A stretch of DNA of 64,000 nucleotides from Paraspadella gotoi (lineage: Eukaryota > Animalia > Chaetognatha), in NCBI GenBank assembly GCA_051294375.1, contig CM119267.1, positions 9,201,709 to 9,265,708 on the forward strand, read 5' to 3'. Below the pieces are notes generated by a model, which worked only from the letters and a program-made list of their open reading frames with translations, ran no database searches and had not been told where the DNA came from. This document shows positions 1 through 64,000 of the stretch, one piece after another. How positions within the stretch are numbered: position 1 is the stretch's first letter; the number at the start of each line of letters is the position of its first letter. The translations under genes were made by a program, and so were the position numbers.

Positions 1-274
1 AAAGGCTTACTCTCTCCCAAAAAGCCAAGGTAATTATTTATCTGAAAATTCGGATGACTTTTTAGTATTATATGCATTATGCATATACTTTAATTAATTG
101 ATTTTGCCCTAGGTGAAACTGGATTTTGTAGCTCCTTCTCCTGGGCATCACTCGTACCAATTGTACTTTATGAGTGATTCGTATCTCGGCTGCGATCAGG
201 AATACAAGTTCGCCGTCGATATTAAAGAGCCCCAGAGCGGATCGGACCGTGATTCCGGTTCAGAGTCTGATTAA
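1..274 (+). CDS. SNRNP200: 3' end of U5 snRNP 200 kDa helicase (Brr2); partial, exons <1-29 and 113-274
   Basis: Spliced translation RLTLSQKAK|[39 protein letters not shown] matches the Brr2 C-terminal Sec63 end; GT-AG intron 30-112. Confidence 0.9.
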
Positions 275-699
275 AAAGGGATAGTGTAAAAATGACTTTA
301 TGGAGGAACACGACTTTTTCGTAAGACTCGAAGCCATAGTACTCCTTGTGAATTCCTGAATCAGGATCTTTTCCTGGAATTGTTTCAAAGACGTTCATAC
401 TTTTTGTTTCATTCCTAAATTGTATCATATCATCTGTACCCCGAAAAGGGTAAATTCCTCACCGTTAATGTTTTTAATTTGAAAACAATTTTGTTCACCA
501 TACAGAATAAAATAGCGTTTCGTTTTCTCTTATTTATCGTCAGCTTTAATTCCTATATTAGTCTATTATCATTTGCGTTGCAGTCGCCAGAAGATAGTTA
601 CGACCTTACTAGTTATTGTAGTCCGTCAACTCTCATGTTAGATTCAACCGCGTTTTTCCGACATAAATTCTGGGATTTCCCAGTCTTGACAAAACAGTA

Positions 700-3600
700 A
701 TGGCGGCGGAATTGCTGAGTAGAGCTTCGACTCTGGACCAGCAGTTGGAGCGCGAGATAAAGCGCGTTGACGAGTCGATGTCTATTCTCAATGTTCGCCT
801 CAAAGAAGCTCTCTCCTCTGTGGAGGCCGCCGCCGAGGAAGCCGAGCGTCGCCTCAAATCCCTCGCTGCCGAACAAATTGAAAATCTCAAGTCCTTGCAC
901 CATAACAAATTGACGATGCTGGTTGAAAAATTAAATGAATTGCGGACGTCCAAATGTGTGTTAACTACCCGAAGCGCCGAGTGTCGCTTGATTTCCGAAA
1001 GTGAAAGCTGCTCCTCCCGAACAAAGGCGAATTCTCTTTGGGAGTTGGAATACTTTATGAAACAGTTAGATTTGGAATCGACGCAAGATCTCATCGGCAG
1101 CATGTTTCAGCTTTCTTACGACCGGTCAGAATCCGCTTTCCGCAGCTTGGGCCGTATCCAAGGGGGTTACTTGACCCTGAAACACGTTATTATCGCCACT
1201 GATCCGTCAGATATATTGCGCCCGGACAAAGACGGTTGGGTCCCGTTCGTTCTCACTCTTGCCACTGTCGATTTCATGAAGCGCTACTTCGCCCTGCGCC
1301 ACGTCAGATGGTACGACTGCGTTATGTCCGAAGCACGGAAATATTTAAGAATTCGAGTCACCGACCCTAAGTCTAATGATACGGAAGTTCGCGTTTGGTA
1401 CGAACCAAACGCGTCCAATCCCGCGCAAGTCAACGTTGTGGCGCGCTTCCTTCACTCGAGAGATGGCGTTTACGCCATACGAGTTTTTCTAAACGAAGAC
1501 TTGTTGGGCGACGCCCCGCTTCACGTCGCCGTAGTTGCGGGATGTAGCCAGGAAGCGGCGACCCCGCGACGATCGGCGTCAGTTAGTTCCAGTTCTGCCA
1601 CCCGAGAGGCCTTTCGCGACAGCGCGACCAAAGCCATATTTTCTCATCTCGGTCTTAAAAACTCGAGTGTCAAAAACGTCGAGACTCAAACGGATAGTTT
1701 GCTGCTCACAAGATCGAGATCGAAGTCGGTATCGTCGAACTCTTTCGATTCTAATTCTCGTGAGGCTTTTCGAGACAAAGCGAGGAAAGCTATCGTCTCT
1801 CACCTCGAAATAAAAAGCTCCACTTTCAATAACGCCGCCACTCAAACCAACAGGATATTGCTGGGGCTGTCTGCCGACGAGGACCTTTCTGATATCTGTA
1901 CGTCTCAGCTGGAGGGGATATCAAATAAAGAAATCGAGGGTACAACCATTCCATGTTGACGTTAGTAATTTGTTTTAAAATTCAAGAATCAACTTATCTA
2001 GTTACATAGTTAATAACTATAAATCATATTTTTTTAAAAACTAGAAAATTTTAGCTTTTTAGTTCGTTTTGTAATTTCGATTTCTTTCTTAGTCACTACA
2101 CAACAAACTCCAGAATATGATAAATTTTCGGCAAAAGATAATGATGGGTCGACATCGTCAACTTCGTTGTCGTCGCTGGCAACAGAAACTCCTAACATGG
2201 GTAAGAATTTTTCCCAAGATATTAACCATTCAATCGCCTCGGAAAATCGTAGTGCATTAAGCGAAAAACCGAATTCTTTATCTCTTCATCTTAAATCTGC
2301 TGGAAACATAATCGTTGCGACTGGAGGAGGGTCGTCCCCTCGCGACTCGGAAAATCGTAGTTCATTCAGCGAAAAAACGATTTCTTCATCTCTTCATCTT
2401 AAATCTGCTGGAAGCATAATCGTTGCGACTGGAGGAGGGTCGTCTCCTCTTTGGTCATCTTCATCTTCCAACTTTCGTGAGTTGGTGGATGTCAGCGGTT
2501 CGGATGTCTCCACAAAACCACCATTTCCGTGCGACATTGAAAAACCTGCCCTTGGTCCAAATATCGATGTTGCCTCATCCACTATTTGTATATCGTTGGA
2601 AAAGGTTCCAGCTGACGTCAAAACACACACAGATGAAGAGTCTCAAGATTTTCCCGTTAGCGATAAAGTTTCTGGCTCCGACGAATCGAATTCTTTCTTC
2701 AAACCAACTTGTCTCCCTGAGGTCGAAAATAAATACTCTAGTTCTTTTTCTACCCAAGATGCTCCTAGGAACGGCGCATCTGATGATCCCATTAAATTAG
2801 CGGGTGTCAACTTTTCTTTAGAATCCTCTACTTCTGATTCATCTCAGATGACAGTTGTATCTGCGTTAGAAAACGTATCTTCGGAAAACAGTATTAACAG
2901 CAACGTGACCTTTCTTTCTTGCCATAGTAGTAGCGAAGATTTTCTGAAAACATCGGAGGAACAAAAGGTGGACAGTCGTATTGAGAGCTTATGTGATAGA
3001 GAGCCTTTAAAAGATCTGAATGATAATAATATCGAGGAAGTTTTACATCATAAGAGTAACACACAATCTCCGGGAAAGGATATTATTCAAAAAGTCGCCA
3101 CCAGATACGGACCTCGCCCTTTTTCTGGCTCATTAAGATCCGAAAAGATTTCTTGTTCTCCGTTCGTCATCGAAAAATTGTCCCAGAATGAGATTGAATC
3201 GAAGTCTCCGAAAAGGATGCGAAGACCCAGCGCTCTTTCCCTAAAATCTCCGACTGTCTCCACGACTGATGAAAATGCTCGTCCCAATGTGTGGCCCGCC
3301 AATGCTCCAGAATTTATATTGGCCCCTAACACCTTTACAATGTCTGATCAACAGGTTAAGGAAGAAAAAAATTATTTTGTGAAACCTGAAGTCGACTCTT
3401 GCTCGTCGTCGGCTCGCGAGCTTTCGGCTGATTCGGTCGCGGACATTTTTGAAGGAATTGAACAAAAATTTGATGTCAAAGTTAAAGCGCTTGATGTTTG
3501 CGATAATCCCGTCGAAAATGGAAACGATGTTGTCGAAGATTGCAACAATGATGAAAAAGTTAGCGTCAGTTCTCTTAAACATAATGATGATGTGCTGGAA

Positions 3601-5375
3601 AATTTTGGGTATCCGCTGGAAAAACAAAACGATTCTCGTGAGCACAACAATGTTCCTATAGAGGAACCAGGTGAAATTAAAATAGTATCCCATGAACAAG
3701 AGGCTTTTCAATTGAAAAATAACCCATCTCAGACGCAGCGTTTAATGATTGGAGCATACCGGAACAATCCATGCGTAAACCCGTACGTCCTACCAATATA
3801 TAATTATGCCACTTTTTGTTCTATGCTTGGCGTTACGGCATCTCCGATGCAAATCGAACGGGCGCCTCTCAGACCTCCTCCGGGCTTCGAAGCAACCCGG
3901 CCATTGGTCATGCCATATTCCCAGTCATGCAGCCCACAGTTTTCACCATTCGCATTGCAGTCCCAACCGGGCACGGTCAAAATTGAAGCGCAATCAACTT
4001 CTCTCACCCATCATAATCCTTCGTTACAGACGTCCGTCAATTTTGAACCAACCTATAAAGCACCCATTCTGCGACCCCCTCCCGGACTTTCAGGCCTTTC
4101 AAATTTATTTTTAAAGAAAAAAGAAGCGATAAATAAGTCCAACTCTTCCATCGCATCCTCAGAAAATCAGCAACCTTCGGATCCTAATGTTGAAGAGCTG
4201 ACGCCCGTTTCCCCACTGTCCTCTGCCAATTTGTCCGTCGATTTTCAGCCCTCTTGCCATTCCTCCCGATTGTCCGCCAAAAATAACCTTGAAGCAGCCA
4301 CTCCGCTTTCCCTCACTCGATCCCGCGATTCGGTCATAGACAATTCGGTCGTCGTCGAGACTCTGTCCGACCTCTCGCTCTCTGTCCCCGAGCTCCCGGA
4401 AAAGGATCTCGATCTGGCTCGACTCTTATCCAAAAACGAGAAAAAACTCTCACTGAAACTCGATCGATCGTGGAAAAATTGTTACTTTCCCCTTGGGGTA
4501 ACCGTCGATCCTCGGACTAAAAAAATATACGTCTGTGACAACGGTAACGACAGGGTTAAGATTTTTTCCAACGACGGAGACGTTCTCGAAACGTTCGGGA
4601 AAAGGGCGAAGAATCATAAAGTTCGAATGCCCGGCGAATTTATTCGCCCTTCCGCCGTCGTCGTCGTCACGAATGAGGATGATCCCAAGATTTATGTGAA
4701 AGACATGTTCTGTATACAAGTTTTCGATGATCACGGAAAGTTTATTTTTGCTTTTGGTCATGAAGTTTTGAAGGCGAGTAAAATTTTTTAAAAAATGTTT
4801 TGAAGTAGACTTGTTCCGAGAATTTATTGATTTTCTTTTTTTTTTCCAAGGAGCCCTACGGTCTCGCTCTTAACCGTTACAATCATTTGGTGACGATCGA
4901 CGGCGTACGCGACGAAGTCTTTATCGTCATCTTCGACCTCAAGGGCGAGTTGAAACACCGACGCCGCCTTGAGATCTTTCCCGCAGGCACCTCGGATTCG
5001 CTCATTCGTGTCTCTAAATGTCGTTTTCTTGGGATCTTCGAGTGTCGCGTCTACGTCGTCAATCTCGGCCTCGACGTCGTTCACGTCTGCGATTTTGACG
5101 GAAAACTTTTGACGCAGTTCGGGGCTAAAGGTGGCGACGAGGGTTGTTTCCGGCAGGCCGCCGGTGTCACCTTCGATTCTGCGGGGAACTGCGTGGTCGC
5201 TGACGCCAAGAACAACCGATTGCAGGTTTTCGATCCCAAGGGAAATTTTCTCGGATTTCTAGTTACTACAAAACCCTTGAATAGACCTTCGGACATTCAC
5301 CTGACGTCGGATGGGGAATTGTTGGTCAGTAACTTTATGGGACACTGTGTCGACCGATTTGTTTTTCCCGAATGA
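700..5375 (+). CDS. TRIM-NHL-like protein (coiled coil, filamin-like Ig, long S/P-rich disordered region, C-terminal NHL beta-propeller); no RING/B-box seen; exons 700-1939, 2093-4773, 4851-5375
   Basis: Three ORFs join in frame through introns 1940-2092 (GT-AG) and 4774-4850 (GC-AG). NHL repeats FPLGVTVDP..IYVCDNGNDRVKIF, FRQAAGVTFDSAGNCVVADAKNNRLQVF, LNRPSDI; filamin-like end GVYAIRVFLNEDLLGDAPLHV. Confidence 0.75.
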
Positions 5376-6322
5376 ATTTTAATTTCTCGTCGAGGAATTA
5401 GATATTAGAGTGGAGCTCTCAAGAAGTTATTTGAGTGATCAAACAAGGATATTTAGACGTTAGATAAGTACAAAAAATATTTTTATATTGTCTCGGGAAC
5501 AGAATAGTAAAATACAATATATTTGTAGTAATATGCTTATAAAATAATAAATTTTTAAAAAAAATTTAAACTTTTAATAAAGATTCAGATTTTTCATAAA
5601 AAGTTAAATCAAAAATATAAAACATTTTATCAAAAATTATGTTGTTTTCAGCATTTAAAACGGGGGGGGGGAAGGTGAAAATTTATGACTTTATGACTTT
5701 TTTCTGTAGTAGAAACTTATATATGTTAAAACGTTGGTCATTTTTTGCGGTCTAAACATTAAAATATCAAATAACATATTAACATATTTTATAAAAGTTT
5801 TTTACGGCGAATCTAAATATTTAAAAAAAAATCTTTTGAAATTTAATGATTTTATAAGGATATTACTTCTTTTAAAAAAAATTTTTTTAGCATAACAGTA
5901 TAGTATTATTTAAGGTTTTCATTGTATTTTGACTTTCTTTTTGCTATTTAAAATAGTTTAGAAATGAAACGAAAAATTCGTTGGAATAGCAATTTTATTT
6001 TTAAATTTTATTTTTAAAATTGCTATTCCAACGAATTTTTCGTTTCATCTCTAAACTATTTAAGGTTTTAAAATTTGTTAAATACATGTCAATAGGCGGC
6101 AAAAAAATCATGTTCAATCATTCAATATTTTCATCACTCCACCCTAATATATACGTATCACCTCTAAAATATTTGTATTACTCGTATGTTAATTTATTTC
6201 CAATTTGCGTTTTTCTTTTCAATTTCATATTTCCCAGGGTGGTTCTTAATTTTAATGGTCTTCAGACCATGAACCTTCGTTTTAATATTTCCATTTTTCT
6301 TTCTAGAAAAGTTATAAACGCA

Positions 6323-6988
6323 ATGGCATTGGCGTCGCGATTTTCGCGATCCTTCCTCAAAAACCTTCCAGCTATCATCACCAAGCCTACATCGTGGAAA
6401 GTTATTCCGGAGGTGACTTGCGTCTCTAATTTCGGGGTTAAATCTTTTTGCGCGTCGACTCGACTATCTGAGGACTGGCAATTACAAGAAACTACCAAAG
6501 TAGAAGCTAAATTGGAAGACGCGGCCTCGTCTGCCGAAGATGCAATTCGCGAGCACGTTGAAGAGGCCGTTGCTTCTCTGCCTTTGACCGAACGACTTTT
6601 CGCCGTCGTGCAACTCGACGGAAAACAATTTCGGGTCTCTCAGGGCGATATCGTTACGTTACCTGATTGGTGAGAAAACGTGGTTTCTTTTTCAGAAAAA
6701 AAAAGTTTTTATTGCTTGTGTATTTTTAGGTTAACCGCAGAAATGGGAGAACGTATTCGATTAGAGAAAGTCTTGCTTGTTGGAGGTCGAGAATTCTCTC
6801 TAATCGGGCGCCCTTTGCTGAAACGGAGCCAAGTTCTCGTCGAGGCTACGGTGATCGAAAAGACTCTCACGCCCACCGACATCATTAGACGATTTCGCCA
6901 ACGATCTCGTTTTAAGAAAACTTACCTCACAAGAAATCCGCTCACCTACCTAAGAATAAACAATGTCAAGTTGTTGACACCACATTGA
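6323..6988 (+). CDS. MRPL21: Mitochondrial ribosomal protein bL21m; exons 6323-6669, 6730-6988
   Basis: RLFAVVQLDGKQFRVSQGD, GERIRLEKVLLVGGREFSLIGRPLL, VEATVIEKT; N-terminus resembles a transit peptide. Confidence 0.92.
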
Positions 6989-7067
6989 TGATATAGAATT
7001 TTCTCAAGTCAAATTATTCGCGGGTTGTTTTGTTACAGAAAAAAAGTGATAGGTAGAGGCGGGTAGC

Positions 7068-10000
7068 ATGGAAATTAGCGCCGGAGAGACGCTGGATGAA
7101 AGCTTGGATCTTCCGTTAGGAGGTCGACGATTCTACGAGATCCCCGACAGAGATGTCGCCGAGGATGAAGAGACGAAAGGCCCAGCGCTCTTTGAGTATC
7201 TCAGGGACAACGTCGTCGGAAAAGACGCATCGTTCTCTGGACCTTTCGGCCGCCGGAGAGTCGTATACGCTGACTACACGGCGAGTGGTAGGGCTCTCTC
7301 CTTCCTCGAAAAATACATATATCAGGTAGGCGCTAAGGCGCTTGGAATGCGCAGTATTTTGTAGTCGTTTTCTGAGTGTGGAGTCCAAACTCTTCTTTCA
7401 GGAAGTTCTTCCATACTACGGTAACACCCACACAACTTCTACTGTGACGTCGCTGCAATCAACGCTTTTTCGTCACGAAGCTCGCGATGTCATCCGAAAT
7501 GCCACCAACGCCTCCGAGCACGACGCCGTCATCTTCGTGTCGAGCGGCGCGACGGGTGCCGTGCATAAGCTCATCAACGCCGTTACAAAAGGACGCAGAA
7601 GTAATTCTTTGCCATTAGAAAAGAGATGGAAATGATACGATTTGACACATGTCGCTTATTCTAGGTCCGGCGCCTTTGATTATCGCGGGTCCATGGGAGC
7701 ATCACTCCAATCTATTGCCTTGGCGCGAAATCGGTGCTCGAGTCTTTAACGTTTCCGAGGACGAGACCGGCGCCGTCGATCTAAAAGACTTAAAAAGTAA
7801 ATTGTTGGAGGCGCGATCTCTTCGCTCGCCCGGCCAACTTGTTGTGGGATGTTTTAGCGCCGCATCAAACGTTACAGGAGTTATAGCAGACGTAAGGCAA
7901 AATTTGGTTACGCCCTCTCCTTAAATTATGAAGACGAGCGAGTTTCTATATAAGGTCGATGCCATCTCGGTCCTGCTGCATCGTTACGAAAGCCTAGCCA
8001 TTTTCGACTATGCTACCGCCGCTCCTCACTTGAATATCGACATAAACCCCGTGGCCAAAGATCCGGCCGATCAACCCTTCGTCCACAAGGACGCCGTGCT
8101 CGTTTCTCCGCACAAGTTCGTCGGTGGCGTGGACACTCCTGGTGTCTTGATCGCCAAGAAGGCTCTCTTTAGCGAATCTCCGATCCCGACAGAGGGTGGC
8201 GGGGGAAGCGTGTTCTTCGTGACAGAAAAAGGTCACAGGTATTTAAAGGTAAGTTTTTAAATTTATTTTTATCATAAATAGTACTAAAAGATTTTCATTC
8301 TCTTCGGTTTCTATATCTATATTGGCTAGGAGCCGGAAATGCGGGAAGAGGGTGGAACTCCGGATATCGTAGGATCGATTCGAGCAGGTCTCGTTTTTCA
8401 ACTCAAAAGCGCCATCAGCGTTTCCGCTATCGAAGCGGCCGACAAAAGGCTTGTTGAAAAAGCTTTGCAAGCCTGGAAGCACCTTGATAACCTTCACATA
8501 TTAGGTAGGCAAATTGTCACATCGCGACGTTTGGTGATTGGTTAGCGAAGTCTCTTACATTTTTATCCATTATTATTTTCAGGTCCTCACCAACAGGAGC
8601 GGCTACCGGTTTTTTCTCTGATGTTCGAACATCGCGAGACCGGCCTTTTTCTTCACCACAATTTCGTCGTTGCGTTGCTCAACGATCTTTTTGGGATACA
8701 GTCACGAGGAGGGTGCGCGTGCGCGGGTAAACTAGATTTTAAATGAGATTTTAACTTTCACTTCTTTATTAAAAAATTGGTACAACCAATATAAAATTAT
8801 CCATTTTCCATCTTACCCCTGACTTTGGACATGGTTTGGTGGTTTAAGGCCTCCATCACTCTTACAAGATAATGACAGAGCAGGTCCTGCAAGCCTGCAT
8901 GGTTTCAATCAAGACTCAGTCTCGTTCCTTTACTTAGAGAGTAGCTGGCTTCCCTATGTTTTTGTCTGTCACTATCTCTGTTTGACCCACGCAAACTCGT
9001 TTGCCGTTTCTACATATATGTAACATATTGGAGCTCTTTTTTAACTATTCTGTCTCGAATAGGTCCATATGCGCAGAGCATTATGGGTATGGACTTCGAC
9101 CTTGCTACTAAATATGAAATGCTTCTTCTTGAGGATCAGAGGCTGGATCGCACTCACTTACGAAGATATCGAGAATATTCACAAAATGAAATCCTTAGAC
9201 CAGGTTAAAACTTAAGTTGTTTGTATAATGTAGGTTGTAAACTTTACTTCGTCCGATCCATACAGGTTTCGTTCGATTAAATTTGAGTTTCTTCGCTTCT
9301 GAGGAAGAGATCGACTTCATCTTGGATGCCGTTAAGTGGATCGCTATTAACGGAGCCAAGTTTTTGCCTTTTTATGTTTTCAACCGAGAAACGGGGGAGT
9401 GGCGTCACAAAGATCACCAGGTGATGATGACTTCCCTTCTCTCAAAAAAAAAGAAACGGCCCTCATTGAAATTTGGCTTCGTCAATTCTCTCAAGGTATT
9501 TCGCGATCGGAGGTGGCTGGGAAACGTCTCTTACCGAACAGGTCGTATGTCGTGGGTCGAACCTCGCGTCAAAGACAAAGGCCCCTTGCCGGATTCACAC
9601 GAAGAATGCCTTAACGCGGCTGATGAGTTGCTGCAGCGACTCCCTGATGCCGCCAGACGCCTTCGCCTCGGCGATCAACGCGATCTCTTCTCCACTGACG
9701 TCGCGGGCGACTTTAGATGGTTCGTCTTGCCGTCGGAAGAGCTGGAAGCCTCGTTGGGGAATGTGGCCGTCAAAAAAACTCCCCCCTTTTACCCTAAAAC
9801 ATACGAAGGAACCCGCGATTCAGACGTCGGAAACGTGGATAGCCACCCTTCGATATCCCCGGATAATGATGAAAGTAAAGACAAGAGCGAGGAAAGTGAA
9901 TCAAAAAGCGCGAAACCGATCATTGAAGAAGGGACGGTTGTTGCGGATGGCGAATTCGATAGTCCGTTGACGGACATAACATTGGCATCTAATCGTGATA

Positions 10001-11155
10001 GCGGCCAGAACAAATCTAGTCCCAGAGATCGTGACATAAAGCCCTCACAAAGTGACACAAAAGTTACGGATAATGAAGTCAATGGCGTTGACGGAGCAAG
10101 ATTGAAGTTTAAATCCATGTCTCAAGTTTGTTCGCTAGGCGATTCTCGGCCCACGAACTCTTGTCCATGTCGCCCCTTCAAAAACCCTCCAAGACGCCGA
10201 CCTGTCCCGGACTCGGTTCTCACAACCCCCGCAAAATGGTTTGCTCCTGGCAAGAGCCTCTACAAGCCGACCTCGGAAGCCATCGCTGATTTTAACATGC
10301 TCCGCAATGGTGATCGCGTGCTTGTGTGCCTTTCGGGCGGCAAAGACTCTCTTTCACTACTGCATACGTTGAGACAGTTTCGTTTCGCCGCCAAGAGTCG
10401 TGGAGTGGATTTCGAATTGGGCGCCGTCACCGTTGACCCCCTCAGCCCTTCTTACGACCCGTCGCCGCTTGTGCCTTACCTCAAATCACTCGGCGTGCCT
10501 TATTATTACGAAGAGCAAGATATTCTTGGTCAAGCCGAGGTTTGCAAACCTGAAAGCATCTGCTCCTTTTGCTCGCGCATGAAAAGGGGGAGGATTTATG
10601 CTGCGGCCAGGTATTTTTTCGTGTCGGGAAAATAGATTTAAGACAATAATATTATAATCATCACCGTTATTCTCTAGGCGCGAAGGTTACAACGTTTTGG
10701 CATTTGGACAGCATTTGGACGACCTCGCAGAAAGTTTTCTTATGTCCGTTTTTCATAACGGCCTCCTTCGTACAATGAAAGCCAACTATCTTGTAGCCGA
10801 ACAAGATCTACGAGTCATTCGACCGTTTGTGTACGTTAGAGAAAAAGATACTAGAAACTTTGCGGAGATCAACAAGCTGCCGGTCATTCCTGAAAATTGC
10901 CCAGCCTGTTTTGAAGTAGGTTCGCGTTTTCGTTTCTCCTTAATCGATTTCTTATTTTTTTTCATAATTTATTAGGCTCCTAAGGAACGACATCGATTCA
11001 AGCAAATGCTCGCCACTCAAGAATTGTTATTTCCTGACGTTTACAGCCATATACTAGAAGCCATCAGACCTTTGATGGCTTTAAAATTGAATTCCACTAA
11101 AGGGTTTAAAGAAAGGATATTTTCCGTTTCTGATTCTGAGGAGCAAATTGTCTGA
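7068..11155 (+). CDS. Fusion of PLP-dependent cysteine desulfurase (aminotransferase class V) and TtcA-like PP-loop tRNA sulfurtransferase; multi-exon
   Basis: N-part: YADYTASGRAL, YYGNTHT, WEHHSNLLPWRE, SAASNVTG, SPHKFVGG, EEGGTPDI, GIQSRGGCACAG|PY. C-part: CLSGGKDS, CSFCSRMKRG, GQHLDDLAESFLM, VIRPFVYVRE, ENCPAC. Both halves lie in the continuous ORF 9283-10635. Confidence 0.88.
8766..8895. repeat. Dispersed repeat, copy 1 (intronic); related copies at 22864-22981 (inverted) and 35100-35218
   Basis: Shared blocks AAATTGGTACAACCAATATAAAATTATCCA, ATCTTRCCCCTGACYTTGGACA and CCTCCATCACTCTTACAAGAT. Confidence 0.8.
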
Positions 11156-11252
11156 GATGTTTTTTGTTCATTTTTCGATTAAAAGCTTAACATATAAAAT
11201 TATAAATATATAAAATTATAAATATTATTTTGAATATTATTTTATACTGAAG

Positions 11253-12992
11253 ATGTATGGAAGATCGCTACAAAGATTTCCTCAAACTGTTTGCAAACTT
11301 TTTTTGGTTCCCCAAAGAGTAAATTATCCATGTTTTTACGCACGTGGATGCGCTACCAAAGAATTTGTCGTCCCCTTATTCGTCAGAGCCCAAGATTTTT
11401 TAGATAAAACAGCCGTCATTGATCATCGGGGCAGCCACACATTCGCTCAGTTGCTTCTTCATGCCGCGCAAGTCAGAGATACCATTCTCGAAAACCTGAA
11501 CTCAAGTGATTTCAGGGTAGAACCCAGAGTTTCTTTGCTAACGGCAAATGACGCCGACTACGTGAGCGCTACTTGGGGAGCCTGGCTCGCCGGCGCCATC
11601 CCGGTTCCTCTGTACGGCGATTATCCTCCGAGCGTCCTAGACTACTATGTGACAGATTCGGGCTCTTCTCTGATATTAGCGTCCGAGTCATTGGATGAAT
11701 TGGCAAAGACCCTGGCTCAATCTAGAAAATCTTCTGAGAAGTTGACTGTTGTCACCATACCTTTTTCTAATGTATTTGAAGGTCTTCCGCCTTCGCTCAT
11801 CTCGGCCTTGGAAAGCTTTCGGCATCGAGCAGCGACGAAAGACGATTTTCGTGACAAACGCGCCCTCATGATTTACTCAAGTGGAACGACGGGTCCCCCG
11901 AAGGGGGTCGTTTTGACCTTTGGAAGCATCGATGCCCAGATGAAAAATATGGTAGCTTTTTGGTCGTGGAAACGGGAAGACTTAATACTCCACACTCTCC
12001 CACTTCATCACGTCCACGGAATCGTCAACTGTCTCTTTACTCCCTTGTCCGTCGGTGCTACGGTTCATCTTCTCGAACGTTTCAGTCCGAACGAAGTCAT
12101 GCGAAACCTATTAAATCCAATTGTTGTAGAAGGAAACAGCACCTATCATTCGATTTTCATGGCAGTCCCCACTATTTACGTAAAACTTTTGAATTTCGTT
12201 GAGGAGCACATGCCACAGGATTTAAGCAGAATTCGTAAGATTCTTGACACAAAAGTGCGCCTCATGGTTTCGGGATCGGCGGCTCTTCCAACCCCCGTCG
12301 CCGAAAAATGGGAGATTATGACTGGTCATCGGCTTTTAGAACGATACGGAATGACCGAGATCGGAATGGCACTCTCTAATCCGCTCTTCGGCGAGCGACG
12401 ATTGGGCGCCGTTGGAATACCAATGCCTTCCGTTCGGGTCGCCGTCGCTTGCGAAGATACAGGAAAGATTGAGGCGGAGTGCAGCGGAAAAAATCCAACT
12501 GATATAATTCTTAACGGTAAACAGAAATCTTTGATTATGGGGGAACTCCTTGTGAAGGGTCCCTCTTTATTTTCGGAATACTGGCAGAGACCGCAAGTCA
12601 CCAAAGAGTCTTTTACAGCCGATGGTTGGTTTAAAACTGGGGATACCTGCGTCATAGAAAACGGATACTTTAGAATCTTTGGGCGTACTTCCGTCGATGT
12701 TATCAAAAGCGGAGGGTACAAAATAAGCGCCCTTGACGTTGAGCGTCATCTTTTGTCGCATCCGGACATTACGGACGTCGCCGTAGTAGGCGTTTCGGAC
12801 AGAGAATGGGGAGAGCGTGTTGGGGCGATAATTGTTACGTCTAGTCAATTAACTCTAGAGGAATTACGGGTTTGGGGAAGGGAAGTGATGCCTGTCAGTT
12901 GGATTCCTTCTTTAATTGCCAACGTAGAATCCATTCCTCGCAATGCTATGGGAAAAATGGACAAGAAAAGTCTCGTTAAAATATTTGAGTAG
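11253..12992 (+). CDS. ACSF3: Malonate-CoA ligase / acyl-CoA synthetase family member 3, intronless
   Basis: AMP-binding IYSSGTTGPPKGV, LHTLPLHHVHGIVN, RLMVSGSAALP, LLERYGMTEIGMALSNP, GRTSVDVIKSGGYKISALDVE, PRNAMGK. Confidence 0.92.
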   Translation: MYGRSLQRFPQTVCKLFLVPQRVNYPCFYARGCATKEFVVPLFVRAQDFLDKTAVIDHRGSHTFAQLLLHAAQVRDTILENLNSSDFRVEPRVSLLTANDADYVSATWGAWLAGAIPVPLYGDYPPSVLDYYVTDSGSSLILASESLDELAKTLAQSRKSSEKLTVVTIPFSNVFEGLPPSLISALESFRHRAATKDDFRDKRALMIYSSGTTGPPKGVVLTFGSIDAQMKNMVAFWSWKREDLILHTLPLHHVHGIVNCLFTPLSVGATVHLLERFSPNEVMRNLLNPIVVEGNSTYHSIFMAVPTIYVKLLNFVEEHMPQDLSRIRKILDTKVRLMVSGSAALPTPVAEKWEIMTGHRLLERYGMTEIGMALSNPLFGERRLGAVGIPMPSVRVAVACEDTGKIEAECSGKNPTDIILNGKQKSLIMGELLVKGPSLFSEYWQRPQVTKESFTADGWFKTGDTCVIENGYFRIFGRTSVDVIKSGGYKISALDVERHLLSHPDITDVAVVGVSDREWGERVGAIIVTSSQLTLEELRVWGREVMPVSWIPSLIANVESIPRNAMGKMDKKSLVKIFE

Positions 12993-13235
12993 ATGAATAT
13001 TTATTTAAAATCCAAGGGGAATAAAGGGATATTTACCCAAATTTAAATTTCCTTAGCTAAAAAAGGTTTTAGAAAAAAATTATAATGTTCATGTGATGAA
13101 AATAAATTTATTGTCCTTGTGCCGAAAATATTTTTAAACAACAATTTGTGCTCTTAGTGTTATTTTATAATTTTATTAATTTCATTTGATTTTTATACAA
13201 TTTCACAGCAAATCTTTCCCGCTAAATTTTATAAA

Positions 13236-15521
13236 ATGCAACGTGGTTTTGGAAGAGGACTGCCTGATCGTCTGGCCACCGCCAAACTAGGTTCTGATCC
13301 ATCGACCAACCCAAGGTTCAGGGCTGAGACCTCCGGTGCTGTCTTCGGTCCACTTGGTGGCGTCATAGCGTCTGCCTCTGAACGCCATGTGGAGAGTGAT
13401 TCTACGAGGGGTCTTTATGAAGCTTGGGCTCACTTAGACCCTTCTCGTCAAGACCAAACACCTCGATATGTGCCTGGGCTACATGCTCGACCCAAAACTC
13501 CCGAGAAGGAAAATGTGTACATCCCTGGAATGGACGCAAATCCTAATTACAAAAGCCAAAATCCCAATGAACCTGACGACATTAAGCCTAAATTGCCCGA
13601 CCCCAATCTCGTGAGTTCTTTTTTGGCTGGGACAAAAAATCCCATTTCGGCTTTAACCGAGTACTGCACATCAATGCGTTTGACGGTCAGCTTCACCGAG
13701 GTTCCACCATTAAAAACCGAAAAAAATGTCGCCCTGCAATTCGCCAGCGAATGCAAGGTCAACAGCACAAAGTTTCCCCAAGGACTGGGTCGTACCAAGA
13801 AGGAGGCAAAGACTGCCGCGGCCAAGAAAGCCTTTATAATGATTCTGGGAAAGGACGAGGATGAGTTGGAAGAGTCTTCGGAAGCCGATGTGAAATGCAT
13901 CGTGGACTCGTTTGGTAGACGCGTCACTATAAAATCCGAGGAGGGTCAATGGAAAAAGAGCCAACAAGAGCGACGCCCCCTGAAGCCGGACGAGGTCCTC
14001 CCTCAACTTAACCTCGACGACGAATCCGTCGCGTTTGACTTGCAGTTGAGAGAGTCTAGGAAAGATAAGCATCCGGTGACGGTCCTCGAAAATTTATGCT
14101 CGCAAAAGTCGTTGCCAATTGTTTTTGACTTTAAGAAAAACGCGGACGGATATGTTGCTCAGGTTCTAATCGACAATCGAGTTGTCGGCGAGGGATTCGG
14201 CACCACAACTAAGTTAGCAAAACGCAATGCGGCGGACAAAGCTCTTCTCACCGACCCTTTTGCCTCGGAACGGTTTCATCAAGGGACATCCACGACGGAG
14301 GACATGATTTCCTCCTGTTTTTTTCTTCGGCACCGGGAGGCCATCGTCGAGATTATGCAGGCAGGCAGAGAACATCCCGCCGCTAAGTCTGTTATCGATA
14401 TCGATGTTCTTGCGGAAATTCCAGCCGCCGGGTTTATTCTTCGATGCGGAATCGGTGCAAACGCCACCTACGATGTCGTAGCATTAGGAATGGGCGTTAA
14501 CGTAGCCAATGTTATGCCGTCCACCGATGGTCGAACCGTCATCGACCTTCATGCTTTTGCATTGGCGCGGCGCTCTTTGGTAAAATTTTTACTGTCGGAG
14601 ATTCGTGACTTTTACAAAGGCCGCATCGCCAACAGTATCTTTGAACTGATTTCCGGCGAAGATCGCCTTGTGTTGAAAAAGACGAACAGCCTTATTCTCT
14701 TCATGACTCACCCGCCGACCGGCGACGCGGATGTTTTTGCAAGGGCTGAACACTTCGAGAGATACGGAGAAATAAACCGAGGCGACTTGGAAAATCGCTA
14801 TCATCACCCTCATCGTGGGCATGCCGAGGAGGGAAAGTTACGCTTCAAAACCGAATCGGGAGAAACTTACCCATGGGACGACCCTAACGATTTCAAAAAC
14901 GAATATCCTATGTCCTGTAGCGACAAATTGCTTCGATGCAACGTTCTTGGACTTCAAGGGGCTTTGCTGAGTCGCCTGCTGAGACCGGTTTACGTGGAGC
15001 GTGTCGTCCTTGGGTCTCGTTACGATCACGGCGTCTTTTCTCGCGCAATTTGTTGCCGCGTTGGCGACGATTTATACCCTGACCAAGCCAACGGCTTTCG
15101 TGTCAATCACCCGAAGATTGGAAGGGTCGTTGATTATGTGGCGGACTCTCGCAAGCGTCTGCGATCGGCCCCTTTGGCCGTCAATTGGTCCGCCGACTGG
15201 CACGACGATGATCCAAATAAGAAAAAGTTAGAAATCCTCGATCCTTCCACGGGGCGATCCTTTTCTTGGTCGCCTTTTCGAACGCTAAAGGGAAATCAGA
15301 TTTCGCCCAGTCGCCTTTGCAAAGCAGCTTTCTTTTTCCGGTTTAAGGAGGTGGCGCGTGAGCCTTTTAAGTCGGACGTGGTCAACATGACGTATCACGA
15401 GGTCAAGGAAACGGCCGTCCCTTACCAAGCCATGAAAGAGCTGTTTAAGGAAAATATTAAAAAGAAATGGGGTCGGTGGGTGGAAAAGCCTTTTGAAAAG
15501 ATTGAAAGTTTCCAAAAATAA
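13236..15521 (+). CDS. ADAR/ADAD-like protein: two dsRNA-binding domains plus an adenosine deaminase-fold domain with substituted catalytic residues; intronless
   Basis: dsRBDs KNPISALTEY..GLGRTKKEAKTAAAKKA and KHPVTVLENL..GFGTTTKLAKRNAADKAL; deaminase motifs DLHAFALARR, PPTGDA, MSCSDKLLRCNVLGLQGALLS, SRLCKAAFF. Confidence 0.88.
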   Translation: MQRGFGRGLPDRLATAKLGSDPSTNPRFRAETSGAVFGPLGGVIASASERHVESDSTRGLYEAWAHLDPSRQDQTPRYVPGLHARPKTPEKENVYIPGMDANPNYKSQNPNEPDDIKPKLPDPNLVSSFLAGTKNPISALTEYCTSMRLTVSFTEVPPLKTEKNVALQFASECKVNSTKFPQGLGRTKKEAKTAAAKKAFIMILGKDEDELEESSEADVKCIVDSFGRRVTIKSEEGQWKKSQQERRPLKPDEVLPQLNLDDESVAFDLQLRESRKDKHPVTVLENLCSQKSLPIVFDFKKNADGYVAQVLIDNRVVGEGFGTTTKLAKRNAADKALLTDPFASERFHQGTSTTEDMISSCFFLRHREAIVEIMQAGREHPAAKSVIDIDVLAEIPAAGFILRCGIGANATYDVVALGMGVNVANVMPSTDGRTVIDLHAFALARRSLVKFLLSEIRDFYKGRIANSIFELISGEDRLVLKKTNSLILFMTHPPTGDADVFARAEHFERYGEINRGDLENRYHHPHRGHAEEGKLRFKTESGETYPWDDPNDFKNEYPMSCSDKLLRCNVLGLQGALLSRLLRPVYVERVVLGSRYDHGVFSRAICCRVGDDLYPDQANGFRVNHPKIGRVVDYVADSRKRLRSAPLAVNWSADWHDDDPNKKKLEILDPSTGRSFSWSPFRTLKGNQISPSRLCKAAFFFRFKEVAREPFKSDVVNMTYHEVKETAVPYQAMKELFKENIKKKWGRWVEKPFEKIESFQK

Positions 15522-15794
15522 ACTCGGTAAAAAATTTCGAAAATTTCGATGAAAATCAAAGTTAATTGATTACTCTTTGTTCGCGGAAGTCAGTTAGATT
15601 CTATACGGCTTCTGCATTAAATAATTTTGTTTGCTTTTTTTTTTGACAACTTGATCTTTAATTAGGTAGCTTTTCACAAGAAATACGTTTTTGTTTCATA
15701 TCTCGTATATCTTTGTTTTTGAAATTATGGTTTTACAGAGTTACAGAGCAAAACCGAATGACAATTGTTTCTTTTCATTACGCGACGGAGGACG

Positions 15795-17927
15795 ATGGCG
15801 CACATCGTGGTCATCGGCGGAGGGATTTCAGGACTTTCAGCCGCCTATTATCTCACGCAAGCTTCTCGAGCTTCCATCGCGTCCATCGTACTCTTAGAAG
15901 CAAGCCCACGCCTTGGCGGCTGGGTCCACAGGTAATGTAAATGGTCCGAGTTCAGCTTTAAAATAAAATGAACGCAATAAAGCCTGGCTTGAAGCGTTCG
16001 TTATGAATTAAATTTATTACATATTTTTAAGGTTGTAGTAATCAACAAGATTGTAATTTCTAGATAGTAATATATAATATGTAAGAAAAGAGAAATGTTA
16101 AATGTTTTTACTTACTAAACCTTCGTCAGCCAACGATGCCACGATGGTGCCGTTTTTGAGTTGGGTCCTCGAACTCTCCGACCCTATGGTCAATCGGGAC
16201 TAAACACTTTTCGGTTGGCGGAAGAGTTGGGCCTCCGAGATAAGATCATTACCATTCCCAAGACTCATCCTGCTGCTCAAAAACGATTCGTTCTGATCGA
16301 CGGATCTCTCCATCAATTCCCCAGCGCCAAATCTTTTTTCTCGCCCTTTCCTGCAAAGCCCTTTAAGGAATCTTTGATGAAGATTATCAGCAGAGAAGCG
16401 TTGGGGAAATATTTGCCGGTGGAGGACGAGTCAATCGATGTTTTCATTAGCAAGCATTTTGGACCGGTAAGTTTTTAAGAACCGCTTATTTCATTTCTCT
16501 AATTTAAATACTCGTCTTCAATTATTTTTAAAGGACATGGCCCGTTTTTTGATAAATCCGCTCTGTCGAGGAATATTCGCCGGTGATTCTGCTGAACTTT
16601 CGGCTCGTTCTTGTTTCCCGGCTCTCTTTGATATTTATGCTCACCACGGCAGTGTAGTCAGGGGATCCATTAAGCAAAGTTTGTCCGGACGTTTTGGACG
16701 AAAAGATAACGAGGAAAATCCAGACACGAAACTGGCAGCTGAGTTGAAAAAAACGTCAGTCTGGTCTTTGTCAGGAGGACTGCAGGATCTCACGGATGCA
16801 TTGATCGAATGCATTGTTAAGGTATATACTACGTATATCGTATGTTATGATTTACGTATAAATGATTCATCGTCCTTGCAATATAAAAAATACTTCCAAA
16901 AGGACTCTCGCGTTGAGGTTCGTCTGGACACCCGCCTCACTTCGATCGGGAATTCGCCGAATTCGTCGTCCCGCTTGGAATTGGAGACGTCGTCCGGGGA
17001 TTGGCTAGAAGCTGACCACGCAATATCGTCCGTCTACGCGCGAGACTTGGCTTCGGCGTTGCGAGCAGGTGTCCGAGATTTCTCCAACTCGCAAACGGAA
17101 CTGGCTCTGACCCTCGAACAAATACCTGCCGTCACAGTTTGCGTAGTCAATTTAGAATACTCAGGTGATATGATTATTGATCAGGGAGATGGCGTCTTAA
17201 CTGCAGCAACGTTAGTTTTTCATCCTTTCATCCATCGCAGGAAAAGTCCTTCCATTCGACGGCTTTGGATTTCTCATCCCGTCTTTCGAGTGCGAACCTA
17301 TCCTTGGCTGCGTCTTTGATTCCTCCGCCCTCCCAACTCATGATTCCAAGGAGGGAACTCCCACTACCCGCCTTACTGTCATGATCGGTTAGTCTCGTGA
17401 GCTCCTTTCTTTCTTTTTTTCTTCCCTTATCACTTTCTCTTATCACTTTATTCTACCCAGGCGGTTCTTGGTACGAGAAACATTTTGGTAACCCCTTTGA
17501 GGGTGAACAACCATTAGCTAAAATGGAACGGATGGCCGTCGAGCTAGTCAGGAATAAGCTCAACGTCGAATCCCATCCCCGGCGAACGCTTGTTAATTTG
17601 CAAAAGAATTGCATTCCACAGGTGAGTGTACGAACGCTTAGATTTGATTACTATTTTATTTATTTTAATCGTCAAGACTATCGTTCATGAATATCCTTAT
17701 TAATTTATATTCAGTATTTGGTTGGACATCATGAAACTCTTTCCAAAATATCCAATGAACTTCGCAACTCAAGACTTCCGTTGTCCCTTGTTGGGTCTTC
17801 GTACAAAGGACCGTCTGTCAATGATTGCATCTTCAATACTAAACGAGCAATCCAGAATGAAATTTTACCTAAATTTCGAACATCAAGCTCCGGAGAACAA
17901 ATTGCCTCTATCGGCTCCGTTGCCTGA
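15795..17927 (+). CDS. PPOX: Protoporphyrinogen oxidase, multi-exon
   Basis: MAHIVVIGGGISGLSAAYYL, LEASPRLGGWV, FELGPRTLRP, PLCRGIFAGD, WSLSGGLQDL, GFGFLIP, CIPQ|YLVGH, GSSYKGPSVNDCI. Confidence 0.92.
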
Positions 17928-18094
17928 TGCATCATCAATAATTAATTAAAATGTCAAAAGTCATTTGCTGTTGTTGGACCGAGGGACCACCTTGTGCTGT
18001 GATAATAACGTGAACCTAACAGTTACTTTTTCATTTTATTTGCATATTTTCTTTGATATTTATTTTTATTTAAGAGAAACCTGACTTGATAATC

Positions 18095-19034
18095 ATGTCT
18101 TCAACGCGAGATGAAAAACCAAACCCGTTGCCTCATCATATAAGACAGGAGGAATGTATTATTAGGAAAAAGTATCGCGAGGGACGTAAACCCACCGCTG
18201 TTCGAGTCTTCACCCCTCATCACGAATCGAAGGTGAGAAACAATCTTCTAAGTGGTATCCGGCCTAGATTTTAATTTAATTGAATTTCCTCAGCGCGTTA
18301 ATGATTTATTTCCACAGTATCTGTTGGTCTTCAACGTTCCCGCTTTGAATCTTATGGGCGAATTGTACAGATTTGCCTCCTCAGTGGCCCCAGTAGAATC
18401 CCATGAAATTGCTCCAATCCGCGGAGAATCCTTTACCGACGTTCATCTACTGAAAATGAGCTCCATTCGCTGGGCGCAGGTCGCCAAGCGGCGTCTCGAC
18501 GACGCTTCCTTCTACGGCGCCGTTCTGCACGTGGTCTACGCGCCGGAACACGAGACTTTGGAGGAAACTCGCGAAAAACTCATGGATCGAGGGAAGAGAT
18601 ATGAGAAACGTCTCGCTCAAGTTGAGGTGGAAAAAAATGAAGGAAAAACAATCGTTTCCAAATTTGGGCCTCGTCGTACAAACGGCATGGACTTCACGAA
18701 GGAGTCTTCTGAATCGGAATCCGCTTCAGTTTCTGATTGTTCGGAAAAAAATTCAGGTTGTCTCCAGGCGCCCCGTTACCAAATTTATTCGCCGTCTTTT
18801 CCGGTTTCCAGACAGTTTCCAAGCGAGGAACCTCCCAAGAAAAAAACTCGTCTCGTTGACTCTAACGAGATGGAAACGAAATTTGAATCCGCTCCAAAAC
18901 GAAAAATAATTTTTCGTCCTTCAGTCGTTCCGCGTCCGAATGTTTTGCCCGAAATCTACTTCGGTCATCGAGTGAAGGTTCAGAAAACTTCGCCCAGCAC
19001 CTGTTTTTTACCGCGAATTTTGAAAAAACGATGA
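18095..19034 (+). CDS. RBM48: RNA-binding protein 48 (minor spliceosome factor), 2 exons
   Basis: KYREGRKPTAVRVFT..ESK|YLLVFNVPAL and AKRRLDDASFYGAVLHVVYAPEHETLEETREKL are characteristic of RBM48. Confidence 0.88.
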
Positions 19035-19109
19035 TACGAAAAAAAAAAACCAAAAACGAATCTCACTTTCACTCGTTTACCCGTTTTCTTTATAGTAGCG
19101 GTCGGACGA

Positions 19110-20737
19110 ATGGCGTGGACGTCAAATCTCCTCGTATCTCACGTGGCGACGCCGGCCGAGTTCTATCTTCGGTTGGCGTCGAACGAGGAACAATTTATCG
19201 AATTCGAGCACCGTCTCGCCGACGCTCACAGCGCTTCCCCGAGCGACGTTGCTCAACCTCGGCCGGGCGATGACCTAGTGGCGTTTGTTAAAGACCCCGC
19301 CAAAAGAACGTCTCCGCGCTGGCGACGCGTCAGGGTTTTGAGTGTGGATGAGGATCGGCAACGAGTCGTCGCTCGCCTCCTCGACGTCGGTCTGACTCGT
19401 ACCGTGTTATTCGCAGATTTACGTCATTTCGCCGACCGAGAATTCCTAACCAAACCGTCCTTTGTTTTTCGATGCCACCTGCTCGATTTGACGCCTCCGC
19501 GGACAGGCTCTGGTTGGCCACAAATCGCCTGCGAGTTCTTTTCCGGCTTCATCTCTTCCCGCCCACTTTGCATCCGGCGTCAAGAGCTGGAAGAGGAGGA
19601 CAGCGGAGTCCTCCTGAACGCCGCCACGAGGGAGCCGGCGACGCCATTCTCGACGGAGTTGTACTTATTGGTCAACGTGTCCGATGTTCTGGTCGAGGAA
19701 GAATTGGCGTCGAGGAGCGGAACAGACGCCGAGGAACGCGACTCTGGAGGTGATCGCCGTTGAGTTAGTCGATCGTTTGCGTTCAAACGGCTGTAACAAC
19801 ATCGTGTTTCCATTCCCTACCCTCATTCCCTGTTCAATAAAGTTTCGATTTGCTCTCGTGTGAATTCCTCGCATTTGTTTCCAAACCCTGTCGGTCGCAA
19901 CCTTTTCCCAAAGTGGCGCCCCTTCGAATTTTCGCCCGACTCGAGTCTCGACGGTGTAGAAATCACCGCCATCGTCCGTCACGCCGGAGTATCGGGCGTC
20001 ATCTGGGTGGCGCCGCTCGACATCGCCGCCTCCGAGATCGAAGAGAAGCTTCAGACGAACATTAAAGAGTTTTGCGATGCCGCACCCAAGGCGTCAGAGT
20101 TGACGGGCGAGTTGGACTTGAATCAGGCCGTCTTCGCGCGGTTTGAATCGAAATGGTCAGTTGCAATAACTGTAAGCTCGTCGTCAATCGTTGGATATAG
20201 GCTATCGTTTCACACTTCAGGCTTCGGGCGAGTGTGGTGGACCTTAATCGCGGACCCGACGAAACGAAAATTCGCGTTCTTTATATCGACTTTGGGTTGA
20301 CGAAGTGGATATTTGCTCACGATTTGATTACCGTTATCCCTCCGTCGTTTTTGGAGATTCCTCAAATGGTTTTGGACATTGTCATACACAGCACGAGACC
20401 AATAGGTCCGGAATGCACGGCCAGTTAGGAAATAAAAATTACAATTTTTCTGCTCTCTAATTTTGATCAATGACACAGGCTACTTTTGGGATTTTACATC
20501 TCTCGGTCTCGTTCACGAGCTGACCTTCGGTCGCGTCATCAGGTGCATAATTTCGCCGCCTTTCAGTCAAGCTCGTCCCCTTCAAGTCGATGCTATCTTG
20601 GCACCGGGTGACGACGGCACCATCGTTCACGTTGAAAAGTACATTTTTAATTTTTTTTTAAATTTAGTTTTGTTTTTACAATGAAAGCATCATTTAGGTT
20701 TTTAGTCGATTCTGGAAGAGCGCGTTGGAATTTCTAA
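19110..20737 (+). CDS. Tudor-domain protein (two extended Tudor units), multi-exon; internal boundaries approximate
   Basis: VSHVATPAEFYLRL..WRRVRVLSV..RLLDVGLT..FVFRCHL; second unit VFARFESKW|..RVLYIDFGLT..FLEIPQM. Confidence 0.7.
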
Positions 20738-20901
20738 TTTTAAGGAGCGCCCAGCTTTTAACGACTCCAACGTCAAATTTTTTGTGGAATTTTTTCCCCA
20801 TGAACTTATTTTATTCAATTATACCACTTATATCTGTCCAATGTTTCTATTGTTTTTATTGGCAGTTTATTTAGAATCGAAAAAGGACCCAACATTCGGC
20901 G

Positions 20902-21523
20902 ATGTCTTCTTCCTCCGACGTTTCCGACTTGGAGGCGGAGAAGAAGAAGATGAACCTTTCTTCCAAACGCAAAGCCGACGATTCCGACTCCGACTACGAA
21001 GATAAACAAAAGAAGAAGAAAAAGAATGCTAATAAAAAGCAGAATCTCTCCGACTCAGATTCCGACTCCGACGCGGAAAACAAAAAGAAAAAGATGCAAA
21101 AACAGAAGAACAAGGAGGAGAAGAAAAAGAAGAAGAAGAAAAAGTCCGAGTCGGATTCGGATTCCGACGACGACGAGAAAAAAAAGAAAAAGAAGAAAAA
21201 GGAAAGCGCCGGTGATGGCGTGGATCTGGACGACGAAGGTCGCGTCGAGTTGGGTAGGGACAGGTGAGAGAAAGCTGGATAATCATTAATCAAGTGTTTG
21301 GCGGTTCTTAAAACTCATAATATATTTTTAATTTCTTCCAAGGCTTCTTGACGTGCGGGAGTTCAAAGGACGCATTATGATTGACATCCGTGAGTACTAC
21401 ACCGATAGATCGACCGGGGAGATGAAGCCGGGCAAGAAGGGCATCAGCCTGATGGGAGCCGAATGGGAGAAGCTTAAAAAGTCCATCGATTTCGTTGACA
21501 AGAAGATCAAGAGAATGAGCTGA
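20902..21523 (+). CDS. SUB1: Transcriptional coactivator PC4/SUB1 with an extended K/S/D-rich N-terminus, 2 exons
   Basis: VREFKGRIMIDIREYY..GEMKPGKKGISL..EWEKLK. Confidence 0.9.
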
Positions 21524-22015
21524 ATATACGTTCAAGTTGATTGAGAACATTTTTTTTTAAAACTTACATCAATTTCGAAATTCGTGTTTTTGTTTGTTTC
21601 TTTTCATTCCATTTCGTTAACTCAACTGAATTTTTCATTCTTTATGTAAACAACCGTTCGTTGATGTTGATGCTTAAAATCATTAACTTTTAAACTAGAG
21701 ATTTCATTTTGTCGTTCAAATTTGGACAATAGAAGGAAGCTTGTGTTAATTCGAAAACAATTGTAATTATAGATTTACGTCATCATAATGTACCTATCCC
21801 AAGTTAGGACTTTTTTTTATCAATATTTAACATTTAACACTCAACAAACAATTGAAAAGACAGAAATTCTGAGGGAAATCTTACAGATTCTTTTCAAAAT
21901 GATGATTTTTGTTTTGTTTTTAATTCGATGTCCTTCAATAAAAGCTTTCGATTTTTTTTATTGCCCAAAAAACTTTTGTTTCCTACGATTTTCAGCCACG
22001 CTTCCCTTAGTCAAA

Positions 22016-26986
<4,971 letters not shown>

Positions 26987-28218
26987 CTTTTAAAAATAAT
27001 TAGTCAAAAAATTTTTAATGGAATTTTAGAAAGTAAATTGCTTTTTCGTTTCTCAAATTTTGTTGTTAGCATTTGCGTTGATTTTGACAACTTTGACGTT
27101 TTAGATCACAGTTGTATTACCAATATTTTCAGCATTCCGGTTCTTCTGACTATAACTACCACTCATTCATTGAAACCGATTTTCTTTTAGTTAGAGATAT
27201 AATTTTTTTGAGGAAACTACACGCCTAAAAACTTGATATTTTACGACCTCAACTTTGGCCAATGCGTTGGCTTTTCGCAATGCTTCGTTTTTAGGGATTC
27301 ATCAAATATTTAAACGTTAATGCTTAGAATAACGAAGGTTTGATTTTGCATTCGGCATTCGGCAACGACAATTTGAATTTTTATTTACAATGAAAAAATT
27401 ACGGACATTTTTCGAGTTCAAATTTTCATAAGCGCAAATTAATGCTAAAATAATTGGGGTTTCGCTGAAATTATATGCATTTTTTTGCTTCCCTTTTAAT
27501 TTTAAAATCCTTGCCTTCTGTTTAAGAAAACAGTCTGAATGGAGCTCGTCGAAAGATGACGCTTCAAAAAGCCAACATTTGAAACGCTTCCTGTTCAACA
27601 CATCAGGATGCCTTTTAATCTAAATAATCTTATGATATTTAATATCATACTGCTTTACAGAAATATTTTTTTAGTTTTGAATTCTTTTTATTCTTTTTAC
27701 GTGGCTTATTAAAATTTAAGTTATTAGTTAAGTTAAGTTGGAGTTAAGAAAATTAGCTTATTTTTTCTAATTTTTTTTTTGACGGTTGGAAGTTTGAAAA
27801 AAGTTTTGGGTAATGCTGTTTGAGATAGATTTTAAAGCTTTATACAAATAGTAAAATTTTTAAAATTATTTTCCATTTTACACTATTTTTTGAAAAGTTT
27901 TCTTAAACTTCTTTTTTGGAAGAACATTTTTTTTAAAACTTATGTTAACAATAAAATTCATTTATCCGGTTTTTTTTATAACTTTCTTTTTTACTTGTTA
28001 TGGACCTCATACTGAGCGCAAGACGCTCTTTCATTTAATCATTTTTTGAATTTCTAGAGAAATACAAAATCGTTTTCGCCATCTTACATTTTTTCTCTTT
28101 AATCCTGAAAAAGGATTTTTGTGAAATACTTTGCTTTTTCTCAACTTCTTCCCAATAAATAAACATAATTTTTGCAAATTTAAAAGCAAACACCCAAAGC
28201 CACTATATAAAAAAAGAA

Positions 28219-29442
28219 ATGGCCAGCAAAATCGATGAGAACGATGAGAAGTTGAAGGTTTTTGTCAGCAAACTTCCTTACGCTGCAACGGAGGACGAAC
28301 TAAAACAACATTTCGAGACCTACTTCGGAGTCGTTGCCGACGTCTGCATCAAGCGCGACGAATCCGGCAACTCCAAAGGCTTTGGCTTCGTTCTTTTCTC
28401 CGACGAATCCGCCGCCGCCCTCGCCATTCACAACACGCAGCACCACACGCTGCAGGGTCGACAGTTTCAAGTAAAGAAGGTGACCGTCAAGGAGCAGGTG
28501 CGCAAGATCTTCGTCGGCGGAGTTTCTCCCAAGATCAGCGAGGAAGACGTGCGCCTCCACTTCGCTCAGTTCGGTGAGATCGAGAATGTCGAGGTCGCCT
28601 ACGACAAAACCACAAACATCCGCCGATCCTTCGTCTTTGTCGTCTTCAAGTCGCCTCAGTCGGCCGCCGCCGCCTCCACGAAAAGCAAGCAGGAAATCGG
28701 AAGCTTCACAGTCGACGTTAAGAAGGCGGTTCCGATTGAGCAGCACCAGCAGGGCAAAGGATTCCACGCCTACGGGTTCGAAACGCTCGCCGCCCGTAAA
28801 AGTATGTTGGACGCCGGAATGGTTCCTCATCCTATGCCGAGAGGCGCTCCCGGGACTCGGGTAAGGGGCGGAAGGTTGCCGCCCAGGATTAGAGGACGTG
28901 GGCGCGGTGCCGCCGCTGCTGCCGCCGCGGCTGCAGCAGCAGCGGCGTATTACGATCCCTACGCGGCGGATGCGTACGCCGTTGATCCTTACGCTACTGC
29001 TGCTTACGCCGATCCCTATGCCGATCCGTACGCGGTCGACCCTTATGCGGCTGATCCCTACGCGGTTGATCCTTATGCCGTCGATCCCTATGCCGCCGAT
29101 CCGTACGCCGCCGATCCGTACGCCGCCGATCCATACGCCGCCACGGATTACACGGAAGATAGCTACGTAGAAGACTATTACGGAGGTCAAGAATATTATC
29201 CATCTCAGCCGGCCGTGGGAGGCGGAAAAATGAGGGGCCGAGGAGCTCCAAGGGCTGCCATCCCTAGAGGAGCACCGAGGGGAGTGGCTCCGAGAGGTGC
29301 TCCCAGAGGAGCGCCGAGAGGTGTCGCCAATGGTAGGGGCGTCCGCGGAGGGGCCAGAGGTGGGCCGTCGGGAGCGAGAGGAGCTCCTCGAGGAAGGGCG
29401 CGAGGCAATCTGAGAGCGAGAGGGAGAGCTGCTCCTTATTAA
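28219..29442 (+). CDS. hnRNP A/D/Musashi-type protein with two RRMs, DPYA repeats, an RGG/RGAP region and a C-terminal PY-NLS-like end; CDS intronless
   Basis: RNP motifs KVFVSKL/KGFGFVLF and KIFVGGV/RSFVFVVF; ends RARGRAAPY*. Confidence 0.85.
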   Translation: MASKIDENDEKLKVFVSKLPYAATEDELKQHFETYFGVVADVCIKRDESGNSKGFGFVLFSDESAAALAIHNTQHHTLQGRQFQVKKVTVKEQVRKIFVGGVSPKISEEDVRLHFAQFGEIENVEVAYDKTTNIRRSFVFVVFKSPQSAAAASTKSKQEIGSFTVDVKKAVPIEQHQQGKGFHAYGFETLAARKSMLDAGMVPHPMPRGAPGTRVRGGRLPPRIRGRGRGAAAAAAAAAAAAAYYDPYAADAYAVDPYATAAYADPYADPYAVDPYAADPYAVDPYAVDPYAADPYAADPYAADPYAATDYTEDSYVEDYYGGQEYYPSQPAVGGGKMRGRGAPRAAIPRGAPRGVAPRGAPRGAPRGVANGRGVRGGARGGPSGARGAPRGRARGNLRARGRAAPY

Positions 29443-30498
29443 AACCCAAAACCATTCCTTTTATTTTTCTTCCTTTGTTTAAAAACTTTTTTGGGTCCAG
29501 TTTTTTGTTCGAGTAGATCATTATGATTAAATGCAGTTAACTTTTTTAACTTTTTTTTTTAAAGGTATAATTTTTAGGGAAAATTTTTATATGGTTTTTA
29601 TAAACTTTGATAGCTATTTGTTTTGCTTTTTGGGTCAAAACCTATCCATTTTTTTCTTTTTTACTATAACCTCGTAAAAATTCTCGTCCTTTTTTAAGTT
29701 TGCAACCCTTTTTTGAAATAGATTTTTTTTTAAATTAAATTATAAAAGCACCCCTTTTGTTAAATTATTTTTAAATCTTGGTTTTTAAAAAAAATTTAAC
29801 ATTGTGAGTTCATAGATATAAATCTATTTTTTTGTTACTTATCTTTGTCAACATTATTGAAGTCGGATGCGTTATTCGAGAAGTTACTTTTTTGACAAAA
29901 TTATCCTTTTTGACGTGATATTTATTCGTGGTCTACTGAAGGGCGCATGTCTTATGAATACCAAGTAACAAATTCCTTATTTTGATAATTAAACGAATAA
30001 TCAATACATATCGCTATCGTTGTCTTCTCATATTCATGTTCGTTCATAATTCATTTTTGGATTAAAACGATGTTGCTGTCAAGCATTTAGTTACATGAAG
30101 AAATGTCACCTTGTTTACCAAAACTGCATCTCCACGAGATTTACATTAAAATTAAAGGTTTTCTAAAAAGTGAAAACCTATTACATGTTACATTATCATT
30201 GAAAACCAAAGGTTTCCAGATTGTCACTTAAAAGCTTAATGCGGGTGAGTCAATAATTTAGGCCAGAAATTGATTTTAATTTCTTTCTCATTTGAGCATG
30301 ATTCAATTTTTTGTAATCAGAGAGAAGAAAACTTGGCTAATCCCTGCCCTGCCCCAAACCGCCATCAACTCCAAACGGGCCCAGGTCCACCGTCGTGAAT
30401 GAGGAACCAGACGTTTCGAGTGAGGTGGGTTTTTCGATAAGCGGAGACCACCGATATTCAGTTGCCGGTTTGGGAAAAGGAAGGGATGCTGGGGACAA

Positions 30499-30778
30499 TA
30501 CTCGGTAGGAAGGGTAACGTAGGTGGTAGTAATTTTTTCGTGGTCGGATATAAAACTGATGGTCTGTGTACTCGGTAGGAAGGGTAACGGAGGTGGTAGG
30601 AATTTTTCCATGGTCGGATGTATAAGTGATGGTCTGTGTACTCCGTAGGAAGGGTAACGGAGGTGGTAGGAATTTTTCCATGGTCAGATGTAAAACTGAT
30701 GGTCTGTGTACTCGGTAGGAAGGGTAACGGAGGTGGTAGGAATTTTTCCGTGGTCGGATGTAAAACTGATGGTCTGTG
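30499..30778. repeat. Minisatellite, four copies of a 70-bp unit
   Basis: TACTCGGTAGGAAGGGTAACGGAGGTGGTAGGAATTTTTCC..GATGGTCTGTG recurs at 30499, 30569, 30639 and 30709. Confidence 0.95.
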
Positions 30779-31608
30779 AATACGGAGATTAGATTATTAT
30801 TTTATTTATTTGTTAAAATATTTTTTGTGTTAAATAATTAAATATAAAATCTGTTTGGGATGGGGATGTTAGTGTCGTCTTCTGGAAATAGAGGGTGCAT
30901 CTACACAACACAAGGTTAGATTAATTTCTGTTCCAGTTTTCTAATAGTTGTCGTACATCATTCCTTTTGGAAAATCATTAATAAGAATATGATGGACCAT
31001 AGTGGAAATCGGCGGTCCATTACTTGTAGAGAAATAATATTAATCTCAGGAAAAAATTATCGGATAATAATTAATATTAATTCTTGTCCAATTTTAATTT
31101 GTTTTTGAACATTTTTTTTCTTTCTCGGAACATAAACATGGGATCAACTCATTGACTTGGTTAAAATTATGTTAAAATTATGTTCGTAAGCAATTAAAAT
31201 ATGAAAATATACTGCCGTCTGTTCTACTTACCGAAGATTCCGAAAAGGGGGGAAATGTTTCGGATAATATCAAAGAAAATCTGAAAACAATTAATTAATT
31301 CCTACAAAGAGGCATTCTTTATATTTATAACTTTTCGCTCTTCTCTTCTTTACGTCTAGGTATTGACAAAATCCAACGAATTCGCGCTCGTCAGACATCG
31401 TCGGCGACAATGTCACGGAATCTCGAGACATTAACCGACTTTCCTAACGCCAGTCCCAACACGATGGATGAACCATGAATGCCAAAAATGAAATAGAAAT
31501 GTTCTCTTTGTTACAAATTTGTCAGACTTGCCCAATCAAATAAACTACCGAATTTTTCTAATTAGTCTTTGATACTTTTTGTTTTTATTCCCTTTAGACT
31601 GAAACAAG

Positions 31609-33890
31609 TTAGATTTTATTCTCCCATAGCTTCTCCTCCACGCACTCTTTTCTAAAGTCCATTATTATGTCTGCAACTTTTTTAGGTAATTCCATAGGAG
31701 TCATGTGACCACTTTCTTTTAACTCATCCAACCGACACTGAAGAGAATCGGCCATCATTGATGCTCCAGAAACGTGGAAAATCATGTCATTTTTCCCCCA
31801 GATAATATGCATCGGAGTTTTAATGAACATTTTCCAAAGTCCTAAATTTCTGTGAGTCCATCGTTCACAAATCAATTCCGGACCGACGTTGTTCCAGTAT
31901 TTTCGGTAGCTTTCATACTCGCTCTTTTTTAGCGCTAATACTGCTTTCCAAAACCACTGAAAATGAAATAAAATGTTGAAGCTAAATTAGAGTATTTTTT
32001 ACATTTTAAATATAATTTGTAATCAGAAACTGACGCTGACGCAATAAATTTTTTTATAGTATTATTCTGCTTATGTTTATGTATTTTAACCTTCGGATAT
32101 TTCCACTTCGGACACTTGTAATAAATTGTTTTATGCCATGAAAATAATCCTTTAGGTGTATCTGGCGTCGCTAACGTTGTAAAGGTCGATATATTCTCCG
32201 TTGCTACTCGATTAAATATCTCTGTGTGTTCTGGAGTCCAAAGTGTTGGGCAGAGTAAAGATAAAAACCTCACATGTCCTTCCGGTCCATATTTTATCGC
32301 GTAAATAGCTGCAAGTATCGCGCCCCAGGAATGACCAATCAGATGGATTCCTCCTTTAAGTTAAATGCTCTGGTGGTAATTAGGTATTCTTATTTAACTT
32401 TCAATGTTCTGGTTTTTGTTTTACCTCTGACTCTGTTAAGTTTTATGGTTTTGACGAATTGATGAACACGTTTTACGACACCCTCGTTTGTCAGATCGTC
32501 ATTTTCTTTAAAAGTGGTTCCACAATGGCCAGGCAAGTCCAGAGCGACGCAGTGAAGAGTTGACGGAAAACGGCGAGACAAAGCATAAAATGTATCCTGT
32601 AGAATTTTTCAAATATAAGTATGTACGTTACCTTAAATACACTTAAACTTAGCCAAACTATTTTTTTTCCACGATAGTGATATGACACAATGAAAAATGG
32701 CGTTGTGTAACAGTTAGAGGCATAAAAAAATCACTGTTCGATATTATGATATTTGGTTTTGTGTTTTATTTTTATGTATTTATATCAAAAATATTAATGC
32801 AATTTTTTTTTAGATATTAGTACAACACGCACGCATAAGCAAAAGTACCAACCAATTAATTTGGGTCAAAAACAACAACAGAAACAACAGGGACAAAATC
32901 AGCAGTAGAACGTTTCGTTACGTTATTTTTAATTGTCATATACGAATAAAAAAATAACCGACCGTCTCGGTTCCAGTCGGCGCAAGTGAAATTAACTCTC
33001 TTAACCATATAAAAAACTATTATAAATGTAATATTAATATATTTTTTCTTATTAAACGTTGTTAGAAGATGCATGGTTCAGCATTTTACTTTTAGTTTTC
33101 CTTTGCTAGTCCAAATCTAACATGAACTGCTGATTTTTCACAACGTGTATGCAACTGTTTTAAATTATATACGTATATACTATATTTCTAGGCTTAGGGA
33201 AGAAATATTAAATTTATCCTCGATAGTTGTATTCCCTTAAGAATTATATGTACAAAATTACATCTAAAAGTTTAATACTATTACGAATAATTGGATTTTT
33301 AAACGTAAAATACTGCGCTATATTATTAAATATTACATTTTACCCTTAAAAAAAGCTGACCTTTCTATGTTTAGTAAAGAAAATATATTCTCAGAGAATT
33401 ATCCCTTAGTCAGCTAGGATTACAAGGGTCGGTTTTGAACCACTATGCTCTTGCTAGCTCAACACTTAGGTTTAGCATCCATTAAGATATTAACATGTAA
33501 TTGCTATCTTTTCATAGGTCTATACTTGAATACATTGCAAGCCTAACTCTCTAGTTCATTAGTCTTACCAAGAAGCCAGTCAAGTAGCCTTCAAACATTA
33601 AGTAAGTCACTGAATAATTATCCACTGAACCTTTAGTAACCGATGTCATGTATAATCAGGGTAACCATCATCACAACAGAGATATCCCTCTGTTAGATAC
33701 GCACTTTGCTAGATGTCAGCCCGTGGAGAAACAGAACGGACGGTTGATCTTTGTCCAACGAGGGAGGAAATCCTCGCTCGGCATACGTGAAAATGAAATC
33801 CTCGTTCTCCAACTTAGCCATTTTAAACTTGTACCCTGCCCGTCGAGCGCGATCACGGTTCACGCATTTTATTAAAGTCTTGGCACCCAT
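31609..33890 (-). CDS. Alpha/beta hydrolase, ABHD6-like monoacylglycerol lipase; multi-exon; only - strand gene
   Basis: PSVLFLHGLTSSK, HCVALDLPGHCGT, IHLIGHSWGA (nucleophile elbow), IIWGKNDMIF, SGHMTPMELP. Confidence 0.8.
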
Positions 33891-34569
33891 TTCCCAAGAG
33901 ATGTTAATGCGCCCTAATCCCCCCGTCCCATTATAGCCTTCGAAAAACAGTATAAGCTTAAGGCACGTGGTCGAAGAAACGTAAAATTAAGTTGTAAACC
34001 TTCTGTGGAAACGGTTCTATTTTTTTGTTTTGTCGAGGGACGAGGACGAAAATTTTATATTTTTATATATATGGAGTGAAGATTGGGAGAAAGAATTCAG
34101 TAAATTAGAATAGCACAAGAAAAAGATTGCAGTATACCATGTTAAGACTCGTTTAACTAGATTACATGATTTTGTATGTATGAGCGATTTGAGGCGATTT
34201 ATTTATGTTTCAACCTCTACAGAGAATACTTCTAAAATACTTCTAATACTAATTGATGCTTCTGTAGCTGTTAGTTGGTTCAGTCGAATTCCTTAACAGT
34301 TGAGGCTTGAATGTCATTGAAGTATGTCATAAGCGAATTATACTCACAATAATTAAGGTTAAAGTCGATATATAAATTATAATGTTTATAATTATATGAA
34401 GTTATTTTATACCGAGTACGACCTCTTTTAAGTTCCATAGATCTTTTGTTTTTTTTCTTTGAAATCGCCTGAGGCTGTGTGTAATTGTGTCGAGTCAAAC
34501 AAACATTTCCCTCGAGCCCAGGCTTCCAAAAGTTTAATAGTTATGAGTCAATAGTCATTGCTGACGGAT

Positions 34570-34983
34570 GGGGACTTTTTCTTGGCTTCATCCCTCTGGT
34601 TGTTACTACCTTCGGGGCATGGGACCTGGATGCTTTCTCAAACTTAAAAGATTTCGCCAAACTCCAAGCAACGAATGCAGGCTTAGATATCGGCAAAACG
34701 TCTAAGCACTTTTTTGAGAGACTTTCTGTCTGCCTTCAGCGCGAGAACGGGGACCTGCTCGCTTCCCGAAGTCCCGTGATTGAGTTGCCGTCTCATGTGG
34801 ACGGAGTTGCTTGACTTTGTCTCCCGATCTCTTCTTCTTTTTCATTCTTTTTTATCTTCCCCTTATTTGTTCTCGTTTATTGTTGACATAAGTTATTTTT
34901 GCAACCATTCCTGCAATTATTTGTTTGCTCTGTTTTCTTTTCAGAAAAAAAAAAAAAAAAAAAAAAAAAAAATAAAAAAAAAA
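34570..34983 (+). mobile_element. 5'-truncated non-LTR retrotransposon 3' end (CRE/RLE-type endonuclease tail) with 3' UTR and poly(A); 5' boundary approximate
   Basis: FIPLVVTTFGAW..FFERLSVCLQRENG resembles the F-x-P..G-x-W..RLSxxLQRxN tail of restriction-like endonuclease non-LTR elements; A-tract 34946-34983. Confidence 0.72.
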
Positions 34984-35099
34984 TTAGTATTTGGTACTTG
35001 AAACCATTACCCACGATATCCTCCTTAATTTTGTTTCCCTATCGTTTTTTCTCGATCATTTTTCTTTTTCACAACTGCCAATTACTAGAATATTTTCTA

Positions 35100-35218
35100 T
35101 TCATAAAATTGGTACAACCAATATAAAAATTATCCACTCATTTAATGAATAAGCTATCTTGCCCCTGACCTTGGACAGTCTTTGGTTTATTAACGCCTCC
35201 ATCACTCTTACAAGATTT
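35100..35218. repeat. Dispersed repeat, copy 3, immediately upstream of ATP5PD
   Basis: AAATTGGTACAACCAATATAAAAATTATCCA..CCCCTGACCTTGGACA..CCTCCATCACTCTTACAAGAT matches 8766-8870. Confidence 0.8.
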
Positions 35219-35266
35219 TTTTTTTTTTTAAATTTTAGGTCCAGTTCTATAGAGTTTACTAGAAAA

Positions 35267-36105
35267 ATGTCCAAATTCCTAGACAAGCGTCTTACAAAAT
35301 CAAAGATTAATTGGAAAGAACTTAAAAAACGCATGCCATCTAAAATAGCGCGTGATTTATTTGATATAACGAAGAATACGAGCGATCGTCACGCGCAGTC
35401 CATTAAGGAGCTTCCCGGCGAACTCCCCTGGATAAACTGGGAGGGATATTTCAGTAAGGTTCCCGGTTCTGAGCTGTTCAGAGACTTGCGGGTAAGTTAA
35501 TAAATTGTCTAACCTGTCTTCGTGGAGAAGAAGCATTGATAAAATTTTACTTTCGCCGACTGGGGTTTTGGCTTCTTTTTAAAAAAACATTTCACCTTAA
35601 TCACTCCTAACCTAAACTACCACTAAACCGTCCATAACCATAAAACCCCCCTAACCCTAGTCGGCGAAGGTAAAAAGTACACGATCTCCCTTTATCCCCA
35701 CTTTTTCTTTCTCAGAAACAATATCGCCTGGTGGAAATCCCTTACCCGACCGACACCGACGGTCGCTTCGGCTCCGCCCTCGCCAAGGATGAGGAGATCA
35801 AGGAGGTTAGGGATGAAGTGCTGGCGATGGTCGCCCGCAACGAGTGGAACAACGAACGCGACAAGACCTTTTTCCGACGCCTCCCTCCCGCTCGCTCCAT
35901 GACCATGGAAATGTACATGGAGGCCTTTCCTAATCGCCACATGGTCAAGCCGTGGCTCAGAGATGCTCACGAGGACGAGCTGGATGTCGTCGATCGCAAA
36001 CTCGCTGTCTTTGCCAAAAAGAACATCGAGGAGAAGCGCAAGAAGCCCATCCTGCCGCGAATCAATTTCGATCCGGCGTCCGAGGCTGGAAAGAATCCGG
36101 AATAA
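35267..36105 (+). CDS. ATP5PD: Mitochondrial ATP synthase subunit d; exons 35267-35491, 35716-36105
   Basis: KINWKEL, LPGELPWINWEGYFSKV, KQYRLVEIPYPTD, LPPARSMTMEMYMEAFP follow the subunit d pattern (IDW..Y, IPYP, MT.E...AFP). Confidence 0.75.
35545..35675. mobile_element. Small intronic element with 23-bp imperfect terminal inverted repeats and CCTAAC repeats (MITE/Helentron-derived)
   Basis: TTTTACTTTCGCCGACTGGGGTT (35545-35567) vs reverse complement of AACCCTAGTCGGCGAAGGTAAAA (35653-35675), 2 mismatches. Confidence 0.6.
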
Positions 36106-36296
36106 CCAGCACTCGATTTACGCTTGAGGCTGCAGACTTGAAACGAAAGTTCTTTTCGTTACGATCTTTTTAAAAAACATCTGTTTTTAATTGTCTTTTA
36201 AAAGTGATATGAGTAAATTTTTTTCTCGTTCAGGCAGGGAATGAAAATTTTTATTATGAAGTGCTGATGGAGTGAAGAAATCGAGAGAGAAGAAAA

Positions 36297-37970
36297 ATGG
36301 AACTAGAGCGATTATGCAACAAAATTACTCGTTGCATCCAGAACGAGCTGCGGTCCGGGTGGACGCTGTTGCGCGATTCTCAACGGTGTAGCATCACCGT
36401 GATAAAGACGGAGATTCTTGTCGCCGAACGAGATGATTCTCTCCTTGTTAAGAAAGAACCGTATTTTCTCCCCGCGACGCCGTCCAACGTAGAAAGCTTC
36501 GATCCATTCGAGGAGAACGACATCGATGCTCTCGGAATCGGCTTCTCCATCGAAAACGGAACGTTTCAGCTCAAAGCGGAGGAATCCGCGATTTCGTCGG
36601 AACCGGACGTCCCCAACGGCGTTGATTTCATCCAAGGATCGTCGGATAATGCCTTGACTAGTGATCCCGGAAAAGACGAAGACGAAGCGGCGCCGCCTCT
36701 CCCGCGACTCAGAAGACGAAAGACCAGGACGACTTTGACGAAGACGAACGGGGAAGAGACGAATTTCTCTTTGCCTTCTAGATTTTACCGACGAATTCCC
36801 GGCACGAGGACTTATACTTGCAAACACCCAAAATGCGGAAAAACTTTCAATTCTGCCGGCGGCTGCTACACGCATCACCTCCGCGTTCATCAGAACGTCT
36901 CCAAAGACAAAGACAAAAAGTGCGATCTATGTCCGGAAGCCTTTTTCTCCCTGTCACGACTTCGCTGGCATCGCGATGTTTGGCATCCCGAGTCCATTCC
37001 GGTCGATTCTTCGTTTGTCTGCGACGTTTGCGGAAAGATTCTCAGCTGCGGTTCTACGCTCAAAACTCACCGTCGCCTTTTGCACGAGACGAAAAAGATC
37101 AACTATTTTAAATTCTGCCGCATCTGTCACATTTACGTTGACAAGATTGACTCCAACGAGGGTAGCAATGACAAATGTTCTTTTAAGGCTTCCCTCCTAA
37201 ATCATTTCGTCGTCAATCACCCCAATGAGCTCTTCGTCTGCACCTCCGAAGGCTGCGGCGAAAGGTTTGTGAAAAAAAGTCAGCTCAATCGCCACGTTGA
37301 CGTTGTGCACAAGGGTCTAGTCAACCTGTTCCAGTGCCCTCACTGCGCTAAATCATTGGGAACCTCGAAAAAACTCAGTTTTCACATTGACACCGCTCAT
37401 CCGGATTACGCCGGCGAACTAAACTTCTTCTGCGAATGGCAGGGGTGCAACAAAGCCTTTTCTTGTGAAGACAATCTGAAAATCCATTTCGACGGACACA
37501 GTCGCCGCGAAAAGGAGAAAATCAACGGGCACGTTCCACGAAAGACCTGTCCGGTTTGCTCCAAGGAAGTGGCGCCAACCTACTTGGCGCTGCATATGCG
37601 CAATGCCCATGGGCCCAAGCAGGAGCCGCGTAACTGCGGGGAGTGCAACGCCGTCTGCGTCTCGATCAGGGCGTTAAAAAATCACTTTAAAAAATTTCAC
37701 TCGGGCATCATCTATACGTGCGACATTTGCTCAAAGACATTTAATTATAAGAGCGGCCTCGAATCGCATATTGAGCGGGTGCACGAGAAGAAGCGCCACA
37801 AATGCACAGATTGCGATAAGGTTTACGGCGGAAGGAAAGAAATGCTGGTGCACTACCGCGCGGTTCACAAGGGAATTAGATTTCCTTGTCGGATGTGTCA
37901 TAGAGAATTTCTCCGTGGTCCGGATCGAAACCGACACGAAAGGAGCTTTCACAACATAGCGAGCGAATGA
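36297..37970 (+). CDS. Multi-C2H2 zinc finger protein, intronless
   Basis: About a dozen CxxC..HxxxH units, e.g. YTCDICSKTFNYKSGLESHIERVH. Confidence 0.9.
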   Translation: MELERLCNKITRCIQNELRSGWTLLRDSQRCSITVIKTEILVAERDDSLLVKKEPYFLPATPSNVESFDPFEENDIDALGIGFSIENGTFQLKAEESAISSEPDVPNGVDFIQGSSDNALTSDPGKDEDEAAPPLPRLRRRKTRTTLTKTNGEETNFSLPSRFYRRIPGTRTYTCKHPKCGKTFNSAGGCYTHHLRVHQNVSKDKDKKCDLCPEAFFSLSRLRWHRDVWHPESIPVDSSFVCDVCGKILSCGSTLKTHRRLLHETKKINYFKFCRICHIYVDKIDSNEGSNDKCSFKASLLNHFVVNHPNELFVCTSEGCGERFVKKSQLNRHVDVVHKGLVNLFQCPHCAKSLGTSKKLSFHIDTAHPDYAGELNFFCEWQGCNKAFSCEDNLKIHFDGHSRREKEKINGHVPRKTCPVCSKEVAPTYLALHMRNAHGPKQEPRNCGECNAVCVSIRALKNHFKKFHSGIIYTCDICSKTFNYKSGLESHIERVHEKKRHKCTDCDKVYGGRKEMLVHYRAVHKGIRFPCRMCHREFLRGPDRNRHERSFHNIASE

Positions 37971-38077
37971 GAAAAAACAAACCCTATCAGATTTACTTTT
38001 TCAATTTTTCTGTTATTTTTTTCTATGTGATTTTTACAAGTTTTGTCTTTCTTTTAGTGTTAGTTTGTTGAAAAAAA

Positions 38078-39193
38078 ATGAAGCGGATTTTTATTTTGGT
38101 CCTTTTTTTGACAAATCAACTTTTTGGTGACGACAGGTATTCCGACCTGCATTACCGCGACTCGTCACTTCAATCGCTTCATCGGAGTGAAAACGTGACT
38201 GTCCTGACGTTTAACATAAACCACCTCCATTACATTGTTCAAATCTCTCTTCGCCCGCGGAACGAGAGTCCCCGGCTTCGGCGCCTCAACGCCGCTCTTC
38301 GACTTTTGGGTGTTGAGCCCGAAAATTCGGTAAAATTCGGAAGCCCGAATGTTCTTGTCCTGACTGAGGTTATGTCCAACTCGGCTAATCAAGAAGTCGC
38401 TAAACTCGTCGACATTTATCCTCATCAAACGCCACGACTCGGTAACGACTGTGCCGATCCTGGATTTGTCTCTCACACCGGGTGCCGAAAATATCTCCTC
38501 AATGGCGGTGTCAAGATCTTAAGCCAGTGGCCTATACTCCGGGCTGACGGGCTTGTTTTCCGCAACCGCATCAATGGCGACCAACTCGTGAATAAAGGCG
38601 CGATTCGAGCTATCATCAGGTCACCAAATGGAGTTATCTTTCATATAATTGGCACGCACATGCAGTCCACGGAGACAGAACTGCAAAAGACTTCATTGAA
38701 TGAGAAGGCAATTCGGCGTAAAGAGCTGGTGGAGATTGTCCAGTGGATGGGCGACCTTCGCGTTCCGCCTAACGAGACAGTCATTCTTGCCGGCGACTTC
38801 AACATAGAGTTTGGAAGTCCCGAATTTGCCACCCTTCTGACCGCCGTTCCCCTCTCAGTCTCTTTTGTCCCAGATCCCGACGTCGGTGGGTCATTTTCGG
38901 CCAAGTATCGCGGAGAGAGAACTAATTGGCTTACTGCCTACCACCTCTACGGTACCAACGTCTCACAAATGGACGAGACTCTAGACTACGTCACTTTTTT
39001 TACTCATCACCGCCACCCAACGATCCTGAATAGGATGGAGGTGTTGCCAGTGAAGAGCTCAGAATCCTGGTCTTGGTGGAGGTTGAGAGGATCGTGGAAA
39101 ATTAACGAAACTGTCTATTATCACGATGGGCATTATCGGGATTTATCCGATCATTACCCCGTGGTGCAAAAATTTTCAATTACTTCTGATTAA
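38078..39193 (+). CDS. Secreted sphingomyelinase C-like phosphodiesterase (EEP fold, bacterial beta-toxin type), intronless
   Basis: Signal peptide MKRIFILVLFLTNQLFG; LTFNI, LVLTEV, YPHQTP, GGVKILSQWPI, NKG, HIIGTHMQS, ILAGDFNI, TLDYV, Trp-rich hairpin, DLSDHYPV. Confidence 0.85.
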   Translation: MKRIFILVLFLTNQLFGDDRYSDLHYRDSSLQSLHRSENVTVLTFNINHLHYIVQISLRPRNESPRLRRLNAALRLLGVEPENSVKFGSPNVLVLTEVMSNSANQEVAKLVDIYPHQTPRLGNDCADPGFVSHTGCRKYLLNGGVKILSQWPILRADGLVFRNRINGDQLVNKGAIRAIIRSPNGVIFHIIGTHMQSTETELQKTSLNEKAIRRKELVEIVQWMGDLRVPPNETVILAGDFNIEFGSPEFATLLTAVPLSVSFVPDPDVGGSFSAKYRGERTNWLTAYHLYGTNVSQMDETLDYVTFFTHHRHPTILNRMEVLPVKSSESWSWWRLRGSWKINETVYYHDGHYRDLSDHYPVVQKFSITSD

Positions 39194-39524
39194 ATACTTT
39201 TTTAAAAAACTGCTTTTCAAAAGCGTTTTTTCATTCTTTTTCTATTCTTATGCTTTTGCATTACTTGCATGACGGTTTTATTTCTATAAATTATTTGGTC
39301 ATACGCTTTTGCATGACATTAATTTTTATAATCCATGCCATGTTGACTTTCATACAGTTTAAATTGAGTTTATTTACTCATGATCATGGTGCCAAATTTC
39401 TTTCTTATTTTGGGTGGGTTACTGTCCTTTGCACGTTCCGATTCTTCTGGCCTTTGAATCTATATTCTTTTTTTTTTCTTTTTTTTTCTCTGTTTAAGTA
39501 TTTATTTGCTTTTTTAGAATTACT

Positions 39525-40886
39525 ATGAGGAATGTACTTTTAAGGTATACTATTCTGAAATGCCTAAGACGCTTTGAACAAAATGGAATTGTGTCTTTCG
39601 AAAAAAGACTTTTTTCTGTCGGATTCGCTCATTCGAAAAAAGAGACGGGGGCCGACTCCGACGATTTGCCTCCATTTGCTTCAGCTTCCGACTCCGTTGT
39701 GTTGGAACAGACGCATGGTGATGTCGCCTTGGTGGGAATAAACCGACCAAAGGTTCGCAACTGCGTTAACCCGGCGACTGCGCTAGCTCTAAGAGAGTCG
39801 TTAGAGCGGTTCGACCGCGATGATGGCCTCAGAACTGCGATTCTACACGGTATAGGAGGAAACTTCTGCGCCGGTTACGATCTTAAGGAACTGTCAGATG
39901 GCGATTATAAAGATCAGGTTATGGATATGGGGAGACATATGTGATGCCCGGGGTGTGAGGCATCTTCCGACAGCTGCTGCTCAGGGCTTTGGACCAACAG
40001 TGACCACCCCATGTCACTGGCGTGTTTATGCCGACACCGTCACACTTAAACGTGAGGGAATTGAAACCGGAACTCACGGTTGGTAAACGAGTACCAAGCG
40101 AATTTAGATTTCGCCACAAGCTATAAAATAGTACTTTATTGGAGATCGAAAATCTAATGATCCCTTGTTAAACTATTAATTTTGTAGGCCGTTAAAAATG
40201 GATATTTTCACTTCAGTTTTTCGACAAACTAGCTTCTGATCCATTGTTTCGGCCAATGGGTCCCACAAAGCTTTTCTTATCCAAACCGCTCATTGGTGCC
40301 ATTTCTGGTTACGCCGTCGCTGGCGGTTTGGAACTGGCACTTCTTTGCGACGTCCGGATCATCGAGGAGAACGTCGTGTTCGGCGTTTTTTGTCGCCGTT
40401 TCGGTGTTCCCCTTATCGACGGAGGGACAGTCCGTTTGTCTGCCATCGTCGGCTATGGACGTGCCATGGAAATGATTTTAACTGGGCGAGCCGTTTCTGC
40501 CCGAGAAGCACTACAGTGGGGACTCGCCAGCAGCGTAGTTTCAACTGGGACGGCGGTCGGCTGCGCGCTCAGTTTCGCCAGGTTAACACTTATAAATACG
40601 TGGATTCCGATCGCTGATCGCATTTCCATCGCATTATCCTGTTCGATCTCCCAGGTCCCTGAGCAAATTTCCCCGGGAGTGCATGTTGGCCGATAGACGT
40701 TCGCTTTTCCACGCTACATTCGAAGCTCCTTCTGTCGAGGCGGCGTTGGACTATGAATTCATCAACGGACTCCCGGTAGTGGAAAGAGAAGCCATCAAAG
40801 GAGCCCGGCGATTCGCCGACGAAAAAGTCGGAAGAGGAGCAAGTTTCGACTTGGACGGGATGAAAAGACGAAAAAACAATTCTTGA
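39525..40886 (+). CDS. Enoyl-CoA hydratase/isomerase family protein; first intron 39918-40216
   Basis: INRPKVRNCVN, GNFCAGYDLKEL, ISGYAVAGGLELALLCD, FCRRFGVPLIDGGTVRL, MEMILTGRAVSAREA. Confidence 0.9.
39920..40118 (-). mobile_element. Solo LTR of a diverged relative of the 56213 element
   Basis: On - strand begins TGTGGC and ends CCATA like the 56213 LTRs; shares (+ strand) TGTGATGCCC..GGCATCT, CAGTGA..GTCACTGGCG and GAGGGAA; flanked by AGGT/AGCT (degenerate 4-bp TSD). Confidence 0.7.
39982..40047 (-). ncRNA. Twister-ribozyme-like core (permuted, partly degenerate) in the solo LTR
   Basis: - strand: AA GTGT GA CGG TGTCGGCA TAA ACAC GC CAGTGAC-8nt-GTCACTG TTGG TCCA AAGC CCTG. P2 ACAC/GTGT and P3 are perfect; P4 and T1 are weakened. 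Confidence 0.6.
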
Positions 40887-40956
40887 TGTTTTATCGTTGG
40901 CCTTCTTTATTTATATACCAACTGTTATTAGTTTAATATGTTCTTTTTTAAAAAGT

Positions 40957-42390
40957 ATGGAAGTGGTGCAGTCTTTGCGTCGGACCGAGTTTCCGGATGA
41001 TGTCAAAGGAGCGTTGAAACACATCGAGAGAATCTGCATCTCCTTGAAAGACGGTTCGGTCAGCATTCCCGGTAAAGATGGAACTGTCCTTGGCCTGAAA
41101 AGACTCGGTTTAAAATATGATAACTCTCTTAGGATTGGCCGAGGTGCAACAGAGCGATGTCCCAAGCGATTTCATCGACGAATTCATTTTCCATCAGTTG
41201 GACTGGCAAGGAAACCGAAGACAACTCACCGCCATTCATGAGCTGCAACTTTTGGATATTCTTTGCACCTTCTTTCAGGCATGAAAATATACCTAGTTGG
41301 GTTTACCCGTGTTTTATTCTATTCCCACCCATTTAATTGCAAAAAATAATTATTTTTAAAGGATTGCAAAAACCCAAGTCTTTTCCGCCAAGTGTTTTCC
41401 CGGCTGTTTCCGCTAGACTTGTCGCCGCACAATTACCGATGTGTTGTTCTTTGCAAATCCGTCTCTCTCTCCATCGTCGCAAATTCGTCGTCGTTTCTTG
41501 CCTGCGTCGCCGAATGGTTGAACCAGGATATGCTGGGGAATTCACCCGATGGGGCGCATCTTCCCGGCCTTAGTCAGGCCGTCGCAACCGCCCTTGTCCA
41601 AGACTACTGCCTCCTCCATCACGAGACTCCCAAAGGCCTCGTAAACGTTGCGTCGACTTCGCCGGAGTTCGCCTGTTTCTTCGTTCGTGCCATCGGTCAG
41701 ATGTTCGCCATGAATGGTTCCCCGCAGTTCGGCTTCGGATCGCCCCCCGCCCCACTACTCACGGTCATTGCCGATTGGTTAACGGAGAATCCCACCCTTT
41801 TGCGCACGCCGGTCGCCGTGCCACCTAACACGCCCCCGCACCGTAAGCAGCAGCTTCAAACTGCACCATTGTTCGGACTCGTCCGATGGTGCGTCAAAGC
41901 CCCGTTGATCGAAATCGCCTGCTCCAAGCTGCTAAAGCGGGTAGAGGCGACGCCAAAAAACGCTTCCACGGTCGCATCCGCCAAAACACAAGTCACGCTC
42001 ACACCCGTCTATTCTCGCCTCAACCTCGCCGTCCTCAATTCTCTCACTACTGAACTGGAAGATGGTTCGCTGTCTCGCCCCAACACGTCGCCCACGGAAC
42101 CTTTTCTCATTAGTCAGATGATGCTTTTGGCCCAAGAGTTATTGACTCTGCATCAACAGGTCCGTAGTGACGGCGCGCAAACCCTGCTTTCGGACGAAGG
42201 GCAGCGGGAGATAGAGAACAGAGCGCTAGGAGTTTGCTTGGATCGCTTGGCGCAGACGATTCAAGTGGCGAAGGCCACGAACTTCCTTTTGACGCAACAG
42301 GGAGACTTAAATCGACTTCAGTCGTGTTTGCCCGAAAACGCTCTTTTGAGAGTAGTCGTTTCCCATTGGGACGGCCCGCAAAGATCATGA
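40957..42390 (+). CDS. INTS15: Integrator complex subunit 15 (C7orf26-like), 3 exons, one GC-AG intron (41279-41361)
   Basis: DFIDEFIF..RQLTAIHELQLLDILCTFFQ|D..RQVFSRLF..KSVSLSI..LACVAEWL, LVQDYC, PLFGLVRWCVKAPL, LDRLAQTIQVA. Confidence 0.8.
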
Positions 42391-42489
42391 TATCTCAATT
42401 TTTACCACATTTTGTTATTTGGTTGCCTATTTTAAACATTACCTTTTAATTTTATTGAGTTGTCATTTTTTTTGCAATTGAAAGTAAAA

Positions 42490-44232
42490 ATGAGCTCTGG
42501 GTTGGATTCCGACATGGAGGATGAAGCTCGAGACTCCGACGAAGGCGAAGCCGAACCGATCAGGATTAAAAAGCTTAAGATCGATTCCTCACTTCGTGTG
42601 CCCATCGCTTCGTTTGAGAGGTAAACAACTAAACATCTCTGATAATGATTTTTTTTTTGGGGGGGGGGAGGGGTACCGGTAGGGTGAGTCATATGCCAAA
42701 AGTTTTTTGGATCGCAAAGAACATCTAACACAAAACGGGTGGGCCTAAAAAAATAGGTTTCCACCAATCACTACTCAAATTGATTGAACACCCTTAGCGC
42801 TACCAGCGCTTGAAGGATTTTTGGCACACCTTTCACATCAAAATTCACTGTGTCTAAAGCATAAAAGATTTTATTGTCCAACCTTATTTATCAGTTAGAA
42901 AAATCTATGGAGTTAATTCATGTCAAATTTCAAGACAAAACTACATCAAATAGCTTTACAACATCATCAGCAATCTGCTGGAGGAGGTAGAAGCCATTAT
43001 ATTGATGTCTATATCTTTTAAGTTGGGGGAGTAGCACAAAGTGTTTCTATATAGTTTTATTCACAAATAAGTGCTCTAAATGATAAAATAAGTTTTTTAA
43101 AAAAATATCAGTGTAGTCACATCCTGGAGGATTTTTTCTGTACAAAACCTATAATATACTAAAATATACACCAAATATTGTATTATAATTTCTAATATAG
43201 TATTAATAAGTTAAGCAAGATAGGGTAAAACTGTTTGATAAATTTCATCTTGATTGATCCACAACTTCTCAAAGGAGCTTCTTTTTAAACTCCTTGAATT
43301 AAATCTCCACATGCTATCAATTTGAAAAAAATAAAAATTATACTTTCAAAAATAGCTTTATTAGTTGCCAAAACACTCTGGGTTCAATGTTATTTCATTA
43401 TATTAAGAGTAACATTCTTGACATGCTCTGTAGAGGCTTCCCCAATAAGTTGAAGGATGTGGACGAAATGTTGCAGGTGACAATTTCTTTATGAAAGCCA
43501 TTCACTTTTAATTAAAAACACAATTTTGTTTTTAAAACTAAACCCCTAATCACATTGATATATTTGATTGAGATGCGCTCACATCCTTATGGATTTTTCT
43601 CGTCAGAGACTGCTTGAAGGATGACAAATATATATAAAATATTTCTATTATAATTATTTTGATGATCAAATTTGCACAAAAAAAAATCTTAAAGTATAAG
43701 GATCTCGCAAGGGTATAGTATCAAAGAAAATTAATGAAAAAGTACTATAATCTAATTTGCATATTGCAGTAAATCATAATGAAGTGGAAATTCAAACAAA
43801 AAATACTTGAATCGATATGAACAAAGAAAATGGACACACATTTCAACTTCCTCACTGCCTCATTAATGGAACTTGATAACTAGATACATTGTTAGGTAGT
43901 TAAACCATAAACCGACAAAAATAGGCAGTAAAAATCTTAAAAGAATAGGTTCGAGCCTCCCTTCAATGATAACCAAAATATTGATGCGATGATAACCAAA
44001 GGATTGATGCGATGATAACCAAAAGATTGATGCGATGATAACCAAATATTGATGCAATGATAACCAATAATTGATGCGATGATAACCAAATGATCGATGT
44101 GATGAAAACCAAATGATTGAGGCGATAATAACCAAATGGTTGATATGATGATAGTCATTCATTGATGTGATGATAATCATTCATTGATACGATGATAGTC
44201 ATTCATTGAAGCGATGATAGTCATTCATTCAA

Positions 44233-44263
<31 letters not shown>

Positions 44264-47200
44264 AGAAAGAGAATAAATCCACCAAAAATCTCGGATGTAA
44301 ATTTGGGATTTTGCATTGAGAAAAAGCGCGGAATAAATGGTGATAATAAAAGTTTTTAAAAGGAAAAAAATAATCAAAATTTTTCAAAAAACGATCACGC
44401 AAGAGATCGTACAGAGAGAGAGAGAGACAGAAGAGAAAGTCAGAGAGACAGAAAGAGAGAGAAAGAGAGAGACAGACAGAGAGAGAAAGAGAGAGAGAGA
44501 GAAAGCAGGACAGCAGCTGGAAGGCAGCTGAACAGTCACTGCAAAGCCTGAACTAGTTTTTTTAAAAGGTTCAGAAAAGGCAGCAGCTGACAAAAATAAG
44601 AAGAAAAATACATATATAATTTAAAGAAATAAAAGAAAGGAAAAAAATGTTACAATAATCTGAATTTTTCAAAAAACGAACGATCACGCAAGAGATAGTG
44701 CGATGATAGTCATTCATTGATCCGATGATAATCATTCATTGATGCAATGATAGTCATTCATTGATGCGATGATAGTCATTCACTGATGCGATGATAGTCA
44801 TTCATTGAATTAGAGAGAGAGAGAGACACAGAGAGTGTACGAACACTAGTGGGTTCGTGCGACTTCGAAATCGGGAATCTAATTTGACGCCATCGATCAA
44901 ATAAGATAGAGAGAGAGAGACAGAGAGAGAGAATGAATACACGGATACGGTCATGGGCACACAGTCCGCGGCCTATACTATATATATATATAGAGAGAGA
45001 CGGAGAGAGAGAGAGAGACAGAGAGAGAGAGACGGAGAGAGAGAGAGAGAGAGTAGTTGCCCCTCAACGGCCACGAAATCTAGGCCAAGTAAGTTATTGT
45101 ATTTTGGGATTTTGTATTGAGAAAAAAGCGCGGAATAAATGGCGATAATAAAAGTTTTTAGAAATAAAAAAATAATCAGAATTTTTCAAAAAACGAACGA
45201 TCACGCAAGAGATCGTTCAGAGAGAGAAAGACACACACAGAGAAAGACAGAGAGAGACGGAGAGAAGCGTAACATTTCTGCGTATGAGTTATTCTTCACT
45301 TTTTCTAAAATAAATCCACGAAAATCTTGGATGTAAATTGGGATTTTATATTGAGAAAAAAGCGCGGAATAAATGGCGATAATAGTTTTTAGAAGCAATA
45401 TAAAAGGAGATAGACCGACGCGGGTCTATTACCCCTCTCCTTCTCATTCACCTCCTCCTCATCCTACTCCCAATGATTCGGGGCCGCGTTCACGAGATTC
45501 AGTTCACCTTTCTCTCTCCTCCTTCTTCTTTGTTGTCTTCTTTATCGTCAGTTTTATCTTCCTCTTCGTCGTCATTTTCGTCGTCATCTATGCCGTCGTT
45601 TTAATCGTTTTCTTCCTTGTTGTTGTCGTCAGTTATTTTCTACCAATCAATCAATCAGAAAACTTACTTAGTCTTAGAAGCCATTTGCAAATTTGCAGAT
45701 TTACAGTTAGGAACACATTTAAACTGATTCACTGATTCAGACAAGAAAAGCAAAAAAAAGTGAATAAAAATTTGGGTTTTTTGTAAAAAAAAGATCTATA
45801 TATATATGTATATTTATATAAGACAAAAAAGAGAGCAATTTATTTGTTTGTCAAAAATTTTTTCAAAATAATTAAAATTTCAATTAATAAATCTTACCTT
45901 TTTTATTTAGTTTCGCGGAGAAAATAATTTAGCGTTACTGTTTTTGAATTATGTTAATATCATTTTGTTATTAAAAATAAAAAATTTAAAAAATGTAATC
46001 GCGGAAACAAAATATGTTGTTACCTACGAATATATAATATTGAAACTAATATAGTGTTATAATCATCATAATTTTTAGCAAATTTGATCATCAAAATAAT
46101 TAAATAGAAATATTTTATATATATTTGTCATCCTTCAAGCAGTCTGTACGAGAAAAATCCATAAGGATGTGAGCGCATCTCAATCAAATATATCAATGTG
46201 ATTAGGGGTTTAGTTTTAAAAACAAAATTGTGTTTTTAATTAAAAGTGAATGGCTTTCATAAAGAAATTGTCACCTGCAACATTTCGTCCACATCCTTCA
46301 ACTTATTGGGGAAGCCTCTACAGAGCATGTCAAGAATGTTACTCTTAATATAATGAAATAACATTGAACCCAGAGTGTTTTGGCAACTAATAAAGCTATT
46401 TTTGAAAGTATAATTTTTATTTTTTTCAAATTGATAGCATGTGGAGATTTAATTCAAGGATGTTTAAAAAGAAGCTCCTTTGAGAAGTTGTGGATCAATC
46501 AAGATGAAATTTATCAAACAGTTTTACCCTATCTTGCTTAACTTATTAATACTATATTAGAAATTATAATACAATATTTGGTGTATATTTTAGTATATTA
46601 TAGGTTTTGTACAGAAAAAATCCTCCAGGATGTGACTACACTGATATTTTTTTAAAAAACTTATTTTATCATTTAGAGCACTTATTTGTGAATAAAACTA
46701 TATAGAAACACTTTGTGCTACTCCCCCAACTTAAAAGATATAGACATCAATATAATGGCTTCTACCTCCTCCAGCAGATTGCTGATGATGTTGTAAAGCT
46801 ATTTGATGTAGTTTTGTCTTGAAATTTGACATGAATTAACTCCATAGATTTTTCTAACTGATAAATAAGGTTGGACAATAAAATCTTTTATGCTTTAGAC
46901 ACAGTGAATTATGATGTGAAAGGTGTGCCAAAAATCCTTCAAGCGCTGGTAGCGCTAAGGGTGTTCAATCAATTTGAGTAGTGATTGGTGGAAACCTATT
47001 TTTTTAGGCCCACCCGTTTTGTGTTAGATGTTCTTTGCGATCAGACTATTTTTCCTTACAGCCTTGGTATGCCGCTGAGTTCTAAGTTCAAAGGTGCCTC
47101 GGCGGCAGTGTTCGACGTCAAGTCCAGCTATCTCTCGTCAACTGAAACGAACATGAACCAAGTATTGGCGATGGAAATACCTATTGTAGAAAATGGCGAT

Positions 47201-49465
47201 GAAGGAAAAAAGTCTGAGAAGTTCAGGTTATTAAGTCCAAATACTAATTCATACAATTTTTTTTTATTTCACAACTGCATTTCAGTTGCTGTAAGAGGGT
47301 ATATTTGCCTAAGATGAGATAAGCATATTTTAAGAAGTTCAGTGTAAACAGTTTAACTATGAATGCGCAATTGCGCATTTCACTAGTATCTTACTTGAAA
47401 GAATCTTGACTTGACATCGGTGAAGAATGCTCGCTAACTATGTAGACTAAGTCTTTGATATATGTATATTGTATAGCTAGTTTGCTTTGCCTGAAGTAGA
47501 GAAATGGAAACTTAATTTAACACTATTTATAGATCTCTATTATATTGTGCTTAGACCTTATTGGACAAAACTTTGCACTATTAGTGATTAACTGTTTAGG
47601 ATGCTAACCTTATACTGATTGAGCTCTGATAAGGATAAATGGACTCTAACAACAGAGTGCGTCCCCAAAACCAAAGTTGAATAATGGTTAAACTTCTGAA
47701 TAAATTAAGGAATCACTAAATATGAGCAAGTTAACTATTTAGGTAATAATATATCTAAGTATTATTATTAATTAATTAGTTAAATTATTACTATAACTCA
47801 TGTTAATCATTAACATTGCTAAAGATTATATTTAGCGAATGGAAACCGTAAAACAGAACTTATATTAAAATCCAAAATGAAAATGGACACATTTAGATTT
47901 AATACTACAATATGTAAATGAGATTGAGAAATTCAATCTTATTTAAGATCATATTAAATAATCATCTCTTGCATGAGTACGTTTTTTCATGAGTGAGAGA
48001 CAGAATTTATTTTTTAAACTTAAAAACTATTCAGATTTGAAGGATCGACTCCGTATAACCCAGACAATAATTACAAATCCTTCGCCGCCCTTGTTGACAC
48101 ACGAACCGGAGAAACTGTTTTATATCCAGCCGATATTTTTATGATGATGCCCTGCGTCGACGGGTAGGCCGAAGACTCTCTTTACATGCATTTTAAAACG
48201 ACCTCCCTACATAAATTAATTTTGTTATTTATGAAGCTTCGGAGATCATCCTTGGCGTCTCCGCATGGACATAGCTCGTTTGAAAGACTCGGAAAAAACT
48301 GATACTGGAGCTGAAAAAATGGCCAAAAGCGACGCGCTCTCCGCGACTTTTGGAACATCCAAGAAGCGGCGAGAGCGGAAGGCAAAGGAGGCGAACCGGG
48401 TTGACGACACGGGCCTCGACGGCGAAGGTATCGACGCCATCGTTCGCGACGCAGCGCCGTCCTTTGACCCCAAAATGAAAGGTATTTTCGACGTCGTACA
48501 GAAAAATCGCATTCGTGTTTCTTTGCTTACCTTACCTTCTTTGTCTCGCCTACTTTTCTCAGCCTGCGTTCCCGGCGACGAACTCAACATTCTGCCGTCG
48601 ATGAATCTCGAAGCGACAAGAAAGGAGGAAGTTTTCGACATCGACGACATCATCCCTCCCTATGTCGTCGAAGCTCTGCTATGCATTCCGGAGGCGGAGG
48701 CGATGATTCGCCAGGATAGAGACGCGCTTCAGAAACTCGTTGCCGATAAGTCTTTGCCCGTATTCTTCCTTGACGAGATCAAGTTTCTCTCCCAGGGTGA
48801 GAGAGTAGCGGAACGTCAGTTGGGCAAGTAGACGTTGTTTATGTCTTTTTCTTTTATTCACTACGCAGACGAAGAGCGGCGAAGGGATCAGACTCGAAAT
48901 CTTTTTTTCGTCCATATTCTCCTTTGTCTCTTTGCGAAGAAAAGTGGTGAAATAAGAAGGAGAAACGCCGGGTTTCCCGAGTCATGGTCGAAAGATCTCA
49001 TTGATCTCTTATTCTCTCGTTACACTAAGGTAAGGGAAGGAAATGAAGTTTTCGTAATCGTTGATTCAGCTCGCGATTTTTCCCTATTAATAATTAATTT
49101 CTTAGGAAAATATCGGCGGTGACGGTAAACGTCGAAATAGAGTAATGCCTCAAGTGCTGAAAGACAAAGCGTTTCTTCATGCCTTGATCATTATGATTAT
49201 TCATCACGATTATAGCTTTATGGCCGACGAGGTTGGTTTTCTTTTGAAATTAAAAAAAATCATTTTAAGTGTCTTTCTAAAAATAAAATTCGATATTCAG
49301 TTTCTCCTGGGAATAAAGATTCCCCCCGAAAAAGTGTCCAACTTATGCCGACTCGCGCGTGTACTCAACGGGAGAAGAGCTCAAAGGACTTGGATCGAGT
49401 TAACGTTACCTTTGCCCGAATACGAGGATAAAAAACCAGAAAAGAGTCGAAAGCGAAAAAAATAG
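42490..49465 (+). CDS. POLR1E: RNA polymerase I subunit RPA49/PAF53; multi-exon, first intron 42621-47061 expanded by an inverted-repeat element
   Basis: FAALVDTRTGETVLYPADIFMMMP, DALSATFGTSKKRR, LPSMNLEATRKEEVFDIDDII, LKDKAFLHALII, IELTLPLP with a basic C-terminal tail. Confidence 0.8.
42710..47042. mobile_element. Foldback-like element: ~965-bp near-identical inverted arms (42710-43675, 46078-47042) around a ~2.4-kb core rich in minisatellites and microsatellites
   Basis: GATCGCAAAGAACATCTAACAC... at 42710 is mirrored by ...GTGTTAGATGTTCTTTGCGATC ending 47042; arms match with few differences up to TTTTGATGATCAAATTTGC. Confidence 0.9.
43960..45400. repeat. ATTGATGCGATGATAA minisatellite arrays, (AG)n microsatellites and three copies of a ~60-90 bp block
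   Basis: Arrays at ~43960-44230 and ~44700-44810; TTGGGATTTTRYATTGAGAAAAAGCGCGGAATAAATGG at ~44302, ~45104 and ~45338. Confidence 0.85.
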
Positions 49466-49747
49466 TTTGTTGTACTATTGATTTGTTTCGGTTTGTTCGT
49501 TATAACCTGTTTTTATTTTAGGTGGTAATATTACCGATAGTTTGTGGGTGAGTTGCCACTAATTTAAACAAAGAAAAATTTTGAATGACAAAAGAATAAA
49601 AAAATATATTCGCTTCCGCCCAATGGCGAAATCCCTGAAATCACAATGAGGCTCGAGTCAAAGAATTCTAATCGTTGGTAACGCCCAATGAACGTCCTTT
49701 ACAAAGTTCAGCTTCAATTTCTCCCTGTCCTCGATCTTTTTTTCAAA

Positions 49748-51442
49748 ATGCGTCGAAATACCCGAATCATTTTTATTCTGGCCCTAGTGTGGATCGGCGG
49801 CGTCATCTTGTACGTCTACCGCGATCGTGGGGACAAACCCGCCGTCAACAAGGGGTTAATTCTCAAGAATTTCGTTCCCAACGACCCCGAACACAATGGC
49901 CCCACAGTGAATGAGCGTCCCGTCGGATCGGCGTCCGACGGTCACCAACTCACTTGGCAGTTGTTCGACGAAAAGGCCTATATTAAAAAAACTCGTCTTA
50001 AGGACGGAGAAGACCCATACCAGGCTAACAAGTTTAATCAGGCGGAAAGCGACAAGCTGGCGTCCAATCGTCCCGTGCCCGACACGCGTCATGGAAATTG
50101 TCGTCGCATCGAATGGAAGACCGAGACCCTTCCGAAAACCTCAATCATCATCACATTCCACAACGAGGCTAGGTCCGCCTTGCTTCGGACTGTCGTATCC
50201 GTCCTCAATCGCAGTCCCGAGCATCTCGTAGAGGAGATCATCCTTGTTGACGATTTTTCCAACGACCCGGACGACGGACTCGAGTTGGGCAAGATTCAGA
50301 AAGTTCGTGTGTTGCGCAACGACCGACGCGAGGGACTTATTCGGTCGCGGATCAAGGGGGCCGACATCGCCAAGGCTCCTGTTCTCACCTTCCTCGATTC
50401 TCATTGCGAGTGCAACGAAAATTGGCTGGAGCCTTTGCTGACGGAAGTGCACACGGACAAGACAAAAGTTGTCAGTCCCATTATCGACGTCATCAACATG
50501 GACAATTTCGGCTACATTGGTGCGTCGGATCAACTCCGAGGTGGATTCGATTGGAATCTCATCTTCAAGTGGGACTACATGTCGGCCGAGATGCGCAACG
50601 CCCGTCGAGCTGATCCGGTGGCCCCTATCAAGACTCCGATGATTGCGGGCGGCCTATTCATGATCGACAAATCCTGGTGGGAACAGCTGGACAAATACGA
50701 CCGAATGATGGATGTTTGGGGCGGAGAGAACTTAGAGATTTCTTTCCGCGTCTGGTTGTGCGGGGGCCAGCTCGAAATCATCCCATGCTCCCGCGTTGGC
50801 CACGTCTTCCGAAAGCAGCACCCATATACCTTCCCGGGCGGAAGCGGCAACGTATTCGCGCGCAACACTCGCCGCGCCGCTGAAGTGTGGATGGACGATT
50901 ATAAGTCTTTTTATTACGCGGCGGTGCCTTCCGCCAAGCACGTCCCTTACGGCAACATCAAACAGAGGCTTGAGTTAAAGCAACGTCAAAAGTGCAAACC
51001 CTTCCGTTGGTTCTTAGAAAACGTTTATCCCGAACTGAAAGTTCCCAACGCTCAGGACGTGGCTTTCGGTTCTATCCGCCAGGGCTCCCTCTGCATGGAC
51101 ACTTTGGGACACGTCAACGAACAGAGCGTCGGCGTCTACGATTGTCACGACACAGGCGGGAATCAGGAGTGGGCTATGACGAAAGACAAGGTTATCAAGC
51201 ACGGCGATCTCTGCGTAGACGGTCCCACCCCCGTCGTCGGAGCCACCCTCAAGCTCGCCTTCTGTGACACGAAAAAGCAAACCCAAAAATGGGAGCGATT
51301 CAATCACGATTCCATGATAAAACACTTGAAAAGCGGCCTTTGCATCGATAGCGTCGTTCACAAAAAGAAAGGTTTAACATTAACCGCCTGCGATACGTCC
51401 GCGTTGAGTCAACAGTGGAAGTTCACGTTAAATCGCCTTTAG
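49748..51442 (+). CDS. GALNT2: Polypeptide N-acetylgalactosaminyltransferase 2, intronless
   Basis: Type II TM; [36 protein letters not shown] (DxH), [33 protein letters not shown]; ricin lectin with QxW. Confidence 0.93.
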
Positions 51443-52184
51443 ATGAAATGCCCCCCTTATCCCACTATCGCTCGCTCACCCGTTTGAATATTGGCAACAA
51501 TCACTTGCGCCTCTCGATTCCATTTATAAGTTTTTGTTCAGTCTTATACATAAATAATTTCGACGGCGATTCTTTTTCTATTTATGAGCACTTTTTTAAA
51601 ATCACTGGGAGTTATATGATCGTTTTAAAGACTGCACTTTTCAAAGTGAAAACCGTTTTCAATTTCATCTATTAAAGTCATTTGGAAATATAATAAGTAA
51701 TCATGCCACAATCGAGATCAACGGCTGAATTTTACAGCTAGTCATCGACCGTGCGTCTCACCTTTTCTGATAATCTAAATTAAGCTAATTCCGCTTTCTA
51801 GCTTGCATCACATTCTTTTCTTGTGTTTATATGCCGGACGAGAACTCGCCATCGCAATATCAGTGTTACAATTTGAAAACGGTGCTGCATTGGCCGTGCT
51901 AAATGTTGTTAGTATAAAAATCGTTTGTAATAACAAAAGACGTAAATCATCCAGTTAATCAATGGCACCATTGTTTTGCTTCTGAGTTAAAATGTTGCTG
52001 ATAATTTCGTTAGTGTCATCTTTAGATTAGAACCTTTTTTTTTTCCAGAAGCACCACCCCCTTTTTTTATTGCTAGCTTTTAATTTTACAACTACGAAAT
52101 CGTTCCTTGGGTCAAAATTTTCCGACTTCGTTGATTTCTATTTTTTTCTTAAGGGAGAAAAAAGATGCTAAGATTGACGAAACG

Positions 52185-53939
52185 ATGATGGCGAATTCCG
52201 ATGCCTTGGAACTTTTATTTCCAGCTTCTTCCGCCGCATCGGGCCTGGGACTCCAACTCGTCGGAGGTCGCGGAGAATCTGATCACCCTTCTCTACCGCC
52301 AACTCCCATCTACGTTCGGCGCGTTTTACGCGATGGCGTTGCGTGGAGGGACGGCCGTCTTCAACGCGGCGACGTCGTCCTCGGTGTCAACCACGTTCGC
52401 TTCGGTGACGTGACTGCGAGTTTTGCGCGAGACGCCTTGAAGAGCGCGTGTGCTGTTGCCGCAGCATCCTCCGCCGCCTCGAAGGATGAAGGCCCGAATG
52501 AAGGAACGCTGAAACTTATCGTGAAAAAGGGGAGCGAAGAGGGTGATCACGAGTTTCACTCGATCCTGGCCATGAGTTCCGACGTATCGTCAGTTAGATC
52601 CCGTTCTTCCGCCATTTCTTTGAGAGAGGACGACGATTCATTTTCGTTTGCTTCTTCTTTCGGTCCGCTGCCTCCGCCGCCTCCAGTGCCCGATATTTAT
52701 TTAGGCCAGTTAGTTGACGAATTGGTCGATGAGGATCCCACTCGAATTCGACATGATTTCAATTCCACCCCAACTTTTCTTTCAGACTTTCGATTCTCCA
52801 ATTCCAAACATTCAGTATTTACGTCGGAAAAATGTCACCAGACTCAGGATTTCATTCCAATTCCCAGACTGATTTCATCGCTGAGACATTTGGGCCTTGC
52901 AGAGAACGACGCCGCGGTCGACCTGTTTCTTTCCGCTTTGGACAAGGAAGGATTCTTGAGCGCGGACAAAACGGCAGCCCCGGCAAACCGCGTTTTCGAG
53001 GTCGCCAAAAAAATGTTTAAGTCGCCAATACCCGGCGATTCGCGGGAATCATGTGGCAGCAATCGCGCGATTAATACTGTATGTTTAACGGCGAACGCTT
53101 CGACCAACACGGCGTCGCGACCCGAAGATTTTCCAGCGGATCTAAAGGTCTCGTCGGATATCATTAAAAGCCTTCGTCAGGAGCGGGACGACGCCGTGAT
53201 CGAGGCAAAAAAAATACGAACGAATCTGGAGGCAACCCAATCACGAGTTGACCGACTGGAGAAGGATCTCATGAAGTTGCGTTTGGAGCAACAGGCGACC
53301 TTGACCGAGAATCGTCAACTCGAAAAAGATCTGTCATCGAGTCGTGACGAAATCCAAGTTCGTCGTCAGGACGAAAAAGATTTTTTCAAGGTCATCAGCG
53401 ACCTCGAGGTTGAGGTGGAGAGATTAAAACTTGAAGTCGAAGACAAGAAGATTCACCCCGATGTGTTAAAAAGGATGTCGGTGCTGACCTGCGAAGTTAA
53501 GAAGCTCAGAAAGTGGTCAGCCGCGCAAGAGGCGGGTTTGCACAAGCTCTTGGGGTTTTTGGAAGAGTTGCACAAGCACCTGGTGGAAAAAAGCGACCTG
53601 GAGAAAGACGATGCCCTTACCAGCTCGCTTTCTTCGACCCCAACGATTCGGACGATGGCGACGGAGTGTCGGCAAACGGTGCTGTCGGTGAAGAATCTTT
53701 TAGACGGGAGCGAACCCTTGCCCTTTGGTTGGGAACGAGTTTCTGGTGAAGACGGCTTCACTTATTTTGTCGATCATGTAAACGAGAAATCATCGTGGGA
53801 AAATCCCTTGTCGGCGGAAAACTTTAAATCGAACTCATTTTCAGAGCCGCTGACAGATTTGCTGAATAACCACGAAAATATAGTTACTGACAAATGTGAA
53901 TCTCAATCCGATATCATTCCCACCGACGCAATCCTTTGA
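52185..53939 (+). CDS. STXBP4: PDZ + coiled-coil + WW protein, syntaxin-binding protein 4 (Synip)-like, intronless
   Basis: PDZ GLGLQLVGGR..IYVRRVLRDGVAWRDGRLQRGD; long heptad region; WW LPFGWERV..YFVDHVNEKSSWENP; this domain order matches STXBP4. Confidence 0.7.
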   Translation: MMANSDALELLFPASSAASGLGLQLVGGRGESDHPSLPPTPIYVRRVLRDGVAWRDGRLQRGDVVLGVNHVRFGDVTASFARDALKSACAVAAASSAASKDEGPNEGTLKLIVKKGSEEGDHEFHSILAMSSDVSSVRSRSSAISLREDDDSFSFASSFGPLPPPPPVPDIYLGQLVDELVDEDPTRIRHDFNSTPTFLSDFRFSNSKHSVFTSEKCHQTQDFIPIPRLISSLRHLGLAENDAAVDLFLSALDKEGFLSADKTAAPANRVFEVAKKMFKSPIPGDSRESCGSNRAINTVCLTANASTNTASRPEDFPADLKVSSDIIKSLRQERDDAVIEAKKIRTNLEATQSRVDRLEKDLMKLRLEQQATLTENRQLEKDLSSSRDEIQVRRQDEKDFFKVISDLEVEVERLKLEVEDKKIHPDVLKRMSVLTCEVKKLRKWSAAQEAGLHKLLGFLEELHKHLVEKSDLEKDDALTSSLSSTPTIRTMATECRQTVLSVKNLLDGSEPLPFGWERVSGEDGFTYFVDHVNEKSSWENPLSAENFKSNSFSEPLTDLLNNHENIVTDKCESQSDIIPTDAIL

Positions 53940-54325
53940 ATAATTAATCATTAAAACTGTTTCAACATACGATCTCAACGCCCCCTTTTTTACCCAGCCC
54001 AACGTTGGGCAATGCCTTTTATGCCAATGTTTATTCTTGCATTAGTACTTCCAGTGGCTTATTATTTCTCTCCGTATAATCGGTTTATTTATTTTTTATT
54101 TTTTCAGAATAGTATGTGGTGAGAATGAATCGAACTTTGAAACAAAGAAGGTTGGCTGTGATATTTTTTAGTCACGAACGAAGAAGAAGACGGCCCCGAA
54201 CCCCGAGACTCGATCTTCTCGAAAAACATTCGATCTCTCTTGGGAAACCAAAGCTGATGTAAACCAATGCCTAGAATTTTTTTGTGCTACTCTCCACTTC
54301 GAAATTCATTCCAAAGAAATTCGCG

Positions 54326-57300
54326 ATGCCTTTTATCGTATCCTTGATGAGATCGCAGTTGTCAACGTACAACGTATATTTTTTGGTTATTCTCATGCTA
54401 TCTCATTTGATGCTGCAAATCAACCGATTCATTCTCGCTATAGTAGCTCAGCCCGTCGCTCAAGCGTTGCATTTCGGTGACCAGGCGTGCATGCGTAATA
54501 AGTCAATTGAGATAAATAACGTCAATTGGACTGACCAAGATGTGGACTCTGTTTGCCGCGGAGCAAACAATGTAAGTATGAATTCAATAAAATACTTAAC
54601 TCAGGCTTTCGATTTCTTAAGGGTATTTTATGATATGTACTAATGTCTTCTGTCAGTTTCAATTCCTTTGAACGATACCAGAAAGCTATAATACTGTGAT
54701 GTGTTGTTATCGTGTATATTTGTACTAATTTTTATCATTTACTTATACTTAATATTAATAAAAACACTTCAATAACGATATTTTTAACTTTTACTTTAAG
54801 GCTTCTGATTGTTATGACCTTGTCACTGACGAAAACGGCTTTTCTCTGTGCGCTTACGATTATTTTGGTGGTGGATTGGAATATCAAATTCTGGTGGGTC
54901 CAGTCTACATATTCGTCTTCACCTTTAGTGGAATTTTGATGGGCTTTCTTGCCGATCGTTACAATCGCAAGAACCTGCTTGCCCTTTTCCTTGCGCTCTG
55001 GTCTATCGTCATAGTACTAATGGCTTTTGTCACACAGTACTGGCAGGTTATTTCTCGTAAAAGAACTTTGTGTCATTGCCAAATTTTATCGAGGCTCTCA
55101 TTTTTTTTAGCTGCTGGTTCTTCGTCTACTGCTCGGCTTCACCCAAGCAGGGTGCGTTCCTTTTGCTTCGTCGCTGATCGCCGATATCCTGTCGGCGTCA
55201 CTGCGCGGTGCCGGGATAGCCTTCTTCGAGATCGGCGTTTACTTTGGCTTTAGCCTTGCCTTCGTCGTGGGCAACCTCGTCACTGAGGCGGATATTTTTG
55301 GCTTTGCTTGGAGACCGGCCTTCGTCGTTGCCGGGGCGCCCGGTGAGAGGCCGGAGAAAAGTTTACATGTTTCCGCCTAACTAGTAGTAATACTCTTAAC
55401 ACTGATGAGGTTTCCCCAATCCCCATATTAGGCGTTCTTCTCGCGCTTGTGATCTTGGCGACAATTCGAGAACCGGAACGAAAAACCCAGTCACTGCTCA
55501 ACGCGGATGTTGTAGGAGCAGACCCAGACCAAAATTTGGGGTGGAAAAAAACGTCGGAGCTGTTTTGCCGTCCCTTTCTTTTAGTTTTCTTTCTCGCCAG
55601 CGCCTTGAGAATGGGGGCCGGCTATTGTTTCGCATATAATAATCAAGTAAATCAGTTGTTGGAGAATGAGCCGTTTTATTTGACAAAATAACCCGTTTAT
55701 ATTTGAATGTATCATATTTATTTTTTTATTAATAGATTTATTTTGCCATGATTGGAGAGTCGGCAACCTCCATCGCTCGCTGGATGTCGTGGGTTCCTGC
55801 CGTTTCCGGTTCCATCGGTTGTCTGCTCGGCGGAATCATTTCCGACCGCGTCGCTCCACGTCTCGGCGTCGTGGGAAGAATTTGGGTCGTCGTGGCCTCT
55901 CTCATACTCGCGTCTCCTTTTGGATGTGAGTTACGAGCTATTTTTTATCTTTTCCTCAAATTAACTTTGACTATTTTGCCTTAGCGGGAGTGCTATTTCT
56001 TTCACCACCATATTGCTACCTCGCGTTGATCGGCAATTATATTCTCGGTGAGACGTTTATCGGAGTTTGTATTACTATCGTGGTCGAACTCTTTCCCGTC
56101 AGGATGCGCGCCTCAGCCGTTGGTGTTTATATTTTCGTTATTCAAAATATCGGGGGAAATATGGAAATGTTCATACCTCCTCTCAGGCAAGGACCGTTAC
56201 GAATTATGAATTTATGGCAACAGCCGGGCTGCCTGTGATGCCCATTGGGATGGGGCATCTCACTGTTGGCTTTGGGGGCTTCCGACCCTCAGTGATGCCT
56301 CCAGTCACTGGCGCGGTTACCCTAGGATGGTCTCGCTTTGCCAACGCAGAGGGAAGTCGTTAGGACTGTGGATGGAACACTACGCCTGGGATGGTGTGTT
56401 CCCCCTCTGAGCCAATGGATTTGGCTGACGGATGGTGGACGTGAGGCAGTGTGAATATACTGCCACAGGATCCCCGGGCCAAGACATCACTCAGGTTCCT
56501 CAAGCCTGAGAGGTGTCTGACAAGACTGTTACCATAGTGGGAGAGAGAGAGAGAGCGCGAGTTGTGGGGCATAGGCGTTTGTCGTAGCGTACCCCAGGGG
56601 CATAGGCGTTTGTCGTAGCGTACCCGAAGTCGGCAGGGCATAGGCGTTTGTCGTAGCGTACCCTGAGAAGGTTGCGTGTTCGATAGTAGGGCTCACCACT
56701 TATGGCAACAGCCGGGCTGCCTGTGATGCCCATTGGGATGGGGCATCTCACTGTTGGCTTTGGGGGCTTCCGACCCTCAGTGATGCCTCCAGTCACTGGC
56801 GCGGTTACCCTAGGACGGTCTCGCTTTGCCAACGCAGAGGGAAGTCGTTAGGACTGTGGATGGAACACTACGCCTGGGATGGTGTGTTCCCCTCTGAGCC
56901 AATGGATTTGGCTGACGGATGGTGGACGTGAGGCAGTGTGAATATACTGCCACAAATTAATGTTTTCTGATTGTCTGGCTTATTGATTTATCGTTTGATT
57001 GCTATACTTAATCCATTGTACAATGTTCAGGCATCTAATGCAAACTACTTATCAGTCCATGTCGACGTTTAAAAGCCTACAATATTCCTTGTTTGTAATG
57101 TACCCGGGAATGTATTGGGTCAGCGCAGCCCTGTACATCGTCACCATACTCATGTTAGCGTGCGGTTTAAGCAACGAGTTTCACGTCAACGACGATCGGT
57201 ATGAAATCATGAACATATTTTTTTCACCAAAGTTTCTTTTAAATGTGGAGATATTTTCAGAAGAGCTTGCGGAGATAACCGAATCGATCCCTTGCGGCGG

Positions 57301-57417
57301 AGTGCCACCGATATTGCTTCTGAAATTAGGACGACGAGTGAACAAGAAGTGCAGCTTGAAGATAAAGACGACACTTTTAGCGGAAAGGGCGAAAACTTCA
57401 ACCCAGCTTCGAATTAA
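54326..57417 (+). CDS. MFS transporter, spinster-like, multi-exon; start uncertain
   Basis: LQINRFILAIV, EYQILVGPVYIFVF..GFLADRYNRKNLL, GCLLGGIISDR, IVVELFPVRMRASAVG. Confidence 0.8.
56265..56345 (-). ncRNA. Type-P5 twister-ribozyme-like motif in the 3' LTR; predicted cleavage between 56319 and 56318
   Basis: - strand: GTTGGC AAA GCGA GA CCA TCCTAGGG T^AA CCGC GC CAGTGA-9nt-TCACTG AGGG TCGG AAGC CCCC AAA GCCAAC; T1 has a C-A mismatch in this copy. Confidence 0.68.
56753..56833 (-). ncRNA. Type-P5 twister-ribozyme-like motif in the 5' LTR; predicted cleavage between 56807 and 56806
   Basis: Same layout with an intact T1 (loop CGG / CCG), T2 (GC/GC), P3, P4 GGG/CCC and closing P5 GTTGGC/GCCAAC. 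Confidence 0.75.
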
Positions 57418-57941
57418 AAGTTTATTGGGAATTTATTTTCAGGACGAGCCTACATTTGGATGATTTCAGATATATTTATACATACTTGTATTTGGTGTTC
57501 TTTTTTTTGTTTTTGAAAACCCATGTCTATCTTTAAAAGAAGACTGCTCGAACCTAAAGCACTTTGAAAAAAGTTTTTATATATTTATTAAAAATATAAA
57601 CCGTGCAATTTACTTCACTCCGATATACATTAATTAGTTGAAATCAAGCGTGAACGTTTGTTTCGCTTATTTTGAGATTATTTTGTTAATTTTTTGAGGG
57701 CTGATTGTGGTCAGAGTTTAATTACATTACAAAGCTTATCTCTTACTCAGAATGTCTTTACAGTTGGTAAAAAATATTTTTGGTGCAAAGAAACTTCTAT
57801 CATCATTCAAGGAAGAATCAATATTTCTAAGTCGTCAGGTCAGTTAATTCCGTTTCCGTGTCTCCGGAAAGTTTCAATTATACGTACAATACCGGCTTTC
57901 TCTGCCGATCCTAGCGATTAACGCGCTTCCCGATCGAATCG

Positions 57942-58349
57942 ATGTCCGTCACTTCTGAAAACCCTCGCGAAAAAGTGATAATCGACAAGTTAACAACTGT
58001 GTTTCGACCATCATTCTTAAGTGTCGTTAACGAAAGTTACATGCACTCGGTGCCGAAAGGAAGCGAGACCCATTTTAAAGTAAGCGAAAGGTTCTTTGAA
58101 AAAGTGTTTGAGAATCGAGGCTTTTGTAGGGTTGGGGCGTTTCTTCTGTTGCAGGTAGTAGTCGTGTCGGACCAATTCGAGGGCGTCAAACCTATCGAGC
58201 GACATCGGCGGGTCAACGACGTACTAAAGGAAGAGTTGGCTACCGGAATGCACGCTCTTTCTATTCATGCGAAGACTCCTAGTCAGTGGCAATCATCTGG
58301 CAGAGACTTACCCAAATCCCCTCCGTGCATGGGAGGGATGGGTTTATAG
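57942..58349 (+). CDS. BOLA1: BolA-like protein 1; 75-nt intron 58080-58154
   Basis: VVNESYMHSVPKGSETHFK|VVVVSDQFEG..RHRRVN..HALSIHAKTP..SPPCMGG. Confidence 0.92.
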   Translation: MSVTSENPREKVIIDKLTTVFRPSFLSVVNESYMHSVPKGSETHFKVSERFFEKVFENRGFCRVGAFLLLQVVVVSDQFEGVKPIERHRRVNDVLKEELATGMHALSIHAKTPSQWQSSGRDLPKSPPCMGGMGL

Positions 58350-58583
58350 GCTATGATATTCTTTTTCCTGGGATTAGACGTCATGACGAATATTTTTAAC
58401 CATGAACTCTTGCAAATCTATCCCTCATAGTTTACTTACCTGTTATCTAATTTGTTAGTTTTCATTGTTTTTTTTGAATAATTAACATTTTTCGCGAACA
58501 GGTTATTCCTCTTTTTTTTCGAAAAAGCTCTAAATAGAATTAGGATACTGGAATGAAATCGATTTAGGTTTCCAGTCGTGACA

Positions 58584-59504
58584 ATGAGTCAGATGTGCGT
58601 CACTCCATTTTCTAGCAACATTTCTCAAGAGCGGCGCACATCCGGCGGTCGTCCCCACAGTCATGTAACAGCGGGGGAACCCATTTCGCTCAACGTGGGG
58701 GGCGTGAATTACACCACTTCGCTCACGACTCTTTTGAAACATCCCGAATCGATGCTGGGCCGGATGTTCAGCGGCCCCATCCCGACGGCGACCGATGGCG
58801 GGGGTTCCTTCTTCATAGACCGTGATGGCAACTTATTTCGGTACATCCTCAACTTTCTCCGCAACGACAAACTCACTCTGCCGGAAAACTTTAACGAGCT
58901 GGAGCAGTTGAAGGAGGAGGTGGACTTTTATCAAATTTCGCCGATGATGAAGGCGCTCGTCGACTACTCGGCCGCGCAGGAAGAGGCTCGACGAGTAGAG
59001 CACGCGGATCAGGAGCGCCTTTCCAACTCTCTCCTTAACGGCAAGATCGTCGACATTGTCGAACACAATGTGCTCGATCACATGGGCAGCAAATCCGTAC
59101 ACGTCTACGCCCCCGCTGACATTCTTAAGTGCTTTCCCCTCCAACCGGACGATTTGGCCAACGTGGAAAAACTTGTGCAAGTGGCTCAGCAGACGGATTA
59201 CCACCCAAACCGCAGTCCCGACGGGCCGCTTTGGCATCTGGGGAAGGGCTACATAGAGATGCAAAACCTCACCTATCTGACTCGCAGCGAACTGAGCGAG
59301 TTGCTTCGATCTTTTGGATGTCGGCTTCTCCACACCTCGACTTCGTACAGTAACGGGAGCGAAGTAACGAACAAGAACGTTTTAACTGTCCTGGACAAGT
59401 GGTTCGTGGCCGACCACTCACTTCCCGCAATGAAAGAACTGAGCATGTCTCGAAGGGCTCTCCCGCCTGGGCGTCTCGTCGGCTTTCTTGATTGGAATCC
59501 CTAA
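58584..59504 (+). CDS. BTB/POZ (T1-type) KCTD family protein, intronless
   Basis: ISLNVGGVNYTTSLTTLLKHPESMLGRMF..FFIDRDGNLFRYILNFLR..EEVDFYQI. Confidence 0.88.
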   Translation: MSQMCVTPFSSNISQERRTSGGRPHSHVTAGEPISLNVGGVNYTTSLTTLLKHPESMLGRMFSGPIPTATDGGGSFFIDRDGNLFRYILNFLRNDKLTLPENFNELEQLKEEVDFYQISPMMKALVDYSAAQEEARRVEHADQERLSNSLLNGKIVDIVEHNVLDHMGSKSVHVYAPADILKCFPLQPDDLANVEKLVQVAQQTDYHPNRSPDGPLWHLGKGYIEMQNLTYLTRSELSELLRSFGCRLLHTSTSYSNGSEVTNKNVLTVLDKWFVADHSLPAMKELSMSRRALPPGRLVGFLDWNP

Positions 59505-60204
59505 AGTAAAAATTACTGAGTTGAGGAAAAATGCTCATTGCTCAATGACTCGGACCCTTTTTTCTTTTTTTTTTCTAAGCCGTTGTTTGCTTGCCGTGGA
59601 TATACGTACGTCTTTGAAAATAGAGAAAGGATTTAGGAATCGGAGTACATGCCGTTTTTATTTTTAAGGGATAATTTTGTGACACCTTATTATATTACAG
59701 CTATTCAAATTTATTCTTGTATTTATTAGCGTAAGTGGGCATTTGTTGGGGCCTAATAAATGTATATTACGATTTTTTTTTTATTGTGGCTCAGTTTTCA
59801 AAAAAAATGATCGTGATAAGATTTATATCAAAGTTAGTTTTTCAATCAGATAAAAATTTTAGTTCACGTTAAACAAGTGAATACTTTCCGACAATGACTT
59901 TGAATCTTGCCTGAAACTGAGAATGTGCACTTCATTCAAAGTGACATCCAATAGTCCATTCATTCGAAAACGAAATTTCATTTTCTTTGTCTAGGTTTTC
60001 TATTTTTTCTCTTGATAGTGTTATTTTAAAGAATACAATTTAAAATCCCAAATAATTGTTTTTCAATTTTAGTATTTAATATTTTCATAATATTTTATTC
60101 TGCGCACTCTACGTATTTTATTGGGGTGGGAATGCAGCTTTACAATTTTTCAAATATTTTATGAGTATCAGTACTTATTTGATTAGGTTAAAAAATTTGA
60201 AACC

Positions 60205-61572
60205 ATGACCGAATCCGAACCCATCATGGACACTGGATCCAACGATGCGGGGGTGGTGGACTGGCCCGATCGCTGGAACCATCTTCGAAAAGTGTTAGAG
60301 CGGACGGGGCCATTGGCCCACCCCGAGTTTGAAGCTTCTCCCGAATCGCTCGCCATTATGTTGGAGCACGTCCGCATCCTTGTCATCGGGGCTGGAGGTC
60401 TCGGATGCGAGCTGCTCAAAGACTTGGCGTTGATGGGATTTCGACAGATCTCGGTCATCGATATGGACACCATAGACGTGTCAAACCTCAACCGACAATT
60501 TCTCTTCAGACAATCGGACATCGGCATGCCCAAGGCCGAAGTCGCCGCAAGATTCGTCAATCAAAGGGTTCCTGGCTGCAACGTCGTTCCTTACTACAAA
60601 AAGATCCAGGACTTTGACGGGGATTTCTACACGCAGTTTCAGATCGTCGTTTGCGGTTTAGACTCGGTTCTGGCGAGGCGCTGGATTAACGGTATGCTTT
60701 TGAGCCTGTTAAACTACGACGACGAAGGAAATTTGGACGCGGAAAATCCCGGCGTCGTCTATCTTGTTGACGGTGGGACTGAAGGGTTCAAAGGCAACGC
60801 CCGGGTCGTTATTCCCGGCTCATCGGCTTGCATCGAGTGCACCCTCGATCTTTACCCGCCGCAAATAAACTTTCCCATGTGTACGCTGGCCCACACGCCT
60901 CGCCTGCCCGAACACTGCGTCGAGTTCATACGCGTCCTGGTTTGGCCGCAGGAAAAGCCTTTCGGGGAGGGCGTGGTCATAGATGGCGACGACCCATTGC
61001 ACCTCAAGTGGATACACGAAAGATCCCTAGCGCGCGCCGACGAGTTTGGCATCCTTGGCGTTACCTACCGTCTCACCCAGGGCGTCGTTAAGCGAATAAT
61101 TCCCGCGGTGGCCTCTACCAATGCGGTCATCGCAGCCGCTTGCGCCACCGAAGTCTTTAAGATCGTGAGCTCGACGGCGACGGCGCTGAGTAACTACATG
61201 ATTTTCAACGATACCCAAGGCGTTTATACCTACACCTTCGAGGCGGAGCGTCGCGACGACTGCCTCGCTTGTTCGCTGAAACGACAGAGCCTCTGCTTCC
61301 CCGAATCGACCAAACTGCAAGAGGTCGTCGACTACTTGACGGAAAGCGCACGTTACCAGATGAAAGCCCCTGGATTGACCACTGTTGTTAACGGGGCGAG
61401 CAAGACTTTGTACATGCAAAACATCAAATCCATTGAAGAGAAAACCAAACCGAACTTAAAGTTGTCGCTGAAAGAGTTGGGTTTGGGCGATGGTCAAGAA
61501 ATCGTCGTTGCAGATGTAACCACGCCCACCTCGCTCGTTTTTAAGCTGAAGATGACGGACAACGAAACGTAA
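60205..61572 (+). CDS. UBA3: NEDD8-activating enzyme E1 catalytic subunit, intronless
   Basis: [80 protein letters not shown]. Confidence 0.96.
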
Positions 61573-61682
61573 ACGAGGCTCAGAATATTTTAAATTTTTA
61601 AGGTTATTCGATGCCATCTATATGTCTTTACTGTGTTTCTAAGCCTAGCCTCTAAACTTTGTATCTGGTCTCGCTTTCAGCC

Positions 61683-62615
61683 ATGATCCGTGCCGTTATG
61701 CGTTTAAGTTTATTTCAATCCGTTCCTCATCCTTCAAACTCTTTAACCAAATTTTCTAGTCACATTCGAATCGCTCCCTCCTTAAATCGTCCTCTAAAAT
61801 TGGGCGAGCGAAATTGCTCCGTCGAACACTCTTCACTCATTGACATTTCGCTTGACAGATGGCGCGGCGTATCCGTTGATTCGCGAAAGCATTTTTCTGA
61901 CTTTACACCCGAATCCTTTCGCGCGCAAATCACCTCGGCCCTCTCGTTCTGGACGAGAAACGATGTCCGGGTTGTCACCCTGAAAATTTATGAAACTCAT
62001 GCCTCTTTCGTTCCGATCGCCGTTGAGTCGGGCTTTTCTTTTCACCACGCCCAACACGGCTACGTTTTTCTCAAGAGGTGGCTCTCCTCTGAGCCAGACT
62101 CTTATCCCCCCTTCGCCAATCATTACCTCGGGGTCGCTGGTTTAGTGATCGACGAGTCGCTCGATCACCTGCTGGTCGTTCGCGAACGCTTCGCATACTC
62201 CAATCTATGGAAACTCCCGGGTGGAGCCGCCGAAAATGGGGAAAACATCGAGGACGTGGCGGTTCGCGAGGTGTTGGAAGAGACTGGCGTCGAGACCGAG
62301 TTCGTCGCCGTCCTCTGCTTTCGTCAGATACACCAGTTCCGTCACGGATGCTCCGACTTCTACTTCGTCTGCCACTTACGACCGAAGACGATCGAGATTA
62401 AAAAGTGCGACGTGGAGATAGAAGAGTGTCGATGGATGAATTTGGACGAGTATTTGAAATTGGAGTCGACGACAGCTATGAACAGATTCTTTGTCGAGTG
62501 TTATTTAGATTATTGCGAGCAAAAGAAGTTTAGAGGATACATTGGGAAAAAGAGTGTTTATCATCATATTAACAAAGTCTATTGCAACATTTTTAGCATT
62601 CATGGAGAAAAGTGA
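61683..62615 (+). CDS. NUDT6: Nudix hydrolase, NUDT6-like
   Basis: GFSFHHA..LKRWL..PPFANHYLGVAGLV..WKLPGG, Nudix box GENIEDVAVREVLEETGV, FRQIHQFRHGCSDFYFVC. Confidence 0.85.
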   Translation: MIRAVMRLSLFQSVPHPSNSLTKFSSHIRIAPSLNRPLKLGERNCSVEHSSLIDISLDRWRGVSVDSRKHFSDFTPESFRAQITSALSFWTRNDVRVVTLKIYETHASFVPIAVESGFSFHHAQHGYVFLKRWLSSEPDSYPPFANHYLGVAGLVIDESLDHLLVVRERFAYSNLWKLPGGAAENGENIEDVAVREVLEETGVETEFVAVLCFRQIHQFRHGCSDFYFVCHLRPKTIEIKKCDVEIEECRWMNLDEYLKLESTTAMNRFFVECYLDYCEQKKFRGYIGKKSVYHHINKVYCNIFSIHGEK

Positions 62616-62835
62616 GGTTCGCTGATTTTTCGATTTCTCATTTTTATATTGAAAAGCAAACTGGTGGTTATAGTCGAATAGTATAATTTTTTCTTACCTT
62701 TTCATTTTTCTCTTGACATGTCAATAGACTTTAAAAAGCCAGTAAATTAAAATGTCAAGACTTATCAACTTTAGTCAAATTTGTCACCTCCGGCCTAATG
62801 GGTTATATACATCTTACTTATCTACCTCCAACTTC

Positions 62836-63295
62836 ATGAGTTCCACGACGCATCAACCTGTAGGTTCATCATCGGATCATCTAGCCAAAGGTAAATTCCT
62901 TTTAGACTGTAGTCACTAGTCAGTGTAGTCACGACTGAAGGAGCAATGCTTAAAGGCGGGGTGAACTTATGCAATGCCCGACTATAAGACGTCTCCAAAG
63001 CAATCTATTATTTTCGACGGTAGAACGGATTTTTACGATTTTTTTTTCTTTTTTAGCCAAAAGATGGCTGCGCCTTCGTGTCGCCGGTGCTCTCTTGATT
63101 GGGGCTCTGGGAATATACGCCACGGCTCAATTCGCCAAATTCATGGATAAAGATAGCCAACCGCTCGAGTCTCAAATGGGCGATCACCAATCTCTCGACT
63201 CCGATGGAAATAAGCCAGAGAAAAATTTGGAAGCCGAAAAAGAGAAAAAATCTCGACATCGTCATTATCCTATTGTGTTGGGACCTAATCGTTGA
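62836..63295 (+). CDS. Predicted 97-aa single-pass membrane protein of unknown function; exons 62836-62890, 63057-63295
   Basis: In-frame GT-AG join gives MSSTTHQPVGSSSDHLAKAKRWLRLRVAGALLIGALGIYATAQFAKFMDKD...; one hydrophobic segment. Confidence 0.5.
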
Positions 63296-63448
63296 TATTA
63301 TTCTATTATTTTACATATTTTTGTGATTTTAATGCGATTTAACTAAATGAAACTTTTATTTTATGTTCAATTTTATTTTTACTTTTTACTTTTTATTTTC
63401 GTTGTCCTAAAAAGGCGTCATAATTTTGTTCCGACTGCAACCAAGATA

Positions 63449-64000
63449 ATGGACTGTCAATCCCTTCTTCGTTTGGCCTCGGTCCTCGTTCCCCTCTCCC
63501 TTCTCCTCTTCCTCTTTCGACGAAGAAAGCGCGAGAGCCCCTTGAGTCTACAAGGACGCGTCGTTGCTGTGACCGGCGCCAGTTCGGGTCTGGGCGCCTC
63601 TTGCGCCAAACTCTTTCATTCTATAGGCTGTCGGGTGGTTCTTTGCGGTCGGGATGTGGCTGCGCTGGAACGCCTCGCCGTGGCTTTCGACCAGGAAGAT
63701 TCCAATTCCTTCGTGGCGCGACATCGTCCTAAGTGCGTCCACCTTGATCTCGCCGACTACGCCTCGGTCAAGAGTTCGGCCGAAGCCATCGCCTCCGCTT
63801 TTGGTGCAGTAGACATTCTGATTAACAACGCCGGAATCAGTTACCGCGGAGAAATCCGCGACACTGACGTCGCGGTGGACGTCAAGCTCATGACTGTAAA
63901 CTACTTGAGCCAAGTCGCTCTCACTAAGGCGTTGTTGCCGCGATTGCTCGACCAAGCGGAAGGCCAGCGTTCCCACATTGTCTCGATCAGCAGCGTTCAA
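63449..64000 (+). CDS. DHRS7B: Short-chain dehydrogenase/reductase 7B, 5' part (runs off the window)
   Basis: N-terminal TM, VVAVTGASSGLG, VVLCGRD, VDILINNAGISYRG, MTVNY..VALTKALLP, HIVSISSVQ. Confidence 0.88.
   Translation, partial: MDCQSLLRLASVLVPLSLLLFLFRRRKRESPLSLQGRVVAVTGASSGLGASCAKLFHSIGCRVVLCGRDVAALERLAVAFDQEDSNSFVARHRPKCVHLDLADYASVKSSAEAIASAFGAVDILINNAGISYRGEIRDTDVAVDVKLMTVNYLSQVALTKALLPRLLDQAEGQRSHIVSISSVQ

Follow-up and report, generated by a model that had tools for sequence, protein, structure and literature searches.

A segment of 199 bp at positions 39920-40118 of the window (the whole stretch of 64,000 nucleotides of the Paraspadella gotoi genome analysed here) raises the question of whether a solo LTR can keep a twister ribozyme fold while its sequence diverges. 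The original prediction proposed that it does so by compensatory changes. We found that the segment is an intronic solo LTR antisense to its host gene, that it belongs to one of two families (A and B) in which twister nucleotides and pairings are conserved, and that this copy has decayed.

Our preferred reading, to which we assign a probability of roughly two in three, is that the segment is a decayed solo LTR from a second high-copy family (B) of non-coding LTR mini-retrotransposons. The intact LTRs of this family would carry a tRNA-like sequence followed by a type-P5-ordered twister motif with predicted self-cleavage, and the unit-length RNA would likely be circularised and copied by a Gypsy-type helper.

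A solo LTR inserted at a splice donor

On the plus strand the segment starts with TATGG and finishes with GCCACA. It has 52% GC and lies within an intron that is otherwise AT-rich (29% GC in the remainder). The original prediction was right about its coordinates, length and termini, which it had likened to those of the LTR starting at 56213, and also about its intronic position, as one contig of run X9 skips the intron (299 nt, phase 0) exactly. Both flanking exons match PF00378 on the plus strand and their frames join across the splice, which identifies the host as an enoyl-CoA hydratase gene. The solo LTR begins at intron position 3, in antisense orientation. The following features define the locus:

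39918-40216, plus strand: host intron of the enoyl-CoA hydratase gene (GT..AG skip in the X9 contig, PF00378 on both sides, joined frames)
39916-39919, no strand: left 4-bp target site, AGGT on the plus strand, containing the splice donor GT in use
40119-40122, no strand: right 4-bp target site, AGCT on the plus strand, 3/4 identical to the left one; the changed letter is the G of the duplicated donor
39920-40118, minus strand: solo LTR, a decayed member of the high-copy TRIM family B, with termini and block order as in the LTRs at 56213 and 56701 and with the read depth of a repeat

Run X9 was taken as RNA by guess, from its spliced join. It also has an unspliced exon-LTR contig (depth 9), so its depth over repeats can derive from DNA or pre-mRNA.

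The letters AGCT of the right flank recur in X2 and X5 contigs that span 40018-40290 with 0 differences. The point of insertion coincides with the splice donor AG|GT, and the duplicated copy of the donor is altered exactly at its G; if used, this copy would have put 203 nt, including a stop, into the mRNA. Loss of that G was possibly selected, and a single chance change in the target site duplication (TSD) also fits a copy so decayed. Among the contigs of three DNA runs, which drop rare variants, there was no joint of an empty insertion site. We dropped the idea that the LTR created the intron: the other 98 nt are AT-rich, with an acceptor of their own and an in-frame stop after the site.

Twister architecture of the solo LTR

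Read on the minus strand, the blocks follow the order P2'-GA-T1'-8 nt-UAA-P2-GC-P3-P4/L4, which is a type-P5 permutation of the twister with an added P3. From 5' to 3' on that strand we assigned:

40055-40100, minus strand: tRNA-like (Pol III promoter-like) region, degenerate here; its box-B-like T arm departs from the family at 40059 and 40066
40046-40051, minus strand: site of the P5 5' arm, lacking about 10 nt of the family contigs (in all four runs depth falls and loose ends appear at 40049-40051)
40037-40045, minus strand: P2' (40045-42), GA with the putative general-base G (40041-40) and T1' (40039-37, mismatched at 40039)
40029-40036, minus strand: 8-nt P1 segment, fully self-complementary
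40020-40028, minus strand: U^AA with the predicted cleavage site (40028/40027), P2 (40025-22) and the T2 letters GC (40021-20), aligned to core positions of the Rfam twister-P1 model
39998-40019, minus strand: P3 hairpin, 7 bp
39982-39997, minus strand: P4 and L4 with the T1 and T2 partners; U.U and U.G form the outer two pairs of P4
39973-39978, minus strand: P5 3' arm, altered at 39977-39978, where 95-99% of family depth differs
39943-39964, minus strand: downstream 7-bp hairpin, common to family A

The blocks named as invariant in the original prediction, UAA (40028-26), GC (40021-20), AAGC (39989-86) and GA (40041-40), are indeed identical between A and B on the minus strand. The change in P2 was also described correctly: CCGC/GCGA with 3/4 pairs in family A, ACAC/GUGU with 4/4 in the solo LTR. 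For pseudoknot T1 the letters of the solo LTR, CCA/CGG with 2/3 pairs, were right, but the intact CGG/CCG set against them belongs to the LTR at 56701-56954; the one starting at 56213 has CGG/CCA and forms 2/3 pairs as well. Pseudoknot T2 (2 bp) is present.

Other helices are less well preserved. P4 of the solo LTR consists of two G-C pairs besides the U.U and U.G mentioned above, and P5, which has 6 bp in family A, is absent; for family B it is indicated by loose ends. Mismatches also occur in family A (C.A at the first P2 pair, A.C in P4). Pairs changed on both sides number one in P2 and one in T1 of the solo LTR, with two more in the P1 segment. The P3 pairing was said to be kept with a new loop. 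The loop does differ; the stem has the same sequence at 13/14 positions, so that P3 contributes no covariation.

The closing pair of the downstream hairpin is C-G in family A, U.G in the solo LTR and U-A (39949) in roughly half of family depth or more, a series that favours the minus strand. A plus-strand function was dropped, as the U.G and the partner positions fit the minus strand.

Minimum-energy folds gave z-scores of +0.41 (B) and -1.41 (A), neither of them significant, and P2 was omitted in both; in the predicted fold of the solo LTR, the twister helices are missing except for part of P3. ARAGORN reported 0 tRNA genes.

Relation to the complete element of family A

The counterpart of the solo LTR in the window is a complete element:

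56213-56954, minus strand: complete TRIM of family A, with LTRs at 56701-56954 (5') and 56213-56467 (3'), TSD AATT and the PBS-like TGGTGAGCCC beside the 5' LTR

Since the PBS-like motif adjoins the 56701-56954 LTR on the minus strand, that strand is the sense strand. The LTRs measure 255 and 254 bp with two differences between them, and the 4-bp TSD matches at 4/4 positions. The PBS-like motif is clear and the purine tract (PPT) short. The predicted cleavage sites lie 488 nt apart.

With a word size of 7, blastn found no link between 39920-40118 and the 56213 LTR, and global identity between A and B amounts to 133/287 columns. In local alignment, none of 1962 random window segments and none of 2000 shuffles scored as high as the pair A and B under any of three scoring schemes (38 with 2/-3 scoring, against maxima of 31 for window segments and 28 for shuffles). 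The likeness to the 56213 LTR, for which a comparison with shuffled controls had been proposed, is therefore beyond chance.

A covariance model of the three window copies retrieved no further copy within the window (next score 13.5 bits). In run X10, which comes from another organism, 0 contigs matched family A, a result that is not proof of absence. Family B is known here from the solo LTR and from read contigs, and no full family-B element, PBS or PPT is among them.

Even this young family A element is not pristine. T1 is broken by a change at 56328 in its 3' LTR (56213-56467), and the P3 closing pair (56296, 56784) is broken in both LTRs but paired in 96-100% of family depth. The element also seems to be intronic (56166-57023), antisense to an MFS-like gene on the plus strand, judging by X9 depth on both flanks and by Pfam; antisense orientation to the host gene is thus seen in 2/2 elements of the window, too few to mean much. 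Loose ends beside the TATGG terminus in LTR reads are AT-rich and often finish with ATA plus one base, which suggests a target preference of the element.

Controls for the twister match

Twister-P1 was the top Rfam match in both LTR types, though a weak one: 22.5 bits and E 0.016 for B, 23.2 bits and E 0.025 for A. Neither reached the gathering threshold of 67.2 bits, and the match spans the 3' half of the motif. Narrow scans gave no match to the type-P5 twister (which we take to be RF02684) at E<=10, and none to the P3 type. The whole window yielded 7 Rfam matches, 0 of them ribozymes. Readings of the shared blocks as hammerhead, HDV-like, snoRNA or SRP sequences had no Rfam support and were discarded.

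E-values of only 0.016-0.025 that vanish in a whole-window scan are what a chance arrangement in a GC-rich repeat might produce. The controls leave this explanation next to no chance, and it is largely refuted already by the alignment and shuffles above, the spacing, slid-partner and bacterial comparisons below and the restoration of pairs in reads. For the letters common to both families there are 3 occurrences in the window, as against 0 in 100 shuffles. Used as a search pattern, these letters retrieved 60 metagenome loci. P2' and T1' partners lie downstream in 45 of them, with 6 or 7 of the 7 pairs (all 7 in 38), and upstream in 0. By their predicted pairing, these 45 loci are ordinary type-P1 twisters. 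As the pattern retrieves real twisters with downstream partners, the window copies represent a permuted form of the same core. None of the 60 loci was related to the LTR element or P5-permuted. A viral scan gave 47 loci; 20 were scanned with Rfam and 7 had type-P1 twisters, in some cases nested close to the match and not at its position.

Upstream partners at the observed spacing arise by chance in window sequence at rates of 2e-5 (B) and 3e-4 (A). In a bacterial control with the same fixed letters and the permuted spacing, 1/54 loci had 6/7 pairs and none combined pairing with the palindrome. Of the 72 cells in the three window copies, 87.5% pair, and 4/24 pairs are changed on both sides, against 28-49% pairing and 0-1 two-sided changes for slid partners; the 72-cell count is descriptive, as two of its three rows are nearly identical and the structure was drawn from these sequences.

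Several of the metagenome contigs L060-L100 (e.g. L061, L063, L069) contain, immediately after long A-rich tracts, type-P1 twisters with P3, many of them near-identical; such an arrangement may be the sign of another mobile element.

The state of the family compared with this copy

Contigs of four runs were placed on the locus at 80% likeness, those below it being lost, so that the resulting tables describe depth-weighted unitigs rather than aligned copies; 51 variant rows and a large number of loose ends are outside these tables, and family cover is missing for the first 24 nt at the 5' end of the LTR. In the three DNA runs summed depth over the solo LTR peaks at about 1400-2900x that of the flank. 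This is not a copy number; family B is nevertheless clearly abundant, with roughly a thousand copies or more. The reads contain two distinct high-copy families, in agreement with the original claim of at least two subfamilies in the genome.

At nine positions the solo LTR differs from 92-100% of depth in all four runs, and none of these differences is compensated. They lie in T1 (40039), P4 (39996 and 39997), the P5 arm and its junction (39977 and 39978), the junction before P2' (40048) and the T arm (40059 and 40066), with 39966 in no assigned role. The family carries the pairing letter at 40039 in 98-100% of depth and those at 39996-39997 in 94-98%, and the T-arm positions of the solo LTR are off 92-99% of it. 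Box B has the GGTTC form in family contigs and is degenerate in the solo LTR; box A is hinted at only by loose ends of low agreement. Loose ends also point to about 10 nt missing at 40049-40051, in the P5 5' arm, and about 10 nt near 40094.

It is worth stressing that the structure was drawn before the reads were placed, and that the reads then gave standard pairs at the broken positions of T1, P4 and P5, which amounts to a passed prediction. The three mismatched or wobble pairs of the solo LTR in T1 and P4 are standard pairs in the family majority; for two of them family A has a standard pair of another type, and for the third a mismatch. The P5 indicated for family B differs in sequence from the 6-bp P5 of family A.

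These comparisons, which rest on two families, indicate that it is the family that keeps the twister fold through compensatory change, the solo LTR being a decaying relic; selection acted on the former and not on the latter. The central claim of the original prediction thus holds at the level of the family. It fails for this copy, in which private changes break pairs in T1, P4 and P5 and two stretches of about 10 nt are deleted. P4 and P5 had been correctly described as decayed; the T1 and P4 mismatches and the missing P5 arm correspond to standard pairs in 92-100% of family depth, which makes the case stronger than the letters of the window alone could. That selection acts on RNA structure rather than sequence was an overstatement, since the P3 stem, the catalytic core and the downstream hairpin are conserved in sequence. 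The support that the locus was said to lend independently to the ribozyme call is phylogenetic, coming from two related families and not from an independent origin.

Could the copy at 39920-40118 itself be functional or domesticated, regulating the host gene or cleaving an antisense transcript? The identical sequence is found in contigs of several samples, an empty-site joint is missing from the three DNA runs, and the catalytic letters, P2, P3 and T2 are intact, while twisters tolerate several imperfections (PMC11662667, available text). We nevertheless consider this highly improbable. The nine uncompensated differences, the two deletions that take out P5 and part of the promoter-like region, and the antisense orientation to the host gene all argue against it, as does the mismatch in T1, the element described as most sensitive to mutation in the available part of PMC5113685.

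Members of the family with an intact motif, by contrast, are predicted to self-cleave at U^A, and in our estimate very probably do. According to the available text of a large assay, about 94% of natural type-P1 twister candidates cleaved, and defects in P1, P2 and P4 were tolerated better than those in the pseudoknots; this assay covered type-P1 permutes only (PMC11662667). Changes in T1 are the least tolerated in twister mutational scans, as far as the available portions report (PMC5113685, PMC11662667), and the solo LTR is therefore probably weak or dead, even though twisters tolerate several defects. Efficient cleavage by the solo LTR is unlikely. Being spliced out in antisense orientation, it should not cut the host pre-mRNA.

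The P1 palindrome and possible pairing between LTRs

Between T1' and UAA there are exactly 8 nt in both families, and their letters differ. In A as in B this 8-mer is self-complementary at 4/4 pairs, of which two are changed on both sides and two on one side. Self-complementary 8-mers occur by chance in 2% of cases in the window (for each family) and in 1/54 loci of the bacterial control. The energy model gives no hairpin and a self-duplex of -9.5 kcal/mol (B) or -11.0 kcal/mol (A). Within one molecule, a 2-bp hairpin is the most that could form, as the inner two pairs cannot be made in a hairpin.

The conservation of these inner pairs speaks for base pairing from one ribozyme to another. According to the available text of PMC7229834, hammerheads of amphibians that combine a weak helix with a palindromic loop act as dimers. 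By analogy, cleavage might take place in a dimer of the two LTR ribozymes joined through the self-complementary P1, and a monomer circle or a lone LTR would then be cut slowly; we hold this tentatively, with the odds somewhat against it. P1 is described as dispensable for twister activity in the accessible part of PMC5408937, and the palindrome therefore need not mean dimer cleavage. It could also serve RNA dimerisation for packaging.

That last option belongs to a wider alternative, in which a twister-derived but non-catalytic structure acts as a packaging, dimerisation or reverse-transcriptase signal, its palindrome resembling a retroviral dimer-initiation site. The weak P1, the P2 and P4 mismatches in family A and the missing Rfam P5 match are compatible with it, and catalysis here is a prediction. 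We regard this as quite improbable: U^AA, GA, GC/GC and L4 are all invariant between families whose surroundings blastn cannot align, and T1 covaries.

A broader scheme, rather doubtful at present, would make these elements an animal LTR retrozyme lineage of several families with a tRNA-derived promoter and a P5-permuted twister, P1 being swapped between the two LTRs of a transcript through the 8-nt palindrome. Both LTRs would then be required for cleavage, leaving solo LTRs and the monomer circle stable, and ribozyme classes would have been swapped among tRNA-box TRIMs (hammerhead in wasp Helenus-2, twister here). If true, the P1 swap would be a natural dimeric twister and give the P5 permutation a biological role.

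A proposed replication cycle

Under the preferred reading of a ribozyme-bearing LTR mini-retrotransposon, the internal tRNA-like sequence, a likely Pol III promoter, would drive a Pol III transcript in which each LTR would cleave at U^A. The released unit (488 nt in family A) would have its ends kept together by P5, P2 and T1 and would then be ligated to a circle. By analogy, we see about even chances that cleavage in both LTRs indeed leads to such a held and circularised unit. Reverse transcription would be primed by a tRNA on the PBS and carried out in trans by a Gypsy-type enzyme, following the model for plant retrozymes in the available text of PMC4918200.

The solo LTR would have arisen by LTR-LTR recombination or by direct integration, antisense, into the splice donor; circular templates of plant retrozymes can also yield solo LTRs, according to the available text (PMC4918200). 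It would have been tolerated since splicing still removes it, the promoter box and ribozyme pairs being lost afterwards.

An active twister might instead only trim linear RNA, at its 5' or 3' end or by release from read-through transcripts, with no circular intermediate, as proposed for the Perere-3 T-variants. In Schistosoma, twister variants are described as processing a non-LTR element at its 5' end (PMC8501958, available part), and the circle here is a prediction from sequence. Two considerations make us regard trimming alone as improbable. With a ribozyme in each LTR, both repeats are cut internally and lose the terminal redundancy on which strand transfer depends, a loss that plant retrozymes make good by circularisation, as their available description has it (PMC4918200); and the P5 order would leave both cut ends paired.

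Comparison with known systems

The best reading, by analogy, is that the element works like a plant LTR retrozyme in which a twister replaces the hammerhead, within a Helenus-like TRIM. As far as the available text shows, plant LTR retrozymes (Cervera et al. 2016, PMC4918200) are likewise non-autonomous LTR elements with a ribozyme in each LTR, a 4-bp TSD, a PBS and solo LTRs. They have a type III hammerhead, a plant host, a unit of about 700 nt and demonstrated circRNA (PMC4918200), whereas the elements studied here have a twister-type motif, an animal host, a tRNA-like head, a 488-nt unit (family A) and a predicted circle. The hammerhead that defines LTR retrozymes had no Rfam match in our LTRs.

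Helenus TRIMs (TRIMp3; Kojima 2024, PMC10886601), in the available part of their description, resemble our elements in TRIM size and non-coding LTR structure (complete in family A), in the tRNA-like LTR sequence with a GGTTC box B (here at the family level), in solo LTRs and in a tRNA-type PBS (a PBS-like motif in family A); family B is a candidate member. The TSD of animal Helenus is 4 bp (PMC10886601), and it matches at 4/4 positions in family A and at 3/4 in the solo LTR. The LTRs of Helenus-2_SyJa and Helenus-2_SyUm start with TGTGG, like ours (PMC10886601, available supplement); on the sense strand ours finish with TA, those of Helenus with CA. The word twister has 0 occurrences in the available text of that paper and 'ribozyme' appears in a reference title only; in its supplement 0/14 'aagccc' places had a twister context, although line breaks or other letters could hide one (PMC10886601).

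By eye, a hammerhead core (CTGATGA ... GAAA) follows the tRNA box in the LTRs of Helenus-2_SyJa and Helenus-2_SyUm in the available supplement (PMC10886601). The core looks like type III with complementary loops, and the available text passes it without remark (PMC10886601). An animal LTR retrozyme may be hidden in these published consensus LTRs.

With the type-P5 twister (PMC5408937, available part) our elements share, at the level of the families, termini in P5 (paired in A, indicated for B), a closed P1 side, P2, P4, T1, T2 and the conserved core; they differ from it in the added P3, the 8-nt self-complementary stretch as P1, the missing Rfam P5 match and the LTR location. The Schistosoma T-variant twisters of Perere-3 also belong to an animal retroelement and have a weak or variable P1, but this is an autonomous non-LTR element with type-P1 order and one ribozyme at its 5' end, as described in the available part of PMC8501958. 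Animal non-LTR retrozymes have a stunted, palindrome-capped helix and cleave better as dimers, which for our LTRs holds by analogy only; they differ in having hammerheads in tandem repeats without LTR, PBS or PPT (PMC7229834, available text).

Reviews, in their available text, describe animal retrozymes as free of LTRs, PBS and PPT, and LTR retrozymes from plants with hammerheads (PMC7761336, PMC7229834). In the accessible parts of the open literature, including PMC7761336, PMC6765202 and PMC10085705, we found no description of a twister-bearing LTR or TRIM element; subscription papers, the lists of the original twister paper, Repbase or bioRxiv supplements could hold one.

The locus at 39920-40118 alone is an ordinary relic. 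Its value lies in comparative evidence and as an example of solo LTR decay inside a splice donor, and it adds a two-family, read-supported covariation check together with the relic status of the solo copy. To our knowledge, hardly any biological role has been assigned to the twister in eukaryotes. With two diverged and very abundant families in which compensatory change keeps the twister pairings, the idea of a twister-based LTR retrozyme in animals can be tested directly, as can, in a simple way, dimeric twister cleavage through the covarying palindromic P1.

Other features of the window

The window is gene-dense and intron-poor from 667 to 62615, with long single-exon ORFs (ADAR-like, acyl-CoA ligase, GalNAc-transferase-like, INTS15, UBA3 and Nudix). 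The closest named UBA3 relatives, from a brachiopod and an annelid, reach 71%. An element of about 4.3 kb has terminal inverted repeats of about 900 bp that are 99-100% identical (42710-43603 and 46148-47042). Inside it (42710-47042) there are 22-23 bp tandem repeats, which also occur inverted at 25969-26630, and it resembles a foldback-like DNA transposon. AT-rich long hairpins at 5951-6061 and 23727-23876 are MITE-like, and the Rfam miRNA matches there are below threshold. A dispersed short repeat, also MITE-like, pairs 22909-22963 with 35119-35173, and a tandem repeat with a 70 bp unit occupies 30499-30848.

Follow-up and report, generated by a model that had tools for sequence, protein, structure and literature searches.

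A short non-coding LTR retroelement with a twister-like motif in each LTR, a candidate animal retrozyme

The element and its host intron

An LTR mini-retroelement lies in a GC-AG intron of an MFS-transporter gene, which is an animal gene, and the strand of the element that carries the ribozyme motifs is antisense to this gene (Table 1). The window is the whole stretch of DNA that was analysed, 64 kb in length. The element belongs to an abundant family of non-coding LTR mini-retrotransposons in an invertebrate, and this copy is young. A UBA3 tree of 35 rows, 34 of them picked by hand from 120 hits, places the window with three unnamed proteins alone and assigns it to no phylum. On re-examination of the sequence, the description in an earlier note on this DNA holds for the 742-bp extent, the LTR pair with two differences (one substitution and one extra G), the TG..TA termini, the AATT duplication on both flanks and the lack of recognisable protein-coding capacity. 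No known protein domain is found; the longest - strand ATG frame has 93 codons, and its only Pfam match, DUF4074, is below threshold (E 0.027). The internal part between the LTRs is 233 bp and includes three 29-bp repeats that have no extra stability relative to shuffles (stability z +0.97). The only candidate in a search for a polypurine tract (PPT) upstream of the 3' LTR is GGGGA; a polypurine tract is one of the criteria for plant LTR retrozymes. Neither AATAAA nor ATTAAA occurs anywhere in the element, nor does a run of four T that could end a transcript. The element is shorter than 1 kb, has LTRs, encodes no protein and has many dispersed copies, and these are the criteria for a TRIM.

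Table 1. Positions of the element, its parts and the host intron in the window
Feature	Position	Strand	Remarks
Host intron	56187..57030	+	GC-AG, MFS-transporter gene; 98 nt without the element
Target-site duplication AATT	56209..56212	.	adjoins element 3' end
Element	56213..56954	-	742 bp
3' LTR	56213..56467	-	255 bp
Twister motif, 3' LTR	56265..56345	-	single T1 mismatch, at CpG position 56328
Predicted cleavage site, 3' LTR	56318..56319	-	U^A
Predicted unit-length RNA	56319..56806	-	488 nt, 57% G+C
Purine run GGGGA	56471..56475	-	3 nt upstream of 3' LTR; weak PPT candidate
Three 29-bp repeats	56566..56663	-	56566-56594, 56597-56625, 56635-56663
Primer-binding site, block 2	56666..56683	-	18 nt complementary to tRNA-Trp variable loop and T arm
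Primer-binding site, block 1	56689..56698	-	10 nt complementary to tRNA-Trp acceptor end and CCA; 2 nt from LTR
5' LTR	56701..56954	-	254 bp, TGTGGCA..TGCCATA; ends confirmed by loose-end contigs
P5-permuted twister motif, 5' LTR	56753..56833	-	T1 and T2 fully paired; P2 3/4; P4 3/4
Predicted cleavage site, 5' LTR	56806..56807	-	U^A, by homology to the Rfam twister consensus
TATA-like hexamer TATATT	56941..56946	-	LTR position 9-14; possible promoter
Target-site duplication AATT	56955..56958	.	adjoins element 5' end

The family is present in high copy number. At least 159 junction contigs were found in one DNA run, counted as 38, 43, 38 and 40 contigs that exit the 3' end of the LTR into unrelated A+T-rich flanks among the loose ends listed, 19 of 826. 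On the stretch there are 8,453 contigs from run X1 and 2,646 from X5, and the summed contig depth is 2.4e5-1.5e6 compared to 238 in the flank. A second subfamily shares the LTR and a 29-nt primer region but has another interior, and its loose ends at 56670 are seen in X5, X9 and X10. X9 is presumed to be an RNA run, and its contig edges lie 25.0 and 31.0 nt into the bins, in exact agreement with the spliced message of the host gene. The 523 X9 contigs on the stretch give no strand, level or ends and are not counted as evidence of expression, because passive intronic or UTR copies together with DNA traces can explain them.

The twister motif and its variation among copies

The twister class was reportedly described by Roth et al. 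in 2014. The permutations of this ribozyme have been named (PMC10085705) and its core has been described (PMC8501958, PMC11662667), and every letter of the core in the Rfam consensus is present in the motif of the LTRs. As the earlier note proposed, each LTR reads P5-AAA-P2'-GA-T1'-P1-U^AA-P2-GC-P3-P4-U-T1-AAGC-P4'-AAA-P5', except that T1' of the 3' LTR is CCA and not CCG, so one of the two differences between the LTRs breaks a T1 pair. A P5 of six pairs encloses the motif, P3 is a hairpin, and P1 is closed into a hairpin, two pairs in the 5' LTR closed by CUAG. All 12 conserved twister residues (the U^AA, the catalytic G and the A that follows it, the GC after P2 and the U-NNN-AAGC in L4) are present in both LTRs, and the pseudoknots, T1 with three pairs and T2 with two, are complete in the 5' LTR. 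In that LTR the catalytic G is at 56820 and the A just after the cut at 56806. P2 and P4 each have three of four pairs and a mismatch that had gone unflagged, C56804/A56821 in P2 and A56777/C56762 in P4. Natural type-P1 twisters tolerate mismatches in P1, P2 and P4, and when a pseudoknot of three to four pairs has one mismatch, their mean cleavage is 0.65 instead of 0.76, according to the part of the source cited (PMC11662667). The two predicted cuts have the spacing of 488 nt that was expected of them, and in the 5' LTR 148 nt lie before the cut and 106 nt after it.

A search of both strands of the window with a descriptor that was composed after the motif was seen, and that accepts three of four pairs in P2, matched the two LTRs only. 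The same descriptor matched one of 20,000 shuffled LTRs and none of 40 shuffled windows, so the motif exceeds chance. The Rfam covariance models, which the earlier note had named as a check on the ribozyme, count partly against it, since no family attains its gathering score anywhere in the 64 kb. The best score is that of twister-P1, 23.2 bits against a gathering score of 67.2, and part of this match is an artefact of the wrong permutation. No match is listed for twister-P5 or twister-P3, where overlapping clan matches are masked by the best-scoring one, and trimming the query range to unmask P5 gave twister-P1 at 15.2 bits only. No hammerhead was matched in Rfam at E values up to 10.

Copy-to-copy variation fits the twister fold, as judged from contigs. 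Variant shares were obtained by summing the depths of contigs, and they reflect founder copies rather than independent events. In X1 the motif has 19 alleles at 18 sites with shares of at least 1%. All four transversion sites fall in the loops of P1 and P3 (P 1.5e-4 with nine loop positions of 68; P = 2.9e-3 if the CUAG ends and the A linkers are taken as free). None of the 12 conserved residues varies at 1% (P 0.035, before correction for base content). Twelve changes affect stems; eight keep or gain a pair and four break one, three of the latter at CpG. Outside P3, the most frequent change in a stem (4.3%) restores the missing pair of P4, and the T1 mismatch of the 3' LTR is a minor CpG variant in the family (1.7%). 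The C-A mismatch of P2, next to the catalytic G, has no variant at 1% and is therefore family-wide. The single X11 contig has deletions that are confined to the loop of P3, and in one diverged contig from X1 an A-U pair of P3 has become G-C by a double change. No covariation was seen among the contig variants in P2, P4, T1 or T2. Sites that vary at 5% or more number 13 of 121 in the LTR upstream of the motif and one of 72 among non-loop motif sites (Fisher P 0.019). The motif is not alone in varying little, as the 54 nt downstream of it (one site at 5%) and the 233-nt internal part (three sites) are conserved too.

Scans of further contig collections turned up no relative. Metagenome contigs gave three matches, all of them 19-20-nt chance matches in bacterial DNA, genome contigs gave 15, none of which has the P4/L4 half, and viral contigs gave none. 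X13 and X14, from other organisms, have no contig on the motif, which does not prove absence.

Folding of the isolated motif puts the energy minimum in a competing hairpin (-29.9 kcal/mol), while the twister secondary structure without its pseudoknots is at -17.5 kcal/mol. This hairpin pairs the four bases before the cut with GCCC in L4/P4. Of the 68 positions assessed, it leaves 26 unpaired, among them the catalytic G, the two As that follow the cut and the AA in L4. In a fold of the whole LTR with a pseudoknot-free model, the pairing probabilities of P4 and P1 are near 0. The competing hairpin may switch the ribozyme off and so keep the circle intact, much as the hammerhead is blocked in the circles of plant retrozymes. 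Folded as a circle, the 488-nt RNA reaches -165.5 kcal/mol with a z of -2.8 against 100 shuffles, and 59% of it is paired compared to roughly 70% in plant retrozymes.

The primer and the candidate helper

The earlier note assigned the primer-binding site to tRNA-Arg. That assignment does not stand, and the site is instead a match in two blocks to tRNA-Trp, separated by five unrelated nt in place of the eight of the tRNA. Among 13 tRNA loci, both blocks are matched exactly by one tRNA-Trp (L011) alone, and this is not the host's own tRNA-Trp. Three bacterial-type tRNA-Arg genes match the 18-nt T-arm block and not the acceptor block, and the loci compared include no animal tRNA-Arg. That the site is itself a tRNA gene or a SINE was rejected, as ARAGORN detects no tRNA gene in the window and a T stem could not be closed there. 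L010 in G001, which is half a tRNA-Trp with CCA, was considered as a relative and rejected, having no LTR pair and no likeness to the element beyond its 38 nt.

Among eight clades compared, CsRN1 has the integrase motifs that agree best with the LTR ends (11 of 14 specified letters), followed by the gammaretroviral motifs with nine of 12. CsRn1-clade Ty3/gypsy elements are described as having a tRNA-Trp primer-binding site, a 4-bp duplication and ends of the form TGTGGYG..MSYYAMA in the parts of the reports cited (PMC3630058, PMC3587641, PMC3601003), and the ends of the element match this form at six of seven and five of seven letters. Because of the Trp primer, the 4-bp duplication and the LTR ends, the helper was likely a CsRn1-type Ty3/gypsy element. 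No reverse transcriptase frame was recognised by eye among the 67 frames of 120 aa or more in the window. It is possible to go further and suppose that the helper itself supplied the twister together with the LTR, being a coding CsRn1-type Ty3/gypsy element with the same self-cutting LTR, in which a ribozyme-cut circular RNA would replace the first strand jump; we regard this origin as quite doubtful. On this view, the second subfamily could be the leader of such a twister-bearing helper.

A possible replication route and its parallels

The element is probably, though by no means securely, an animal LTR retrozyme that is built on twister and cut in both LTRs. The retrozyme reading of the earlier note thus keeps its LTR element, its P5-type anatomy and its 488-nt geometry and loses its Arg primer, and the name retrozyme is still something that we infer. 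Transcription of the - strand would begin in the 5' LTR or result from read-through, and both twisters would cut at U^A to leave a 5'-OH and a 2',3'-cyclic phosphate. Since the released monomer would lack a terminal repeat (R), it could not make the first strand jump of the usual cycle, and a ligase would be needed. A host ligase would circularise the 488-nt monomer, as has been proposed for plant retrozymes (PMC4918200). The junction of such a circle would have the same sequence as the LTR. Reverse transcription primed by tRNA-Trp would then cross 106 nt of LTR, the junction and the other 148 nt, and so rebuild the whole LTR, and a CsRn1-type integrase would insert the DNA with a 4-bp duplication.

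An alternative, which we consider unlikely but worth weighing, is that the twister cuts but defines just one end of an RNA that stays linear. The transcript could, for example, stop before the 3' motif is complete, as the P5-permuted motif requires 54 nt 3' of the cut, and a short R would then allow the normal strand jump without a circle. Setting a 5' end is a known role of such ribozymes in retroelements; HDV-like and twister ribozymes make the 5' ends of R2 and Perere-3 (PMC8501958, PMC7761336). The competing hairpin could also give the two copies different cutting rates. However, the element lacks the signals named above that could end a transcript, and any asymmetry between the LTRs must be kinetic, since both are rebuilt from one template and the T1 mismatch of the 3' LTR is not a family trait.

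It is less probable still, and we think it distinctly so, that the twister was captured and is inactive, the element being an ordinary TRIM whose LTR is kept as a hairpin for packaging or dimerisation. The sub-threshold Rfam score, the family-wide P2 mismatch, the hairpin as energy minimum and the conservation of the adjoining LTR and internal sequence all agree with this. Yet the catalytic G, the As 3' of the cut and the two As in L4, which are unpaired in the hairpin, do not vary at 1% while the two loops of the twister do. Loss of such residues would be expected in an unused ribozyme, and the neighbouring 121 nt have 13 common variants. A ribozyme that acts as a brake, destroying most transcripts and so limiting copy number or dsRNA while uncut RNAs in the alternative fold use the normal LTR route, is very improbable, for although a stable alternative fold exists and LTR pairing probabilities are split between folds, the family is very abundant, and selection among copies would soon remove a motif that destroys its own transcripts, whereas the core of this one varies least within the 5' two thirds of the LTR.

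By analogy, the element would work like a plant LTR retrozyme without being a member of that group. Plant LTR retrozymes were described by Cervera, Urbina and de la Pena in 2016 and, in the part of the report cited (PMC4918200), are likewise non-coding, with a self-cleaving motif in both LTRs, a 4-bp duplication, a primer-binding site, Ty3/gypsy-type ends, a unit RNA without R and a fold able to block the ribozyme. They use a type III hammerhead, whose cleavage and circles have been shown, whereas here a P5 twister in an animal host is predicted from sequence to cut. Their primer is tRNA-Met and not tRNA-Trp in two blocks, their LTRs are 300-400 bp compared to 254 and their RNAs 600-1000 nt compared to 488, and the ends here are TG..TA and CsRn1-like.

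As a twister, the motif shares with type P5 the U^AA, P2, GC, P3, P4 with U-NNN-AAGC, the G-A, both pseudoknots, the opening at P5 and the closure at P1. It differs in scoring below every Rfam threshold, in a mismatched first P2 pair, in a 21-nt P3 and in lying in a true LTR, twice per element. The twister variants of Perere-3 in Schistosoma mansoni are also tied to an animal retroelement and are thought to cut its RNA, but there a single ribozyme is at the 5' end of a coding LINE with target-primed insertion, described without LTRs, primer-binding site or circle in the part of the source cited (PMC8501958). Helenus, an animal TRIM, resembles the element in being under 1 kb with LTR-PBS-PPT-LTR order, no protein, a 4-bp duplication and a gypsy helper; it has a tRNA-like piece in its LTR, whereas here the tRNA-complementary blocks are internal (PMC10886601). 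No ribozyme is reported for Helenus or for CsRn1 elements in the parts cited (PMC10886601, PMC3630058, PMC3587641, PMC3601003). Animal non-LTR retrozymes are also non-coding, with a ribozyme-cut unit RNA and circles, which here are predicted, but theirs is a type I hammerhead in tandem repeats with a Penelope-like link and, as far as these sources go, no LTR, primer-binding site or PPT (PMC7761336, bioRxiv 10.64898/2026.07.22.740005).

The earlier note knew of no animal LTR retrozyme built on twister, and none was found in the literature searched, where the strategy is described only in plants and with another ribozyme. To our knowledge, most twister ribozymes have no known role. If the retrozyme reading is true, it would give twister ribozymes a clear job. 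With its twister, its different primer tRNA and its different helper clade, it would also be an independent invention of the plant retrozyme trick, in which the cut in both LTRs matters and not the class of ribozyme, and a further source of viroid-like circles in animals. The family, short, abundant and young, would allow a direct test of the model in which a circle replaces the first strand jump.

Structure of the element and extent of its family

The earlier note's account of the LTR lengths (254 and 255 bp), two differences, TG..TA ends, AATT duplication and lack of recognisable protein capacity was borne out by the re-examined sequence and by Pfam, in which the longest ATG frame (93 codons) gave nothing above threshold. 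Both LTRs begin with TGTGGCA and end with TGCCATA; a single substitution and an additional G within a G run set them apart. AATT flanks the element on either side. The purine tract is GGGGA only, and neither AATAAA nor ATTAAA was found in the element.

Features of the window, in window coordinates
Feature	Position	Strand	Description
Element	56213-56954	-	no second copy found inside the 64-kb window
5' LTR	56701-56954	-	254 bp
3' LTR	56213-56467	-	255 bp
Interior			233 bp; primer site, three 29-bp repeats, (CT)n tract, short purine run ahead of 3' LTR
Primer-site blocks	56666-56683, 56689-56698	+	+ strand equals 3' half of tRNA-Trp(CCA) in locus L011
Motif, 5' half	56833 onward	-	P5 GUUGGC, AAA, P2' GCGA, GA, T1' CCG, P1 UC-CUAG-GG, U^AA
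Motif, 3' half	to 56753	-	P2 CCGC, GC, P3 hairpin 21 nt, P4 AGGG, U, T1 CGG, AAGC, P4' CCCC, AAA, P5' GCCAAC
Host intron	56187-57030	+	MFS-transporter gene; GC-AG; 98 nt without element
Inverted-repeat element	42710-47042		non-coding; 973-bp terminal inverted repeats, 99.3% identical, around AG-rich and short tandem repeats
Tandem repeats	25990-26609, 43964-44835		related, A+T-rich, opposite orientation
Palindromic elements	5951-6061 (111 bp), 23727-23876 (152 bp)		short; 83-90% self-complementary

The two primer-site blocks are separated by 5 unrelated bases versus 8 in the tRNA, and the duplex with the tRNA-Trp of L011, a comparison locus, has an energy of -58.5 kcal/mol. This reference tRNA lies within a bacterial bin and is not the host animal's own, and we infer that it is a eukaryotic-type gene. 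The second block stops at the A of the T-loop motif TTCGA and therefore pairs with a portion of tRNA-Trp past the usual 18-nt primer region. Primer sites split into two blocks, with the T arm opened, occur in Ty1 and Ty3. Within Ty3/gypsy, priming from tRNA-Trp together with 4-bp duplications marks the CsRn1 clade (PMC3630058, PMC3587641). Among the integrase motifs of eight clades in PMC3601003 Table 3, that of CsRN1 agrees best with the LTR ends (11 of 14 letters), with the gammaretroviral motif close behind (9/12). The element is a real, young and abundant one, of the size of a TRIM (a short non-coding LTR element), with CsRn1-type signals. A second comparison locus, L025 (G001:C523:40000-56613, in a bin labelled bacterium), has by eye frames resembling a BEL/Pao element and an env-like frame, as well as an exact tRNA-Trp 3' half with CCA, and is probably animal DNA within a bacterial bin.

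Assembled contigs of public sequencing runs were used to examine the family. The stretch is matched by 8,453 contigs from the DNA run X1 and 2,646 from X5, and the summed depth on the element is 2.4e5 to 1.5e6 versus 238 in the X1 flank, which is not a measure of copy number; the family is large. In X1, among 19 of 826 loose-end rows listed, at least 38+43+38+40 contigs exit the LTR 3' end exactly at 56212/56213 and 56700/56701, into unrelated A+T-rich sequence, and at least 17 exit the opposite element end at 56955, thus fixing the termini as TG..TA. In both X1 and X5, contigs cross from either flank into the element without any difference, therefore the insertion is present in both samples. 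A second subfamily (X5, X9, X10) has the LTR and primer region in common and diverges from 56670, among the contig loose ends listed. Its contigs branch there into one common G+C-rich sequence with a different interior, perhaps the leader of a helper (an autonomous element supplying enzymes).

The host genome is a compact invertebrate one; UBA3 in the window has 65-79% identity to the 120 matches listed, the named ones all being animals. In a tree of 35 sequences, 34 of them picked by hand from those matches, it clusters with three unnamed proteins only. Contig edges in X9, presumed to be an RNA run, coincide exactly with splicing of the intron that holds the element, and the flanking exons stay in frame once joined. 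Elsewhere in the window, the inverted-repeat element resembles a foldback element or a non-autonomous DNA transposon of recent origin, with no target duplication seen by eye at its ends, and the short palindromes are possibly MITEs.

The twister motif and its variation

The motif has all the conserved letters of the Rfam twister consensus in the P5 order, so the layout described in the earlier note stood as to letters and order, but three flaws had been passed over. The first P2 pair is a C-A mismatch, which is family-wide, the basal P4 pair is an A-C mismatch, and T1', given as CCG for each LTR, is CCA in the 3' LTR. A descriptor modelled on the Rfam consensus, after the motif had been seen, matches the 5' LTR strictly, the 3' LTR if a single mismatch in T1 is allowed, and nothing else in the window; by chance it matched 1 of 20,000 shuffled LTRs and 0 of 40 shuffled windows. 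The proposed check with Rfam covariance models went against the motif: no Rfam family reached the gathering score in the window, twister-P1 gave 23.2 bits versus 67.2, and twister-P5 was not among the matches listed, trimmed ranges included. In an assay of more than 2,600 natural type-P1 twisters, P5 forms lying outside that test, flaws in P1, P2 and P4 were tolerated, and mean cleavage fell from 0.76 to 0.65 when the longer pseudoknot had a single flaw (PMC11662667). Judged from its sequence, the P5 twister in both LTRs is sub-threshold yet convincing.

Variants were called at 1% or more of summed X1 depth between 56756 and 56823, with the stretch edges insensitive and copies at least 80% alike covered; the shares reflect founder copies, not separate mutational events. 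There are 19 alleles at 18 sites. The four sites with transversions are confined to the loops of P1 and P3 (P 1.5e-4 to 2.9e-3, depending on loop definition), and none of the 12 conserved twister residues is variable (P 0.035, uncorrected). Among 12 stem changes the pair is kept or gained in 8 and broken in 4, three of these at CpG, including the T1 change of the studied copy's 3' LTR (share 1.7%). A seventh P3 position is paired in 97% of copies; in the studied copy it is mismatched in both LTRs, a change private to that copy. Deletions in one X11 contig are confined to the P3 loop, and one X1 contig, otherwise damaged, has a double change in P3. Variants at 5% or more occupy at least 13 of 121 sites in the LTR upstream of the motif versus 1 among the 72 motif sites outside the loops (P 0.019; best 40 of 41 rows), and the last 54 nt of the LTR and the interior are likewise conserved at this level. 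The variation agrees with selection on a twister fold and is not proof by covariation.

Predicted processing of the RNA and a competing fold

Cutting by both motifs, at 56807/56806 and 56319/56318, would yield a 488-nt product without a terminal repeat. Such a product makes the first strand jump impossible, therefore circularisation is the simplest route. The RNA would be ligated by a host enzyme, presumably RtcB-type, and reverse transcription from the primer would copy 106 nt of LTR, then the junction, then the remaining 148 nt. The predicted circle has an energy of -165.5 kcal/mol, is 59% paired and has a z of -2.8. Transcription, cleavage, host ligation, circles and the helper are all steps that we infer. 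This route is the model put forward for plant retrozymes (PMC4918200), and on balance we favour an animal LTR retrozyme in which twisters in both LTRs cut the RNA to a circularised 488-nt unit. It is less likely that the ribozyme defines just one end of a linear RNA.

The energy minimum of the isolated motif is a rod, in which GGGU ahead of the cut pairs with GCCC, the P2-strand CCG pairs with the T1-strand CGG and the cut site lies in an AA/AA loop (-29.9 kcal/mol; the twister helices, pseudoknots excluded, reach -17.5). The whole-LTR ensemble is mixed (P2 0.73, rod helices 0.25), and in the linear 488-nt monomer the ends are predicted to join through P2 (about 0.7). By analogy with the blocked hammerhead described for plant retrozymes (PMC4918200), the rod may represent an off state; it could alternatively mean a poor ribozyme. 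An ordinary TRIM carrying an inactive twister relic would suit the latter and the Rfam scores, and it is improbable, the rod giving no account of the invariance of its unpaired residues (the catalytic G, the As following the cut and the AA of L4). That the twister serves as a self-limiting brake on the element is very improbable.

Relation to known retrozymes

The element would, like the plant LTR retrozymes, cut in both LTRs and work in a similar mode, but it has none of their defining traits, namely a hammerhead, a Met primer and a plant host. An LTR promoter has been described in a plant retrozyme (PMC12029980). For animals, the retrozymes described lack LTRs and carry type I hammerheads (PMC7761336; 10.64898/2026.07.22.740005), and the term "twister" has 0 occurrences in the latter, a 2026 preprint. 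In Schistosoma twisters are linked to non-LTR elements; for 1.6% of the twister variants in that report, an RT of LTR type follows downstream within 10 kb (PMC8501958). Viroid-like circles whose origin is unknown also contain twisters (10.1101/2022.07.19.500677). The view that no animal LTR retrozyme built on twister had been described held in the literature searched, judged mostly from titles and abstract openings: the full-text search returned, in the portions seen, no twister within a true LTR, no animal LTR retrozyme and nothing joining CsRn1 with a ribozyme, and the lists of Roth et al. 2014 or Repbase could contain an earlier record.

The element lies on the - strand inside a + strand MFS gene, which puts its ribozyme strand in antisense orientation to the host message. 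This placement would spare the message from ribozyme cutting; as a single insertion it proves no orientation bias. The element is probably the LTR retrozyme idea in a new form, with a separate origin in animals.
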